Assembly (NCBI GenBank): GCA_038751365.1
Contig: JBCDGH010000003.1
Location: forward strand, 1-56,676
Source: Patescibacteria group bacterium
GTDB taxonomy: Bacteria > Patescibacteriota > JACMRA01
Length of the DNA stretch: 56,676 bases
Direction: 5' to 3'
The position numbers were made by a program, and so were the translations under genes. The notes beneath the pieces were generated by a model. The model made no database searches and was not told where the DNA came from. It worked only from the letters and a program-made list of their open reading frames with translations. Positions 1-56,676 of the stretch are shown here, piece after piece (within the stretch, counting starts at the first letter, position 1; every line of letters begins with the position of its first letter).

Positions 1-67
1 ACAATGTACTTACTTGTATAGACTTATACTTAAATCACACATAACCACATATGTCAAAAGATATAGT

Positions 68-96
68 TTGACCTATTACAATAGTTATGCTATACT
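68..96 (+). promoter_or_regulatory. sigma70-type promoter for ORF 162..464
   Basis: TTGACC (68-73), 17 nt spacer ending TGC, TATACT (91-96), i.e. extended -10. Confidence 0.6.
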
Positions 97-161
97 ACTG
101 TCAGCTTAGAAATTAACACAATTTCTAGCTAGGTTAAAATATATCTGGTTAAGTAGTAATA

Positions 162-464
162 ATGTCATACAATAATAAGTTGAGTACCGCTAAATCTGTA
201 ACTACAACATGGACTGAAGATCTTATTAGTCCGGAAACATTCCCAAGTATTGATGGTATTTTTAGCCTGATTAAATCCGGAGCTTCAATAGGTTCACCGC
301 ATGGAGAGCTTTATTTTTATTCGTTAGGAATTGAAGACGGAACTAGGCAAAAATATATAGTACATGGGAGAATCAAAGAAACATTCACTTATTTTAAAAT
401 TTTCATTGACTACCTTCACATTACTGGAAAGTTTACAACTTACCCCATAATAACTACAAAATGA
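162..464 (+). CDS. hypothetical protein (100 aa)
   Basis: ORF with its own promoter and terminator; no recognised motif. Confidence 0.55.
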   Translation: MSYNNKLSTAKSVTTTWTEDLISPETFPSIDGIFSLIKSGASIGSPHGELYFYSLGIEDGTRQKYIVHGRIKETFTYFKIFIDYLHITGKFTTYPIITTK

Positions 465-534
465 CTAACTAAATAATTTTAAACTACACTAACAAGTCGA
501 ACACCAAAACCCGTTCCTTGTTAGTTTTCTCATC

Positions 535-560
535 AAACTATCTCTAAAGGATAGTTTTTT
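535..560 (+). terminator. intrinsic terminator
   Basis: AAACTATC-loop-GATAGTTT followed by a T run, between convergent genes. Confidence 0.55.
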
Positions 561-619
561 GTTGTCTGGATTTCGATAAATTACTCTTTTTAACTGTTGC
601 AAGCACCAATACCACTCAG

Positions 620-1876
620 TTATAGGCTATCAAAAATATCAAGTAGTCTATTATATTTAGCTACTCGCTCTCCTCTTGCTGGCGCCCCCAACTTAATATA
701 CTCACTTTGAGAAGCAAAAGCCAAGTCACTAATAAAGTCGTCAACCGTTTCTCCACTTCGATGGCTAACTATAGTTATATAGTTATTATCCTTTGCTTTA
801 TTTATCATATCACAAGTTTCAAACACACTACCAATTTGATTGAGCTTAATTAGCACCCCGTTAGCTATACTGTGTTTTAGACCTAGGCTTTCGAATCTAC
901 TTGGACTAGTAACAAATAAGTCATCGCCAATCAAATGTAATTTAGAACCCAATTTTTGTGTAACTATCTCCCAACCTAATATATCATCTTCTGAATAACC
1001 ATCTTCTATGGACAATAAATGATGCTCGTCTAATAGCTCTCGATAAAAATCAGTTAAGCCAGCTTGGGAGTATTGCACTCCATCAACTGTATAAGTTTTG
1101 GTTTCTGAGTTATAGAATTCGTTAGCTGCTGCGTCTATTGCCAAACCAGTATCTAGAGAAGAATAGCCTGCTTGTTCAACACTTTGCTTAATTATTTGTA
1201 GAGCTTGCCTAGAATCTCGGAGTTTTGGAGCAAAACCACCCTCATCTCCTAAACTTATGCTCTGACCTTGAGATTTTAGAATATGCTTAAGGTTTTGATA
1301 AATTTCACTAGCTGCCTGAATGTCCTTATCTATCTGACCAGTATTTGGCACGACCATAAACTCTTGTATAGATAAACCACTATCGGCATGTACACCTCCA
1401 TTGATTACGTTGCACATTAGCTGTGGCATCTTAGAAGTACTTGGAAGTGAACTAAAGTATAGCCGCCTTAAATACTGCCATAACTCTAAACCAAAAAGAT
1501 TTGCAAAGGACCTGTGAACGGCCATAGATACAGCCAAGATTGCATTTGCACCTAAATTGTTTTTGTGCTCAGTTCCATCCAAAACCAAAATAAGCTGATC
1601 TACCTCTGCAGCGTCGCTAAAATCCCTATTTAGTATACGACTCAATATTACTGATTCAATATTATTCACTGCTTTATTAACACCCTTACCACCAAAGGCA
1701 TTTTCTCCATCTCTAAGCTCCAAAGCTTCGTGGGTACCAGTACTTGCTCCACTAGGAACGCTAGCTTTACCGACTACTTTACGACCTTTTTGATCCAAAA
1801 CGATAGTGCATTGAACTGTAGGTAAGCCTCTAGAATCTAAAATCCAGCGAGCATTGACTTCTGAAATAATTGCCAT
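620..1876 (-). CDS. eno: enolase
   Basis: ILDSRGLPTV, ASVPSGASTG, GDEGGFAP, GDDLFVT, SHRSGET, RGERVAKYNRLL. Confidence 0.98.
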   Translation of the reverse strand: MAIISEVNARWILDSRGLPTVQCTIVLDQKGRKVVGKASVPSGASTGTHEALELRDGENAFGGKGVNKAVNNIESVILSRILNRDFSDAAEVDQLILVLDGTEHKNNLGANAILAVSMAVHRSFANLFGLELWQYLRRLYFSSLPSTSKMPQLMCNVINGGVHADSGLSIQEFMVVPNTGQIDKDIQAASEIYQNLKHILKSQGQSISLGDEGGFAPKLRDSRQALQIIKQSVEQAGYSSLDTGLAIDAAANEFYNSETKTYTVDGVQYSQAGLTDFYRELLDEHHLLSIEDGYSEDDILGWEIVTQKLGSKLHLIGDDLFVTSPSRFESLGLKHSIANGVLIKLNQIGSVFETCDMINKAKDNNYITIVSHRSGETVDDFISDLAFASQSEYIKLGAPARGERVAKYNRLLDIFDSL

Positions 1877-1931
1877 ATATAACTTTAGTTGAGGTTAAAC
1901 TAATGTCTATTTGAAGACCTTGTTTTACTGT

Positions 1932-2387
1932 TTAGTCAAGATATTTTTCAGCCCATAACTTAATAATTTCAAAAGGTTGATTAAAACCTTGAGACTGAAT
2001 AAACCTAGCTATTTTTTGCTTTTTCTGAACATCTAAGCTACTCCAAACAGAAACTCTATATTTGGTTGCAACTTTTTGCTTAAAGCTTGGGCTAGGTGAC
2101 AAATCATAAGACTGCAAAACATTTGAAATTACTTTTTCTGAGATTTTTCTAGCAGCAAGTTTATAATTTAACCAAACCTGACCTTTTAAGCCACGATAAC
2201 TTTCTACAATATTCTTAGCCATCCTTAAATCATCCAAGTATTTTATCGACTTTAGATTTTCAACCTCAACATAAATTTCATTGTCATCAAAGCCTTTGTA
2301 CATTGCTTTATCTATCAACTCTCGCTCAGAGTAATCTTTTTGACTAAGTAGATTTAGGAAATACTTTTTTATTCTCGAATGTGACAT
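1932..2387 (-). CDS. recX: RecX family regulator
   Basis: LLSQKDYSERELIDK, YLDDLRMA, KIARFIQSQGF match the RecX three-helix repeat pattern. Confidence 0.8.
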   Translation of the reverse strand: MSHSRIKKYFLNLLSQKDYSERELIDKAMYKGFDDNEIYVEVENLKSIKYLDDLRMAKNIVESYRGLKGQVWLNYKLAARKISEKVISNVLQSYDLSPSPSFKQKVATKYRVSVWSSLDVQKKQKIARFIQSQGFNQPFEIIKLWAEKYLD

Positions 2388-3562
2388 TAAAAACCAATTA
2401 ATTTTTCAAATTCTTCATAAAAAGTACTAGGAGAAAATTTTAGACTACTTTCTCTTATTGCTTGTACATCCCAACCACTTTTATTTTCAAACTTAAGCAT
2501 AGCTTCAACTAAACTACTAACACTCTGTTCCTCAAAAAATACACCATTTAAATCGTCTACCAGGTATTCTAAAGCTCCACCAGCTTTGTAAGCTATTACA
2601 GGAACACCACTTGCAAAAGACTCAATAGGGGCTATACCCGCATCTTCTTTACCTGGAAATAAAAAGGCTTTAGATTTTCTGAATAGCTCAGCACACTCGT
2701 CGTTAGTAGTACGACCTAGAAACTCAACTAGGTTTCTTTTTGAGGGATTTTGCGATTCAAAATCAGCTACTATTCTTTTGAGATCGTTCATTTCTTTTGG
2801 AAAACCAGTTTGACCACTAATTTTTAAACGCCTTCCTAATTGTAAACAAGCTAAAATAGCCAGATCAATCCTTTTATGAAAACTAATACGCCCATGGCAA
2901 AAGTAAAATTCTTCAGCGTTTACTGCAGGTTCGCGTGAAAGGTTTAAAAATCTATCTATTTCAGTAGGGGGATAGATATGTATTGATTCAGTCTTGTAAA
3001 CCTCCTTAATCATACTGCTTACAAACTTAGAGTTACCAACCCAAATCGCTCCAATTTGGTTCAAATAACTAACAGCCCTTAAGTCCATCCACTTTAGCCA
3101 AAAAGTAAACAGAGGGATAACAAGTCTATAAATTTTACTTAGGCTGTTATGATCTATTTCTGTGACTAATCCATGCAAAAATCGGGTAGGTGAGTGGCAG
3201 TAGTGTATGATTCGACTACAATTTTCATACCTAACATTTTTAGCACAATAAGTAGAGCTCATGACAACTACCTGATAGTTTTTAACCACTTTAGCTGACA
3301 TTACTAACGGATACAGCCAAAAAAGATGTTTAAAAAATTTTAACAGTGGCTTATACCTAAACACATGTTGTAGCCAAGTAGTATGCACTCTACCTTCAGC
3401 AAAAGCTTGTGAGAGTACCTCCGAAGATTTAAATTTATCTTCAACAAATATGGATGTGTGGATGTGTGCGTAAGGATATTTCTGTAAAAACTTTTCAACC
3501 ACTTTCTCTGCCCCACCAAACTGAAAGAAATAATCGTGTACTAGAGCAATTTTTTGTTCCAT
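2387..3562 (-). CDS. glycosyltransferase family 4 (GT-B fold)
   Basis: KIALVHDYFFQFGGAEKVV, YCHSPTRF, EDAGIAPIESFASGVPVIAY (EX7E motif). Confidence 0.92.
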   Translation of the reverse strand: MEQKIALVHDYFFQFGGAEKVVEKFLQKYPYAHIHTSIFVEDKFKSSEVLSQAFAEGRVHTTWLQHVFRYKPLLKFFKHLFWLYPLVMSAKVVKNYQVVVMSSTYCAKNVRYENCSRIIHYCHSPTRFLHGLVTEIDHNSLSKIYRLVIPLFTFWLKWMDLRAVSYLNQIGAIWVGNSKFVSSMIKEVYKTESIHIYPPTEIDRFLNLSREPAVNAEEFYFCHGRISFHKRIDLAILACLQLGRRLKISGQTGFPKEMNDLKRIVADFESQNPSKRNLVEFLGRTTNDECAELFRKSKAFLFPGKEDAGIAPIESFASGVPVIAYKAGGALEYLVDDLNGVFFEEQSVSSLVEAMLKFENKSGWDVQAIRESSLKFSPSTFYEEFEKLIGF

Positions 3563-3649
3563 ATTAATCTACTTATTAAGTTAAGCTTATACATTTTATA
3601 AAAGGTGGCAAACAAAAATTACCCTACTGGGCAATATTTAACATACCTG

Positions 3650-3726
3650 TGGCGGGACTGACCGGATTCGAACCGGCGACCTCCGCCGTGACAGGGCGGC
3701 GCTCTAACCATCTGAGCTACAATCCC
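3650..3726 (-). tRNA. tRNA-Asp(GTC)
   Basis: reverse complement GGGATTGTAGCTCAGATGGTTAGAGCGCCGCCCTGTCACGGCGG...GGTTCGAATCC...CCCGCCA folds as a cloverleaf with encoded CCA. Confidence 0.96.
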
Positions 3727-3797
3727 AACTATTTTTTATTTATATTATACGTATTTTACGATTAATATATCTAAATTAAGGTATCTATATTTGTTTA

Positions 3798-3873
3798 TGG
3801 TGGCGGGACCAGGACTCGAACCTGGAACCTCCTGGTTATGAGCCAGGTGAGCTGCCAATTACTCTATCCCGCG
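3798..3873 (-). tRNA. initiator tRNA-fMet(CAT)
   Basis: CGCGGGA...CTCATAA...TCCCGCCACCA; C1xC72 mismatch, A11:U24. Confidence 0.92.
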
Positions 3874-3987
3874 TTAGTGAAGCTGTACTTAGTGTTTATT
3901 GTTTAATTTAAGTTGTTTTGTCAAGACAACAAAACTTGACATTCTAACGATAATAAAGTTATTAGTTCTAATATACTATATTAACCT

Positions 3988-4479
3988 ATGGCAAGAAGAA
4001 AAAGAGTACTAAAGCGACCAACTATATTACCAGACAAAACCTATGGAAGTGTCTTAATATCCAGATTGATTAATCGCTTAATGTGGGATGGTAAAAAGAC
4101 TATCGCCAACAGAATAGCCATAAAAGCGATCACCGAAGCCAGTGAAGAACTACAAATAGCTCCCTTAGAGGTAATTGAGACTGCAGTAAGTAATGTACAG
4201 CCTAGAGTAGAGGTTAAAGCAATGAGGGTCGGAGGTGCTAGTTATCAGGTGCCCATGGAGCCATACCCAGCTAGATCGTTAAGATTAGGTCTAACATGGA
4301 TAGTTAATTCTGCTAGAAACATAAAGGGTAAGCCAATGGATCAAAAGCTTAAGCAGATACTTATAGACTCTTATAAGGGGGAGGGTCCGGCTATCGCTAA
4401 AAGAAATTCAGTACACCAAACTGCAGCTGGAAACAAGGCTTTCGCTCACTTAGCATCTAGAATAGGTAGAAAGAGATAA
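3988..4479 (+). CDS. rpsG: 30S ribosomal protein S7
   Basis: LMWDGKKTIA, PRVEVKAMRVGGASYQVP, NKAFAH. Confidence 0.97.
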   Translation: MARRKRVLKRPTILPDKTYGSVLISRLINRLMWDGKKTIANRIAIKAITEASEELQIAPLEVIETAVSNVQPRVEVKAMRVGGASYQVPMEPYPARSLRLGLTWIVNSARNIKGKPMDQKLKQILIDSYKGEGPAIAKRNSVHQTAAGNKAFAHLASRIGRKR

Positions 4480-4648
4480 TTGGGAACTTAATTTAGTAAT
4501 TTTTAGGCTTTTGACGAACCAATTCACACAAAGGATAGTATAGATTCCCTTCCAAAACCAGCACTTTCCACTACCGAATGTACACTTTTAGACTAGCTCA
4601 TAAGTAAGCAATGACACGAATTTGGTACCCAGATTATATACGTTACAG

Positions 4649-6496
4649 TTAGTTTATAGTTTTGATAACCAAATCTACAATAGCCTGACTATCTATCTCT
4701 TCATATTTCAGAAGCTCTTCTGGAGTGCCACTTCTAGGCATTTTTCGAACTGATAAAGATTGTGTAGGTATCAAAATACCTTCTTCAGCTAAAGCTTCAG
4801 TAACAGCACCAAAAATACCTCCTTGTAAATAATGATCCTCTACTACAATTATTGATTTAGTATCGGCAGAGATTTGTCTAAGCATAGACTTATCCACAGG
4901 TTTTACACAATATAAATCAACTACTCTGATAGTTATTCCTTGATCTTTTAGTTGATCATAGGCTTTCAAAGACTCGTGCAATGTAATACCTGCACCAATT
5001 ACTGTTACTATATCTTTTGTTGACTGCCTTAAAATCTTGCTACCACTAACCACAAATTCCTCATTATTTTCATATATAATCGGTGTTTCAGCCCTAGTAG
5101 TCCTAATATAGACATTTCCAGTTAAATTTGCTGCCTCAGAAACTATCTTCTCAGTCGAAACTGCGTCTGATGGGTAAAAAACCACCATATTAGAAATAGC
5201 GCGCATCATTGCAATATCTTCTAAAGCCATTTGAGAAGAGCCATCTACTCCGATAGAGACGCCTGCATGAGAGCCAACAAATTTTATATTAGAGCCTGAA
5301 TACTGACTCATTCTTATTTGATCATAGGCTCTGCTAAAAAAGGCAGCAAAAGTAGATATAAATGGTATTTTACCTCTTCTAGCTAACCCCAAAGCAGCTC
5401 CTACCATATTTTGCTCAGCTATAAACATCTCAAAAAATCTCATGGGGAATTTATCTCTAAAAATACTGGCAAAAGTAGAGTTACTAGTCTCAGCATCTAG
5501 GGCAACCACTTCCGAGACAGTATCTCCAAGCTTAGCCAAGCTTTGACCATAGGCTTTTCTAGTGGCAATCATATCGCCTAATGAATAATTACTAGTAGGC
5601 AGTTGTTGTACATCTGAAACATGTGTTTTTACCCATCTTATATTGTTTGGGTGGCTTACTTCACCTATTAAATTAGTGTCCACATCACCCAGCTCGGCTA
5701 TAGCCTGCTCGTATTTATCCTGACTTAAGGCTTTTCCATGCCAATTATCTTTATCCTCAAGAAAACTAATCCCACTACCTTTCAGGGTTTTTGCTATTAT
5801 CATTTTAGGCTTGTCTGTAGTTGATTCTAAAATTGAAACTAGTACATTTCCAATTGCTTCAAAATTATGACCATCAACAACATATGATTCCCAATCAAAA
5901 GACTCACATTTAAGCTTATAGTTATCAAGATTCCAGCCGTCAATAGTTTGACCACGTTGACCCAGTCTATTCACATCGATAATTCCAATTAAATTATTTA
6001 GTTTGTAGTGACTAGCTATATGCATAGATTCCCAAACCGACCCTTCAGCAACCTCACTATCCCCTAAAAGTACATAAGTATTGTAATCTAAACTTTCATG
6101 CTTGGCATTCAGAGCCATACCCAATCCGATAGCAAGTCCTTGTCCTAAAGAGCCAGTTGCAGCTTCTGTAAACGGGAATTCCATAGTAGGGTGACCCTCT
6201 AGCTGACTCCCAAATTTTCTAAGAGTCACTAGCTCTTCTTGACTAAGCATTCCAGCTGCTGAGTAAAGAGAATAAAGTAAAGGCGCAGCGTGACCCTTAC
6301 TAAAAATAAGTCGGTCATTATTTTCATAATTTGGATCATCAAGTTGAGTCCTAAAATACCCTCCAAACATTAAAACAGTCATTATATCTGCTGCTGATAA
6401 AGACGAAGTAGGATGACCAGAACCAGCTACTGTTGTGGATTTCAAAATATTGTAACGAATTAGCTTGGCTATTTCTTTAAGGTTGTTTTCAGGCAT
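4649..6496 (-). CDS. tkt: transketolase
   Basis: GSGHPTSSLS, FSKGHAAP, TGSLGQG, GDSEVAEGSVWE (ThDP motif), FIAEQNMVG. Confidence 0.96.
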   Translation of the reverse strand: MPENNLKEIAKLIRYNILKSTTVAGSGHPTSSLSAADIMTVLMFGGYFRTQLDDPNYENNDRLIFSKGHAAPLLYSLYSAAGMLSQEELVTLRKFGSQLEGHPTMEFPFTEAATGSLGQGLAIGLGMALNAKHESLDYNTYVLLGDSEVAEGSVWESMHIASHYKLNNLIGIIDVNRLGQRGQTIDGWNLDNYKLKCESFDWESYVVDGHNFEAIGNVLVSILESTTDKPKMIIAKTLKGSGISFLEDKDNWHGKALSQDKYEQAIAELGDVDTNLIGEVSHPNNIRWVKTHVSDVQQLPTSNYSLGDMIATRKAYGQSLAKLGDTVSEVVALDAETSNSTFASIFRDKFPMRFFEMFIAEQNMVGAALGLARRGKIPFISTFAAFFSRAYDQIRMSQYSGSNIKFVGSHAGVSIGVDGSSQMALEDIAMMRAISNMVVFYPSDAVSTEKIVSEAANLTGNVYIRTTRAETPIIYENNEEFVVSGSKILRQSTKDIVTVIGAGITLHESLKAYDQLKDQGITIRVVDLYCVKPVDKSMLRQISADTKSIIVVEDHYLQGGIFGAVTEALAEEGILIPTQSLSVRKMPRSGTPEELLKYEEIDSQAIVDLVIKTIN

Positions 6497-6692
6497 TATT
6501 ATGAGTTTTAGTTTCTAAATTATAATTAGTCATTTATACAATACGGCATTTCGTCAAATTGATTCTATAAAATAGTTACTTTGTAGAAATCCTTTACTTC
6601 AAAAACTACGAAAGTTTCTCAAATTAGCTATGGCTAGACTCCAGCTATGAAAATGAGGTGAAAATGTTTCTATATAGTCGAAAATAAATTTT

Positions 6693-6721
6693 TTGCTTTA
6701 GATGAATAATTATGCTATAAT
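6693..6721 (+). promoter_or_regulatory. sigma70 promoter of the GNAT-like gene
   Basis: TTGCTT-N17-TATAAT with TG extension; implies the true start is ATG 6766 rather than 6724. Confidence 0.6.
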
Positions 6722-6765
6722 TAATGCATTACTATTCTTATTTCATCATAAGGACAAGACTTATT

Positions 6766-7854
6766 ATGTACAATACACACGAAAATATCCATAATCGTAA
6801 AAGATTAGAAAAAAATGAAAACTTTATAGCTGATGTCAGATCTGAAAATGAGATAAGTAGTGTTGAAGGAGGGCTAAACACGCACTTTAAAAGATACAAA
6901 TTTGCTGGTGAAGATTTCACACTATCCTTATTCGAAAGAGCTGATAAAAAGTTTTTCGAATTGAATAATGATTTTAAGGGTGAACAGAGAATTTGTATCA
7001 GAGGTTTTGTACCTTTAGATTCATCACTAAATATTAATGATGTACTAAACACTGCACTTTTTAGAGGATACAAGATAGATTATTTTTTCAGGTCACCGTA
7101 TATAGATGACAAAAATGTTCATCGTGATGGTTTTGTACTTCTTGTATCTAAGAATGGACCTAAAAGATCAAAACTCTCGGAAAAAGATTCAAAAAGGGAA
7201 GTGACTGCTGATAAGCTAAAAAGAGTTAGAAGAGAAGCGGAAATAAATTATTCTCTACCTGATGGTATGACTTGTGTTGGGCTAAATACTGAAAGTAAGC
7301 TAACTTTTCCACAAATAAAGCAGCTTACCAAACAATGGAAGGAAACATTTAATCCTGGTTACAATTTTAAAAAAGTTCTTGATATAGTAAATGATGAAAA
7401 TGTACCCAAAGCATTTATTTTAAACAAAGAAGGGGAACTAATTGCTGGTGCAATGGCTGAAATTGATAGCTATGGAAACTTTGAGATAACTGAACTATTC
7501 TCTAAAAGCAAGGAGTTTAGTATAATACCTAAGTATTTAATACACAGTTTAACAAATTATATTAAAACCAATTATCCTAGAAATCGAATATACATGGAAG
7601 CAAACACTTCTTCGTCAATGCCTTTGATAGGTGCAAAACTAGGTTTTACAGATCCAGTAAGCGTAACAGGAAATTATGAAGAAAACATAATTGATAATCA
7701 GTTTAGCAGTATTGAGAACGGAAAAATTGAGTCTAATGTGATAATAAAGAATAAAGATGAAGAATTATTCAAAAATTTTCTTTTTCTACAGCAAGAAATA
7801 AATTCTAAAACATTTGCACCTTCAAAAATTAACAAAACACCAGATACTACTTAG
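6766..7854 (+). CDS. GNAT-fold protein resembling beta-lysine N-acetyltransferase (AblB/YodP) in its C-terminal half
   Basis: AFILNKEGELIAGAMAEIDSYGNFEITE...IYMEANTSSSMPLIGAKLGF...GKIESNVII resembles the AblB/YodP pattern (ASAE..N.ElTD, AR..S.gMn..f..LGy, G.l.NN..I). Confidence 0.5.
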   Translation: MYNTHENIHNRKRLEKNENFIADVRSENEISSVEGGLNTHFKRYKFAGEDFTLSLFERADKKFFELNNDFKGEQRICIRGFVPLDSSLNINDVLNTALFRGYKIDYFFRSPYIDDKNVHRDGFVLLVSKNGPKRSKLSEKDSKREVTADKLKRVRREAEINYSLPDGMTCVGLNTESKLTFPQIKQLTKQWKETFNPGYNFKKVLDIVNDENVPKAFILNKEGELIAGAMAEIDSYGNFEITELFSKSKEFSIIPKYLIHSLTNYIKTNYPRNRIYMEANTSSSMPLIGAKLGFTDPVSVTGNYEENIIDNQFSSIENGKIESNVIIKNKDEELFKNFLFLQQEINSKTFAPSKINKTPDTT

Positions 7855-9085
7855 AAGATATACGGCAGCTCATTAAGGCTTGCGCATTATCTTTTGAACT
7901 AACTACATAGTCTACGTCTAAGCCTATAGAGTTAAGATTACTTATCATATCTTTCAACATATGGTGGTTATGCCTCCAAAGAATAATTCTCTCTTTTTTG
8001 TTGATTGTAATGACTTTATGAATTTTCTCGCTCAAAAACTCTATCTCTGTCTCATGAATAGGTTTTATTGAAATGATTCGAGATTTTGATATGTCATCAT
8101 ATATATACTCCGGCTCGTACATATCGCTACTTAAACCAAGCAACTCTGGTATCCAAGTACCTTGGTTTGGAATCTTAGCTTCTTCAGATTTACTTTCCTG
8201 AGTCCAAAAATCAAAATACGTTTTTGAATTCATTGACATTAGACTCTGCATTAGAATTAATTTGTCATTTTTACCTAAAGACTCCTTTATATTAAGTAAA
8301 GTTTTATCGAACTCTCTCTGGTTTTCTAAGGTTGTTTCAAGAAACAAAACAACATTTTTTATAGTTTTTTCAGTATCTAAACTATTGGTTAAATAAAAAA
8401 GTGTTTCATGTAACGATTGCTTATTTATGTCAACTAACTGAGTAGAAAAATCAACACTTTTACCAAACCAAAGTTTGAAGTTATCCTCTAATAAGCTTAA
8501 CATTTTTTGACTGATATCTACCCCAATATAATTACTTAATCTGTCATTTGATGTTAAATACTCAATAAAACTTTTCAATGTTCTACCATCACCAGTCCCT
8601 ATATCAATTAGGTTAATTTTTTCACTCTGGTTAAGTCTACCTATTAGAAATGGAATACTAGTGCTTAATAATTCAATGGTATTAGTTACTGTATTAACTA
8701 AATTTTCATTAATTGAACGATCTACATATTTAGACCAAATGCAGGCACCATTGTCAAAGTACGTATACTTGTGCGGTATTTCCTTATATGTCTCCAAGCT
8801 AGAAATAATTTCAGATACTTGACTGTCGTTAAAAATTTTAAAGAAAGAATCACTAACTCTAAGCTTTTTTAAATGGGTAGTCGGTCTATATTTTTCTCCA
8901 ATCTCTTTTAATCTATGGAGTTCGGCATCATTGTGTTGATTGTCAATAATCCTGACCTTATTCCCATTATTTATAGTTAATAGATTATTCTTGTTTTCTT
9001 TAGTGGCTTTAATCCACATAGTTACAGTCGAACTAGAAACATTATATTTTTTTGCTACTTCTGACAAATTTTTATAGGTCCTCAT
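7847..9085 (-). CDS. N-terminal HTH fused to an EgtD-like (histidine N-alpha-methyltransferase family) SAM-dependent methyltransferase
   Basis: LSEVAKKYNVSSSTVTMWI (HTH); EIPHKYTYFDNGA; LIDIGTGDG (SAM motif I); YIGVDISQKML; VLFLETTLEN. Confidence 0.75.
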   Translation of the reverse strand: MRTYKNLSEVAKKYNVSSSTVTMWIKATKENKNNLLTINNGNKVRIIDNQHNDAELHRLKEIGEKYRPTTHLKKLRVSDSFFKIFNDSQVSEIISSLETYKEIPHKYTYFDNGACIWSKYVDRSINENLVNTVTNTIELLSTSIPFLIGRLNQSEKINLIDIGTGDGRTLKSFIEYLTSNDRLSNYIGVDISQKMLSLLEDNFKLWFGKSVDFSTQLVDINKQSLHETLFYLTNSLDTEKTIKNVVLFLETTLENQREFDKTLLNIKESLGKNDKLILMQSLMSMNSKTYFDFWTQESKSEEAKIPNQGTWIPELLGLSSDMYEPEYIYDDISKSRIISIKPIHETEIEFLSEKIHKVITINKKERIILWRHNHHMLKDMISNLNSIGLDVDYVVSSKDNAQALMSCRISSK

Positions 9086-9162
9086 ACTCTACTATTTATA
9101 AAAGCTTGATTAGTTCAAAGTATGAAGTTTTAAGTACATATTGTCAAAATAGTTAATAGACC

Positions 9163-9224
9163 TTACAGCTGAATTCAAAGTATAATTTGTTTAATTCTTA
9201 AATTTCAAAAATTTAATAAAAATT

Positions 9225-9228
<4 letters not shown>
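9163..9228. repeat. 3' arm of the pre-23S processing stem (inverted repeat with 12297..12389)
   Basis: TTACAGCTGAATTCAAAGTATAAT pairs with ATTATATTTGAATCCAGCTGTAA (12367-12389); AATTTCAAAAATTTAATAAAAATTAAAA pairs with TTTTAATTTTTAGTAAATTTTTGTAAATT. Confidence 0.8.
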
Positions 9229-12296
<3,068 letters not shown>

Positions 12297-12300
<4 letters not shown>

Positions 12301-12389
12301 ATTTTTAGTAAATTTTTGTAAATTATGAACTTACACAACACCCTTTATATTTTAAATGTGTCGTGCATTATATTTGAATCCAGCTGTAA
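12297..12389. repeat. 5' arm of the pre-23S processing stem
   Basis: complementary to 9163..9228. Confidence 0.8.
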
Positions 12390-12531
12390 ATCTACTACTT
12401 TCTTCTAATATCTGTAGCATTTCAAATAAATACATAGTTAGGCTCTCTTGTCAAGAGGTAGTGATGATATTGAGTATTTACTAACAGACTTATTCTGCTA
12501 AATTCTTTATGCGTAATTTGACTAGCATAAT

Positions 12532-12957
12532 CTACCTAAACCCCATAGACATTTCTAGCTCAGACTCTACAGCTTTTAGCTCTAGATTTTCGACCTTATT
12601 AGTTATGAAGAGGTTGATTATAGAGTCAAGTAATTCTACATCACAACCCTCTTGATAGTATTTTAGTATTAGCTTATTTAACTGAGCGAACTTCAAGTAA
12701 TCTGAGTATTTGTACATTCTTACTAAAGTTTTAGTTTCTACTATTTCTTTCAAAATCCAGTTCTTTTTGGTTTTTATAGCATCAATTAGAATCAAATTAG
12801 AGCTATTAAGAAGATGTTTATATTTATACTCAGAAATACGCACTGGGAGCTTTATTGCGTCAAAATGAAAACTGCTTAGGTATTTTAAATAACTAAAACC
12901 TAACACTTCATCAGTATAAACAGATAAAGGTAAAATCCAGATTGATTTAGCTTCCAT
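12532..12957 (-). CDS. hypothetical protein, possibly a highly divergent truncated RecO
   Basis: KYKHLLNSSNLILIDAIKTKKNWILKEIVETKTL and terminal ESELEMSMGF loosely follow the RecO OB-fold and helical pattern. Confidence 0.4.
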   Translation of the reverse strand: MEAKSIWILPLSVYTDEVLGFSYLKYLSSFHFDAIKLPVRISEYKYKHLLNSSNLILIDAIKTKKNWILKEIVETKTLVRMYKYSDYLKFAQLNKLILKYYQEGCDVELLDSIINLFITNKVENLELKAVESELEMSMGFR

Positions 12958-13005
12958 AATGCTTGCTACAAAAAAATTTATATGGTATCATTTATGATGT
13001 AATCT

Positions 13006-13539
13006 ATGTTCACACGAGTTTTCTCAAAAAAATATTGGATTGTATTAGTAACTCTTACTACGAGCATAGCCGCTGTATCTGTATTCTCTTACTTATTAGT
13101 AGCTAGCAGTCAACAGAAAAACCAAGCTTTTGCTAACAGCTATACTAGAGAACAAATTATAACTGCTGTAAATAGTCGAAGGATCGACTCTAACTTAAAA
13201 CCTTTAATTCAAAACTCTAAACTAAATAGATCAGCGCAAGCTAAATCAGACGATATGATAAATTCTAACCCAAGCTATTTTTCTCATATCAGCCCAACAA
13301 ACAAAAAATGGTCAGATTTTATTATTGAAAGTGGCTATGACTATAAGACAGCGGGAGAAAATTTAGCAAATGGGTATGACTCAGTGAATATAATGGTTGA
13401 CTCTTGGATGCAATCACCATCACATAAAGAAAACATACTAAATAGTGGAGTAGAAGACACTGGAGTAGGGATATCTTATGGTAAACTAGATCAAAAACCT
13501 ACTATATTTGTTACTCAGCACTTTGGTAATCTTAACTAA
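13006..13539 (+). CDS. CAP (SCP) domain secreted/membrane protein
   Basis: N-terminal TM; SAQAKSDDM, YFSH, AGENLA, WMQSPSHKENIL. Confidence 0.93.
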   Translation: MFTRVFSKKYWIVLVTLTTSIAAVSVFSYLLVASSQQKNQAFANSYTREQIITAVNSRRIDSNLKPLIQNSKLNRSAQAKSDDMINSNPSYFSHISPTNKKWSDFIIESGYDYKTAGENLANGYDSVNIMVDSWMQSPSHKENILNSGVEDTGVGISYGKLDQKPTIFVTQHFGNLN

Positions 13540-14630
13540 GTCACGATTTTTGGCGAGTAATCAGAATCTTCAAGTGTTTTTAAACTTAGAACCATGTCTA
13601 AAAGATCGCCAGCTAAGCGTATATTAACACCTCTTCTACCAACAGCTAGTGAAGCAACGTCAGGATAACAGTAAACATCTGCTGTCTTTCTATCTTCTGA
13701 TATCTCTACACGTTCTATTTCTGCAGGCTCTAAAGCGTCCGTTATCATTAATTCTAAGTCGTCAGGTCGATTCTCAATGATATCAATTTTTTCTTGCAAA
13801 GTGGTCGTGATTTCGCGCATCACGTTCATAATTCGAACATTTTTCCTACCTAAGATTGTACCCACAGGATCTACGCTTTCATCTTCATTAGCAGAAACTA
13901 AAATCTTACTTCTACTACCAGGTTCTCTAACAATCTTATCAATAGTGACTATACCTGCCTCTACCTCAGGAATCTCATTAGCTATGATAGCCTTAATAAA
14001 ATCAATATGTGATCTTGACAGCACAATGCGAGAATTCCCGTGAGCGTCCTCAGTTATATCTAAAATAATTGCTTTAACAACTTGACCAGGCTTGAATTTA
14101 TCTATTGGTAATAGATTTTCTCGGCTAATAAAACCAGTAGTTTGAGCTAACTTCACTGAATAACCCCCTTTCTTATAAAAATCTACCTCGACACTAACTA
14201 CCTCTCCAATCTTATCTTTGAATTGCTGCAGTACTTTAGTATGCCTGGCACTATTAATTGATTGAAACATCACTTGCCTAGCAACCTGCGCAGCAATTCT
14301 ACCAAATTCAATTTCTTGATCAATAACAACTTCACTTCTTAATACGTCACCTACTTGCGCACTAGGATCTGTGAGCTTGGCGTCAATTAAGTTAATCTCT
14401 CTACCAGGGTTTAGCAGTTCTTCAACTACAGTAATAGTTTCATATACAGAATATTTGCCTGAAATATCGTTAAACTTAGCCTCGTATGCTTTTTCTTTAT
14501 CACCAAGCTCTTTTCTATAGGCACTAGCAATAGCAACTTCAATCGCCTTAATAACTTCTTCAGCTTCTAGCCCTCGTTCTATACAAATTAGCTCAATTTG
14601 CTGTTTTAAATCATCTGAATTTAGAGACAT
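13536..14630 (-). CDS. nusA: transcription termination/antitermination factor NusA
   Basis: FGRIAAQVARQV, REPGSRSKILV, VDPVG, SLAVGRRGVNIRLA. Confidence 0.96.
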   Translation of the reverse strand: MSLNSDDLKQQIELICIERGLEAEEVIKAIEVAIASAYRKELGDKEKAYEAKFNDISGKYSVYETITVVEELLNPGREINLIDAKLTDPSAQVGDVLRSEVVIDQEIEFGRIAAQVARQVMFQSINSARHTKVLQQFKDKIGEVVSVEVDFYKKGGYSVKLAQTTGFISRENLLPIDKFKPGQVVKAIILDITEDAHGNSRIVLSRSHIDFIKAIIANEIPEVEAGIVTIDKIVREPGSRSKILVSANEDESVDPVGTILGRKNVRIMNVMREITTTLQEKIDIIENRPDDLELMITDALEPAEIERVEISEDRKTADVYCYPDVASLAVGRRGVNIRLAGDLLDMVLSLKTLEDSDYSPKIVT

Positions 14631-14655
14631 ATAATAAATTTAATATTGTTAGAGT

Positions 14656-14676
14656 AAAAAAGCTCCGCGGGTGAGC
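14656..14676 (-). terminator. terminator-like hairpin in the nusA leader (candidate attenuator)
   Basis: minus strand GCTC-ACCCGCG-GAGC-TTTTTT, located between TTGACA (14719-14724, minus strand) and the nusA ATG. Confidence 0.5.
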
Positions 14677-14738
14677 GAAACTATCTATGCTAGTAACAGA
14701 GCATAATTTACTCACTTTTGTCAATTTACTAGTTATTG

Positions 14739-16286
14739 CTATCTAGCTGGTAAATACCCTAACGGATCTACACGAACTCCATTTACTTGTACTTCGAAGT
14801 GCAGATGAATTCCTGTTGAATAACCAGTGCGACCCATTTTACCTATCTGCTCTCCTTGACCAACTAACTGACCAGTGGATACGTAGACATGGCTCAAGTG
14901 AGCATATATAGTTACTAGACCATTACCATGATCAACTCTAACAAAATTACCATAACCGCCAGCTTCATAACCTACTCTGACAACACCTTTCTGCACAGAC
15001 TTGACCGGTGGAGCTGAAAAGTTAGCTATATCACAGCCACGGTGTATCCTAGAAAAGCATCTACTAATACTTCCAGTTGTAGGCCATATAAAGCCACTCC
15101 TAACAGTTTTATTACCTGAACTTGGTAGGCTCTCAGAGGGTGCTTTATAGGTAATAGATCTTGCAGCTAAATTCTTATTTCTTCTACTTCGAGCAATTGC
15201 CTGCTTTTGCGATTCCAGCAATTTGTTTCCTTGATCTATTTTGGCAAAATCAGATGTAGGTATCAAAACTAACGCTTCTTTATTAAAACCTGAAGTTTCA
15301 GTGTTGAAAATACTGATATTTTGTTCTTTGATTTTTTCTGCTGGAACAGAGTAAATTTTCTCTAACTTTTGAACAGTAGTATCATCCTGAGCATTAAAAA
15401 TGTACCCATCAACCCAAGGAATATATATTTTTTGACCCACTTCTAATTCTTCTTTAACATCGTTATTTAACTTTATAGTTTCAGGATTTAGACCAAATCT
15501 ATAGGCTACTTGTTGAAGACTATCACCATCTTGTACTTGGTACTTTGTTATTGCTTGAATTTGAGGTACGTCACTACTTACATATGGTGTAGCTAAAGCT
15601 GTCACTTTAGTATTACCGTCTATAAGAGGTAAATTTGACGATAGACTGTAGTTATCAATGAACTTAGATAGAAAGCTATTGGGAGTATTCGACAAATTAC
15701 TAAAGGCAGCACTATAATTCAAAAAACCAATAACAAAAAATACAACCCATGCTAAGTAAAACTTCTTGCTTACTTCTAGAACCAAACTCATTAGCCTCAG
15801 GGCTTTTTTTACCAAACTCTTGATGTCTAGCCTTACCTCCAACCACCATAGCTCGCGACCTTGAGAAGTTGAAAAAACTCTTATCAAATTCGCTAGCTTA
15901 TTTTGGATACCACTATATCTTTCAGGTAGTAGTAAAACTTGACCATAGGCTGATACGATAGCGGTGTAAGCTTGGTAAACAGTATTATGTATAACAGTAT
16001 TCAAAAAGCTTAGTAGGCACACCAGAAAAGTTCTACTTAAGACTACCAAGTTAGTTAAACCTTCCCAGGAGGTGACTATAACATTAGTAAGCTCTTTGGA
16101 AGACAGGTAGATAGGTAGTATATCTCCAAAAAGCGATACCGCCCTACTCACAGAGTTAGAGTCTATCAAGATAAAGTTAGGTTGATACAAGTAGCCTGAT
16201 GCTTTAGTACTTGTTTTCAACAGATTTTTTCCGAATTCTAAATTATTATATTTAGCTGTAGGATTTGAGATGAACTCAAAAGACAT
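14739..16286 (-). CDS. LysM + M23 metallopeptidase, membrane anchored
   Basis: YQVQDGDSLQQVAYRFGL (LysM); HRGCDIA, YAHL, STGIHLHFEV (M23). Confidence 0.93.
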   Translation of the reverse strand: MSFEFISNPTAKYNNLEFGKNLLKTSTKASGYLYQPNFILIDSNSVSRAVSLFGDILPIYLSSKELTNVIVTSWEGLTNLVVLSRTFLVCLLSFLNTVIHNTVYQAYTAIVSAYGQVLLLPERYSGIQNKLANLIRVFSTSQGRELWWLEVRLDIKSLVKKALRLMSLVLEVSKKFYLAWVVFFVIGFLNYSAAFSNLSNTPNSFLSKFIDNYSLSSNLPLIDGNTKVTALATPYVSSDVPQIQAITKYQVQDGDSLQQVAYRFGLNPETIKLNNDVKEELEVGQKIYIPWVDGYIFNAQDDTTVQKLEKIYSVPAEKIKEQNISIFNTETSGFNKEALVLIPTSDFAKIDQGNKLLESQKQAIARSRRNKNLAARSITYKAPSESLPSSGNKTVRSGFIWPTTGSISRCFSRIHRGCDIANFSAPPVKSVQKGVVRVGYEAGGYGNFVRVDHGNGLVTIYAHLSHVYVSTGQLVGQGEQIGKMGRTGYSTGIHLHFEVQVNGVRVDPLGYLPAR

Positions 16287-16358
16287 ATCTAGTTTGTTAA
16301 GCTAATAGCTGAACTTAATACTCAGCAAATTCTATTTAATGTTGAATAAGTTGTCAAA

Positions 16359-17150
16359 CTACAACCAGCTTTGCTGCCACATTCGTATCTGCTGGTGATT
16401 ACCAGACAAGAGTATATCGGGCACTTTCCACCCTTTCCAATCATATGGACGTGTATATTGAGGATGTTCTATTTTTGGCATAATGCTTTTTACCCAGTAA
16501 GAGTTATCAAATAAATTCCGGTCTCTCTCATGGTACTTGTCCGAAATTTTTGAAAATGAATCGTTATGGATTACACTCGGCTTCGTAACAAACCCAGGTA
16601 AAAGTCGCGAAACAGCTTCAACTAACGACATGGCTGCCACCTCGCCACCATTTAACACATAGTCACCTATTGATAATTCTAAATCTACACAATTACTCAA
16701 CCTCGCATCAAACCCTTCATACCTTCCACATAAAATATTCAGCTCTTTAAAACCACTCAGCCATTTAGAAGTACTTTGATTGAAGGGAAAACCTCTCGGC
16801 GTTAACATTATAGTAGCTTTCTCTACCTTATTATTAGCTAAACATTTACTATAAAACAATGAATTATTAGGTAAGTAGCTAACATTGGCTTGAGATTCAT
16901 TTTCAAACATTGTAGACACTGCTTCGTAGTGACTTAAGGCATCAAACACAGGATCTGCCTTTAAAACCATACCTGCACCGCCTCCATAAGGTCTATCATC
17001 GACTTGACGATAATTTCCAACTCCATAATCTTCTCTCCAATTACAGAAATCAAAGTTAATAATATTTTCACTTATTGCTCGAGCGATCAAGCTATGTTTT
17101 ATAAAGGATTCAAAGATGCCAGGGTGTAAAGTAAATATTCTATATAGCAC
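16359..17150 (-). CDS. trmD: tRNA (guanine37-N1)-methyltransferase
   Basis: VDDRPYGGGAGMVL, LCGRYEGFDAR, SIGDYVLNGGE, EHPQYTRP, LLSGNH. Confidence 0.97.
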   Translation of the reverse strand: MLYRIFTLHPGIFESFIKHSLIARAISENIINFDFCNWREDYGVGNYRQVDDRPYGGGAGMVLKADPVFDALSHYEAVSTMFENESQANVSYLPNNSLFYSKCLANNKVEKATIMLTPRGFPFNQSTSKWLSGFKELNILCGRYEGFDARLSNCVDLELSIGDYVLNGGEVAAMSLVEAVSRLLPGFVTKPSVIHNDSFSKISDKYHERDRNLFDNSYWVKSIMPKIEHPQYTRPYDWKGWKVPDILLSGNHQQIRMWQQSWL

Positions 17151-17209
17151 TAGACAACAAATTTAAAGATAATCACAATTTTGCCTAGGCAAAGCAAAGC
17201 TGTCAAAAT

Positions 17210-17629
17210 ATGATTTTACTAAGCAGTGACCATGCAGGTTTTGACTTAAAAGAAGCGCTGAAAGGGGAACTCAAAAAACAGAAACTAAAATTTGTGGATC
17301 TATCACCCCTTAGAGAAGATAATGATGATTATCCAGATGTTGCCAAAATTCTCGCCAAAAACATTAAGACGTCAGACTATGGCATAGCTTTATGCGGCAC
17401 TGGTCAAGGAGTCTGTATAGCTTTAAACAGGTTTCCTAATGTCAGAGCGGTTGCAACTACTGAGGTATCTATTCTAAAATTAAGTCGTAGTCATAATGAC
17501 ACTAATGTGCTTTGTTTACCAGGACGGTTTATCACAGCTAGTAAAGCTATTGAATTAATCCTAACTTTTCTTAATACAGAATTTAGTAAAGCTCCAAGAC
17601 ATATTAGAAGATTGCAAAAAATTAGTTAG
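17210..17629 (+). CDS. rpiB: ribose-5-phosphate isomerase B
   Basis: SDHAGFDLK, DYPD, CGTGQG, SHNDTNVLCL, RHIRRL. Confidence 0.95.
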   Translation: MILLSSDHAGFDLKEALKGELKKQKLKFVDLSPLREDNDDYPDVAKILAKNIKTSDYGIALCGTGQGVCIALNRFPNVRAVATTEVSILKLSRSHNDTNVLCLPGRFITASKAIELILTFLNTEFSKAPRHIRRLQKIS

Positions 17630-17668
17630 CTTGACAAGCATAGTTATAAAATGGTTATTCTTAGTAGA

Positions 17669-17743
17669 GGCGCTATCGTCTATCGGCTAGGACGCAGGAT
17701 TCTCATTCCTGTAAGCGGGGTTCGATTCCCCGTAGCGCTACCA
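17669..17743 (+). tRNA. tRNA-Glu(CTC)
   Basis: GGCGCTATCGTCTATCGGCTAGGACGCAGGATTCTCATTCCTG...GGTTCGATTCC...AGCGCTACCA. Confidence 0.95.
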
Positions 17744-17789
17744 ACTTATATTAGGTTTAGTATAAGTAACACATATTCAAGAGTTTTGT

Positions 17790-19487
17790 ATGATTTATCT
17801 TAATGCCACGACTTTGAAAGTAGATTTAATAAGAACCTTAGAGAATGAAGCTGATAAAGCAGATAATCTATACCTAATAATCGACTCATTACCAACTTTT
17901 TTAAACACCCCAATTGCTTTCACAGTATTCAATTATCAGATTAGTAGGTACCCTAGAAAAGTTTACTGGTGGAGCTACAATCCTAGTCTGTTAGAGTTTC
18001 TTAAAGGTTGTACCGCCAACGTCTCTAAACCTGATTCTGCTAGTTATATTCAAGCAAACAAAAATAAGATAATACCCTATAATTCACTTTCTCCAGTAGC
18101 CTATGATAAGCAAAATGAGTCTGAGAACACGCTGTCTGCCAAAGACATAATGAGTGAGAATAAATACCAACCTCTAAATCTAATCCACGATCATAATTAC
18201 GTACATAACCCGGAAGAAACTTACTCCGAAGAAAAACAGGATTCATTGCCCGAAACTCAACTTGCTATAGATGAATCCCAAAACTTTGATACTTGGATAC
18301 AGAAAATTGAAGCCACAAAGAATGCTCTCTCGAGCTTAAAGATCAGCGATGCTACAGAAAATAAAGTAGTTTATAACAACAGAAGTTCTGCTAAGTTGTT
18401 TAGAATACTCACCCTATCTCTTATTTTAAGCCTGTCCTTTGCTTTAAGTATTGTTTTACTACCTGCAAAAGTATACACAATTGAGCTAGGCGCAGCAACC
18501 GAAGAAAGTAGTTCAAAACTTGAATTAGATATAAACGAATTTACCAAATCAACACATGTATTATCTGCGAATGCTGAAATCAAGCCACGAGGTACTAAAG
18601 AAGTTCCGACTGACCTCTCTATCGGTAAAGTAAGCCTATTCAATGATGGAAATAGACCAGTAAACTTAGATAATGGACTCTTTAGACTTGTGATTGATGA
18701 GAAGTATTACCAAGTCTTACCAGACTCAACTATACCCAAATCTTTTGCAATACCTCCCAAGACAGAAAGAGATGAGGATCTGAACTTTAGAATTCAAGCC
18801 CTAAACCCTGGAGATGAATACAATCTACCTGCAGATACGCGTTTTGATATAGTTAATTTGCAAGGAACTGGACGAAAAGTCTGCTCAGGATGCTACGCAA
18901 TCAGTACGACGGAAATTAAAAATTCTACTTTGAGTGGTGAGAATATTGTAACTGAGTATGACCAGTCATTTATAACCCAAAGCGTAGAAGCTAAACTTGC
19001 CCAACAAAGATCAAGCTTAATCAAAGATATACAAAAGGCTGAAGTTTTTACTGATGAAAATTGGTACAAGCATACTGAATCAAAATACAACTTTAGTCAT
19101 TCCTTAAATGAATCAACTGAGCTGCTGACCCTCGAAGCAGGTGTAACTACAAACATATATTACCTTACAAGAGTCCAGATCGAAGAGCAGCTAAAATCTA
19201 CGAATCAAGAGATTAATTCCTTTGGTGAGATATTTATTACCGAAATTGAGAATAACCCTCGTAATTCAGATTTAATAAAAGTCACTATCTTTTTTACATA
19301 CGAAACTGAAAACACATGTTTAGATAAACAAAAGTTTGTTTCTGAGTTATCTAAAGATAGTTTTGAAGAAGCCAAAAAGCAAATTTTGATTGATTGTCCC
19401 GAAGTTCTAAATATTGAAAGGAAAGATATTGGTCTTAATGTTCCTGGAGTTCCACAGAGGATTGACTTGAATGTCACTTCAAGCTAG
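17790..19487 (+). CDS. CPR-type baseplate J/gp47-like single-pass membrane protein
   Basis: N-terminal alpha/beta domain, low-complexity linker, one TM (ILTLSLILSLSFALSIVLLP), then GKVSLFN and IQALNPGDEYNLPA typical of baseplate-J-like domains. Confidence 0.6.
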   Translation: MIYLNATTLKVDLIRTLENEADKADNLYLIIDSLPTFLNTPIAFTVFNYQISRYPRKVYWWSYNPSLLEFLKGCTANVSKPDSASYIQANKNKIIPYNSLSPVAYDKQNESENTLSAKDIMSENKYQPLNLIHDHNYVHNPEETYSEEKQDSLPETQLAIDESQNFDTWIQKIEATKNALSSLKISDATENKVVYNNRSSAKLFRILTLSLILSLSFALSIVLLPAKVYTIELGAATEESSSKLELDINEFTKSTHVLSANAEIKPRGTKEVPTDLSIGKVSLFNDGNRPVNLDNGLFRLVIDEKYYQVLPDSTIPKSFAIPPKTERDEDLNFRIQALNPGDEYNLPADTRFDIVNLQGTGRKVCSGCYAISTTEIKNSTLSGENIVTEYDQSFITQSVEAKLAQQRSSLIKDIQKAEVFTDENWYKHTESKYNFSHSLNESTELLTLEAGVTTNIYYLTRVQIEEQLKSTNQEINSFGEIFITEIENNPRNSDLIKVTIFFTYETENTCLDKQKFVSELSKDSFEEAKKQILIDCPEVLNIERKDIGLNVPGVPQRIDLNVTSS

Positions 19488-19509
19488 CTTGTTTAAAGTG
19501 TAATAATAT

Positions 19510-20592
19510 ATGAAAGATATTGATCATAACGATTGTAGGCAGCTTATTGAGGATGTGGAATTATTTTTGAATGAAGAGGATAATGAAATTAAATCTATTA
19601 AAGAGCAGTCTACAGATCTTGAAAAGCAGCTTGCAGACCCTGATATCTGGAGCCGACCAACTAAAGCAGGGCAACTAAATAAAGAACTAACTGCCTATAA
19701 ATTAAGATTGAGTAGATTTGAAGACCTAAGCTTGGGCATAAATAACTTGAAGGCTGCTCTGGAGCTTGATGATAAAAACGAGGAGGAATCCATCTACTTT
19801 CGATTACACAAGAATTTTAAAGACTTACAAAATGAGCAGTTTTTAAATGGTAAGTTTGATAAGCAAGATGCTCAACTTTCTATACATGCCGGTGCAGGAG
19901 GAATCGATGCTCAAGACTGGGCAGCTATGCTGTGTGCGATGTACCAAAGCTTTAGCACCAAACAAGATTGGAACTGGGAGATTGTACATATTTCAGCAGG
20001 TGAAGAAGGTGGTCTCAAATCAGCTACTCTAAACATAAGAGGTATAAACACTTACGGTTATTTAAAGGAGGAGGCAGGAGTGCACAGGCTGGTGAGAATA
20101 TCCCCTTTCAATTCTGGAAAAACCAGAGAAACTTCCTTTGCACTAGTAGAAGTGTTGCCAATGAGTGTGCACGATTCGGTTAAAATTGCAGAAATTCAAG
20201 AAAAAGATCTAAAATGGGAATATTCCATGTCTTCGGGTAAAGGTGGGCAAAGTGTCAATACTACTTATTCAGCAGTCAGACTAGTTCACCTACCTACTGG
20301 CTTAAGCGTAACCTGTCAAAATGAAAGAAGTCAGCTACAAAACAAACACCAAGCGCTTAAGTACTTGAAAAATAAACTAGCTGTACTTGAAATTAAAAAA
20401 AACCAAGAACTACAGAATGAAATCAAAGGTCACTTTGTCTCTGCTCAGTGGGGAAGTCAGATAAGAAGCTATACCCTTCACCCATATAAACTACTTAAGG
20501 ATCATCGAAGTGGTTTTGAGTCTAGCGACGTTGAAAAAATTTTGGAAGAAGGTGATCTGTTACCTGTTATATGGTCGGTAAAAACACATTAG
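19510..20592 (+). CDS. prfB: peptide chain release factor 2 (uninterrupted ORF)
   Basis: GAGGIDAQDWA, VHRLVRISPF (SPF motif), GGQ, WGSQIRSY. Confidence 0.96.
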   Translation: MKDIDHNDCRQLIEDVELFLNEEDNEIKSIKEQSTDLEKQLADPDIWSRPTKAGQLNKELTAYKLRLSRFEDLSLGINNLKAALELDDKNEEESIYFRLHKNFKDLQNEQFLNGKFDKQDAQLSIHAGAGGIDAQDWAAMLCAMYQSFSTKQDWNWEIVHISAGEEGGLKSATLNIRGINTYGYLKEEAGVHRLVRISPFNSGKTRETSFALVEVLPMSVHDSVKIAEIQEKDLKWEYSMSSGKGGQSVNTTYSAVRLVHLPTGLSVTCQNERSQLQNKHQALKYLKNKLAVLEIKKNQELQNEIKGHFVSAQWGSQIRSYTLHPYKLLKDHRSGFESSDVEKILEEGDLLPVIWSVKTH

Positions 20593-20647
20593 TTTTGACA
20601 TCACAAATAGAATAAACTACAATGGTAGGGTAAAACAAAAATAAAAT

Positions 20648-22105
20648 ATGTATAACAGTAAATTAGTCTGGTTTAATAAATTGCTTGCCAGTGTTTGGCT
20701 AGTTTCAGTTTTATTTCTTACTCTTGGTGTTAACTATGCCTTTGCTTCGGACATGAGGAATTTGCAAGGAAAATTAGGTCTTTTACGTAGACCCATCGCC
20801 TCAGCTGTTGAGTGGAAAATAGATAGATATATTGATTCCCTATTTAGTCCAGTTCAAGCTAATGCTCAATTTGGAGGTGTAGTGACCTGCGTTAACTGTG
20901 CTACAGAAGCTGGTATGATAGCAGAAAGGCTTGAGGTAACTTTACTAAGAAGTCTTTTAACAGCTTTTGTCAGAACAATTTTAAACTTTATTCAAGACAC
21001 TGTTCTTACCATAATAAGGCAGCTGACAAGCGCCCAAGATCAGTTCAATTTTCTTAGATCAATAGGTCAATATGCTGAACAAGCTGTGCTTCTAGCTTCA
21101 AAACAAGCTTATAATTGTGCTAATAATTCAATAACTAATTGGACCTACAACTTGTTTGGAGACACTCCACCTGACACAGCTCAAGATAACTGCAAATTTG
21201 GAGTAGTTAATGTTGAAAATCCAAATGAAAATGATGTCATTGCTGCAACCCAAGATGTAATAGATCAGTGTGTTGCACTTGCCTATTCAGCTACTCTTCC
21301 GATAGGATGTACTGATACTGAAATCAAACAGCTACAATCGCAATCAGAAGAAGTTTTGAAAGAAAAGCTGCTAAACGAGTGTACTGAAGGTTATACACCT
21401 CCCTTGTTTGAGGAGTTAAGTGGAGCTTATAGTTGTGGAGGATATATAAATGAAGGAATATCTAGGTTTCAGCAAGAAAGTCTGACTAGATCTGAAGAAG
21501 TCGGTCAGGCTGTAAGCCGAAGCTTAGATAGCTTTAATCAATCGATTGGTGATGACGCAGCTTTCATTACTACTGACGCACCAGGATTAACCACAATAAG
21601 TGATAATTCTGCGGAAACCTCAGAGTTTATTGCAAGTCCAGTATATTATCCTACCAGCTTGGATATCTTTGACCCAAATACTAACTCGCTCAACGAAGTT
21701 AGAGTAGGTTTTGCTAAAGACCCTAAAGCTGACGAGCTAATTAACGACTACACAATAGCTGGAATAAACTCTAAACCTGAACCTAGTGGTGAACCTGATA
21801 AAAGTATTATAAATACTATACAAGACTCCTTTAAAGGTTTTCTAGACCAGTTGTTAAATAAATTACAGGAAATGTTGTTCTCATTTTTAAATAATCTTAT
21901 TGCTAAATTAGATGTGGCTACAGGCGGAAGCGGAATATTTTCTAGCTTACTTTCTGATATAACTGGATCAGTAAAAACATATGCGAAAAGCAAAGTGGAT
22001 AGTTTGTATAGAGATATTACCGAGCAGAGACAGGCACTTGTAGACGACCTAGGTCAAAGAAAAGAAGTAATTACCTACGACGATAATGTAACTTTTGTAC
22101 CTTAG
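20648..22105 (+). CDS. Cys-rich secreted/membrane hypothetical protein
   Basis: signal peptide-like N-terminus; QANAQFGGVVTCVNCATE; amphipathic helical segments. Confidence 0.7.
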   Translation: MYNSKLVWFNKLLASVWLVSVLFLTLGVNYAFASDMRNLQGKLGLLRRPIASAVEWKIDRYIDSLFSPVQANAQFGGVVTCVNCATEAGMIAERLEVTLLRSLLTAFVRTILNFIQDTVLTIIRQLTSAQDQFNFLRSIGQYAEQAVLLASKQAYNCANNSITNWTYNLFGDTPPDTAQDNCKFGVVNVENPNENDVIAATQDVIDQCVALAYSATLPIGCTDTEIKQLQSQSEEVLKEKLLNECTEGYTPPLFEELSGAYSCGGYINEGISRFQQESLTRSEEVGQAVSRSLDSFNQSIGDDAAFITTDAPGLTTISDNSAETSEFIASPVYYPTSLDIFDPNTNSLNEVRVGFAKDPKADELINDYTIAGINSKPEPSGEPDKSIINTIQDSFKGFLDQLLNKLQEMLFSFLNNLIAKLDVATGGSGIFSSLLSDITGSVKTYAKSKVDSLYRDITEQRQALVDDLGQRKEVITYDDNVTFVP

Positions 22106-22106
22106 T

Positions 22107-23522
22107 ATGAGCAATTTGTTTCAGAATAAAAAGATGTTAATTATAGTACTAGTAGTAGTATCTCTGCTTCTTGGTCTGATATTTTTACTATTACAACCTA
22201 GACAACCTCAACAAGTTGTTACAAGCGATGAACCAGTAACTCTCACTTGGTGGAAGCTGTTTTATGGTAACAGCGTATACTCAGATATTATCAATGATTT
22301 TAAAAAAACCCCTGGCAATAGCAATGTTACAATTAATGTTGTGACTAGAGATTATACCAACCCTAGCTCTTACTATCAAGGTTTAATTTCTGACATTGCT
22401 GCTGGGGCTGGACCTGATATATTTACAATCCGCAATGACGACTTACCCGCATACCAAAAATTCATGACCCCAATAGATAATTTTGAAGGTGCCAAACTAG
22501 CCAATTATAAAGATGATTTTGTTTCTTTAGCTGTCAGAGATACAATGGTAAAAGATAAAGTATATGCTGTAACTAGTTATGTGGACAATTTACAATTATA
22601 CTACAACACAGATATACTATCACAAGCAGAACTAGCTTTACCAGCAACTACTTGGCGGGAATTAGATAATCAGCTACCCTTACTTAATAAACGCGACATT
22701 ACCGGTACTGATTTTCGACAAAGCGCTATATCCTTTGGTACTGGTTTTGATGTTAGAGAGAGCGGCGGAAATATTAACAGATTTCAAGATATTATACCAG
22801 CTTTGATGTTTCAAAATGGTGCTCAACTATATGATTATCAGAAAAATACTAGTATTTTTGGTAAGGTAGACGGAGTCGATAAAAACAACCCTAGTTATGA
22901 TGCTTTGAGGTTTTTTCATGACTTTGCCGACCCCTCCACTAGTAGATATAGTTGGAATAGCGGACAAAGTAATAATATTGATGAGTTTGCCGAAGGAAGG
23001 TTAGCTTACATAGTCCATTATAGCTACTTGAAAGATGTTCTAGCTCAAAAAAATTCTCGTCTAGATTATAAGATAGCACCTATACCTCAAGTTGATCTTG
23101 CTCGAAAAAAGACTTACGGATTCTTTTTCATGGATGGTCTGAATAGGAAATTAAGAAATGATGTAAACAACTTTCCAGCTGATAGCTCAAAATTGAGAAA
23201 ACTACAAGCTGCTTCAGACTTTTTAGAATTTCTTTCACAGAGAAGCGCTCAAAGTGCTTTTGCGTCAGCTACTAGACTACCTTCTGCTCATAAAGAAGTT
23301 ATTGATGATCAACTATCCAGAGATGATAACATTAGAGTCTTTGCCGCTGGAAGTTTATACGCTGACAATTATTACAAACCAGATGTAAACAGGATGGAAA
23401 AGCTATGGGGTCAGATTTTGTACAGAACAATTTACGAAAATCAGCCTTTATCAGATAGCCTGCAACAGGGAATCTCTGAGTATGAGAGAATGCTTAGTTT
23501 AGAACCTCAGCTTAGGGGTTAA
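22107..23522 (+). CDS. extracellular solute-binding protein (family 1, sugar-binding type), TM anchored
   Basis: VTLTWW, AAGAGPDIF, LYYNTDIL, PATTWREL, FAEGRLA, IAPIPQ. Confidence 0.9.
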   Translation: MSNLFQNKKMLIIVLVVVSLLLGLIFLLLQPRQPQQVVTSDEPVTLTWWKLFYGNSVYSDIINDFKKTPGNSNVTINVVTRDYTNPSSYYQGLISDIAAGAGPDIFTIRNDDLPAYQKFMTPIDNFEGAKLANYKDDFVSLAVRDTMVKDKVYAVTSYVDNLQLYYNTDILSQAELALPATTWRELDNQLPLLNKRDITGTDFRQSAISFGTGFDVRESGGNINRFQDIIPALMFQNGAQLYDYQKNTSIFGKVDGVDKNNPSYDALRFFHDFADPSTSRYSWNSGQSNNIDEFAEGRLAYIVHYSYLKDVLAQKNSRLDYKIAPIPQVDLARKKTYGFFFMDGLNRKLRNDVNNFPADSSKLRKLQAASDFLEFLSQRSAQSAFASATRLPSAHKEVIDDQLSRDDNIRVFAAGSLYADNYYKPDVNRMEKLWGQILYRTIYENQPLSDSLQQGISEYERMLSLEPQLRG

Positions 23523-23604
23523 TTGCGCAAGACTATGAGTGAAATATAGCACTTCGATGGTTAAGATTTAGACTACAACGAAAGTACCTAAAGCTCTTAT
23601 AAGG

Positions 23605-24429
23605 TTAAACAGAAGACAAAAATTCTCTATTTCTTTGAGTAAATTTTGTAATTGCCTTACTCTTTTTCCAAAGCATCTCGAACTGAGTTTTGAGTAGTTC
23701 CACAAACTCCTGGCTAACTATACTAAAACCAAAACTTTCCGACTTAGAAGAAATAAATACTACCTTATCTCCATATATCCAGTAGCCCATATTAAAATCA
23801 ACGTTTTTTGGGGCAATTCTAATCTCTCTCATAAACTCAGCACCTATTCCTAGATATGGGTACTTATCGACATCTACAGCTTGGTTTTTTGACCAAATAG
23901 CTCTTGTATATAAGCTGTTTTTAATTCTCATTTTATTTAAGTAGCTAAAAAATTCTGGGGACAGAATATCCAGCATATTGTGAATTGGCCATAAAGCCAG
24001 TGTTTCAAGTTCACGATAGAAAATCATATCTCTTAACGCTTCTCGAAGCTCTACTTCTCCCTGAAAAACTTCAAAAGAGGGTGTAAAATACTTTGTTTTA
24101 TTTTGTGCTAAAAGTTTTGGTAAAATATTTAAATAATCAAATTCTAGGCTGCTTAAGTTCTGCTGCCTTTCTTTGATTAGTAATTTAATTCTCTCAGGAG
24201 ATTCAGCACAAAAATATCTAACTGACCTACTATGACCACTAGAAATTTCATGAACTAGCCCATATTTTTTTAGCCTTTTCAAATAATTATAAGTTGTAGA
24301 ACGATTAATTTTCAATTCTGCAGAAATTTGAGACGCTCTAAGCTTGATTTTTTGACTTAGCTTTTGATAAATCTGTATCTCAAACAGGCTTAAGCCTAAC
24401 TCTGTTAGTATAGGATTTAAATCGCTCAT
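23605..24429 (-). CDS. TrmB family transcriptional regulator
   Basis: LGLSLFEIQIY, INRSTTYNYLKRLKKYGLV (wHTH), AESPE, IYGDKV. Confidence 0.9.
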   Translation of the reverse strand: MSDLNPILTELGLSLFEIQIYQKLSQKIKLRASQISAELKINRSTTYNYLKRLKKYGLVHEISSGHSRSVRYFCAESPERIKLLIKERQQNLSSLEFDYLNILPKLLAQNKTKYFTPSFEVFQGEVELREALRDMIFYRELETLALWPIHNMLDILSPEFFSYLNKMRIKNSLYTRAIWSKNQAVDVDKYPYLGIGAEFMREIRIAPKNVDFNMGYWIYGDKVVFISSKSESFGFSIVSQEFVELLKTQFEMLWKKSKAITKFTQRNREFLSSV

Positions 24430-24493
24430 ATAATTTGTTGTTACTCAATGATAACAGTATTGTTTAAAAATATCATTTCTTTTTTTCAAAGAT

Positions 24494-24520
24494 AGCAACT
24501 ACTGTATTAGTTTAGTTGCT
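24494..24520. promoter_or_regulatory. palindromic candidate operator in the divergent intergenic region
   Basis: AGCAACTA-N11-TAGTTGCT perfect 8-bp inverted repeat. Confidence 0.5.
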
Positions 24521-24543
24521 CATCTAGCTATAGGAAGAAACAG

Positions 24544-25158
24544 ATGAATCCAAACAATTTGCAAGACTATATAATTCTCAGAGGTGGCAGGCTAGCCATG
24601 TTTCGAGAAGCCTCGAAGAGTATTCCTCCTTTCGCTGAAATTGGAAGAATCGAAGAATGCCTTAACAGCTTTACCACCACATACCCGTGGGGTAATTTCC
24701 CGGATATACCAGAAGGATGGAATTATCAAGGAGTAGCTGGATTAAGTCATAAACTATGGTTTGTGACAAAAGATGGAAGAAGGTTCGGAGGAGCTGCCAA
24801 TGTAGCCCCGGGTGGCTTCTACAGGTTTAACCTATTGGTTGACCAAGGAGATACTAGCCTATCTTCTCTATCAGAAAATGAGGGATATGCAATTGTCACC
24901 GCAGTTGATGACTGCAGTTATTTTATCTACAGATTAGTAACAAGATTTATTGGTCAACACGCTGGGGTAGACGGTGGTAATGTGATTATATCGCCAATGA
25001 TAAATGGAGAAGTATTCTATCAATTCACTGGTCGTTGCTCAACTTGCCCAAACAAATATTTATCAGCAGATAATTTTGTTGATTATATGAAAGCAGGGAT
25101 TAAAAAAGAAAAACCTGACTTACAAGCAATTGATTTTACAGAGTTTAAATCACTATAG
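24544..25158 (+). CDS. protein with a C-terminal NifU/Nfu-like domain
   Basis: HAGVDGGNVIISPMINGEVFYQFTGRCSTCP matches Nfu DGG..v......v...l.GaC..CP. Confidence 0.7.
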   Translation: MNPNNLQDYIILRGGRLAMFREASKSIPPFAEIGRIEECLNSFTTTYPWGNFPDIPEGWNYQGVAGLSHKLWFVTKDGRRFGGAANVAPGGFYRFNLLVDQGDTSLSSLSENEGYAIVTAVDDCSYFIYRLVTRFIGQHAGVDGGNVIISPMINGEVFYQFTGRCSTCPNKYLSADNFVDYMKAGIKKEKPDLQAIDFTEFKSL

Positions 25159-25169
25159 CTTTTTGGTGT

Positions 25170-25204
25170 ACCAGATCTAATTTTTTTAGATCTGGTTTTC
25201 TTTT
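25170..25204 (+). terminator. intrinsic terminator
   Basis: ACCAGATCTAA-N5-TTAGATCTGGT followed by TTTCTTTT. Confidence 0.75.
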
Positions 25205-25372
25205 AAAGACTTAAATAGTTCATAAGTTTGCACCTCATAATTGATATAAAACACGTGTTTTAGTTACAAAATATTTACATTTTAGATCGGACAATCCAGA
25301 TTCAAATTTTGCTTGACAACTACCTTATTCTCAATTTTGCTACTTCTTGTAGTATTTTGCCTCACGTTAACT

Positions 25373-25388
25373 ACACTATATATAGTGG
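25373..25388. promoter_or_regulatory. NrdR box
   Basis: ACACTATATATAGTGG matches acaCwAtATaTwGtg, upstream of nrdR; weaker box TTGCTACTTCTTGTAG at 25338-25353. Confidence 0.8.
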
Positions 25389-25420
25389 CAATTACTAAAT
25401 CTACTTTAGTTTTTAGCTGT

Positions 25421-25870
25421 ATGATCTGCCCAAAATGTCACAATACTGACACTAGAGTCTACGACACAAGAGTGACCCAAAATGGCAGAGCAACTAGGAG
25501 GAGGAGAGAGTGCGAAAACTGTGGATATAGGTATACGACACTAGAAGAAATAAAACTTTTAGATCTATACGTAGAAAAAAAGAATGGGCGAGTCGAATTA
25601 TTATCTGAAGATAAGCTTGCATCAGGCATAAAAAAAGCCTTCAACAAACGCTACATCAATAACGACAAGGTTGCTATATTAGTACAAAAAGTAGTGGAGG
25701 ATATAATAGAAATAAATAGAAACCCAATAAAATCAACAAAAATAGGTAGAATTGTTTTGAAGAACCTACGCAAGTCTGATGAAGCTGCCTATATTTGCTA
25801 CTGGGCAATGTTTGGAAACTTTGAAAGTGCTGTAGAATTCAATAAATTGCTCAAAGAGTTTAATCGGTAA
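25421..25870 (+). CDS. nrdR: transcriptional repressor NrdR
   Basis: MICPKC, TRVYDTR, RRRRECENCGYRYTTLE, ATP cone; start moved to ATG 25421. Confidence 0.96.
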   Translation: MICPKCHNTDTRVYDTRVTQNGRATRRRRECENCGYRYTTLEEIKLLDLYVEKKNGRVELLSEDKLASGIKKAFNKRYINNDKVAILVQKVVEDIIEINRNPIKSTKIGRIVLKNLRKSDEAAYICYWAMFGNFESAVEFNKLLKEFNR

Positions 25871-25898
25871 AAAATTGTAAGTAATCAAAATATGCTAT

Positions 25899-26858
25899 AT
25901 GTCTAATGCTAACGCTTTGCTTCGGGAAAAATCCAATAAATACACAGTCTTTACTGATAACGCTAATTCAAAAGTCGTAAGTATGTGCGATATACAAGAA
26001 GCTAACATTTGGCTAGCTTCAGACATAAATTTGATGCACGACAGCAGTGATTGGCAAAAGCTAAGTACAGACGAGCAAGATTATCTTAAGCAAGTTTTAG
26101 CATTTTTTGCATCTTCAGATGGCATTGTAGGAGAGAATATAGCTATGAATTTTCTCCAAGAAGTAAAAATACCAGAAGTTAGATACTTTTATTACTTCCA
26201 ATGTATGATGGAAGCTGTCCATAGTAAGGTCTACTCACAACTAATTAACACTTTTATCCCTACAGCTGAGGAGAGAAACAAACTATTTGACTCTATAAAC
26301 TCTCATCCGATTATTAAGAAAAAGGCTGATTGGTGTTTCGATTGGATGCGAGAAGACCAACCTTTCAATCAAAGATTAATAGCATTTCTAGCAGTTGAGG
26401 GAATATTTTTCGCTGGCTCTTTTGCTTCAATATTTTGGATAAGAGATAGAGGATACCTAGCTAATAGTTTGGGAGTAGCTAATGAATATATATCTAGGGA
26501 TGAGACCTTACATGCTGAGTTTGCTTGCTTCTTATATAAAGAGTTTTTTAACGACTTAGACGAACAGATTATACAAAATATCATACTGTCGGCTTTAGAT
26601 ATAGAAAAAGACTTTGTTAACCACTCCTTGCCGAACAGACTTTTTGGAATGAACAGCGAGCTTTTACACCAATACTTAGAGTATGTGACAGATACTTGGC
26701 TATCCTCTTTAGGCTGTAAAAAAGTATTTAATGTGTCTCAGCCTTTTGGGTTTATGGAAACTATTGGTCAAAAACGTAAAGATAACTTTTTTGAAAAGAC
26801 ACGTACAAATTACGCTAGACACACTGAGACAAAAGTTCTAGATTTTAACCTCATATAA
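25899..26858 (+). CDS. nrdB: class Ia ribonucleotide reductase beta subunit
   Basis: FFASSDGIVGEN, MEAVHSKVY (metal ligands and radical Tyr), AVEGIFF, ISRDETLH. Confidence 0.95.
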   Translation: MSNANALLREKSNKYTVFTDNANSKVVSMCDIQEANIWLASDINLMHDSSDWQKLSTDEQDYLKQVLAFFASSDGIVGENIAMNFLQEVKIPEVRYFYYFQCMMEAVHSKVYSQLINTFIPTAEERNKLFDSINSHPIIKKKADWCFDWMREDQPFNQRLIAFLAVEGIFFAGSFASIFWIRDRGYLANSLGVANEYISRDETLHAEFACFLYKEFFNDLDEQIIQNIILSALDIEKDFVNHSLPNRLFGMNSELLHQYLEYVTDTWLSSLGCKKVFNVSQPFGFMETIGQKRKDNFFEKTRTNYARHTETKVLDFNLI

Positions 26859-26886
26859 AGTAAGTTTCAAAAGATATCTTCAGTTT

Positions 26887-29439
26887 ATGCAAGTAAAAAC
26901 AAACACAGGGTTTGAACCTGTAGATTTTAATAAAATAATTGAAAAAATTAAAAAATATAACTACAACCTCAGCCCACTGATCGATCCGCATGTAGTAGCC
27001 CAGAAAACCATACAAAGCATGGTGGACGGTATTACTACTACAGAGCTTGACCACATGTCTGCAAATATAGCAGCTAACTTTACAAATATCCATCCAGACT
27101 ACTCAATCTTAGGGGCAAGGATCTTGGTGAGTAGACTACATAAACAACTAAAAGTAGAAGAAGTAAGTTTTGCAAAAAATATAGCTAGAATGTATAGTCA
27201 TATCCACTTTGGTAAAAAATCCACTAGAATATCTAAGGAAGTTTTTGATTTCTGTAACAAATATGAATCTGAACTTGAATCAATTCTAGATTATGGCTTA
27301 GACTACAACAATTATGACTACCCGGCTATAATGTCTTATTACAAAAGCTCTTTGAGGAAGATTGACGGTGTAGTTGCCGAAACCCCTAACCAGATGTTTC
27401 TTAGAGTTGCGGTAGGTCTACATATACCCAAAATCAGAAGTGAAGCAGAGTTAGATAATTTTGAAGAGTACTCAGGATTTAGACCTAACAAGTATCGTCT
27501 AATGAACTTGACAGAGGAACAAAGACTAGAAGAGATTAAGACCTATTATTATCAACTAGCTCATAGAAAGGTTTCACCTCAAAGTCCAATTATTGTTCAT
27601 GCCGCTAGCGAGATGAATCAAATGCCTAGTTGCTATCTTCAGTATTGTGGAGATTCACTAACAGGAGATAATTATAGCTATGACGGCATAGTGAAAGGTA
27701 TTTTGGGATCATTAACCCAGTTAGCTGCTCAAGGGAAAAGTGGTGGTGCTACAGGAGTAAATATAAGCGATATCAGGTCAAAGGGTAGTTATATAAGTAA
27801 GACTGGCGGTGTATCAAACGGTATACTCCCATTCATGAAAATGTTTGACTCATCAATAGCAGCTATTAATCAAGGCGGACGTCGAGCTGGGGTATGCACT
27901 CTTTATATAGAGCCTTGGCATAAAGATATTTTAGATTTTTTAGATGCTGGAGACCACTTCACAATAGAAGAGAAAAGGTGTAAGAATATATTTTATGCTT
28001 TATACACTAATGATTTGTTCTTCAAGAGACTAATTACCGATCAGAATAAAGCTAAATGGACTTTGTTTGACCCTGCCGAAGTAGTATCCGAACTTGGCTT
28101 CTCTCTGTCAGATGTTTATGGTGATGAATTTGAGTCAGCCTACTTGAAGCTTGAAAACAGTGGTATCGGCGAAGAAATCAATCTAATGGAGATCTGGAAT
28201 AGAGTATGCAAGTTGATTCAAATCAGTGGCAATCCTTACATTGTTCATAAGGACTCTGTGAATGGTAAAAGCAACCAACAAAATATAGGTGTTATCAAAG
28301 GCTCTAACGTGTGCTGCGAAATCACTTTAGTATCTAATCAAAGTGAGACGGGGGTGTGTGTCTTAAGCTCTATTTCACTACCACGTTTTGTTGATAGTAA
28401 GGCTGGGACATTTAATTTTGAAGAATTAATTCAAAGCTCAAGAATAGCTACCAAGAGTTTAAATAACGTACTAGATATACAGCATTACCCAACACCAGAG
28501 ACTAGAAATTCTAGCCTAAACAGTAGAGCTATCGGAGTCGGTGCTCAAGGACTAGCTGATGTATATGCAATGTTAAAACTTGATTTTGACAGTCCGGAAG
28601 CCCAAAATTTGAATAAAAAAATATATGAGGCTATCTATTACGGCTGCCTCAAAGAGAGTATGGAATTAGCAAAGATTGAAGGTCCATACAATTATTATAA
28701 AGGGTCACCAATCTCCAAAGGTATTTTGCAATATGACATGTGGGGTTTTAGCGAAAACGATCTTAGATTAGATAAAAATAAATGGTTAGAACTTAAAAAA
28801 GACATTGTCAAGTATGGAGTCAGAAATAGTGAGGTAACAGCTCTAATGCCAACCGCTTCAAGTTCTATTAGAATGGGTAATAACGAAATGCACGAACCTT
28901 TCACTAGAAATATCTATGTACGTCAATACATCGGTGGGTCAGTGAGAGTAATAAATAAATATCTAGTCAACGACTTAATTAACTTAAGTTTATGGAATGA
29001 AGAATTGTGTAATAAAATTATCTTTAATGAAGGTAGTATTCAAGGAATATCTGAAATACCAAGCGATATTCGATCTAGATACCGTACTGCTTACGAAATA
29101 GACTTCAAGCAAGTCATAAATATGATGGCAGATAGAAGTCCGTTCATATCTCAAGCTTCGTCGTTTAATCATTTCGTAACTTACCAGGATAGTGGTCCTA
29201 CAGCTTTTACCCAAAGAATTATACATGCCTGGAAAAAAGGCTTAAAAACTCTAAGTTATTATATCCACACTGAAACAGCTAGCACTGCCAAGAAAGAATT
29301 GGGCGGTCTATCCATTACAGAAAAGCAGGGCTCAACGCTCAACACTAATCCAGAGTATGAAAAACTAATTGAAACCAAGATTGTAGAAGATAGTGCAGTT
29401 TGTAGGCTGGAAGAAGGCTGTGAAGTTTGCTCAAGCTGA
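26887..29439 (+). CDS. nrdA: class Ia ribonucleotide reductase alpha subunit with ATP cone
   Basis: QMPSCYL, NQGGRRAG, EPWHKD, SNVCCEI, MPTASSS, GLKTLSYY, C-terminal CEVCSS. Confidence 0.96.
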   Translation: MQVKTNTGFEPVDFNKIIEKIKKYNYNLSPLIDPHVVAQKTIQSMVDGITTTELDHMSANIAANFTNIHPDYSILGARILVSRLHKQLKVEEVSFAKNIARMYSHIHFGKKSTRISKEVFDFCNKYESELESILDYGLDYNNYDYPAIMSYYKSSLRKIDGVVAETPNQMFLRVAVGLHIPKIRSEAELDNFEEYSGFRPNKYRLMNLTEEQRLEEIKTYYYQLAHRKVSPQSPIIVHAASEMNQMPSCYLQYCGDSLTGDNYSYDGIVKGILGSLTQLAAQGKSGGATGVNISDIRSKGSYISKTGGVSNGILPFMKMFDSSIAAINQGGRRAGVCTLYIEPWHKDILDFLDAGDHFTIEEKRCKNIFYALYTNDLFFKRLITDQNKAKWTLFDPAEVVSELGFSLSDVYGDEFESAYLKLENSGIGEEINLMEIWNRVCKLIQISGNPYIVHKDSVNGKSNQQNIGVIKGSNVCCEITLVSNQSETGVCVLSSISLPRFVDSKAGTFNFEELIQSSRIATKSLNNVLDIQHYPTPETRNSSLNSRAIGVGAQGLADVYAMLKLDFDSPEAQNLNKKIYEAIYYGCLKESMELAKIEGPYNYYKGSPISKGILQYDMWGFSENDLRLDKNKWLELKKDIVKYGVRNSEVTALMPTASSSIRMGNNEMHEPFTRNIYVRQYIGGSVRVINKYLVNDLINLSLWNEELCNKIIFNEGSIQGISEIPSDIRSRYRTAYEIDFKQVINMMADRSPFISQASSFNHFVTYQDSGPTAFTQRIIHAWKKGLKTLSYYIHTETASTAKKELGGLSITEKQGSTLNTNPEYEKLIETKIVEDSAVCRLEEGCEVCSS

Positions 29440-29508
29440 GTGGCAAGTGAGACTTACTACAATAACTAAACTGAAATTGTAAGTAATAATCACTGACTAG
29501 GTAACTGT

Positions 29509-29538
29509 TTGACAAGAAGAGCTTCTTTTGTATATAAT
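29509..29538 (+). promoter_or_regulatory. sigma70 promoter for rpsI
   Basis: TTGACA-N18-TATAAT. Confidence 0.6.
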
Positions 29539-29555
29539 TATTGAAATTATCGACT

Positions 29556-29954
29556 ATGAGTACTCAGATAAAATACCATTATGGAGTTGGTAGAAGAAAA
29601 GCGTCTACTGCTAGAGCAAAGTATTTTCCCACAGAAGAGGATGTGACAGTGCTTGTTAACAAGAAAGAGTTGTCTAGGTATTTCCCATACTTTTATGAAC
29701 AAACGGTTTTGAATAGTCTGTCTAATATTGGTATAAGGACTGGGAAAATTGAACTATATATCAATGGAGGTGGAATAATGGGTCAATCTGAGGCGGCACG
29801 CTTAGCTATAGCTAAAGCAATTCTGAAGTTTGACGAAGGTTTTAGACCGATTTTAAGAACTTTTGGATACATAACCACAGATATTCGAAAGGTTTTACCT
29901 AAAAGACCAGGTTTGAGAAAAGCAAGAAAGAGAGAGCAGTGGAGTAAGCGTTAA
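29556..29954 (+). CDS. rpsI: 30S ribosomal protein S9
   Basis: GVGRRKASTAR, GGGIMGQ, GLRKARKREQWSKR. Confidence 0.97.
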   Translation: MSTQIKYHYGVGRRKASTARAKYFPTEEDVTVLVNKKELSRYFPYFYEQTVLNSLSNIGIRTGKIELYINGGGIMGQSEAARLAIAKAILKFDEGFRPILRTFGYITTDIRKVLPKRPGLRKARKREQWSKR

Positions 29955-29988
29955 TACTTTAATTCAAAAATTTAATCATATTTGACTT

Positions 29989-30267
29989 ATGGCTCATAAA
30001 AAACAAGGAGGTTCGGTAAAAAATAATAGAGACTCGGTATCAAAAAGATTAGGTGTGAAAATCTTTGGTAGTCAAAAAATCCGATCTGGCAATATAATTC
30101 TGAGACAGAGGGGTACAAAGTTTCATCCAGGTAAAAACGTTAAAAGGACAGCTGACGATACTTTAATTGCGATCTGCAATGGTATTGTAGAATTTAAAAA
30201 AAGAAAAGTCGTTGCGTTTAGTGGTAATCTTACTAAAAGAACTTTTGTCGAGGTTGTACCTGAATAG
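29989..30267 (+). CDS. rpmA: 50S ribosomal protein L27
   Basis: [29 protein letters not shown]. Confidence 0.97.
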
Positions 30268-30270
30268 TTT

Positions 30271-31041
30271 ATGAGCACTGGGAATAGGGATAACAGTCAA
30301 AAGTTAGAAAAGAAGAGTGTAGAAACATTCACACATGGGGAGTCCAGTGGTTTATTAAGTAATAAGAAGTATGAGTACGTTGGTTTATTTACCAGACTCG
30401 GTGCTAGATTCGTAGACTTGATAATATACTTAGCTGTCTCTACATTACTACTAAATTTTGTAGTTGCTCCAATTGCGCAGAATCAGTTGAGCATCTCAAA
30501 TTCTGATATTTCTAAGTTCAATAATCTACTAGAAAATAGAATTACAGAATTAGTCGAAAATGATACAAGCTTCCAAGGACTTACAGAATCTTTTCAACAA
30601 ACAGTTAACCCTGATTGCGAGTTACTATTCGGTGGAAATGATGAAGATCTTCAACTATGTAATTCAACTACCAACTACGATAGAATCGATGTAATAAGTA
30701 CATCAGTAATAGGATTATTATTTAGTATAGTATATTTTGTCTTATTATCTATTTCAATGTGGCAAGCTACTTTAGGAAAAAAGTTGTTCAAGATTAAAAT
30801 TGTTGATCAAAATTACAATAAAATTAGTGTTTTACAAGCTTTTGCTAGGGAGTCTTTTTACATAGCTCAGGGAGTAATAGCTGTTTTAGCTTCATTTTAC
30901 ACTCCTGTAACAGCTGCATATACTATAATAACTTTATTTATAGTTGTTGATGGTATCCAAATATTTTTTTCAACCAAGCGCCAAGCTATTCACGACAAGC
31001 TGGCAGATACATATGTAGTAAAACTAAACGAAGAATTATAA
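30271..31041 (+). CDS. RDD family membrane protein
   Basis: RLGARFVDL, QATLGKKLFKIKIV, QAIHDKLADTYVV. Confidence 0.9.
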   Translation: MSTGNRDNSQKLEKKSVETFTHGESSGLLSNKKYEYVGLFTRLGARFVDLIIYLAVSTLLLNFVVAPIAQNQLSISNSDISKFNNLLENRITELVENDTSFQGLTESFQQTVNPDCELLFGGNDEDLQLCNSTTNYDRIDVISTSVIGLLFSIVYFVLLSISMWQATLGKKLFKIKIVDQNYNKISVLQAFARESFYIAQGVIAVLASFYTPVTAAYTIITLFIVVDGIQIFFSTKRQAIHDKLADTYVVKLNEEL

Positions 31042-31057
31042 ATATTAAATTAAATTT

Positions 31058-31246
31058 ATGGCTGTACCAAAAAGAAGAATCACCAAAAGGAGGCAAGGAG
31101 AAAGACGCAATACAGGTCACGGAAAAACTAAAGTTATGTCCCTCTCAAGCTGCTCAAATTGTGGATATAAAGCTGTCAAGATACACAGAGCCTGTGCCAG
31201 ATGTGGATTCTACAAAGGCAAAAGAGCTCTTGCAAAATTAATTTAA
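31058..31246 (+). CDS. rpmF: 50S ribosomal protein L32
   Basis: MAVPKRR, CSNCG, HRACARCGFYKG. Confidence 0.96.
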   Translation: MAVPKRRITKRRQGERRNTGHGKTKVMSLSSCSNCGYKAVKIHRACARCGFYKGKRALAKLI

Positions 31247-31258
31247 ACCAATAAAACT

Positions 31259-31711
31259 GTGTGGGATAAATTAGTCAGATTATCTGTTTTTACTGCTATC
31301 TATGATAAGTTGTTCTGGGAGGACTATGACGCCCTAGAAACTAGAGCAGTAGATTGGTCCTTTATCTTTGAAAACTTACCCCCCGAATCAAATCTAGATG
31401 CATCAAACTTAAACTCATATATAGAGTATTTTGATAAGAAAAAAGAGGAGTATCAAGAGGTATTATCGAAATATTTAAAAAACTGGGATAGAACTTTCCT
31501 AATTATCAAAGCTTGCCTTTATACTTACCTAATTGAAAGAGATTTAGTTCTCGATAGTGAGGCAAATAAACAAGAATTTTTAAAAGCTTTAGTAACTAGG
31601 TATATACGATTGAGTGAAAACTATGTAGGTGGTCAAAATGTCGGTCTAGTACACGCTGTGATGAGTAAAATTAATAACGATTCAGAAGTAAAAAAACAGT
31701 TAAAAAATTAG
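31259..31711 (+). CDS. nusB: divergent NusB-like antitermination factor
   Basis: KYLKNWDR..IIKACL, YIRLSENYVGGQNVGLVHAVMSKI resembles the NusB C-terminus; follows rpmF as in other CPR. Confidence 0.6.
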   Translation: MWDKLVRLSVFTAIYDKLFWEDYDALETRAVDWSFIFENLPPESNLDASNLNSYIEYFDKKKEEYQEVLSKYLKNWDRTFLIIKACLYTYLIERDLVLDSEANKQEFLKALVTRYIRLSENYVGGQNVGLVHAVMSKINNDSEVKKQLKN

Positions 31712-31749
31712 TTTACTCTAGGTCTACTCAGCCTTGCCAAATCTATAAG

Positions 31750-31769
31750 TTATCCACAGTTTATCCCAA
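31750..31769. promoter_or_regulatory. tandem DnaA boxes
   Basis: TTATCCACA (31750-58) and TTATCCCAA (31761-69) in an AT-rich intergenic region. Confidence 0.5.
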
Positions 31770-31974
31770 GCTTTTAAGGATTTTAGGCGAACCTTTGATA
31801 TACTAATTCACACTCTTAACCTTCACAACTAATACTTTTAATAAGTAAGTAACTCATTTAAAGTCTAGTTTAGATGAAAGTTTATGTAAGTAAATATGGG
31901 TATGGTTATCATTAATTTTGTATGACTATTAGCGAACTTGTCAAAAGTACAAATTTAATTTGTTAATTAAGTAT

Positions 31975-32595
31975 ATGAATAACAACTCAACTCAAAGCCA
32001 TCGAGAGCAGACATTTGTAATGATAAAGCCAGACGGTGTGCAAAGAAATTTAGTCGGTGAAATAATTCGAAGGTTTGAAGTTACTGGGTTAAAACTAGTA
32101 GCAATCAAAATGCAAGTACCTGAGAGAGAGAAATTATCACAGCATTATTCTAAATCAGATCAATGGTATGAAGAGAAAGGTGGTAAAGTGGTTGACAATC
32201 TAAAATCAAATGGAATTGAGCCAGAAAAACCAGCTATCGAATATGGTAAAGATATAGTTAGAGCACTTCTTGACTATATGTCTGCTGGACCAGCAATATT
32301 AATGATTTGGGAAGGAAACAAAGCCATGTCTATAGTGAAGAAACTGGTAGGTGGTACTGAACCCCTAACTTCTGACATAGGTACATTAAGAGGTGACTAT
32401 ACTCTTGATACCTACGAAAAAGCTAATGAAGATGGTAGAGCTGTGAGAAACTTAATGCACTGCACAGACCCTGCAGATGGTGAGTCTGAGGCAAAAAGAG
32501 AGATAGGTATTTGGTTTACAAACAATGAAATTATAAATTACCGCCATATTCAAGAGGCGGTACTTTACGATCCAACTATCAGTGGAATTGTTTAA
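31975..32595 (+). CDS. ndk: nucleoside diphosphate kinase
   Basis: TFVMIKPDGVQR, GTLRGDY, RNLMHCTD (catalytic His). Confidence 0.96.
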   Translation: MNNNSTQSHREQTFVMIKPDGVQRNLVGEIIRRFEVTGLKLVAIKMQVPEREKLSQHYSKSDQWYEEKGGKVVDNLKSNGIEPEKPAIEYGKDIVRALLDYMSAGPAILMIWEGNKAMSIVKKLVGGTEPLTSDIGTLRGDYTLDTYEKANEDGRAVRNLMHCTDPADGESEAKREIGIWFTNNEIINYRHIQEAVLYDPTISGIV

Positions 32596-32599
32596 TAAA

Positions 32600-33214
32600 T
32601 TATTTACATCCCCACTGCCAAGCTTGCCCATTAGCAAACATCTTAGCCGTTACCTCAATTTGATGATATGGGTTATTAATATTTGCACTCGGGATGAATT
32701 TTGCGTTAGCATAAAAGGTACTGGATAAGAATTGAAATAACCCAATATAAGGACCTGCAGGGTTAATAGCATTACTTCTACCACCACTTTCACAATACAT
32801 TATTCTTATAAGCTGAGAAGGATTACAACCATACTGTGAACACTTCTGGGTTATGAAAGTCTCAAAGTCTGGTAGGTTTTCAGCTGGTGGTGCAGTGGTT
32901 ACTTTGTTAACTACTGGATTTTGCTTTGTCGATGGTAATGCTCTAGGTTCACTAACCAACGCAGGCACCGGTTTTTTCTTTTCGAGATCTTTAAGAATGC
33001 TATACTGGAAATTACCTAGGTCACCACTCTGTAATATAGGCTCTGTAACTTCATCTTTAGATCTAAGACTACTTTCGATCACGCTCAGAGTCTCCTCAAG
33101 CAAATAGTTGTTCTGCTCTGATTCTTGTCTGATAGTAGGATAAAGATTACCAGGAATAGCTCCTGGATTAAATCCTAATAATGATAAACTAAGTATTAGA
33201 TTAACTAGCAGCAT
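32600..33214 (-). CDS. secreted lysozyme-like / transglycosylase SLT domain protein
   Basis: signal peptide; IMYCESGG, YIGLFQF, terminal WGC. Confidence 0.8.
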   Translation of the reverse strand: MLLVNLILSLSLLGFNPGAIPGNLYPTIRQESEQNNYLLEETLSVIESSLRSKDEVTEPILQSGDLGNFQYSILKDLEKKKPVPALVSEPRALPSTKQNPVVNKVTTAPPAENLPDFETFITQKCSQYGCNPSQLIRIMYCESGGRSNAINPAGPYIGLFQFLSSTFYANAKFIPSANINNPYHQIEVTAKMFANGQAWQWGCK

Positions 33215-33301
33215 ATAATCTGTTGGAGGCTATCCAACTATACAAAAAGCCGTTACTGACATAGTATACGCTAAAAACTACTTGTTGTAAAGAAAATTTG
33301 A

Positions 33302-34217
33302 GAACCTGTAGAAATACTTTTACTTAACAAAATAGTAAGTACCAGCTACTTAGCTGGTTGTATGACACAAACTAATTTAACTGGTACCCAGTTTAGACTG
33401 ATACTACCGTACTTACCTAAAGTCAAATCAACTAAACCCAGAAAATACTCACAACATAGTTTATTAAATGGAATTATTTATGTTCTAATAACTGGTTGCC
33501 AGTGGAGAATGTTACCCCCTAGACACTTTCCTAATTGGCACAGTTGCTACAAATATTACAGAAAACTTGTATGTGGTAAGTTTTTTTGATTTGATCCTTC
33601 ATAAACTTAATCTAAAGTCTTGGAATAAAGTGTTTAGATACGACTCTAAACAACAGTTAGATCATATTCTAATTACAGATTCTCAAAGTGTTAAATCTAC
33701 TGAATACGTAAATCGTAAAAGTGTAAGTTTTGATGGTCATAAACATGTAAAAGGTGTTAAAAGATTTACTTTGGTAGATATCTTCGGGAACCTATGGGCT
33801 ATAGCTACTTTACCAGCTAATGTGAATGATAAAGATACTCTTAGGCACTTAGTTAATAAGTATCAGCATATACTGCCTAAACAATTTAAATCGATTCTAG
33901 CTGATAAAGGTTATGAATCTAAGTTTTTGGCTAATGATTTAAATAAAAAACACTATACGTTATACGCTATGAGAAGTACTAGTAGATTTAAAAAACAGAC
34001 TAAGTGGGACTATGAACAAATTAATCTTCATAACTATCTTAACAAACAAATATCAAGATTTAGATACGTGGTAGAAAGAACCTTTGCCTGGCTTAATAAA
34101 TGTAGAAGATTAATTGTTAATTATGAGCGTAAATCAAGAAATCACGAAGGTTTTGTCAAACTAGCTATGATAAGACTCCTAGTCAGGAGAATGGGGTGAG
34201 AGATTTTCTACAGGTTC
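33302..34217 (+). mobile_element. IS5-family insertion sequence (916 bp)
   Basis: terminal inverted repeats GAACCTGTAGAAA / TTTCTACAGGTTC, flanked by a 3-bp target duplication TGA (33299-33301 and 34218-34220). Confidence 0.92.
33362..34199 (+). CDS. IS5-family DDE transposase split into two ORFs (33362..33589 and 33567..34199) by a +1 frame change at a T7 run
   Basis: TGCQWRMLP in ORF1; TDSQSVK, DGHKHVKGVKR, ADKGY, RYVVERTFAWL in ORF2. Confidence 0.88.
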
Positions 34218-34220
34218 TGA

Positions 34221-34500
34221 AAACCAGTGTATAACTTGTACTAAAATTGTGCAATACTTGAGAATATCTAAGAAGATAAAATAATACCAGTGTGCAAAAG
34301 TAAATTATCCACATTTTATCTAGTGGTAATTTCCACATACATAATAGATATTTAAAACTGTTAGTAAAGCAAATCTTATAGTTTTCCCCAGATTTTACCA
34401 AGATTATTATACTTTTCTTTTGTACTAAATAGTTAATATAATCAATTGACAATATTGTTTTTTTAGAGCAATGATTAGATATTAATTTAATACTTTGAAT
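34221..34500. other. candidate replication origin (oriC)
   Basis: DnaA boxes AGTGTATAA 34226, TGTGCAAAA 34291, TTATCCACA 34305, ATTTCCACA 34329, TTTTCCCCA 34382; AT-rich; GC skew changes sign around here. Confidence 0.6.
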
Positions 34501-34506
34501 AGTTAT

Positions 34507-35643
34507 ATGGCTAAAAAGAATACACAGCAAAATCTAATTCCTGAGTCACTAGATGATAAAAAAAAGATGGCAGAAATGATAGTTTCTCAGATAAAAACTT
34601 CTTTTGGTCAAGGTGCAATAATGAAAATGAACGAAATTACTAATCCAGATGTGGAAGTAGTTTCTACAGGTTCTTTGTCTGTTGATTTAGCTACTGGTAT
34701 TGGAGGTTTGCCCAAAGGTAGAGTGGTAGAAATATACGGTCCCGAGGCTAGTGGAAAGACTAGTCTAGCTCTATCTACAATTGCGCAGGTGCAAAAAGAG
34801 GGTGGCATTGCTGCTTTTATAGATGCTGAGCATGCTTTAGACCCTGCTAGGGCTGTAGCTTTTGGAGTTAATCTAAATGATCTTTATCTCTCTCAGCCTA
34901 ATAATGGAGAAGAAGCACTCGAAATAGTAGATAATCTAGTTAGATCTAATGCTTTTGACATTATTGTGGTTGATTCAGTAGCAGCTCTAGTTCCTAGAAG
35001 TGAGATTGAAGGTAATATGGGAGATTCCTCTATGGGTGTTCAAGCAAGGCTAATGAGTCAAGCTTTAAGAAAATTAACTGGAGTGATTTCTAAATCTAAC
35101 ACTGTAGTAGTTTTCATCAATCAGATTCGTTTAAAAATCGGGGTAATGTTTGGTAACCCTGAAACAACTACTGGTGGGCAAGCTCTAAAGTTTTACGCTT
35201 CACAGAGATTTGATGTCAGGAAGGTTGGTAATTTAACTTCAAATGGGGAGAATATAGGTGTCAGGGTAAGAGTAAAGGTAGTGAAAAATAAAATGGCAGC
35301 ACCGTTCAAAACAGTTGAATTTGATATGATAAACAGTGAGCCAGGTATATTTTCTCTCGCAGGTGAAATAGTGGATATTGGAACAAATTACAATGTTGTA
35401 ACGAAGACAGGTAATACTTACTCTTTTAACTCAACAAAAGAGGGTTTAGTTAAGCTGGGTGTAGGTCGTGAAAATGCTAAAAAATTCCTATATGAAAGAA
35501 AAGATTTGATTAAAGAGGCTAAAGATTTAATCTTAAAAGAATTTAAAAAAAGACTGAAAGATGGATATGCAAATGTTGCAAAGGTTGATGAGCAGCAGAG
35601 TGATAAGACTGACAAGACAGAAAAAGATCAGGCTAGAGACTAA
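34507..35643 (+). CDS. recA: recombinase RecA
   Basis: [56 protein letters not shown]. Confidence 0.99.
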
Positions 35644-35732
35644 ATAGTCACAAAAATCAACGAATTGTTTGACAAACAGGTCTAAATTTATTTTGATTAG
35701 TCTGATTATTGTCACAAAAATGACAAAATAAA

Positions 35733-35818
35733 CCGGAGTTGGCCGAGCGGTCAATGGCAGCAGACTGTAAATCTGTCGGGGCAACCCTACCCAAGTTCGA
35801 ATCTTGGACTCCGGACCA
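35733..35818 (+). tRNA. tRNA-Tyr(GTA) with C1:G72 and a long variable arm
   Basis: CCGGAGT...CAGACTGTAAATCTG...ACTCCGG-A-CCA. Confidence 0.95.
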
Positions 35819-35819
35819 A

Positions 35820-35894
35820 GCGGGATTTGTATAGTGGTTATTACCTCAGGTTTCCAACCTGAAGAGAGGGGTCCGATTCCCCTATCCCGCTCCA
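35820..35894 (+). tRNA. tRNA-Gly(TCC)
   Basis: GCGGGAT...TCAGGTTTCCAACCTGA...ATCCCGC-T-CCA. Confidence 0.92.
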
Positions 35895-35928
35895 CAATAA
35901 AAATATTCCAAAATTAAATTTTTTTGTC

Positions 35929-36501
35929 ATGACAAATGATAAAGGTAACGCTCCTCATTCAGATACTTCAAATAATAACTTAGATGAAAACCTCGAAAGT
36001 GCAGTCGGAGTTGAGGCTCAAGACGAAGAATCTCCCTCAGTACCTGAAGCTTTTAATTTAAAAGTTATCCAAGCAGAACTAGAAGACTGGAAAGAAAAAT
36101 CTTTACGCCTTGCTGCTGACTTACAAAACCTTAATAAACAACATGAGTTAGATATACAGCAGGTCAAAAAAAGTACAAAAAAAACTATTCTAATGCCTGT
36201 AGTCTCGTTTATTGGAGTTTTAAATTTAGCTTTCACATTCACACCAGAGACTAAAGATGATAAAACTACTAAATTTATTGATACTCTAAAATCTAGTCTA
36301 CAGAAGGTTATTGATGATTTTAAGACATATGGTGTAGAGGTTATTATTCCTGAGGTCGGTGAAGAATTTAATGCTGAGTACATGAATATTCTGAATCCAA
36401 ATAGCGTGGATCAAGATCAGCAAGTACTGGTTAAACAAATTGTGAGCTGTGGTTTGAAGATAGATAATCAACTTATTCAACCTGTAAGTATAATGGTCTA
36501 A
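35929..36501 (+). CDS. grpE: nucleotide exchange factor GrpE
   Basis: WKEKSLRLAADLQN coiled coil, GEEFNAEY, GLKIDNQLIQPVSIMV. Confidence 0.85.
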   Translation: MTNDKGNAPHSDTSNNNLDENLESAVGVEAQDEESPSVPEAFNLKVIQAELEDWKEKSLRLAADLQNLNKQHELDIQQVKKSTKKTILMPVVSFIGVLNLAFTFTPETKDDKTTKFIDTLKSSLQKVIDDFKTYGVEVIIPEVGEEFNAEYMNILNPNSVDQDQQVLVKQIVSCGLKIDNQLIQPVSIMV

Positions 36502-36535
36502 TCTAGGAGTCTAGCTTTAGCAATAAAATAACTGG

Positions 36536-37807
36536 CTAGTATAATTCATTGGAATCGTCACTTGACTCCAGTTTCTTAACAGTATTTTGAACAATATTTA
36601 GATTTCTATCGGCACTATCGTAGTTTAGTTGGGCTTGCCTCATCTTATCTCCTAATTTTCTAAACTCGTCTTGGAATACTCTTATGTGATCCTTTATTTT
36701 GCTAAGACCTTCAATAATTTGTTCAGCGTTTTGATTTACATTATGTTTAAACTGGTAAGTTTGAATTAGTATGATCAGAGGGAATAAAGTAATGGGGGAT
36801 ACTGGAGAAACTTTTAACTTTTGCATTGCTGAAACTAAGTCTTCGTTGTTTACAACTTCGCTGTACATAGAATCACTAGGAAAATACATTAATAGATGAT
36901 CTACAAAACCAGGTTTGTTGTATTTCTTGTTAATACTTTGAGCCATTTCAAGCACAGACTTGTGAAAGATCTTCAACATTTGATTCCTTGACTCAGCCGG
37001 CGATTCTAGATAATCATTGAATTTTGTTACTGGGAATTTGCAGTCAATACCAATGTTCTTACTATCAAGTTTTACTATAAAGTCAATTTTATCTGAGGTA
37101 TTTGGCAGTTGAACCTGTTTTTTCCAACTATTTGCATGTAGGTTTTCATTTAGAATAGATTCTAGATATCTCTCACCAAAATCTCCGAAAGCTTTGGAGC
37201 TAGTGCGGCTAAAGATGCTATTTAGTTTCTCAATAGAGGTTGTTGAGTCAATCATTCTACTGGCAGTAGCTTTCATTTCACCTAAATTTTTAGTGACTTC
37301 TTCGAAAGATTTTAAATGTTGTGCAAAGTTGTCGCTGAGCCTTTTTTGGACATCTTGGTTTATTTGATCTAATTTTGCTTGGTTGGTTTTGCTAAGCAAA
37401 TCAAAATTTTTAGATGTAGATTCGTGTAGCTTCTCCAGTTCGGATTTATTAAGTTGAGATAGGTTTAAAATAGCACTTTGTAGCCTTTCGTGTATAGAAT
37501 TTTGAGTTTTTTCTAAACCAGAGTTTAAGCTAGTCTGAATACTAATTTGCATCTGACTAAATCTATGTTCAAGTTTTAGTTGATTTTCTCCTAGTTCTTT
37601 ACTTTGTTTATAGTTTAGGTCGTTTATATATTCAAGTATATGTGAGATGTTTTTAGTCTGGGCATTACCTAGTTCATATACAATTTGGTTGACCACCTCT
37701 TGATTATTACTATTAGAGTAATTTGAGCTATGCTCTTTATTCAAGATAAACAAAATAACTAATACTCCTATGAATGACAATAAGTTAACTACTAAAGAAA
37801 GTTCCAT
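36536..37807 (-). CDS. rmuC: DNA recombination protein RmuC
   Basis: N-terminal TM and coiled coil; GDFGERYLESIL, DFIVKL, IDCKFP, MYFPSDSMY, SPITL. Confidence 0.9.
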   Translation of the reverse strand: MELSLVVNLLSFIGVLVILFILNKEHSSNYSNSNNQEVVNQIVYELGNAQTKNISHILEYINDLNYKQSKELGENQLKLEHRFSQMQISIQTSLNSGLEKTQNSIHERLQSAILNLSQLNKSELEKLHESTSKNFDLLSKTNQAKLDQINQDVQKRLSDNFAQHLKSFEEVTKNLGEMKATASRMIDSTTSIEKLNSIFSRTSSKAFGDFGERYLESILNENLHANSWKKQVQLPNTSDKIDFIVKLDSKNIGIDCKFPVTKFNDYLESPAESRNQMLKIFHKSVLEMAQSINKKYNKPGFVDHLLMYFPSDSMYSEVVNNEDLVSAMQKLKVSPVSPITLFPLIILIQTYQFKHNVNQNAEQIIEGLSKIKDHIRVFQDEFRKLGDKMRQAQLNYDSADRNLNIVQNTVKKLESSDDSNELY

Positions 37808-38198
37808 AATCTTTTACTTAGATAGTAATCTAAAGGTTTATAGGTTAGACCTTGTCAATTCAGAATTAAAGCTAATTGATCGTTTAGAAAAATTGAATGG
37901 TAGACTTGATTTATCTAGTAGGTTTGATAGCTTTTGGAAAGAGTTATATGCGGCGAATCTCTTAGAGAGTTCTAGCATAGCTTTTATCATCGGAAATAGA
38001 GCTGGCTTTAATGATACGAGAATAATATATATTTGGTTAAAATCGCATATGATGTTTAATAATACTTCTATCAAAACTAAAAGAGTGGATAATAAATTGA
38101 GCCAAGATGAGGTTTTGCAAGCATTGCTATCTTCTAATAGTGATTTTGTTAACATTGACCATTTATCATACAGTCACGAACCAAGAATAGGAAAATAA
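37770..38198 (+). CDS. tsaB: short TsaB-like protein (t6A pathway)
   Basis: IIFYLDS, IAFIIGNRAGFNDTRI (cf. GPGSFTGLRI), C-terminal YSHEPRIG as in short CPR TsaB; start codon uncertain. Confidence 0.55.
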   Translation: MNDNKLTTKESSIIFYLDSNLKVYRLDLVNSELKLIDRLEKLNGRLDLSSRFDSFWKELYAANLLESSSIAFIIGNRAGFNDTRIIYIWLKSHMMFNNTSIKTKRVDNKLSQDEVLQALLSSNSDFVNIDHLSYSHEPRIGK

Positions 38199-38282
38199 AA
38201 ACGAAACCCATCTAATCTTGACAAAAGAGTGATTATTAACAAATTTTACATTATTAAGTTTCCTTTTACTATCATCTAAAAT

Positions 38283-38816
38283 ATGGCTATTACTCGCAGA
38301 AGAAAAGAACAAATCTATAACGAACTTAAGGATTCTATAGCCTCTCAAAAAGCTATTTTAGTACTTACTACTAAGGGTTCTGAAGTTAGCTTGAGCTCAG
38401 AGCTAAGCACAGCATTTAGAAAAGACTCAAGAAAATCAGGGATAGTGATACAGGTGATTAAGAATACTTTGGTTAATAAAGTTTTTGACTCATTACCAAA
38501 ACTGGATGGTCAAACATATATTGCTTATTTAGAAAAAAACCTAGAAAGTGATGAAATAAAAGTCCCAAAGGGTGTTGTAGGTCTAGTTGATTCTGAGTAC
38601 AAGGATAAATTTCAGGTTGTAGGATCCATCATTAATGGAGAATTTTATGACTCAGCTAGAACACACCAATTATCTAAGACTCCATCCTTAGAAGAGTCTA
38701 TGAGTATGGTAGCAGGTAGTATAAATCAATTGAGTACTATGATGGCTGTAAGTATTAAAGAGATTCCCGCAAGTGTAGGTAGGGGAGTATGCGAGATCCA
38801 GAAAACTATTTCTTGA
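38283..38816 (+). CDS. rplJ: 50S ribosomal protein L10
   Basis: MAITRRRKE, VIKNTL, LSKTPS; upstream of L7/L12. Confidence 0.9.
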   Translation: MAITRRRKEQIYNELKDSIASQKAILVLTTKGSEVSLSSELSTAFRKDSRKSGIVIQVIKNTLVNKVFDSLPKLDGQTYIAYLEKNLESDEIKVPKGVVGLVDSEYKDKFQVVGSIINGEFYDSARTHQLSKTPSLEESMSMVAGSINQLSTMMAVSIKEIPASVGRGVCEIQKTIS

Positions 38817-38914
38817 CAAAATACCTAGATTTCGGTTATATATTTATGTTAGTTAGGTTTTTTTGTTCATATTAGTCTAGAACCACTACAAATTATCCTA
38901 GTATTATATCAATT

Positions 38915-39292
38915 ATGTCTAAAGTACAATCAATTATCGACGATTTAAAAAAACTTAGTTTAATCGAAGCTTCCGAGCTGGTTAAATCTATAGAAGAAAC
39001 TTTTGGAGTTAGTGCTTCAGCACCAGTCGCAGTTGCAGCTCCAGCAGCAGGCGCAGCAGCAGAGGCAGTAGAAGAGAAAACATCTTTCACTGTAAAAGTT
39101 ACTGAAGTACCAGCAGACAAAAAGATTGCTGTTATAAAGGTAGCAAAATCAATTTTAAACGTAGGGTTGGCAGAAGCTAAAACTAAAGTCGAGTCAGCAC
39201 CTTTCGTACTACTTGAAGATGTAGACAAAGATGAAGCGACAAAAGTAAAGGATGATTTAGTTGCTGCAGGGGCAAGCGTATCTCTTGAATAA
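38915..39292 (+). CDS. rplL: 50S ribosomal protein L7/L12
   Basis: EETFGVSASAPVA, EEKTSF, KIAVIK, GLAEAK, AAGA. Confidence 0.97.
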   Translation: MSKVQSIIDDLKKLSLIEASELVKSIEETFGVSASAPVAVAAPAAGAAAEAVEEKTSFTVKVTEVPADKKIAVIKVAKSILNVGLAEAKTKVESAPFVLLEDVDKDEATKVKDDLVAAGASVSLE

Positions 39293-39308
39293 TAAAATTA
39301 AGTAGCAA

Positions 39309-40064
39309 ATGGACAAACAACTAAGTTTAATGAGTCTTTTCGAGGTAGGAGCTCATAGGGGGAACAAAAAGTCAAAGTTAAATCCAAAGCTAAAAGACAG
39401 AGTTTTTGGGTTTAATCAAAATCTTTGTCTCATAAATTTAGTTGAGACTAATAACTCTATTAAGTCTTGCTCGGAGTTCATGTACAAGCTTGGTCAAAAA
39501 AGGAAGCAAATTTTGCTTGTTGGAACATCTAAGCATATTAGCAATCTTACTCCTACGCTAGCTAATAGCTTTCAAAATGGGCTAATGCCTTACGTGGACA
39601 ACAGATGGCTTGGAGGTACATTAAGTAACTGGTCTACTATAAAAAAGACGCTAAAAACCTTAGAAAAACTAGAAAATATTGAGAATAACAAAGAGTTTTT
39701 TGATAAGTTAGCGCGAAATGAGCAGCTTAATATAGTTAGGAAAAGAGAAAAGATTAGTAAGCTTTTTAAAGGTTTAGTGAATCTTAAGAATAATAAGCCT
39801 GGAGCTATATTCATAATGGATGCTAATAGCAACGATATAGCTATTAAGGAGAGCGATGGAATAAATATACCTGTGATAGCACTGAGCAATACCAATACTT
39901 TATCACTACCCGAAAATCTAAAGTATACTATAGTTACTAATACAAATTCTATTAATGCTGTACAGCTTGTCTCAGAGACTTTGATTAACAGCTATAATCA
40001 AGGTTTGGTGGCAAGTACTACTCAAGTTACACAGCAACAAGATAAGGAAAAAGTTAAAGTGTAA
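39309..40064 (+). CDS. rpsB: 30S ribosomal protein S2
   Basis: GAHRG, ILLVGT, RWLGGTLSNW, IPVIAL. Confidence 0.95.
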   Translation: MDKQLSLMSLFEVGAHRGNKKSKLNPKLKDRVFGFNQNLCLINLVETNNSIKSCSEFMYKLGQKRKQILLVGTSKHISNLTPTLANSFQNGLMPYVDNRWLGGTLSNWSTIKKTLKTLEKLENIENNKEFFDKLARNEQLNIVRKREKISKLFKGLVNLKNNKPGAIFIMDANSNDIAIKESDGINIPVIALSNTNTLSLPENLKYTIVTNTNSINAVQLVSETLINSYNQGLVASTTQVTQQQDKEKVKV

Positions 40065-40074
40065 AACTACTAAT

Positions 40075-40269
40075 ATGGCTTGGCAGAAGAGTAAAATATT
40101 GTTAATTTCAGTAGAGCAAGATCCTAAAACTGGCAAAAAAGTAGTTCATAGGTATGTTGTTACTAAGTCTAAGGGTAAGGGTAAACCACAACAAGGAAAA
40201 TTAACTTTAAAGAAATATAATCCTATTTTGAGAAAGCATGTACTCTATACAGAAAGTAAGTATAAGTAG
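40075..40269 (+). CDS. rpmG: 50S ribosomal protein L33 (Zn-free type)
   Basis: KLTLKKYNPILRKHVLYTE. Confidence 0.9.
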   Translation: MAWQKSKILLISVEQDPKTGKKVVHRYVVTKSKGKGKPQQGKLTLKKYNPILRKHVLYTESKYK

Positions 40270-40292
40270 AGTTACTGTTAAAAATATTTTTT

Positions 40293-40508
40293 ATGGCTTT
40301 AAAAAAAATGAAATCTAAAACCCATAAAGGGACAGCCAAGAGAGTTAAAGTTACTAACGGAGGCAAGTTGTCTAAAGGTAAGCTTTTGACAAATAGAATT
40401 AATAAAGCACACAGAAATATTAAGAAGCAAAGAGAAAGACAGTTAAAGGCAAAAAGATCTACTGTATTGAGTGATGTTCATGATAAGCTAAAAGCTATAT
40501 TATATTAA
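40293..40508 (+). CDS. rpmI: 50S ribosomal protein L35
   Basis: KSKTHKGTAKRVKVT; upstream of L20. Confidence 0.9.
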   Translation: MALKKMKSKTHKGTAKRVKVTNGGKLSKGKLLTNRINKAHRNIKKQRERQLKAKRSTVLSDVHDKLKAILY

Positions 40509-40525
40509 AATTAGTTAAAATAACA

Positions 40526-40879
40526 ATGTCTAGAGTCAAGAAAGGTTTAAGTGCAAGAAAACATAGAAACTACTTGCTAGGAAGAGCTAAGGGCTATCTA
40601 AATGGTGCAAGTACGAAATTTAGACAAGCTAAAGAAAGGTTGCTCAAAGCTGACTCCAATGCTTACAAAAGTAGACGTCTAAGGAAAAGAGATTTTCGAA
40701 GATTGTGGATAACTAGAATAAACGGTGCTCTAGATCAAATCAATAGCGAGTTGAATTACAGTAAGTTTATATTTTTACTCAATAAGTCAGAGATTAATCT
40801 TAACAGGAAATCTGTGTCTGAAATGGCTATTAAAGATATAGAAGCTTTCAAAAAGCTCGTTGTACAACTTAGTAGCTAG
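40526..40879 (+). CDS. rplT: 50S ribosomal protein L20
   Basis: MSRVKKG, AKGY, KRDFRRLWITRIN, LNRK. Confidence 0.97.
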   Translation: MSRVKKGLSARKHRNYLLGRAKGYLNGASTKFRQAKERLLKADSNAYKSRRLRKRDFRRLWITRINGALDQINSELNYSKFIFLLNKSEINLNRKSVSEMAIKDIEAFKKLVVQLSS

Positions 40880-41047
40880 TGGTGAAATACTTTTTCATTA
40901 TATTAAATTCCCCTTGAGTCATATTACATTTGGTTTGCTAAGAATGCTAGATCTTAAGCTAGGCTTATATTCTACTACTTCCTATAAGGTTAGTTAGGTA
41001 TTTTCGTATACGTATAGACTTCTAAGTGCTATTATCCATCTCTTTAT

Positions 41048-42973
41048 TTAACTAACTACGGTCTCATCAAATGAAACAAGATAATCACCTTTTTGTACTT
41101 TAATCTTTCCAGAAACAGCTAGACCAAATTGTTGGCTAATATTAACTTCACTTACCTTAGTTTTATTTTTTTGAAGTTCATGTATTTCTAATCTAGCAAT
41201 TTCTTTGTCACTACGTATGAGTTTAAGTTCTTTGTTTGATAAGATTTTGCCTTCTTTGACTTCCCCACCTAGTACTTGAATATTGGATTTATCACTCTTA
41301 AATAAAGCTAAAACCTCTGCCTTACCCAGAATTTGAGTTTTGACTTCGTGCTTAACATTCTTTAAGATGGACTCTTCCACCCACTCTAGAAGTACATAAA
41401 TAATATTACTCTGAACCAAGCTTACAGGTTTATTTTTTATACTAGAAGATGCCTTAAGGTTTAATTTAGTATTAAATGCAAGGATGGTAGAGTTTGTTGT
41501 TTTTGAGAATTCGATATCATTTTCATTAATTTCTCCTACTGATTCAGATTTGATATTAACTCTTACTTGGTCTTGAGGTATCTTAATAATACTTTCTTTC
41601 AATGCCTCTAAAGAACCATTTACATCAGCTTTTAAGATAACATTAATTTCGTTGTCGTCGTTTTGGGTTATACCTGAATTAATTACAGTTTTTTTATTTA
41701 TCACTTTAGCTTTCTCTAAGCTGGCAGCTATTTGAGCGTCTTTTTGATTTTTGTATTTAATAATTACTTCTCCAATGTCGCATACTTCTGGTAAACCAAC
41801 TAGCAGCACAGGTTCAGAAATATGAGCTTCTGTAAGATTCTTACCCTCGCTACTTTCAAGTTTTCTTATTTTGCCTACATATTCAGAACATCGTATATAA
41901 TCACCAACATTTAAAGTATCTTTTGTAACTAAGATAGTGGAAACCACACCTAGTTGTTTATCAAGATGGCTTTCAATTATTACGGCCTGACCAGGGCAGT
42001 CGATCTCACCCTTCAAGTCTAAAAGCTCAGCTTGCAAAAATATATTATCTAGTACTACATCGAGATTAGTACTATGTTTAGCTGAAATAGGTATAAAAGG
42101 AGCTTCACCACCCCATTCTTCAGGTATTAAACCAAATTTAGCAATATCTTGCTTTGTTCTTTCAATATCAGCTTCAGGTAAGTCAATTTTGTTTATTGCT
42201 ACTAAGACTGGAGTCTTGCTAAGTTTTGCTCTTTCTATTACCTCAACAGTTTGAGGTTTCACCCCTTCAGTTGCTGAGACTACCAAGATAATAAAATCTG
42301 CCAACTGACTCCCTCTCGCCCTCATAGCTGTAAAGGCTGAGTGACCAGGAGTGTCTACAAAAGTTACTTTTTTATTTTTGTATGTGATTTGATAACTAGA
42401 AATATGCTGTGTAATAGACCCAGCTTCGGAGGAAACAATATTGGACTTTCGTATGGTGTCTAATAAAGTAGTTTTACCATGATCTACATGACCCATTATA
42501 GTTACTACTGGAGGACGAGATACATATTTTTTTTTATCTTCCGGTGTGTCGTATTCTACATTCTTAATTAATTGTAAGTCTTCACCAGTTGATTTCTCGA
42601 ACATGTCTGGGTCAGCTGGATAAACTTCAATTCCTATCTCTTGAGCAATTAAAGATGCAGTATCAAAATCAATTTTTTCGTTCAAGGTAGCCATTACCCC
42701 GTTTAATAACAAAGTTTTGATTATAACCCCTACCGGTCTACCTAAAGCTTCAGCAAAGTCATTAACAGTTAAACTTGCTGGCAAGTAAATCTTATCATCA
42801 TTCTTCAATCTTGAAAGCTTATCAGGCTTTAATACTCTTGTGATTTCTACAGCGGAGTTATAGGGAATTCGTGTATTCCGACCAGCAAAACCATAGATAT
42901 TCTCTTTGACGCCAGTATTTCTCAATTCATTTATACTAACCCCCAATATTTTCGCTAGCGTTGATATATTCAT
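41048..42973 (-). CDS. infB: translation initiation factor IF-2
   Basis: RPPVVTIMGHVDHGKTTLLD, DTPGH, NKID, LKADVNGSLEAL; start moved to ATG 42973 (MNISTLAKILG). Confidence 0.97.
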   Translation of the reverse strand: MNISTLAKILGVSINELRNTGVKENIYGFAGRNTRIPYNSAVEITRVLKPDKLSRLKNDDKIYLPASLTVNDFAEALGRPVGVIIKTLLLNGVMATLNEKIDFDTASLIAQEIGIEVYPADPDMFEKSTGEDLQLIKNVEYDTPEDKKKYVSRPPVVTIMGHVDHGKTTLLDTIRKSNIVSSEAGSITQHISSYQITYKNKKVTFVDTPGHSAFTAMRARGSQLADFIILVVSATEGVKPQTVEVIERAKLSKTPVLVAINKIDLPEADIERTKQDIAKFGLIPEEWGGEAPFIPISAKHSTNLDVVLDNIFLQAELLDLKGEIDCPGQAVIIESHLDKQLGVVSTILVTKDTLNVGDYIRCSEYVGKIRKLESSEGKNLTEAHISEPVLLVGLPEVCDIGEVIIKYKNQKDAQIAASLEKAKVINKKTVINSGITQNDDNEINVILKADVNGSLEALKESIIKIPQDQVRVNIKSESVGEINENDIEFSKTTNSTILAFNTKLNLKASSSIKNKPVSLVQSNIIYVLLEWVEESILKNVKHEVKTQILGKAEVLALFKSDKSNIQVLGGEVKEGKILSNKELKLIRSDKEIARLEIHELQKNKTKVSEVNISQQFGLAVSGKIKVQKGDYLVSFDETVVS

Positions 42974-43069
42974 AAACGAAACGTCGTCCAAAAAAAGAGA
43001 TTTGTCAATCATTTCCTTACTTTGACTACCACCTTTGTTTTTGACAGCTTCAATCAAATAAAGTTTACT

Positions 43070-45784
43070 ATGAGGCAAATGGAAGAGAATTTATTCCAAG
43101 ACAACCCTCAGAACATCAGCCAGTCTACAGCTGTGCAAAACAACCAGACTGTTACGACTATTAATCCGGTGTATGGATTCGATTTTGGTAGTCTTTTCCT
43201 ATGGGTTCTAATTATTCTGGGTCTGCTTGCTGGGCTTACTTTAATAGTAATCTTGGTACGCAATTATTTAAAAAAAAGAAATTATAAAAATAAAAGAGTT
43301 TCAGATTGGGAAAAAACTGTCTTTATTGAGGTGAGTGTACCTAAAGAGACTGCTGAGCAATCACAGAAAGAAGCAGGTAGTGGTAAGAAAGACGATAAAG
43401 AGGTGTTAGCTATTGGAGAACAGTTGTTTTCATTGATGAGTGAATATGCTAAAGATCAAAAAATAACAAACTTTTATGGTGGCGAAAGGTTTAGTCTTGA
43501 AATGGTAAATATAAATCAAGAAATTAAATTTTGGCTTGCCTGCTCTAGTGATACTGCAGAAGTTGTAGAGAGGCAAATAGTCGCTATTTACAGTAAGGCT
43601 CATATTGTAAGACTAACAAAATTAGATTTTTTTAAAGAAAACACTGTTCCACACTCTCAAGAGCTATCGTTAAATTTGAGATATGAATTGCCATTTAAAA
43701 CTTTCAGACTCATTGATGGAGACCCCCTAAATACACTAACAAATGCATTGGGAGGGGTATCTAAAAGCGAATCTGTAGCTATTCAGTTGATCGTAACTCC
43801 AGTAAAGGACTGGTGGCAGAAAAAACCTAGAATGCTAGCTTCTAAAATTAATCAAGGTTTCAATCCTAAAGACGTACTATTTCCTGAGTCGCCAAAAATT
43901 TCTAAAATATTATGGAAAGCTATCAAGGGTTTTGTAGGTTCTTTTTTTAAAAGCTCTGGTGATGACAAGGACAAGCCAAGCAAAGATAGAGAGCAGAGTT
44001 TAGACCTTTCTGGTAAAAAACAAAATATTCAGCTTACCCCGCAACAGCAAGAAATCATCAAAAAGCTAGAAGAAAAAGCCAGTAGACCAGGGTTTTTGTT
44101 CACTTTACGAATTGTAGCAAGTGCTAGTAGTGAGGCACGAGCTAAGCAGATTGTAGAAGGAGTTATTCCAGCATTTCAAATTTTCGATATCAAACCTTTT
44201 AATGGTTTTAAAAAAGTAAAATCTCAAGTAAAAGAATCTACCCTAAACTTTTTAATGAGGAGTCATAGCTACGATCCAAAGCAAATCCTGAATACTGAAG
44301 AAATAAATTCTATTTGGCATCTACCTAATTATTTAACACAAACTCCAAATATTAAATGGCTACTTTCTAGGCGACCGGCAATTCCTTTAAATATACCCCA
44401 AGATGAAGAAGGTAATGTGTACATAGGTCAAGCAGTTAGTAGAGGGCAAACTAAAGACTGCTATCTTAAGCAAGAGGATAGGTTTAGACATATATATTCT
44501 CTTGGTGGATCAGGGTCAGGTAAAACTGTAGAAATGATATCTATAGCCTTGCAAGATATTGAGATGGGTAACGGCATATGTTTTGTTGATCCTCATGGCG
44601 AAGGTGTAGATGATATACTAAGACGTATGCCTGAGCACAGGATGGAGGATGTTGTTTTATTTTCTCCTTCTATTACCGACTTGCCTATGGGTCTAAATAT
44701 GCTTGAGACAGACCCTTTAAAACCTACCCAAAAGACTTTAGTTATCGATACTTTATTTACCATCTGGGATAAGCTTTATGATCTTAAAAAAACAGGTGGT
44801 CCAATGTTTGAGAACTACATGAAAAACTCCATGAGGTTAGTGATGAGTCATCCCGAAAGTGGTTCTACATTAATGGAAATATCAAAAGTTTTGTCTGATG
44901 AGGATTTTAGAAGCTTCAAATTAGCAATGTGTGATGAGCCAGAAGTAGTTGATTTCTGGGAAAAGGAAGCTACAAAAGCAGGTGGTGAAGCTAGTCTCGA
45001 AAACATGGTCCCATACATTACTTCAAAGCTTGCACCCTTTGTAACTAACGACTTTTTGAAGCCTATGATAGGTCAGCAACAGTCGGCAATAAACTGGCGC
45101 CAAGCAATGGATAACAATAAAATCATATTGGTTTCACTATCTAAAGGTATGATCGGTGAAAATTCTGCATATTTAGTTGGTATGGTTATTTTGGGCGGTT
45201 TGCTTATGGCTGGAATGGGGCGCAGTGACGGTTTGAAATATAATATGGATGGGACTACTTCAGACGTAATTCCAGATCAAAGACCACCATTTTTTGTGTA
45301 CGTAGACGAGATGCAAAATTTTTTATTTGATGCAATACCTAAAGCCTTAGAAGAAATTCGTAAATACAAAGTAGGGTTTTACCTTGCCCATCAGTTTATT
45401 AAACAAGTTGTTGTTCAAGGCGACGAAAGGATTAAGGACTCAATTATGTCAAATTGTGCGACCAAGTTTATTTATAGATGCTCTTCCGATGATGCAGGGT
45501 ATCTTGAAAAAGAGTTTTCTCCATTATCAATACAGGATATAGCTAACCCAGAAGCTAGAACTTACAACGCTATCTTGCTTGTTGATGGTCAGCGTACAAC
45601 ACCTTTTAACATACAAGCTAAATTTCCTATATTTACTGACATACTAGACAAAAACTATCCGGAAAGGATTAATCTGGGCGAGGAAAAGCGCAAAAAAATT
45701 ATTAATATGAGTAAACAAAAATACGGAAAACCTAGAGAAGAAGTAGAGGCAGAGATAAAAGACAGAGCAAAGCTATTATTCTGA
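43070..45784 (+). CDS. VirD4/TraG-like (HerA-FtsK superfamily) membrane ATPase, CPR type
   Basis: one TM; EDRFRHIYSLGGSGSGKT (Walker A), FVDPHG, YVDEMQNF (Walker B), RKYKVGFYLAHQF. Confidence 0.88.
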   Translation: MRQMEENLFQDNPQNISQSTAVQNNQTVTTINPVYGFDFGSLFLWVLIILGLLAGLTLIVILVRNYLKKRNYKNKRVSDWEKTVFIEVSVPKETAEQSQKEAGSGKKDDKEVLAIGEQLFSLMSEYAKDQKITNFYGGERFSLEMVNINQEIKFWLACSSDTAEVVERQIVAIYSKAHIVRLTKLDFFKENTVPHSQELSLNLRYELPFKTFRLIDGDPLNTLTNALGGVSKSESVAIQLIVTPVKDWWQKKPRMLASKINQGFNPKDVLFPESPKISKILWKAIKGFVGSFFKSSGDDKDKPSKDREQSLDLSGKKQNIQLTPQQQEIIKKLEEKASRPGFLFTLRIVASASSEARAKQIVEGVIPAFQIFDIKPFNGFKKVKSQVKESTLNFLMRSHSYDPKQILNTEEINSIWHLPNYLTQTPNIKWLLSRRPAIPLNIPQDEEGNVYIGQAVSRGQTKDCYLKQEDRFRHIYSLGGSGSGKTVEMISIALQDIEMGNGICFVDPHGEGVDDILRRMPEHRMEDVVLFSPSITDLPMGLNMLETDPLKPTQKTLVIDTLFTIWDKLYDLKKTGGPMFENYMKNSMRLVMSHPESGSTLMEISKVLSDEDFRSFKLAMCDEPEVVDFWEKEATKAGGEASLENMVPYITSKLAPFVTNDFLKPMIGQQQSAINWRQAMDNNKIILVSLSKGMIGENSAYLVGMVILGGLLMAGMGRSDGLKYNMDGTTSDVIPDQRPPFFVYVDEMQNFLFDAIPKALEEIRKYKVGFYLAHQFIKQVVVQGDERIKDSIMSNCATKFIYRCSSDDAGYLEKEFSPLSIQDIANPEARTYNAILLVDGQRTTPFNIQAKFPIFTDILDKNYPERINLGEEKRKKIINMSKQKYGKPREEVEAEIKDRAKLLF

Positions 45785-45913
45785 AATATGCTACCATTTC
45801 ATCTTAAATTGTTTAAATGTGATGAGATCTAAATTTAAAGAATAGTTTTGATATCTTTACAAAATTATGAAAATGTGTTAATAAAAGCTAACTAAGGGAT
45901 TTATACCAGTTTT

Positions 45914-46507
45914 ATGGCGTTTAAAAGTTTTTCAAAGCTATCATCTAGAAATCAAAGTAGTTTAATTAGTCAGTTGCACAAGCTCATTGTGTACTATGGT
46001 GAAATTTTTAGCCCAAGAGAAAGAGTCTATCTCAAGAACCTAAGTAAAGTGGACGGAGCTATATATTGGCTTGAAGATGATGAGAAAAAACTTGCCGCTG
46101 CCGCTATTGTTGATCAAAATTACTTTTTTGAAGTTAATGGTTTGACTGTAAAGACTCTAGGTCATACTGTTTCAAAGCGCCCAGGTCAGATGGATAGAAT
46201 ATTAAGTCATATATTCACTGATAATGAAGATAGTGTAATGATTCTTCTCTCTAGACCAGCTATTGCTGCTAGTCTTCAGCATAATTTATTTAAGTTAATT
46301 CAGTTCTCACCTATTGATTTAATCACTAATTGGTCTGAGTTAGCAAATACTAAGACAGATTATTTTAATATAACTAAAGAGACATTGGCAGAAGGTATGA
46401 GTAGGAAAAACCATCATCTCTACCTTTACATCCCAGAGGAAGCTCTACGATCTCTAGAGAAATCAAATACTAAATTAGCTGATTTTATTAAAAGTAGACT
46501 CAAATAG
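45914..46507 (+). CDS. hypothetical protein (possible degenerate GNAT fold)
   Basis: ORF with AIYWLEDDEKKLAAAAIV beta-strand pattern; no clear acetyl-CoA motif. Confidence 0.6.
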   Translation: MAFKSFSKLSSRNQSSLISQLHKLIVYYGEIFSPRERVYLKNLSKVDGAIYWLEDDEKKLAAAAIVDQNYFFEVNGLTVKTLGHTVSKRPGQMDRILSHIFTDNEDSVMILLSRPAIAASLQHNLFKLIQFSPIDLITNWSELANTKTDYFNITKETLAEGMSRKNHHLYLYIPEEALRSLEKSNTKLADFIKSRLK

Positions 46508-46511
46508 CTGT

Positions 46512-47330
46512 TTACTTAGATTTACCGGTTAATGCCTTTAGCATTACTCTACCTACTGGCTCCAAAATTGGCATCATAAATTTGAAGGGAGAGTAGACAA
46601 CTCTCAGTCTAAGTACAGAAAATGCCATAGCAACCGAAGTTTTGAAAGGTTTTTTGATAGTACTATCTTCAGTATCTTCCCACTCTATAGGTATTTCCAA
46701 AATTTTACCACCGATACTCTTTATATCAACCAAAAAATTAACATCAAAAGCCATATTAGATACAGTCAGCTTGGGTAGAAGATCAGGTATAAATTTTTTT
46801 CGTACAACTTTAGCTCCACATTGAGTATCTCTAATTCCTAGTCCAAACAGGGTGTTAACACCCAAATTAAAACCAAAACTAATTAAAGAGCGGGCTTTAG
46901 TCTTTTTTGTAACGATTGACCCCTTTAACCTTCTTGAGCCTACTGCACAATCAACACTCGGTACCAGATCAATAATTGCAAATAGTCGGTGTAGTATTTC
47001 TGGTCTAGTTGAGTTATCGGCATCCGTGAAAGCCACTAATTCTCCTTTAGCAAGCTTTAAACCCTCTTTGATAGCCCCACCTTTTCCGATAGCTTCTGGA
47101 AATACATGGTATTGTAATGAAGGATTCTGAGCTTGGAAGAATTGTACTTTACTTTCTGTTTTATCTTTACAACCATTTAAGATAACTAATATCTCATGAT
47201 TTTCAGGGTAGTGCTGATTATAATACTTTAAGTAATGATTTAAAGTGTTACTTATTCTTTTTTCTTCGTTGTAAGCTGGGATGATAATAGTTATGAAAGA
47301 CTGGTTATTGATAGGAGATACCATACTCAA
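46512..47330 (-). CDS. glycosyltransferase family 2 (polyprenol-phosphate glycosyltransferase-like)
   Basis: IIIPAYNEE, GKGGA, FTDAD, GSR, DTQCGAK. Confidence 0.92.
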   Translation of the reverse strand: MSMVSPINNQSFITIIIPAYNEEKRISNTLNHYLKYYNQHYPENHEILVILNGCKDKTESKVQFFQAQNPSLQYHVFPEAIGKGGAIKEGLKLAKGELVAFTDADNSTRPEILHRLFAIIDLVPSVDCAVGSRRLKGSIVTKKTKARSLISFGFNLGVNTLFGLGIRDTQCGAKVVRKKFIPDLLPKLTVSNMAFDVNFLVDIKSIGGKILEIPIEWEDTEDSTIKKPFKTSVAMAFSVLRLRVVYSPFKFMMPILEPVGRVMLKALTGKSK

Positions 47331-47350
47331 GAATAGTAAAATAGTTTAAA

Positions 47351-47629
47351 TTAATTTAAATCTGCTAAACTCTGTTTTGTCTTTCTTGCTTTATTTTTTT
47401 GACGTTTATCTTGTGAATCTTTCTGAACTTTAGCTAATCTAGCTTGGAATAGTTCTATCCTGCCAGCAGTGTCTACCACTGTGTTTTTACCTGTATAAAA
47501 TGGGTGGCAATTGCCACAAAGTTCTAAGGTGATGCTATCAACAGTCATGCCTAATGTATAAACACTTTTACAATTTGAGCATGTAGCTGTTGCGTTAGTT
47601 TTATAATTGTATTGAACGCTCTTGGCCAT
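47351..47629 (-). CDS. rpmE: 50S ribosomal protein L31
   Basis: CGNCHPFYTG, VDTAGRIELF. Confidence 0.96.
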   Translation of the reverse strand: MAKSVQYNYKTNATATCSNCKSVYTLGMTVDSITLELCGNCHPFYTGKNTVVDTAGRIELFQARLAKVQKDSQDKRQKNKARKTKQSLADLN

Positions 47630-47644
47630 AAAAATAATCTTTAC

Positions 47645-47719
47645 TGGTCGGGATGCAGGGAATTGAACCCTGTACCTCTTGCTCCCAAAGCAAGCATGCT
47701 ACCGATGCACCACATCCCG
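47645..47719 (-). tRNA. tRNA-Pro(TGG)
   Basis: reverse complement CGGGATGTGGTGCATCGGTAGCATGCTTGCTTTGGGAGCAAG...CATCCCGACCA. Confidence 0.95.
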
Positions 47720-47826
47720 GATTACAAGCTTTAGCTAATACTAAAAAACGGGCTGTGTCAAGTTTTAAGCGGTCAAATTATCACTTAAAGCTTGAATAAC
47801 TTTCTTGAGAATTGAAGGTAAATATA

Positions 47827-48273
47827 TTATCTACAGCTTGCTACTATTGTACTGCTATCGAAGTTAGCATAATTATCTTTTGTGTTTGGGTCGATTGCCC
47901 CGAAGAAACAGGTAAACCATTTTTCCGGATTACTCAAGACTCTTTTTTCAATATTAGGTATATAATTTGTAACATTAGTATCATTAGTTTCGGTTAGAGA
48001 TGTATCAATCACATCCTCACCTTCATTTTTGAAACCGTTAGATTTAGCATACTTTTCTTTATATATCTCGCTACTGTAATACCCTAACTCGCTTTGTGAT
48101 TCGGAGTTTTGCTGTATTAGTGAAATTAAAGTGTCCTTATTCTCGTTTGTCTGCGATCTAACCTGATACCACCCGTACAAATTATACATATTAACAAACA
48201 ACCCTATAATTAGAATAGTATGGACAGTCAACTTGACTATTGGTATCTGGAAAAGTTTGATTAGCGGTTTCAT
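47827..48273 (-). CDS. FtsB/DivIC-like septum formation initiator
   Basis: TM, coiled coil, then SEIYKEKYAKSNGFKNEGE (cf. E..AR..lg...pGE). Confidence 0.65.
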   Translation of the reverse strand: MKPLIKLFQIPIVKLTVHTILIIGLFVNMYNLYGWYQVRSQTNENKDTLISLIQQNSESQSELGYYSSEIYKEKYAKSNGFKNEGEDVIDTSLTETNDTNVTNYIPNIEKRVLSNPEKWFTCFFGAIDPNTKDNYANFDSSTIVASCR

Positions 48274-48313
48274 CTGCTTGAAAAAATAGATGACTCTATT
48301 CTGATTCTATACT

Positions 48314-48781
48314 TTAGTTAGGTATTGTTCTTTGATTACCACTCTGGATTAAGTCACCACCTAAATTTCCCTGAACTAAGTTTCCAACTAATCCTACTAT
48401 AGTAAAGGCTATAATCGTGATTACGAGACCAATAACAGCGTTAATGAGTATCTTCTTACCTTTAGTAGCACTTTCACCACTACCATTATCTGTAACATAG
48501 AGAATACCACCATAAACAATCGCCAAAACAGCTACAGCTCCGGCTATAAAAGTTAATAAACTGGCTACGTTAAGTATTATATTTGCTATAGTATTTTGGT
48601 CGGCTCCTTGTGCTGCGTCTGGATTATCTATCAGTGGACAACCACCTGGTCCGCATAATTGGTTTCTACCAGGTATGTTTTGAGCTTGAGTTAAAACTCC
48701 TCCGGCTAACATACTAATTAAGGTGAAAGCTAACATTAAGGAAGCAAAGGCGGGGAGAATAAATTTATTTACGAGTGACAT
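48314..48781 (-). CDS. TrbC/VirB2-like pilin (CPR pilin family)
   Basis: signal peptide; IAGAVAVLAIVYGGILYVT...GKKILINAVIGLVI two-TM pattern. Confidence 0.85.
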   Translation of the reverse strand: MSLVNKFILPAFASLMLAFTLISMLAGGVLTQAQNIPGRNQLCGPGGCPLIDNPDAAQGADQNTIANIILNVASLLTFIAGAVAVLAIVYGGILYVTDNGSGESATKGKKILINAVIGLVITIIAFTIVGLVGNLVQGNLGGDLIQSGNQRTIPN

Positions 48782-48843
48782 ATAGTTTAATTTGAATAAC
48801 TGCAGATATTATAAAACACTTTTTTAATACACGCAAGAGATTT

Positions 48844-50010
48844 TTATGCTACGTATTTAGCAGAGACTAACCCAGCTAAACCTATCATTACAGCATTGTC
48901 CCCAGTTAAACTTATGTCCGGATAAAAACTATAGTCAAATTCATTTTCGTTTTTAATCTTTTCAAAGTAGTTTCTTAATAGTAAATTGGCAGATACGCCG
49001 CCCGACAAACCAATTGACTTTGGTTTATGTTGTCTTGCTGCTAATTTAAACTTATCTACTAACTGATTTACTAATACAAATTGAGCCGAAACACATGTTT
49101 TATAAATTAATTCTGATTTTTCATCTAAATTACTTCCAGTCTTGATTTTCTTTATTTCTACTTCATCTAATTTTTTTTCGAAATTGTAACCGTTTATATT
49201 TCTACTTTGTAAAAAATATCTAACAGCTGTTTTTAATCCTGAAAATGAATAATCTAGCGAGGTATTTTTACGCATACCTACTGGTAGGTTATAATAGTTG
49301 GAGTGTTTAAGTTGAGCGATTTTTGCTATTTGTATTCCTCCTGGGTAGGGTAATCCTAGCATTCTACCTATCTTATCAAGACATTCCCCTGCTGCATCAT
49401 CAAGTGTTTGTCCAATAATTTCCCAGTTATTCCAAGATTTGGATAGTATAATCTGAGAGTTACCACCAGATACCAGGAGATGTAGATGCGGAAAAATTTC
49501 ACTATCCGAAATACTTCGCCTTTTATTAGGCTCGAAAAAACAACTAGAAGTGTGTCCTTTTAAATGGTTTGTTTTATGTATTGTGACTGTTTTGGTGGTA
49601 AAAAGAGATTCAATGTAAAACTTCATTGTTTTGGCAAATTCTAAGCCGACTCTTAAAGCCGAGATTAAACCTGGTTCGCTAGTTACAAAAATTGTATCTA
49701 TATCAGCTAAAATCTGCTTTTCTTGGTTTGAAAAGTTATTTTGAACAGTTGTTTTCTCAGTCATTTGGCTTAATAATGACTTAAATAAAAAGTGTATCTG
49801 CTCAGCGTGCATTCTTGCTCCAATCTCTGGAATTACACCTCCATACTCTTTATGTACTTCAACTTGTGAAGAAATAATGCTAGCAGGTACTGAAAAACTA
49901 TTTATATAGTTGTAGAATGTAGAATCATCAGAGTTTGGTTCTTTAGAAAGAATAGCTAATGAAGTCTCGTCACAACTTGTTTCGATAGCTAAATATAATT
50001 CCCTGCTCAT
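48844..50010 (-). CDS. tsaD: tRNA N6-adenosine threonylcarbamoyltransferase
   Basis: LAIETSCDETS, YGGVIPE, NHLKGH, LLVSGG, TLDDAAGE, YSFSGLKTA, GGVSAN, DNAVMI; start moved to ATG 50010. Confidence 0.96.
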   Translation of the reverse strand: MSRELYLAIETSCDETSLAILSKEPNSDDSTFYNYINSFSVPASIISSQVEVHKEYGGVIPEIGARMHAEQIHFLFKSLLSQMTEKTTVQNNFSNQEKQILADIDTIFVTSEPGLISALRVGLEFAKTMKFYIESLFTTKTVTIHKTNHLKGHTSSCFFEPNKRRSISDSEIFPHLHLLVSGGNSQIILSKSWNNWEIIGQTLDDAAGECLDKIGRMLGLPYPGGIQIAKIAQLKHSNYYNLPVGMRKNTSLDYSFSGLKTAVRYFLQSRNINGYNFEKKLDEVEIKKIKTGSNLDEKSELIYKTCVSAQFVLVNQLVDKFKLAARQHKPKSIGLSGGVSANLLLRNYFEKIKNENEFDYSFYPDISLTGDNAVMIGLAGLVSAKYVA

Positions 50011-50014
50011 AGCA

Positions 50015-50923
50015 TTATTGTTTGTCTTGCCATCTCTTAACAATCTCAGAAATAGGTTGTAAAACATCTGTTTGATGGACTGTTTCCAAGTCGTTAATAA
50101 CTGTAAGTAACCTTTCAAAACCCATTCCAGTGTCAACATTTCTATTTTTTAGGGGGGTGAGATTTCTTGGTTCGTGGTTTTCACCCCATTCTCCTTCATA
50201 TTCCATGAATACATGATTCCAAATCTCTACAATCTCATTCTCAAGAAATTCTTGTATTTGCTGAAGGTTATATTTTTGGAAAAGGTTTTTTCTAAAATCA
50301 ATCGGATTGCGCTTTTGTAAATAATATATCTCACTACATGGTCCGCATGGTCCTTTATATGGCAGACCCCACCAATTATCCTTACCGCTTTTTTGCGTAA
50401 TTCTATATATGTATTGCTTATCCGTCTTGTCGTCCTTGTCAAAATTAAATTCTATACCTACGTCTGGCTCAATACCGACACTTCTAAATGCTCTTTGCCA
50501 AGATTCTATGGATTCTGTATCCGGCAGTGCAAACTCACTCCCCTTATATACTGTAACATATAGCCTTTGAGGGTTGAGATTAAGCCATTTTTCAGAAGTT
50601 AAGAATTCAAACCCCCACATTATAGATTCATCTTTAGAATAATCTCCTAAGCTCCAAGAGCCAAGCATTTCAAAAAATGATAGATGTCTATTGTCACCCA
50701 CTTCCTCTATATCTAGAGTCCTAATACATTTCTGAGAGTCGGCAATTCTCGATCCTAAAGGGTGAGTCTGACCCATCAAATATGGTACTAGTGGATACAT
50801 TCCAGAATTCACAAAAAGGAGTGTTGGATCCTCCTTGGGTAAAATACTTGCTGAAGGGATGACTGCATGTCCTTTGTAATCCATGAAATCTAAAAATAAC
50901 TTTCTCAAAGTTTGTGAGGTCAT
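50015..50923 (-). CDS. alaS: alanyl-tRNA synthetase, N-terminal aminoacylation domain only (302 aa)
   Basis: DPTLLFVNSGM, QKCIRT, RHLSFFEMLG, GPCGPCSEI, EIWNHVFM, VDTGMGFERL, followed by a stop. Confidence 0.92.
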   Translation of the reverse strand: MTSQTLRKLFLDFMDYKGHAVIPSASILPKEDPTLLFVNSGMYPLVPYLMGQTHPLGSRIADSQKCIRTLDIEEVGDNRHLSFFEMLGSWSLGDYSKDESIMWGFEFLTSEKWLNLNPQRLYVTVYKGSEFALPDTESIESWQRAFRSVGIEPDVGIEFNFDKDDKTDKQYIYRITQKSGKDNWWGLPYKGPCGPCSEIYYLQKRNPIDFRKNLFQKYNLQQIQEFLENEIVEIWNHVFMEYEGEWGENHEPRNLTPLKNRNVDTGMGFERLLTVINDLETVHQTDVLQPISEIVKRWQDKQ

Positions 50924-51055
50924 AATTTAATGTCTAAAAGAAAACTTTAGAAATGGCAAGATTCTGACTCAGCTTATTGTCTTGACAAAGTTTAGGTTTT
51001 ACAATACTTATTAAGACTAACAGTTAATAACTTTTATTTAGCTCTAATTATCTGC

Positions 51056-51367
51056 ATGTCTGCAACTAAAATGCGTGTAAAGATTTATTCATTTGATCAT
51101 AATGTGCTCGAAGAGGCGGTAAAGAAGCTCGTTCAGGTAGTAATCAAGTCTGGTGGAAAAGTCAAAGGTCCTATTCCGTTAAAAACTAAAAAGCGAGTGT
51201 TTACCTTGTTAAGGTCTACTTTCGTATACAAGAAATCACGTGATAAATTAGAGTGCAGAGTGCATAAGAGGTTGGTTGATATTAATGAAGTAAATAGTGA
51301 AATTATTAACAACCTTTCTACACTTTCTCTACCAGCTGGAGTAGATTTGAGTATTGAAACAGTTTAA
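51056..51367 (+). CDS. rpsJ: 30S ribosomal protein S10
   Basis: SFDH, GPIPL, HKRLVDI, LPAGVD. Confidence 0.96.
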   Translation: MSATKMRVKIYSFDHNVLEEAVKKLVQVVIKSGGKVKGPIPLKTKKRVFTLLRSTFVYKKSRDKLECRVHKRLVDINEVNSEIINNLSTLSLPAGVDLSIETV

Positions 51368-51388
51368 TTGGTTTAAAAATATAATTAT

Positions 51389-52012
51389 ATGTCTGTTGGT
51401 TTCGCCAAAAAAATCGGGATGACTAGGCTATTTCTGGAAGGGAAGAGTAGAGCTGTTACAGTCTTGGAGTTTAAAGAAAATTTTGTTTTACAAAAGAAAG
51501 TTGTCGATAAGGACGGTTACAATGCTATTCAAGTGGGTAGTGTCAAGAAGAAGAAAGGTACTGCACCTAGGATTGGGCATGTTAGAAAGTACTCTAGCCA
51601 GGACTTCGATTTAAGATTTATTGGTGAATTTAGAGATTTTGAAGTTTCTGAAGATAAGTCTATTTTCGATATAAATGATTTTGAAGCAAATGATGTACTG
51701 GATATTAGTGGGTCTGCATTTGGTAGAGGTTTTGCAGGTGTAGTAAAGTGGCATAGTTTTCGAGGTCAGCCAGCCTCAAGGGGTCACGATCATGAAAGAG
51801 CTCCTGGTTCAATTGGATCAAGGTGGCCTCAACGAGTATTACCTGGAAGAAAAATGGCCGGTCATATGGGTACTAATACTGTAACTCTTAAGAATGTTAA
51901 AGTATTAGCTGTTGATCCAGAGTTGGGACTCTTATTTGTTAATGGCTCAGTTCCAGGCAGCAATAGTAACTACCTTAAGATCAGAAAGGTAGAAGCAATG
52001 GAAAGTAAATGA
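51389..52012 (+). CDS. rplC: 50S ribosomal protein L3
   Basis: KKIGMT, DGYNAIQVG, GRGFAGVVK, RAPGSIG, KMAGHMG. Confidence 0.97.
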   Translation: MSVGFAKKIGMTRLFLEGKSRAVTVLEFKENFVLQKKVVDKDGYNAIQVGSVKKKKGTAPRIGHVRKYSSQDFDLRFIGEFRDFEVSEDKSIFDINDFEANDVLDISGSAFGRGFAGVVKWHSFRGQPASRGHDHERAPGSIGSRWPQRVLPGRKMAGHMGTNTVTLKNVKVLAVDPELGLLFVNGSVPGSNSNYLKIRKVEAMESK

Positions 52013-52024
52013 AATAATTGATTT

Positions 52025-52660
52025 GTGATGTCTTTTAAAATTATTATACTAAACGAGAAACTCTTTAAGTCAGTTGCCGCATTTAAATCGCTTACAGATT
52101 TTGAAATTAAGCATAAGCTTTTAGCTGAAGTTGTTAGGTCGGAGATGATGAATTTTAGGTCTGGTAATGCTCATACTAAGACTAGGGCAGAGGTTAGAGG
52201 TGGAGGCAAAAAACCATGGCGACAGAAAGGTACTGGGAGAGCTAGGCATGGATCAACTAGATCTCCAATTTGGGTAGGTGGTGGAGTGACTTTTGGCCCT
52301 CGCAACAAAACAAATTGGTCTAGAAAAATAAATAAATCTGCCAAAGTCTCTGCCTTAAAATCAATTCTGAAAGATCGACTATCAGACAAAAAAGTTTTTA
52401 TATTTGATTCAGTTGACTTTCCTAAAACTAAATCCGCCATTGAATTGCTAGATAAAATTTCTGATAAATCTAAAACTAGTCGAAAGTCTTCTATAATACT
52501 TTATACTTCCGAAGATAAAGAAAAGTTAAATGGTTTTCTATCGAGTGGTGCTAGGCTAATGAACGCAGCTAACTTAAAAATTGTGAATCTGGTTAATTCT
52601 CATAATCTGGTTTTTACCCCTAAGGCCTTAGATATTTTGGAAGAAAAGCTTGCTAACTAA
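52025..52660 (+). CDS. rplD: 50S ribosomal protein L4
   Basis: TKTRAEVRGGGKKPWRQKGTGRARHGS. Confidence 0.97.
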   Translation: MMSFKIIILNEKLFKSVAAFKSLTDFEIKHKLLAEVVRSEMMNFRSGNAHTKTRAEVRGGGKKPWRQKGTGRARHGSTRSPIWVGGGVTFGPRNKTNWSRKINKSAKVSALKSILKDRLSDKKVFIFDSVDFPKTKSAIELLDKISDKSKTSRKSSIILYTSEDKEKLNGFLSSGARLMNAANLKIVNLVNSHNLVFTPKALDILEEKLAN

Positions 52661-52685
52661 TTTAAATACTAATTTTATATCGATA

Positions 52686-53009
52686 ATGTCCAAATGCATC
52701 TTAGTCCAGACAGAAAAAGCTTATCAAGCCAAATTAAATAATGTCTTTGTGCTTAGTTTTATAGAAAAAAACCTTATGTTGAATAAAATAGAGCTCGAAA
52801 AAATTCTTCTCAAGAACGGTTTAGAACCCTTGAAAATAACCACTACAAAGTCGTATCAAAAATTGAAGAGGAGAGGTAAATCTGGAAAGCTTAAATCACA
52901 ATTTAGACCAAAGAAATACTATGTAAAGCTACAAGCAGGTCAAGCTATTAGTGAAGATACTCTAGGCTTAATCAATGAGAAACTAAATCCATCAGAAGCT
53001 ATTAAGTAA
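52686..53009 (+). CDS. rplW: 50S ribosomal protein L23 (divergent)
   Basis: TEKA, NKIELEK, KKYYVKLQAG; position after L4. Confidence 0.85.
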   Translation: MSKCILVQTEKAYQAKLNNVFVLSFIEKNLMLNKIELEKILLKNGLEPLKITTTKSYQKLKRRGKSGKLKSQFRPKKYYVKLQAGQAISEDTLGLINEKLNPSEAIK

Positions 53010-53018
53010 TAAGATTTT

Positions 53019-53291
53019 ATGTCCAGATCAGTTAAAAAAGGTCCCTATTGTAACCCCAAACTAATTGCTAAGGTTGAGGCTTATAAAGCTAGCAATTCTT
53101 CTACTCCAATTAAAACATGGAGTAGATCAAGTACAATTCTACCTATATTTGTGGGAGTCAAAGTAAGCGTCCATAACGGAAGAAAGTTTATTGAAGTACT
53201 GATTATGGAAGATATGGTTGGTCATAAGCTTGGAGAATTCTCTCCTACAACAACTTTTAAAAAGCACGGCGGTAAGAAAGCTGGTAAGTAG
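53019..53291 (+). CDS. rpsS: 30S ribosomal protein S19
   Basis: [34 protein letters not shown]. Confidence 0.97.
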
Positions 53292-53298
53292 TAAAGAT

Positions 53299-54135
53299 AT
53301 GTCTAGAGTAAGAGTATATAATCCGACAACCTCGGCTAGAAGAAAAACCTCAGTAATTGTTTACAAAGAAGTTTTAACTGGAGATAAGCCACATAAGAAG
53401 TTAATTGTACGCAAAAAGAGTGCTGCGGGTAGGAATGACTCTGGTAAAATAACTGTTAGACATCGAGGTGGTGGAAGCAGGAGGCTTGTAAGAAAAATTA
53501 ATTTTAAAAGAAACTTTGAGTTAGGGTTTAAAGTCCTGACTGTGGAGTATGATCCTATTAGAACAGCTTTTATTTGTTTAGTTGCTGATTTAAAGACTGG
53601 GAAGAAGCACTATATATTGCATTCTAAAGGTATGAATAAAGGTCTTAAGTATAACCTTGATGATGAAATGGTAGATGGAAACTCAGTTTTCCTACAGTCT
53701 TTACCTATTGGTACGTTTGTATCGCAGATTGAGATAAATCCAAAGCAAGGTGCTAAGTTAGTCAGGTCTGCTGGTAACTATGCTATCGTCACTGCTAAAG
53801 ATGATAAATGGGTGACTCTAAAATTACCTTCAGGTGAAATAAGGAAGTTTTTAGGCGAATGTAGGGGTGTAATAAATAAAGTTGGTAATGAAGCTCACGA
53901 ACTAGTTCGTTTAGGAAAAGCAGGTAGAGTCCGTAACAAAGGTATTAGACCCACTGTTAGAGGTAAAGTAATGAACCCTGTAGACCATCCTCATGGAGGT
54001 GGTGAGGCTAGAAATTCGATTGGTATGAAATATCCTAAGACTCCCTGGGGTAAGCATGCTTTGGGTGTTAAAACTAGAAATAAAAAACTCACAAGCAGTA
54101 AGTTTATTTTGAAAAGAAGAGCTAAGAAAAGATAA
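53299..54135 (+). CDS. rplB: 50S ribosomal protein L2
   Basis: GKITVRHRGGG, EYDPIRTA, RPTVRG, MNPVDHPHGGGE; start moved to ATG 53299. Confidence 0.98.
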   Translation: MSRVRVYNPTTSARRKTSVIVYKEVLTGDKPHKKLIVRKKSAAGRNDSGKITVRHRGGGSRRLVRKINFKRNFELGFKVLTVEYDPIRTAFICLVADLKTGKKHYILHSKGMNKGLKYNLDDEMVDGNSVFLQSLPIGTFVSQIEINPKQGAKLVRSAGNYAIVTAKDDKWVTLKLPSGEIRKFLGECRGVINKVGNEAHELVRLGKAGRVRNKGIRPTVRGKVMNPVDHPHGGGEARNSIGMKYPKTPWGKHALGVKTRNKKLTSSKFILKRRAKKR

Positions 54136-54157
54136 TAAGTTTGTAATTTAATTGAAA

Positions 54158-54499
54158 ATGTCTATAAAGTTTACTGCTACAACTGTGTTAAATTATAGCC
54201 CAAGAAAAGCTAGGCTAGTTATCAATGTGATAAGGGGTATGAACCTAGAAGATGCTCTTATAACTTTAAAATCACTAAATAAAGGTAAGACTAAAAAAAT
54301 ATACAATTTGTTGACGTCCGCTGCTTCCAATCTAAAATTAGCTGAAAATGATTATCCCAACTATTCAATTGAAGTAATAATAGCTGAAGAAGCACAAAAG
54401 CTTTATAGGGTAGTTCCAAGAGCGAGAGGCTCAGCTTTTAGAATTAGGAGAAGATACAGTAGAATAAAGGTTTTAATAGGAAATCAAAAGTTGACATAA
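54158..54499 (+). CDS. rplV: 50S ribosomal protein L22
   Basis: SPRKARLV..IRG, SAASN, PRARGSAFRIRRR. Confidence 0.95.
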   Translation: MSIKFTATTVLNYSPRKARLVINVIRGMNLEDALITLKSLNKGKTKKIYNLLTSAASNLKLAENDYPNYSIEVIIAEEAQKLYRVVPRARGSAFRIRRRYSRIKVLIGNQKLT

Positions 54500-54526
54500 T
54501 TAAGATTGTTGTATTAGTTTAAGCTT

Positions 54527-55210
54527 ATGGGTCAAAAAATTTCAGTTGATTTATTTAGAGCTAAGAAAAAGCTCTCGAATGTCGGTAGCAGCAGTGGGGA
54601 TCCTAGTCAAATGCAAAGGTCAGTGTGGTTCGCTTCTGGCAGGAGCTATTCTAAATTACTTCTTCAAGATAAGGATATAAGGTATTATCTAAAAAAAGAA
54701 CTACAATCTGCTGGTCTAGTTGAGGTTATTATTAAGAGGTATTTTAGGAAAGTAGAAATAGTCCTTTATGTAACAAAACCCGGTGTAGTTATCGGTAAAG
54801 CAGGCTCTAACATAAATAGGTTGAAAGATACTTTAGTTACCAAGTTTAAGTTACCAAGTAATTTGAGATTAGATATACAGGAGTTTAAAGATCCAAATCG
54901 CTCTGCACAAGTAATCGCTTACGAGATATCTGAGGCCCTCAAAAGAAGCATACCTTATAGACGACTCGCCAAAAGTTACTTGGAGAGAATCAGATATTCT
55001 GGTGTGCTTGGTGCCAAGATTAGCCTTAAAGGTAGGTTGAATGGTGCGGAAATCGCTAGAAAAGAAGAGTTTCCTTTTGGAAGTATACCTAGACACACTA
55101 TAGATGCAAATCTTGATTATGCGTTAGTTCATTGCAAAACCAAAGCTGGTATAATTGGTGTTAAGGTTCTGTTGTACAAAGGAGATAAATTCAAAAACTA
55201 TACTTATTAA
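54527..55210 (+). CDS. rpsC: 30S ribosomal protein S3
   Basis: MGQK, PGVVIGK, GRLNGAEIAR, GIIGVKV. Confidence 0.97.
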   Translation: MGQKISVDLFRAKKKLSNVGSSSGDPSQMQRSVWFASGRSYSKLLLQDKDIRYYLKKELQSAGLVEVIIKRYFRKVEIVLYVTKPGVVIGKAGSNINRLKDTLVTKFKLPSNLRLDIQEFKDPNRSAQVIAYEISEALKRSIPYRRLAKSYLERIRYSGVLGAKISLKGRLNGAEIARKEEFPFGSIPRHTIDANLDYALVHCKTKAGIIGVKVLLYKGDKFKNYTY

Positions 55211-55215
55211 GAGAA

Positions 55216-55431
55216 ATGACTGGAATTGTTACATCAAATAAAATGAATAAAGCTCTGGTAGTCACTGTTTTCTCAACCAAGTTGCATCCAAAGTACAAGA
55301 AGAGATATAAAAGTAAAAAAAAGTTTACAGTGTCTTGTACAGATTCTTCTAAGTTTAGTGTGGGTGATAAAGTGGAAGTAGTTTCTACTAGACCTATGTC
55401 TAAGACTATAAGTTTTAAAGTAGTAGAATAA
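55216..55431 (+). CDS. rpsQ: 30S ribosomal protein S17
   Basis: GIVTSNKMNK, HPKYKK, GDKV, TRPMSK. Confidence 0.95.
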   Translation: MTGIVTSNKMNKALVVTVFSTKLHPKYKKRYKSKKKFTVSCTDSSKFSVGDKVEVVSTRPMSKTISFKVVE

Positions 55432-55439
55432 TTTAATTT

Positions 55440-55859
55440 ATGCTCACCCCAAAAAAAATAGTACATAGAAAAGTATTTAACAGGTATGGACAGAAGCGCC
55501 GTGGTCAGCTTACCCGAGGTGCGTTTCTAGTTTTTGGTGAGTATGGGCTCAAGGCAGTTTCTAGTTCATGGCTAACTAGCAGGCAAATCGAATCTGCCAG
55601 AAGAGTAATAAGTCGAAGATGTAAAGGTGCTAAGATACACATTAGAGTACACCCGTCCCGACCAGTTACTGCTAAAGGTGATAATGCTACTATGGGATCA
55701 GGAGTTGGTAACATAGATTATTTTATGTTTCCAGTAAAACCAGGGCGTATAATATTCGAAGTTAGAGGTGCTTCAGAAGATAGAGTGAAAGAAGCATTTA
55801 GAATAGCTGGTCATAAGCTACCATTCTTAACTAAAATGGTATATAAAGATAATTTTTAA
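55440..55859 (+). CDS. rplP: 50S ribosomal protein L16
   Basis: FGEYGLKA, QIESAR, MGSGVG, VKPGRIIFE, KLP. Confidence 0.96.
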   Translation: MLTPKKIVHRKVFNRYGQKRRGQLTRGAFLVFGEYGLKAVSSSWLTSRQIESARRVISRRCKGAKIHIRVHPSRPVTAKGDNATMGSGVGNIDYFMFPVKPGRIIFEVRGASEDRVKEAFRIAGHKLPFLTKMVYKDNF

Positions 55860-55869
55860 TAGTTGATTT

Positions 55870-56241
55870 ATGCTTCAGGAAAGAACAATACTAAATATAG
55901 CTGATAATTCAGGAGCAACCAAAGTAATGCTGTTTGCTGTTAACGGTAAGAATAATCGTAGATCTGTTGGCGTAGGAGATATAGTTGTAGGATCCGTAAA
56001 GAAATCAACAGTTGGTAGTAAGGTTAAAAAAGGTTCGGTGGTAAGTGTTTTAATAGTCAGGACTAGAAAAAAGCAGCAAAGAAAAGATGGAAGTAGTATT
56101 AAATTTAGTGATAATGCAGCAGTAGTAGTGAATAAAGCTAGTAAGGAACCTGTAGCTACTAGGGTTTTTGGACCTGTCGCAAGAGAGTTGAGAGAGATGG
56201 GATATTCAAAAGTAATATCGTTAGCAGAGGAAGTACTCTAA
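55870..56241 (+). CDS. rplN: 50S ribosomal protein L14
   Basis: ADNSGA, FSDNAAV, TRVFGPVARELR, SLAEEVL. Confidence 0.97.
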   Translation: MLQERTILNIADNSGATKVMLFAVNGKNNRRSVGVGDIVVGSVKKSTVGSKVKKGSVVSVLIVRTRKKQQRKDGSSIKFSDNAAVVVNKASKEPVATRVFGPVARELREMGYSKVISLAEEVL

Positions 56242-56259
56242 GTCCTAAAATGTGAAAAT

Positions 56260-56667
56260 ATGTCTATCGCAAGAATTCAATCAGGAGATCAAGTTAAAAT
56301 TATATCAGGCAAATTTAAGGGTACTTTGGGCACAGTAACAAAGGTTTCTAAATCTGTTGACAAAAGAGGTATTAAAAGAGTTAGAGCTTCAATAAGCAGT
56401 GTACCGAAAATTGCAAAATTCAGAAAATCATCTGTTTACCAAGGTCAAAAATATCCCGGTATGCAAACTGAGACAGATAGGTTGATAGATGTATCTAACC
56501 TCTCTTTAATCACGGCAGATGGTAAACCGTCAAAAGTGAAAATTATCGTAGAGAAGAACGGTAAAAAAACTAGACTTCTGAAAAAAGATGGTGAAGTTGT
56601 CGTAAAAAACAAGTTAGCGTCAAAAGTTGATTCGAAAGATGAGCAAAAAAATGTTGACCATTCTTAA
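56260..56667 (+). CDS. rplX: 50S ribosomal protein L24
   Basis: GDQVKIISGKFKG (KOW), IDVSNL. Confidence 0.93.
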   Translation: MSIARIQSGDQVKIISGKFKGTLGTVTKVSKSVDKRGIKRVRASISSVPKIAKFRKSSVYQGQKYPGMQTETDRLIDVSNLSLITADGKPSKVKIIVEKNGKKTRLLKKDGEVVVKNKLASKVDSKDEQKNVDHS

Positions 56668-56676
56668 AATATATAT

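Follow-up and report, generated by a model that had tools for sequence, protein, structure and literature searches.

Separate catalytic and tRNA-recognition chains likely make up the alanyl-tRNA synthetase of a class of Patescibacteria

A 302-residue open reading frame in a 56,676-nucleotide stretch of Patescibacteria DNA (contig JBCDGH010000003.1; hereafter, the window) is very probably alaS-alpha, the gene for the catalytic subunit of a heteromeric alanyl-tRNA synthetase (AlaRS), as judged from its sequence and that of its relatives. The tRNA-recognition helical domain and the editing domain that this chain lacks are present in the same organism in trans, on a second chain, beta, which is encoded on another contig. 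A broader reading, in which we place slightly more belief than doubt, is that AlaRS throughout this class is a kit of modules consisting of at least two chains separated at a cut site not described before, with three chains in 10 of 25 genomes, and that it reads the G3:U70 pair of tRNA-Ala without the usual Asn and in a mode other than the textbook one.

Results

The window encodes an AlaRS catalytic domain that ends at its own stop

The alaS-alpha gene occupies positions 50015..50923 of the window on the minus strand and encodes 302 residues from an ATG start. A first-pass annotation of the window had described a 302-residue frame with two intact class II motifs that stops about 30 residues after the second, and this description is correct in every detail. 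RHLSFFEMLG (residues 79-88; 50660..50689, minus strand) is the conserved class II active-site strand, which we take to be class II "motif 2", and DTGMGFERL (residues 264-272; 50108..50134, minus strand) lies in the motif 3 region, its Asp presumably corresponding to E. coli D235, which binds the alanine amino group. The TAA stop (50015-50017), 30 residues past DTGMGFERL, is separated by the 4-nucleotide spacer TGCT (stop and spacer together, 50011..50017, minus strand) from the ATG (MSRELYLAIETSCDE...) of tsaD, the gene for the tRNA t6A37 threonylcarbamoyltransferase (48844..50010, minus strand; PF00814, E 9.1e-57). This succession of TAA, TGCT, and ATG bears out the earlier statement that tsaD starts 4 bp downstream with no frameshifted continuation of alpha. 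The tsaD gene is context and not part of the enzyme: in only 7 of 25 genomes of the class does a relative of it follow alpha within about 2 kb, and we rejected a functional linkage between the two on that basis.

The sole Pfam match of alpha is to PF01411, and it covers only positions 2-257 of the 552-position profile (E 2.2e-64), in agreement with the proposal that the protein is an AlaRS reduced to its catalytic domain. The NCBIfam alaS models likewise match alpha over only their first ~260 positions. The best of them, NF002436 for short-form AlaRS, reaches 248.8 bits where its cut-off is 529, and TIGR00344 reaches 235.1 where the cut-off is 457; with scores under these equivalog cut-offs, alpha does not carry the catalytic, tRNA-recognition, and editing domains of a single-chain enzyme. 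We also considered whether alpha might be GlyQ (PF02091), the alpha chain of glycyl-tRNA synthetase (GlyRS), and rejected this assignment because alpha matches PF01411 only and a search of the genome for PF02091 gave no match.

An AlphaFold2 model of alpha (pLDDT 84.5, pTM 0.86) is a single compact domain with a terminal helix at residues 289-299. The best matches of this model in a fold search are AlaRS catalytic fragments (E 3.9e-27, TMq ~0.72), followed by bacterial GlyRS alpha chains. Compared with its fused relatives, alpha has an insertion of ~20 residues and a replacement of the Cys-rich loop. An alignment of 24 alpha chains from the class, from which that of one genome (G011) was excluded owing to an insertion, contains 74 invariant columns. 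R79, H80, F84, E85, M86, and G88 of the first motif and D264, T265, G266, G268, E270, and R271 of the second are unchanged in all 24 chains.

The remaining domains are encoded in trans on a second contig

Searched with PF01411, the assembly to which the window belongs (64 contigs, 1.15 Mb, 88% complete) yielded two matches and no full-length alaS. One match is alpha (profile positions 2-261) and the other is an ORF on contig C2 (250-453), whose domain content is PF01411 267-453 followed by a tRNA_SAD editing module. The first-pass annotation had suggested looking elsewhere in the genome for a gene encoding the helical and editing domains, and this ORF is such a gene. We designate it alaS-beta; it lies at G000:C2:18406-19392 (equal to L002:1567-2553) on the plus strand and encodes 328 residues from an ATG. 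The frame can also be opened at a TTG (L002:1528-2553), but we prefer the ATG version, which begins MSNDYYIIADH..., because the beta chains of relatives start 5-10 residues ahead of "YIIADH". Alignment of 15 beta chains gives 76 invariant columns, including the HTxTHxLH and CGGPH segments of the editing site, and the editing motifs HxxxH (H187..H191) and CGGPH (C294..H298) are unchanged in all 15. The AlphaFold2 model of beta (pLDDT 85.0, pTM 0.50) has two modules with a weak linker (residues 164-174) between them, and alpha and beta are each predicted to fold autonomously.

The two chains fit end to end. Residues 5-295 of alpha align with residues 6-266 of the E. coli catalytic fragment 3hxu, and the alignment of beta to 3hxu begins at residue 274, so the chains abut at about E. 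coli 273/274 with neither a gap nor a duplication. On a reference HMM of 590 positions that we made from 13 fused relatives of the same phylum, alpha covers positions 1-261 and beta positions 266-585. The genes themselves are far apart: at least about 24 kb in this genome, judging from the distances to the contig ends, and ~564 kb in the closed genome of the class (G018), where beta is present as two pieces, beta1 and beta2. Because alpha and beta are unlinked, co-regulation is not evident. The fusA/pnp context of beta recurs in none of the other class genomes compared, and we rejected a functional linkage to that neighborhood for this reason.

The split is shared by nearly the whole class

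The order and the class to which the organism belongs hold the same 27 genomes, all of them metagenome assemblies (64-93% complete by marker counts), of which one is closed. An alpha-only frame of ~300 residues (980 residues in G011) is present in 26 of the 27, with alpha chains 51-70% identical to that of the window. The stop falls at the same position in these 26 genomes, including the closed 1.27-Mb genome, so that the conservation of the stop in relatives, which the first-pass annotation had proposed to check, extends across the class. In a sample of 41 genomes, 25 of the 26 from the window's own family and order are alpha-only, and each of the 15 that represent other families in the phylum has a single fused frame of 582-644 residues.

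Wider collections give the same picture. Among the best 80 loci in a search of one genome per prokaryote species, the top 11, at 58-67% identity, are alpha-only members of this group; a further 68 extend beyond HMM position 400, and the remaining one is truncated where its locus ends. Among the best 120 of 7603 matches in a collection of 5.8 billion proteins, all are 289-411 residues long (57-100% identity) and come from contigs of at most 1.27 Mb. The NCBI names for the alpha clusters among these 120 are "alanine--tRNA ligase-related protein" or "hypothetical protein".

We mapped the pieces on the 590-position HMM for 25 class genomes and found beta in all 25. Fifteen, including that of the window, have alpha and a single beta of 327-350 residues, and 10 have alpha, beta1 (110-178 residues as called; HMM 265-375), and beta2 (154-226 residues; HMM 383-589). 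In a further genome, G041, there are two beta fragments, each running into a contig end. Some class genomes contain extra, divergent AlaRS-like catalytic proteins of 321-373 residues; no other catalytic AlaRS domain was found in the window's own genome (88% complete) or in the closed genome. At 88% completeness, the window's genome cannot by itself exclude an unassembled alaS, and it is the class-wide pattern that must carry this point.

Only one class genome, G005, lacks both alpha and beta; in their stead it carries a fused alaS of 643-647 residues. This enzyme is 38-39% identical to alpha and beta and groups with the outgroups in the AlaRS tree. The gene next to it on its 3.5-kb contig is 46-67% identical to class orthologues and 28-41% identical to orthologues from the rest of the phylum; since this adjoining gene is class-like, we rejected a mis-binned contaminant as the sole explanation. 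The simplest reading is that an acquired one-piece gene has replaced the split pair in G005, a pattern to be expected of a housekeeping AlaRS composed of alpha and beta.

Two recurrent cut sites and a single clade of split enzymes

The first cut lies, in every genome, in a variable linker between the last catalytic helix ("..PI..VV.KY/W") and "YIIADH". Alpha ends 7 residues past the last aligned position, and beta starts within ~5 residues of "YIIADH". Neither an intein nor an intron shows where the chains are broken: Pfam searches of both chains gave no intein family hit, and the 4 nucleotides between the TAA of alpha and tsaD leave no space for either.

The second cut, found in the 10 three-piece genomes, falls between "...KEWxKILK" and "LTPQFLAQKTWDLYQTHG", which on the beta model corresponds to a loop (residues 112-115) between two helices. 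The termini of beta1 and beta2 are alike in all ten. The putative three-chain set would thus consist of a catalytic chain, a chain of ~115 residues with the first helical half of the tRNA-recognition domain, and a chain of ~220 residues with the second half and the editing domain. In G001, assigned to the same genus as the window's organism, beta1 and beta2 are adjacent with a 44-nucleotide AT-rich spacer between them; we rejected a frameshift here because the spacer contains stops in every frame and beta2 begins with an ATG of its own. Two ORFs without a Pfam match, on the same strand, separate beta1 from beta2 in G018 and G022, and in the remaining seven three-piece genomes the two genes are on different contigs. 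The protein collection contains ~70 clusters of stand-alone beta1 (88-179 residues, at least 56% identity), some on contigs longer than 1 Mb.

In a single-gene FastTree phylogeny of the merged AlaRS alignment (SH-like supports), the 25 split enzymes form one clade with a long stem and a support of 1.00, nested among the short-form bacterial enzymes of their phylum. On this single-gene tree, three-piece genomes turn up at four separate points, a distribution compatible with repeated cutting or with re-fusion of pieces.

tRNA-Ala keeps G3:U70 while the split chains have lost the canonical Asn

Inspection of tRNA-Ala, also proposed in the first-pass annotation, showed G3:U70, A73, and an encoded CCA in both of the organism's own genes (anticodons GGC and UGC). 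All three features are likewise present in 21 of 21 tRNA-Ala genes, drawn from 21 of the 27 class genomes. The strict retention of G3:U70 implies that something still reads the pair.

A conserved Asn/Asp pair (E. coli N303/D400), of which the Asn contacts U70, hydrogen-bonds to G3:U70 (PMC10036535). A. fulgidus N359, the equivalent of E. coli N303, aligns with the Gly of "PSGKQRGY" in the window organism's beta, and A. fulgidus D450, the equivalent of D400, aligns with the Gln of "LYQTHG". None of the 25 split enzymes has Asn at the first site (Gly in 21, Ala in 2, Pro in 2) compared with 79 of 81 fused enzymes. The second site is Gln in all 25 split enzymes and variable in the fused ones (Asp in 46, Gln in 24, Glu in 7, Ser in 3, Ala in 1). 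The Lys that follows the Gly of the Asn site (PSGK) is invariant. With Asn missing from all 25 split enzymes, the canonical read-out of G3:U70 cannot simply be assumed. The Tupanvirus mini-AlaRS and the C. elegans mitochondrial AlaRS lack both residues and still require G3:U70 (PMC10036535). The loss of Asn is no argument against function, but it does mean that G3:U70 would be read here in other than the textbook manner.

The pieces are intact and under selection

Comparison of five genome pairs for alpha, beta, beta1, and beta2 gives pN values of 0.10-0.27 and pS values of 0.63-0.96 (saturated), with dN/dS of 0.08-0.14 where computable. All of the AlaRS pieces are under strong purifying selection. 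The first-pass annotation had named two findings that would speak against a genuine split, a misassembly at 50015 and full-length alaS genes in close relatives alongside relaxed selection on this copy as a pseudogene. Neither is seen. An 18,680-nucleotide contig from a second assembler shows 0 differences over 48800-51400 (it comes from the only DNA run that contains the stretch, probably the source sample and thus not independent; no RNA run contains it), and we exclude a misassembly because this second assembly is identical and the stop recurs in 26 of 27 genomes; those 26 genomes are alpha-only, and pN lies far below pS. We also rejected recoding of TGA, as the stop of alpha is TAA and all three kinds of stop occur around the pieces.

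Discussion

On the reading we favor, alpha would bind alanine and ATP, make alanyl-adenylate, and pass the alanine to A76 of tRNA-Ala, holding the CCA end without a tRNA-recognition domain of its own. Beta would dock on alpha through the surface that forms the intramolecular interface in one-piece enzymes. By homology, it would position the acceptor stem and select G3:U70, and its editing site would hydrolyze Ser- or Gly-tRNA-Ala. Together the two chains probably re-form, non-covalently, the ~600-residue AlaRS of other Patescibacteria that is without C-Ala. Because a C-Ala dimerization domain is missing, the enzyme is probably a 1:1 pair of alpha and beta. In E. coli, residues 1-442 make up the smallest active fragment, and a 1-368 fragment fails to charge tRNA (works cited in PMC11392972). 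An alpha such as this one is therefore expected to need beta. The suggestion in the first-pass annotation that this could be a bacterial split AlaRS with its beta chain elsewhere is borne out by a beta on contig C2, a split that runs through the class, the lack of a full-length alaS, and the G3:U70 pair in both of the genome's tRNA-Ala genes. The other option it offered, a catalytic-only enzyme that charges tRNA without G3:U70 control or acylates a non-tRNA acceptor, finds no support as the main role.

A looser division of labor seems to us improbable. In such a scheme alpha would by itself give weak charging of tRNA-Ala or of its acceptor end, beta would bind tRNA and edit in trans as a separate factor resembling AlaX with a helical domain added, and the two would form no stable complex. 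This would fit with the unlinked genes, with the prediction that both chains fold autonomously, with the missing Asn at the G3:U70 contact, and with the weak, G3:U70-independent activity of N. equitans alpha alone (PMC11392972). However, the N. equitans chain keeps half of the tRNA-recognition domain and alpha here has none of it, and even E. coli 1-368 fails to charge tRNA. The retention of G3:U70 in 21 of 21 tRNA-Ala genes likewise calls for a reader of the pair, and beta begins exactly where alpha ends, as would be the case for the halves of one interface.

We consider it more improbable still that alpha is a paralog acting on its own, which would adenylate alanine destined for another acceptor such as a carrier protein or a small molecule, with a housekeeping AlaRS that is another protein or went unassembled. 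The divergent AlaRS-like catalytic proteins of some class genomes and the NCBI label "alanine--tRNA ligase-related protein" are compatible with such a role. Against it stand the lack of any other catalytic AlaRS domain in the window's genome and the closed one, the co-occurrence of alpha with beta in 25 of 25 genomes mapped, the fused alaS in the only genome without both, and an alpha active site that is invariant across the 23 other aligned alpha chains, which are 50-68% identical. That the frame is a broken gene or an artefact of assembly or frameshifting has a negligible probability in our view, with nothing but its short length in favor. The recurrence of the stop in 26 genomes already refutes this idea, and the identical sequence from the second assembler, the excess of pS over pN, the beta gene with its own start on another contig, and a TAA stop for which TGA recoding is not at issue all count against it as well.

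AlaRS has been described as the one synthetase that keeps the prototype architecture on one chain, with Nanoarchaeota as the only exception (PMC10036535). In searches of the openly accessible full-text literature, we found no report of a bacterial split AlaRS, and the split enzymes reported are those of Nanoarchaeota only. The class described here would break the one-chain rule as a whole, and would do so at the boundary between the catalytic core and the part that reads the acceptor stem. Under the labels that alpha now carries, such genomes may be scored as being without alaS. The natural, co-evolved alpha and beta chains, as well as beta1 and beta2, allow tests of the activities of a bare catalytic core, of how G3:U70 specificity is added in trans, and of how it is achieved without Asn303.

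The first-pass annotation had pointed to Nanoarchaeum equitans as a parallel. This holds for the two-gene AlaRS and fails for the site of the split. As in Nanoarchaeota, there are two unlinked genes with the catalytic domain on alpha, and the Asp site is non-canonical (Ile there, Gln here). In N. equitans, alpha and beta are both needed for strong, G3:U70-specific charging (PMC11392972; PMC10036535); its alpha retains the Asn, and the Asp-site motif, "LYISKG", is in beta (PMC11392972). The nanoarchaeal cut at about E. coli 368 lies within the tRNA-recognition domain, whereas the cut here, at about 273/274, comes right after the catalytic domain, leaving alpha without tRNA-recognition helices or the Asn site (the Asn-site helix is in beta). 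Beta has no C-Ala domain. The second cut in the three-piece genomes does fall in the same interval as the nanoarchaeal one, from the Asn-site helix to "LYxxxG", and by a rough estimate it sits at about E. coli 381, some 13 residues away. In sequence terms the two cuts are convergent in region, which does not imply identity of position. The bacterial split arose independently of the archaeal one, because the split clade nests among bacterial short-form AlaRS. Archaeal AlaRS structures match alpha and beta far more weakly.

Closer to home, short-form AlaRS (~600 residues, without C-Ala; NF002436) has the same extent, in that alpha and beta jointly span the 590-position HMM made from fused relatives. 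It differs in being one chain, in keeping the Asn (79 of 81), and in having the Cys-rich loop that the split clade has replaced. The Tupanvirus and C. elegans mitochondrial enzymes provide a precedent for a beta without Asn, although both are single chains and the Tupanvirus enzyme has no editing domain.

The arrangement of alpha and beta also mirrors that of bacterial GlyRS (GlyQ/GlyS), whose catalytic domain is the closest relative of that of AlaRS (bioRxiv 10.1101/2023.05.29.542759). There, a catalytic alpha chain of ~300 residues is paired with a beta chain that carries a homologous acceptor-stem "ATL" domain (bioRxiv 10.1101/2023.05.29.542759). The principle is the same, with catalysis and tRNA reading on separate polypeptides, although GlyS differs in having other domains between the catalytic and ATL parts. 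This shared layout bears on models in which these enzymes were assembled from modules.

Variations on the split enzyme within the class

A one-piece alaS occurs within the class in G005 only (locus L039, positions 195-2126, minus strand). It clusters with enzymes from other Patescibacteria families, and a class-typical gene adjoins it. Together, its sequence grouping and this neighbor point to replacement of the split pair via horizontal transfer in that genome.

The gene for the catalytic subunit, alpha, takes an unusual form in G011, where it is a single open frame of 974 aa (L038:2480-5404, plus strand) with ≈700 aa lying between AlaRS catalytic positions 1-134 and 150-259. This segment matches guanylate kinase (E = 3.4e-45), a Ham1-like NTP pyrophosphatase, and a serine hydrolase, and the extra enzyme domains are placed in a surface loop that carries an insertion of ≈20 aa in all alphas of the split clade, the split enzymes of this class. 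The segment could represent a genuine insertion of several enzymes, or it could be an assembly chimera.

Two conserved same-strand ORFs (284/256 aa and 346/337 aa) separate beta1 from beta2, the two genes that replace the single beta gene, in G018 and G022 (L055:3176-5082, minus strand, and L056:2985-4778, plus strand). Neither ORF has a Pfam match, and rplK follows in both genomes.

Additional AlaRS-like proteins

Three class genomes (G012, G004, and G021) each encode a further AlaRS-like catalytic protein that is 321-373 aa long and highly divergent (L072:1558-2679, minus strand; L073:1052-2098, minus strand; L074:1457-2422, plus strand), recognized by the Pfam AlaRS model PF01411 with E-values of 1.6e-8 to 4.7e-12; it was not found in the genome of the window. 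The C-terminal part of PF01411 (positions ≈450-552) is matched in relatives within two kinds of open frame, very long ones (810-1049 aa) and AlaX-sized ones (231-251 aa) (for example, G019:C41:6049-6288, G004:C19:36261-36464, and frames on G024:C99 and G009:C23). No frame of either kind with such a match was found in the genome of the window.

As a separate observation on composition, G+C reaches 0.44 at window positions 10001-12000, against ≈0.35 elsewhere in the window.

Comparison with AlaRS of other lineages

Several unrelated genomes, those of an archaeon, a Saccharibacteria MAG, and Terrabacter and its relatives, have AlaRS frames that stop at approximately position 430-438 of our 590-position AlaRS profile, keeping the catalytic and recognition domains without the editing domain (L105, L151, L153, L154, and L144-L149). 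The one-piece short AlaRS of the phylum contains a Cys-rich loop with the pattern C..C.P.C.C (profile positions ≈175-200 in the fused relatives L003-L010), whereas the split clade has a helical 'DFE....EIE.FIE' segment in its place.
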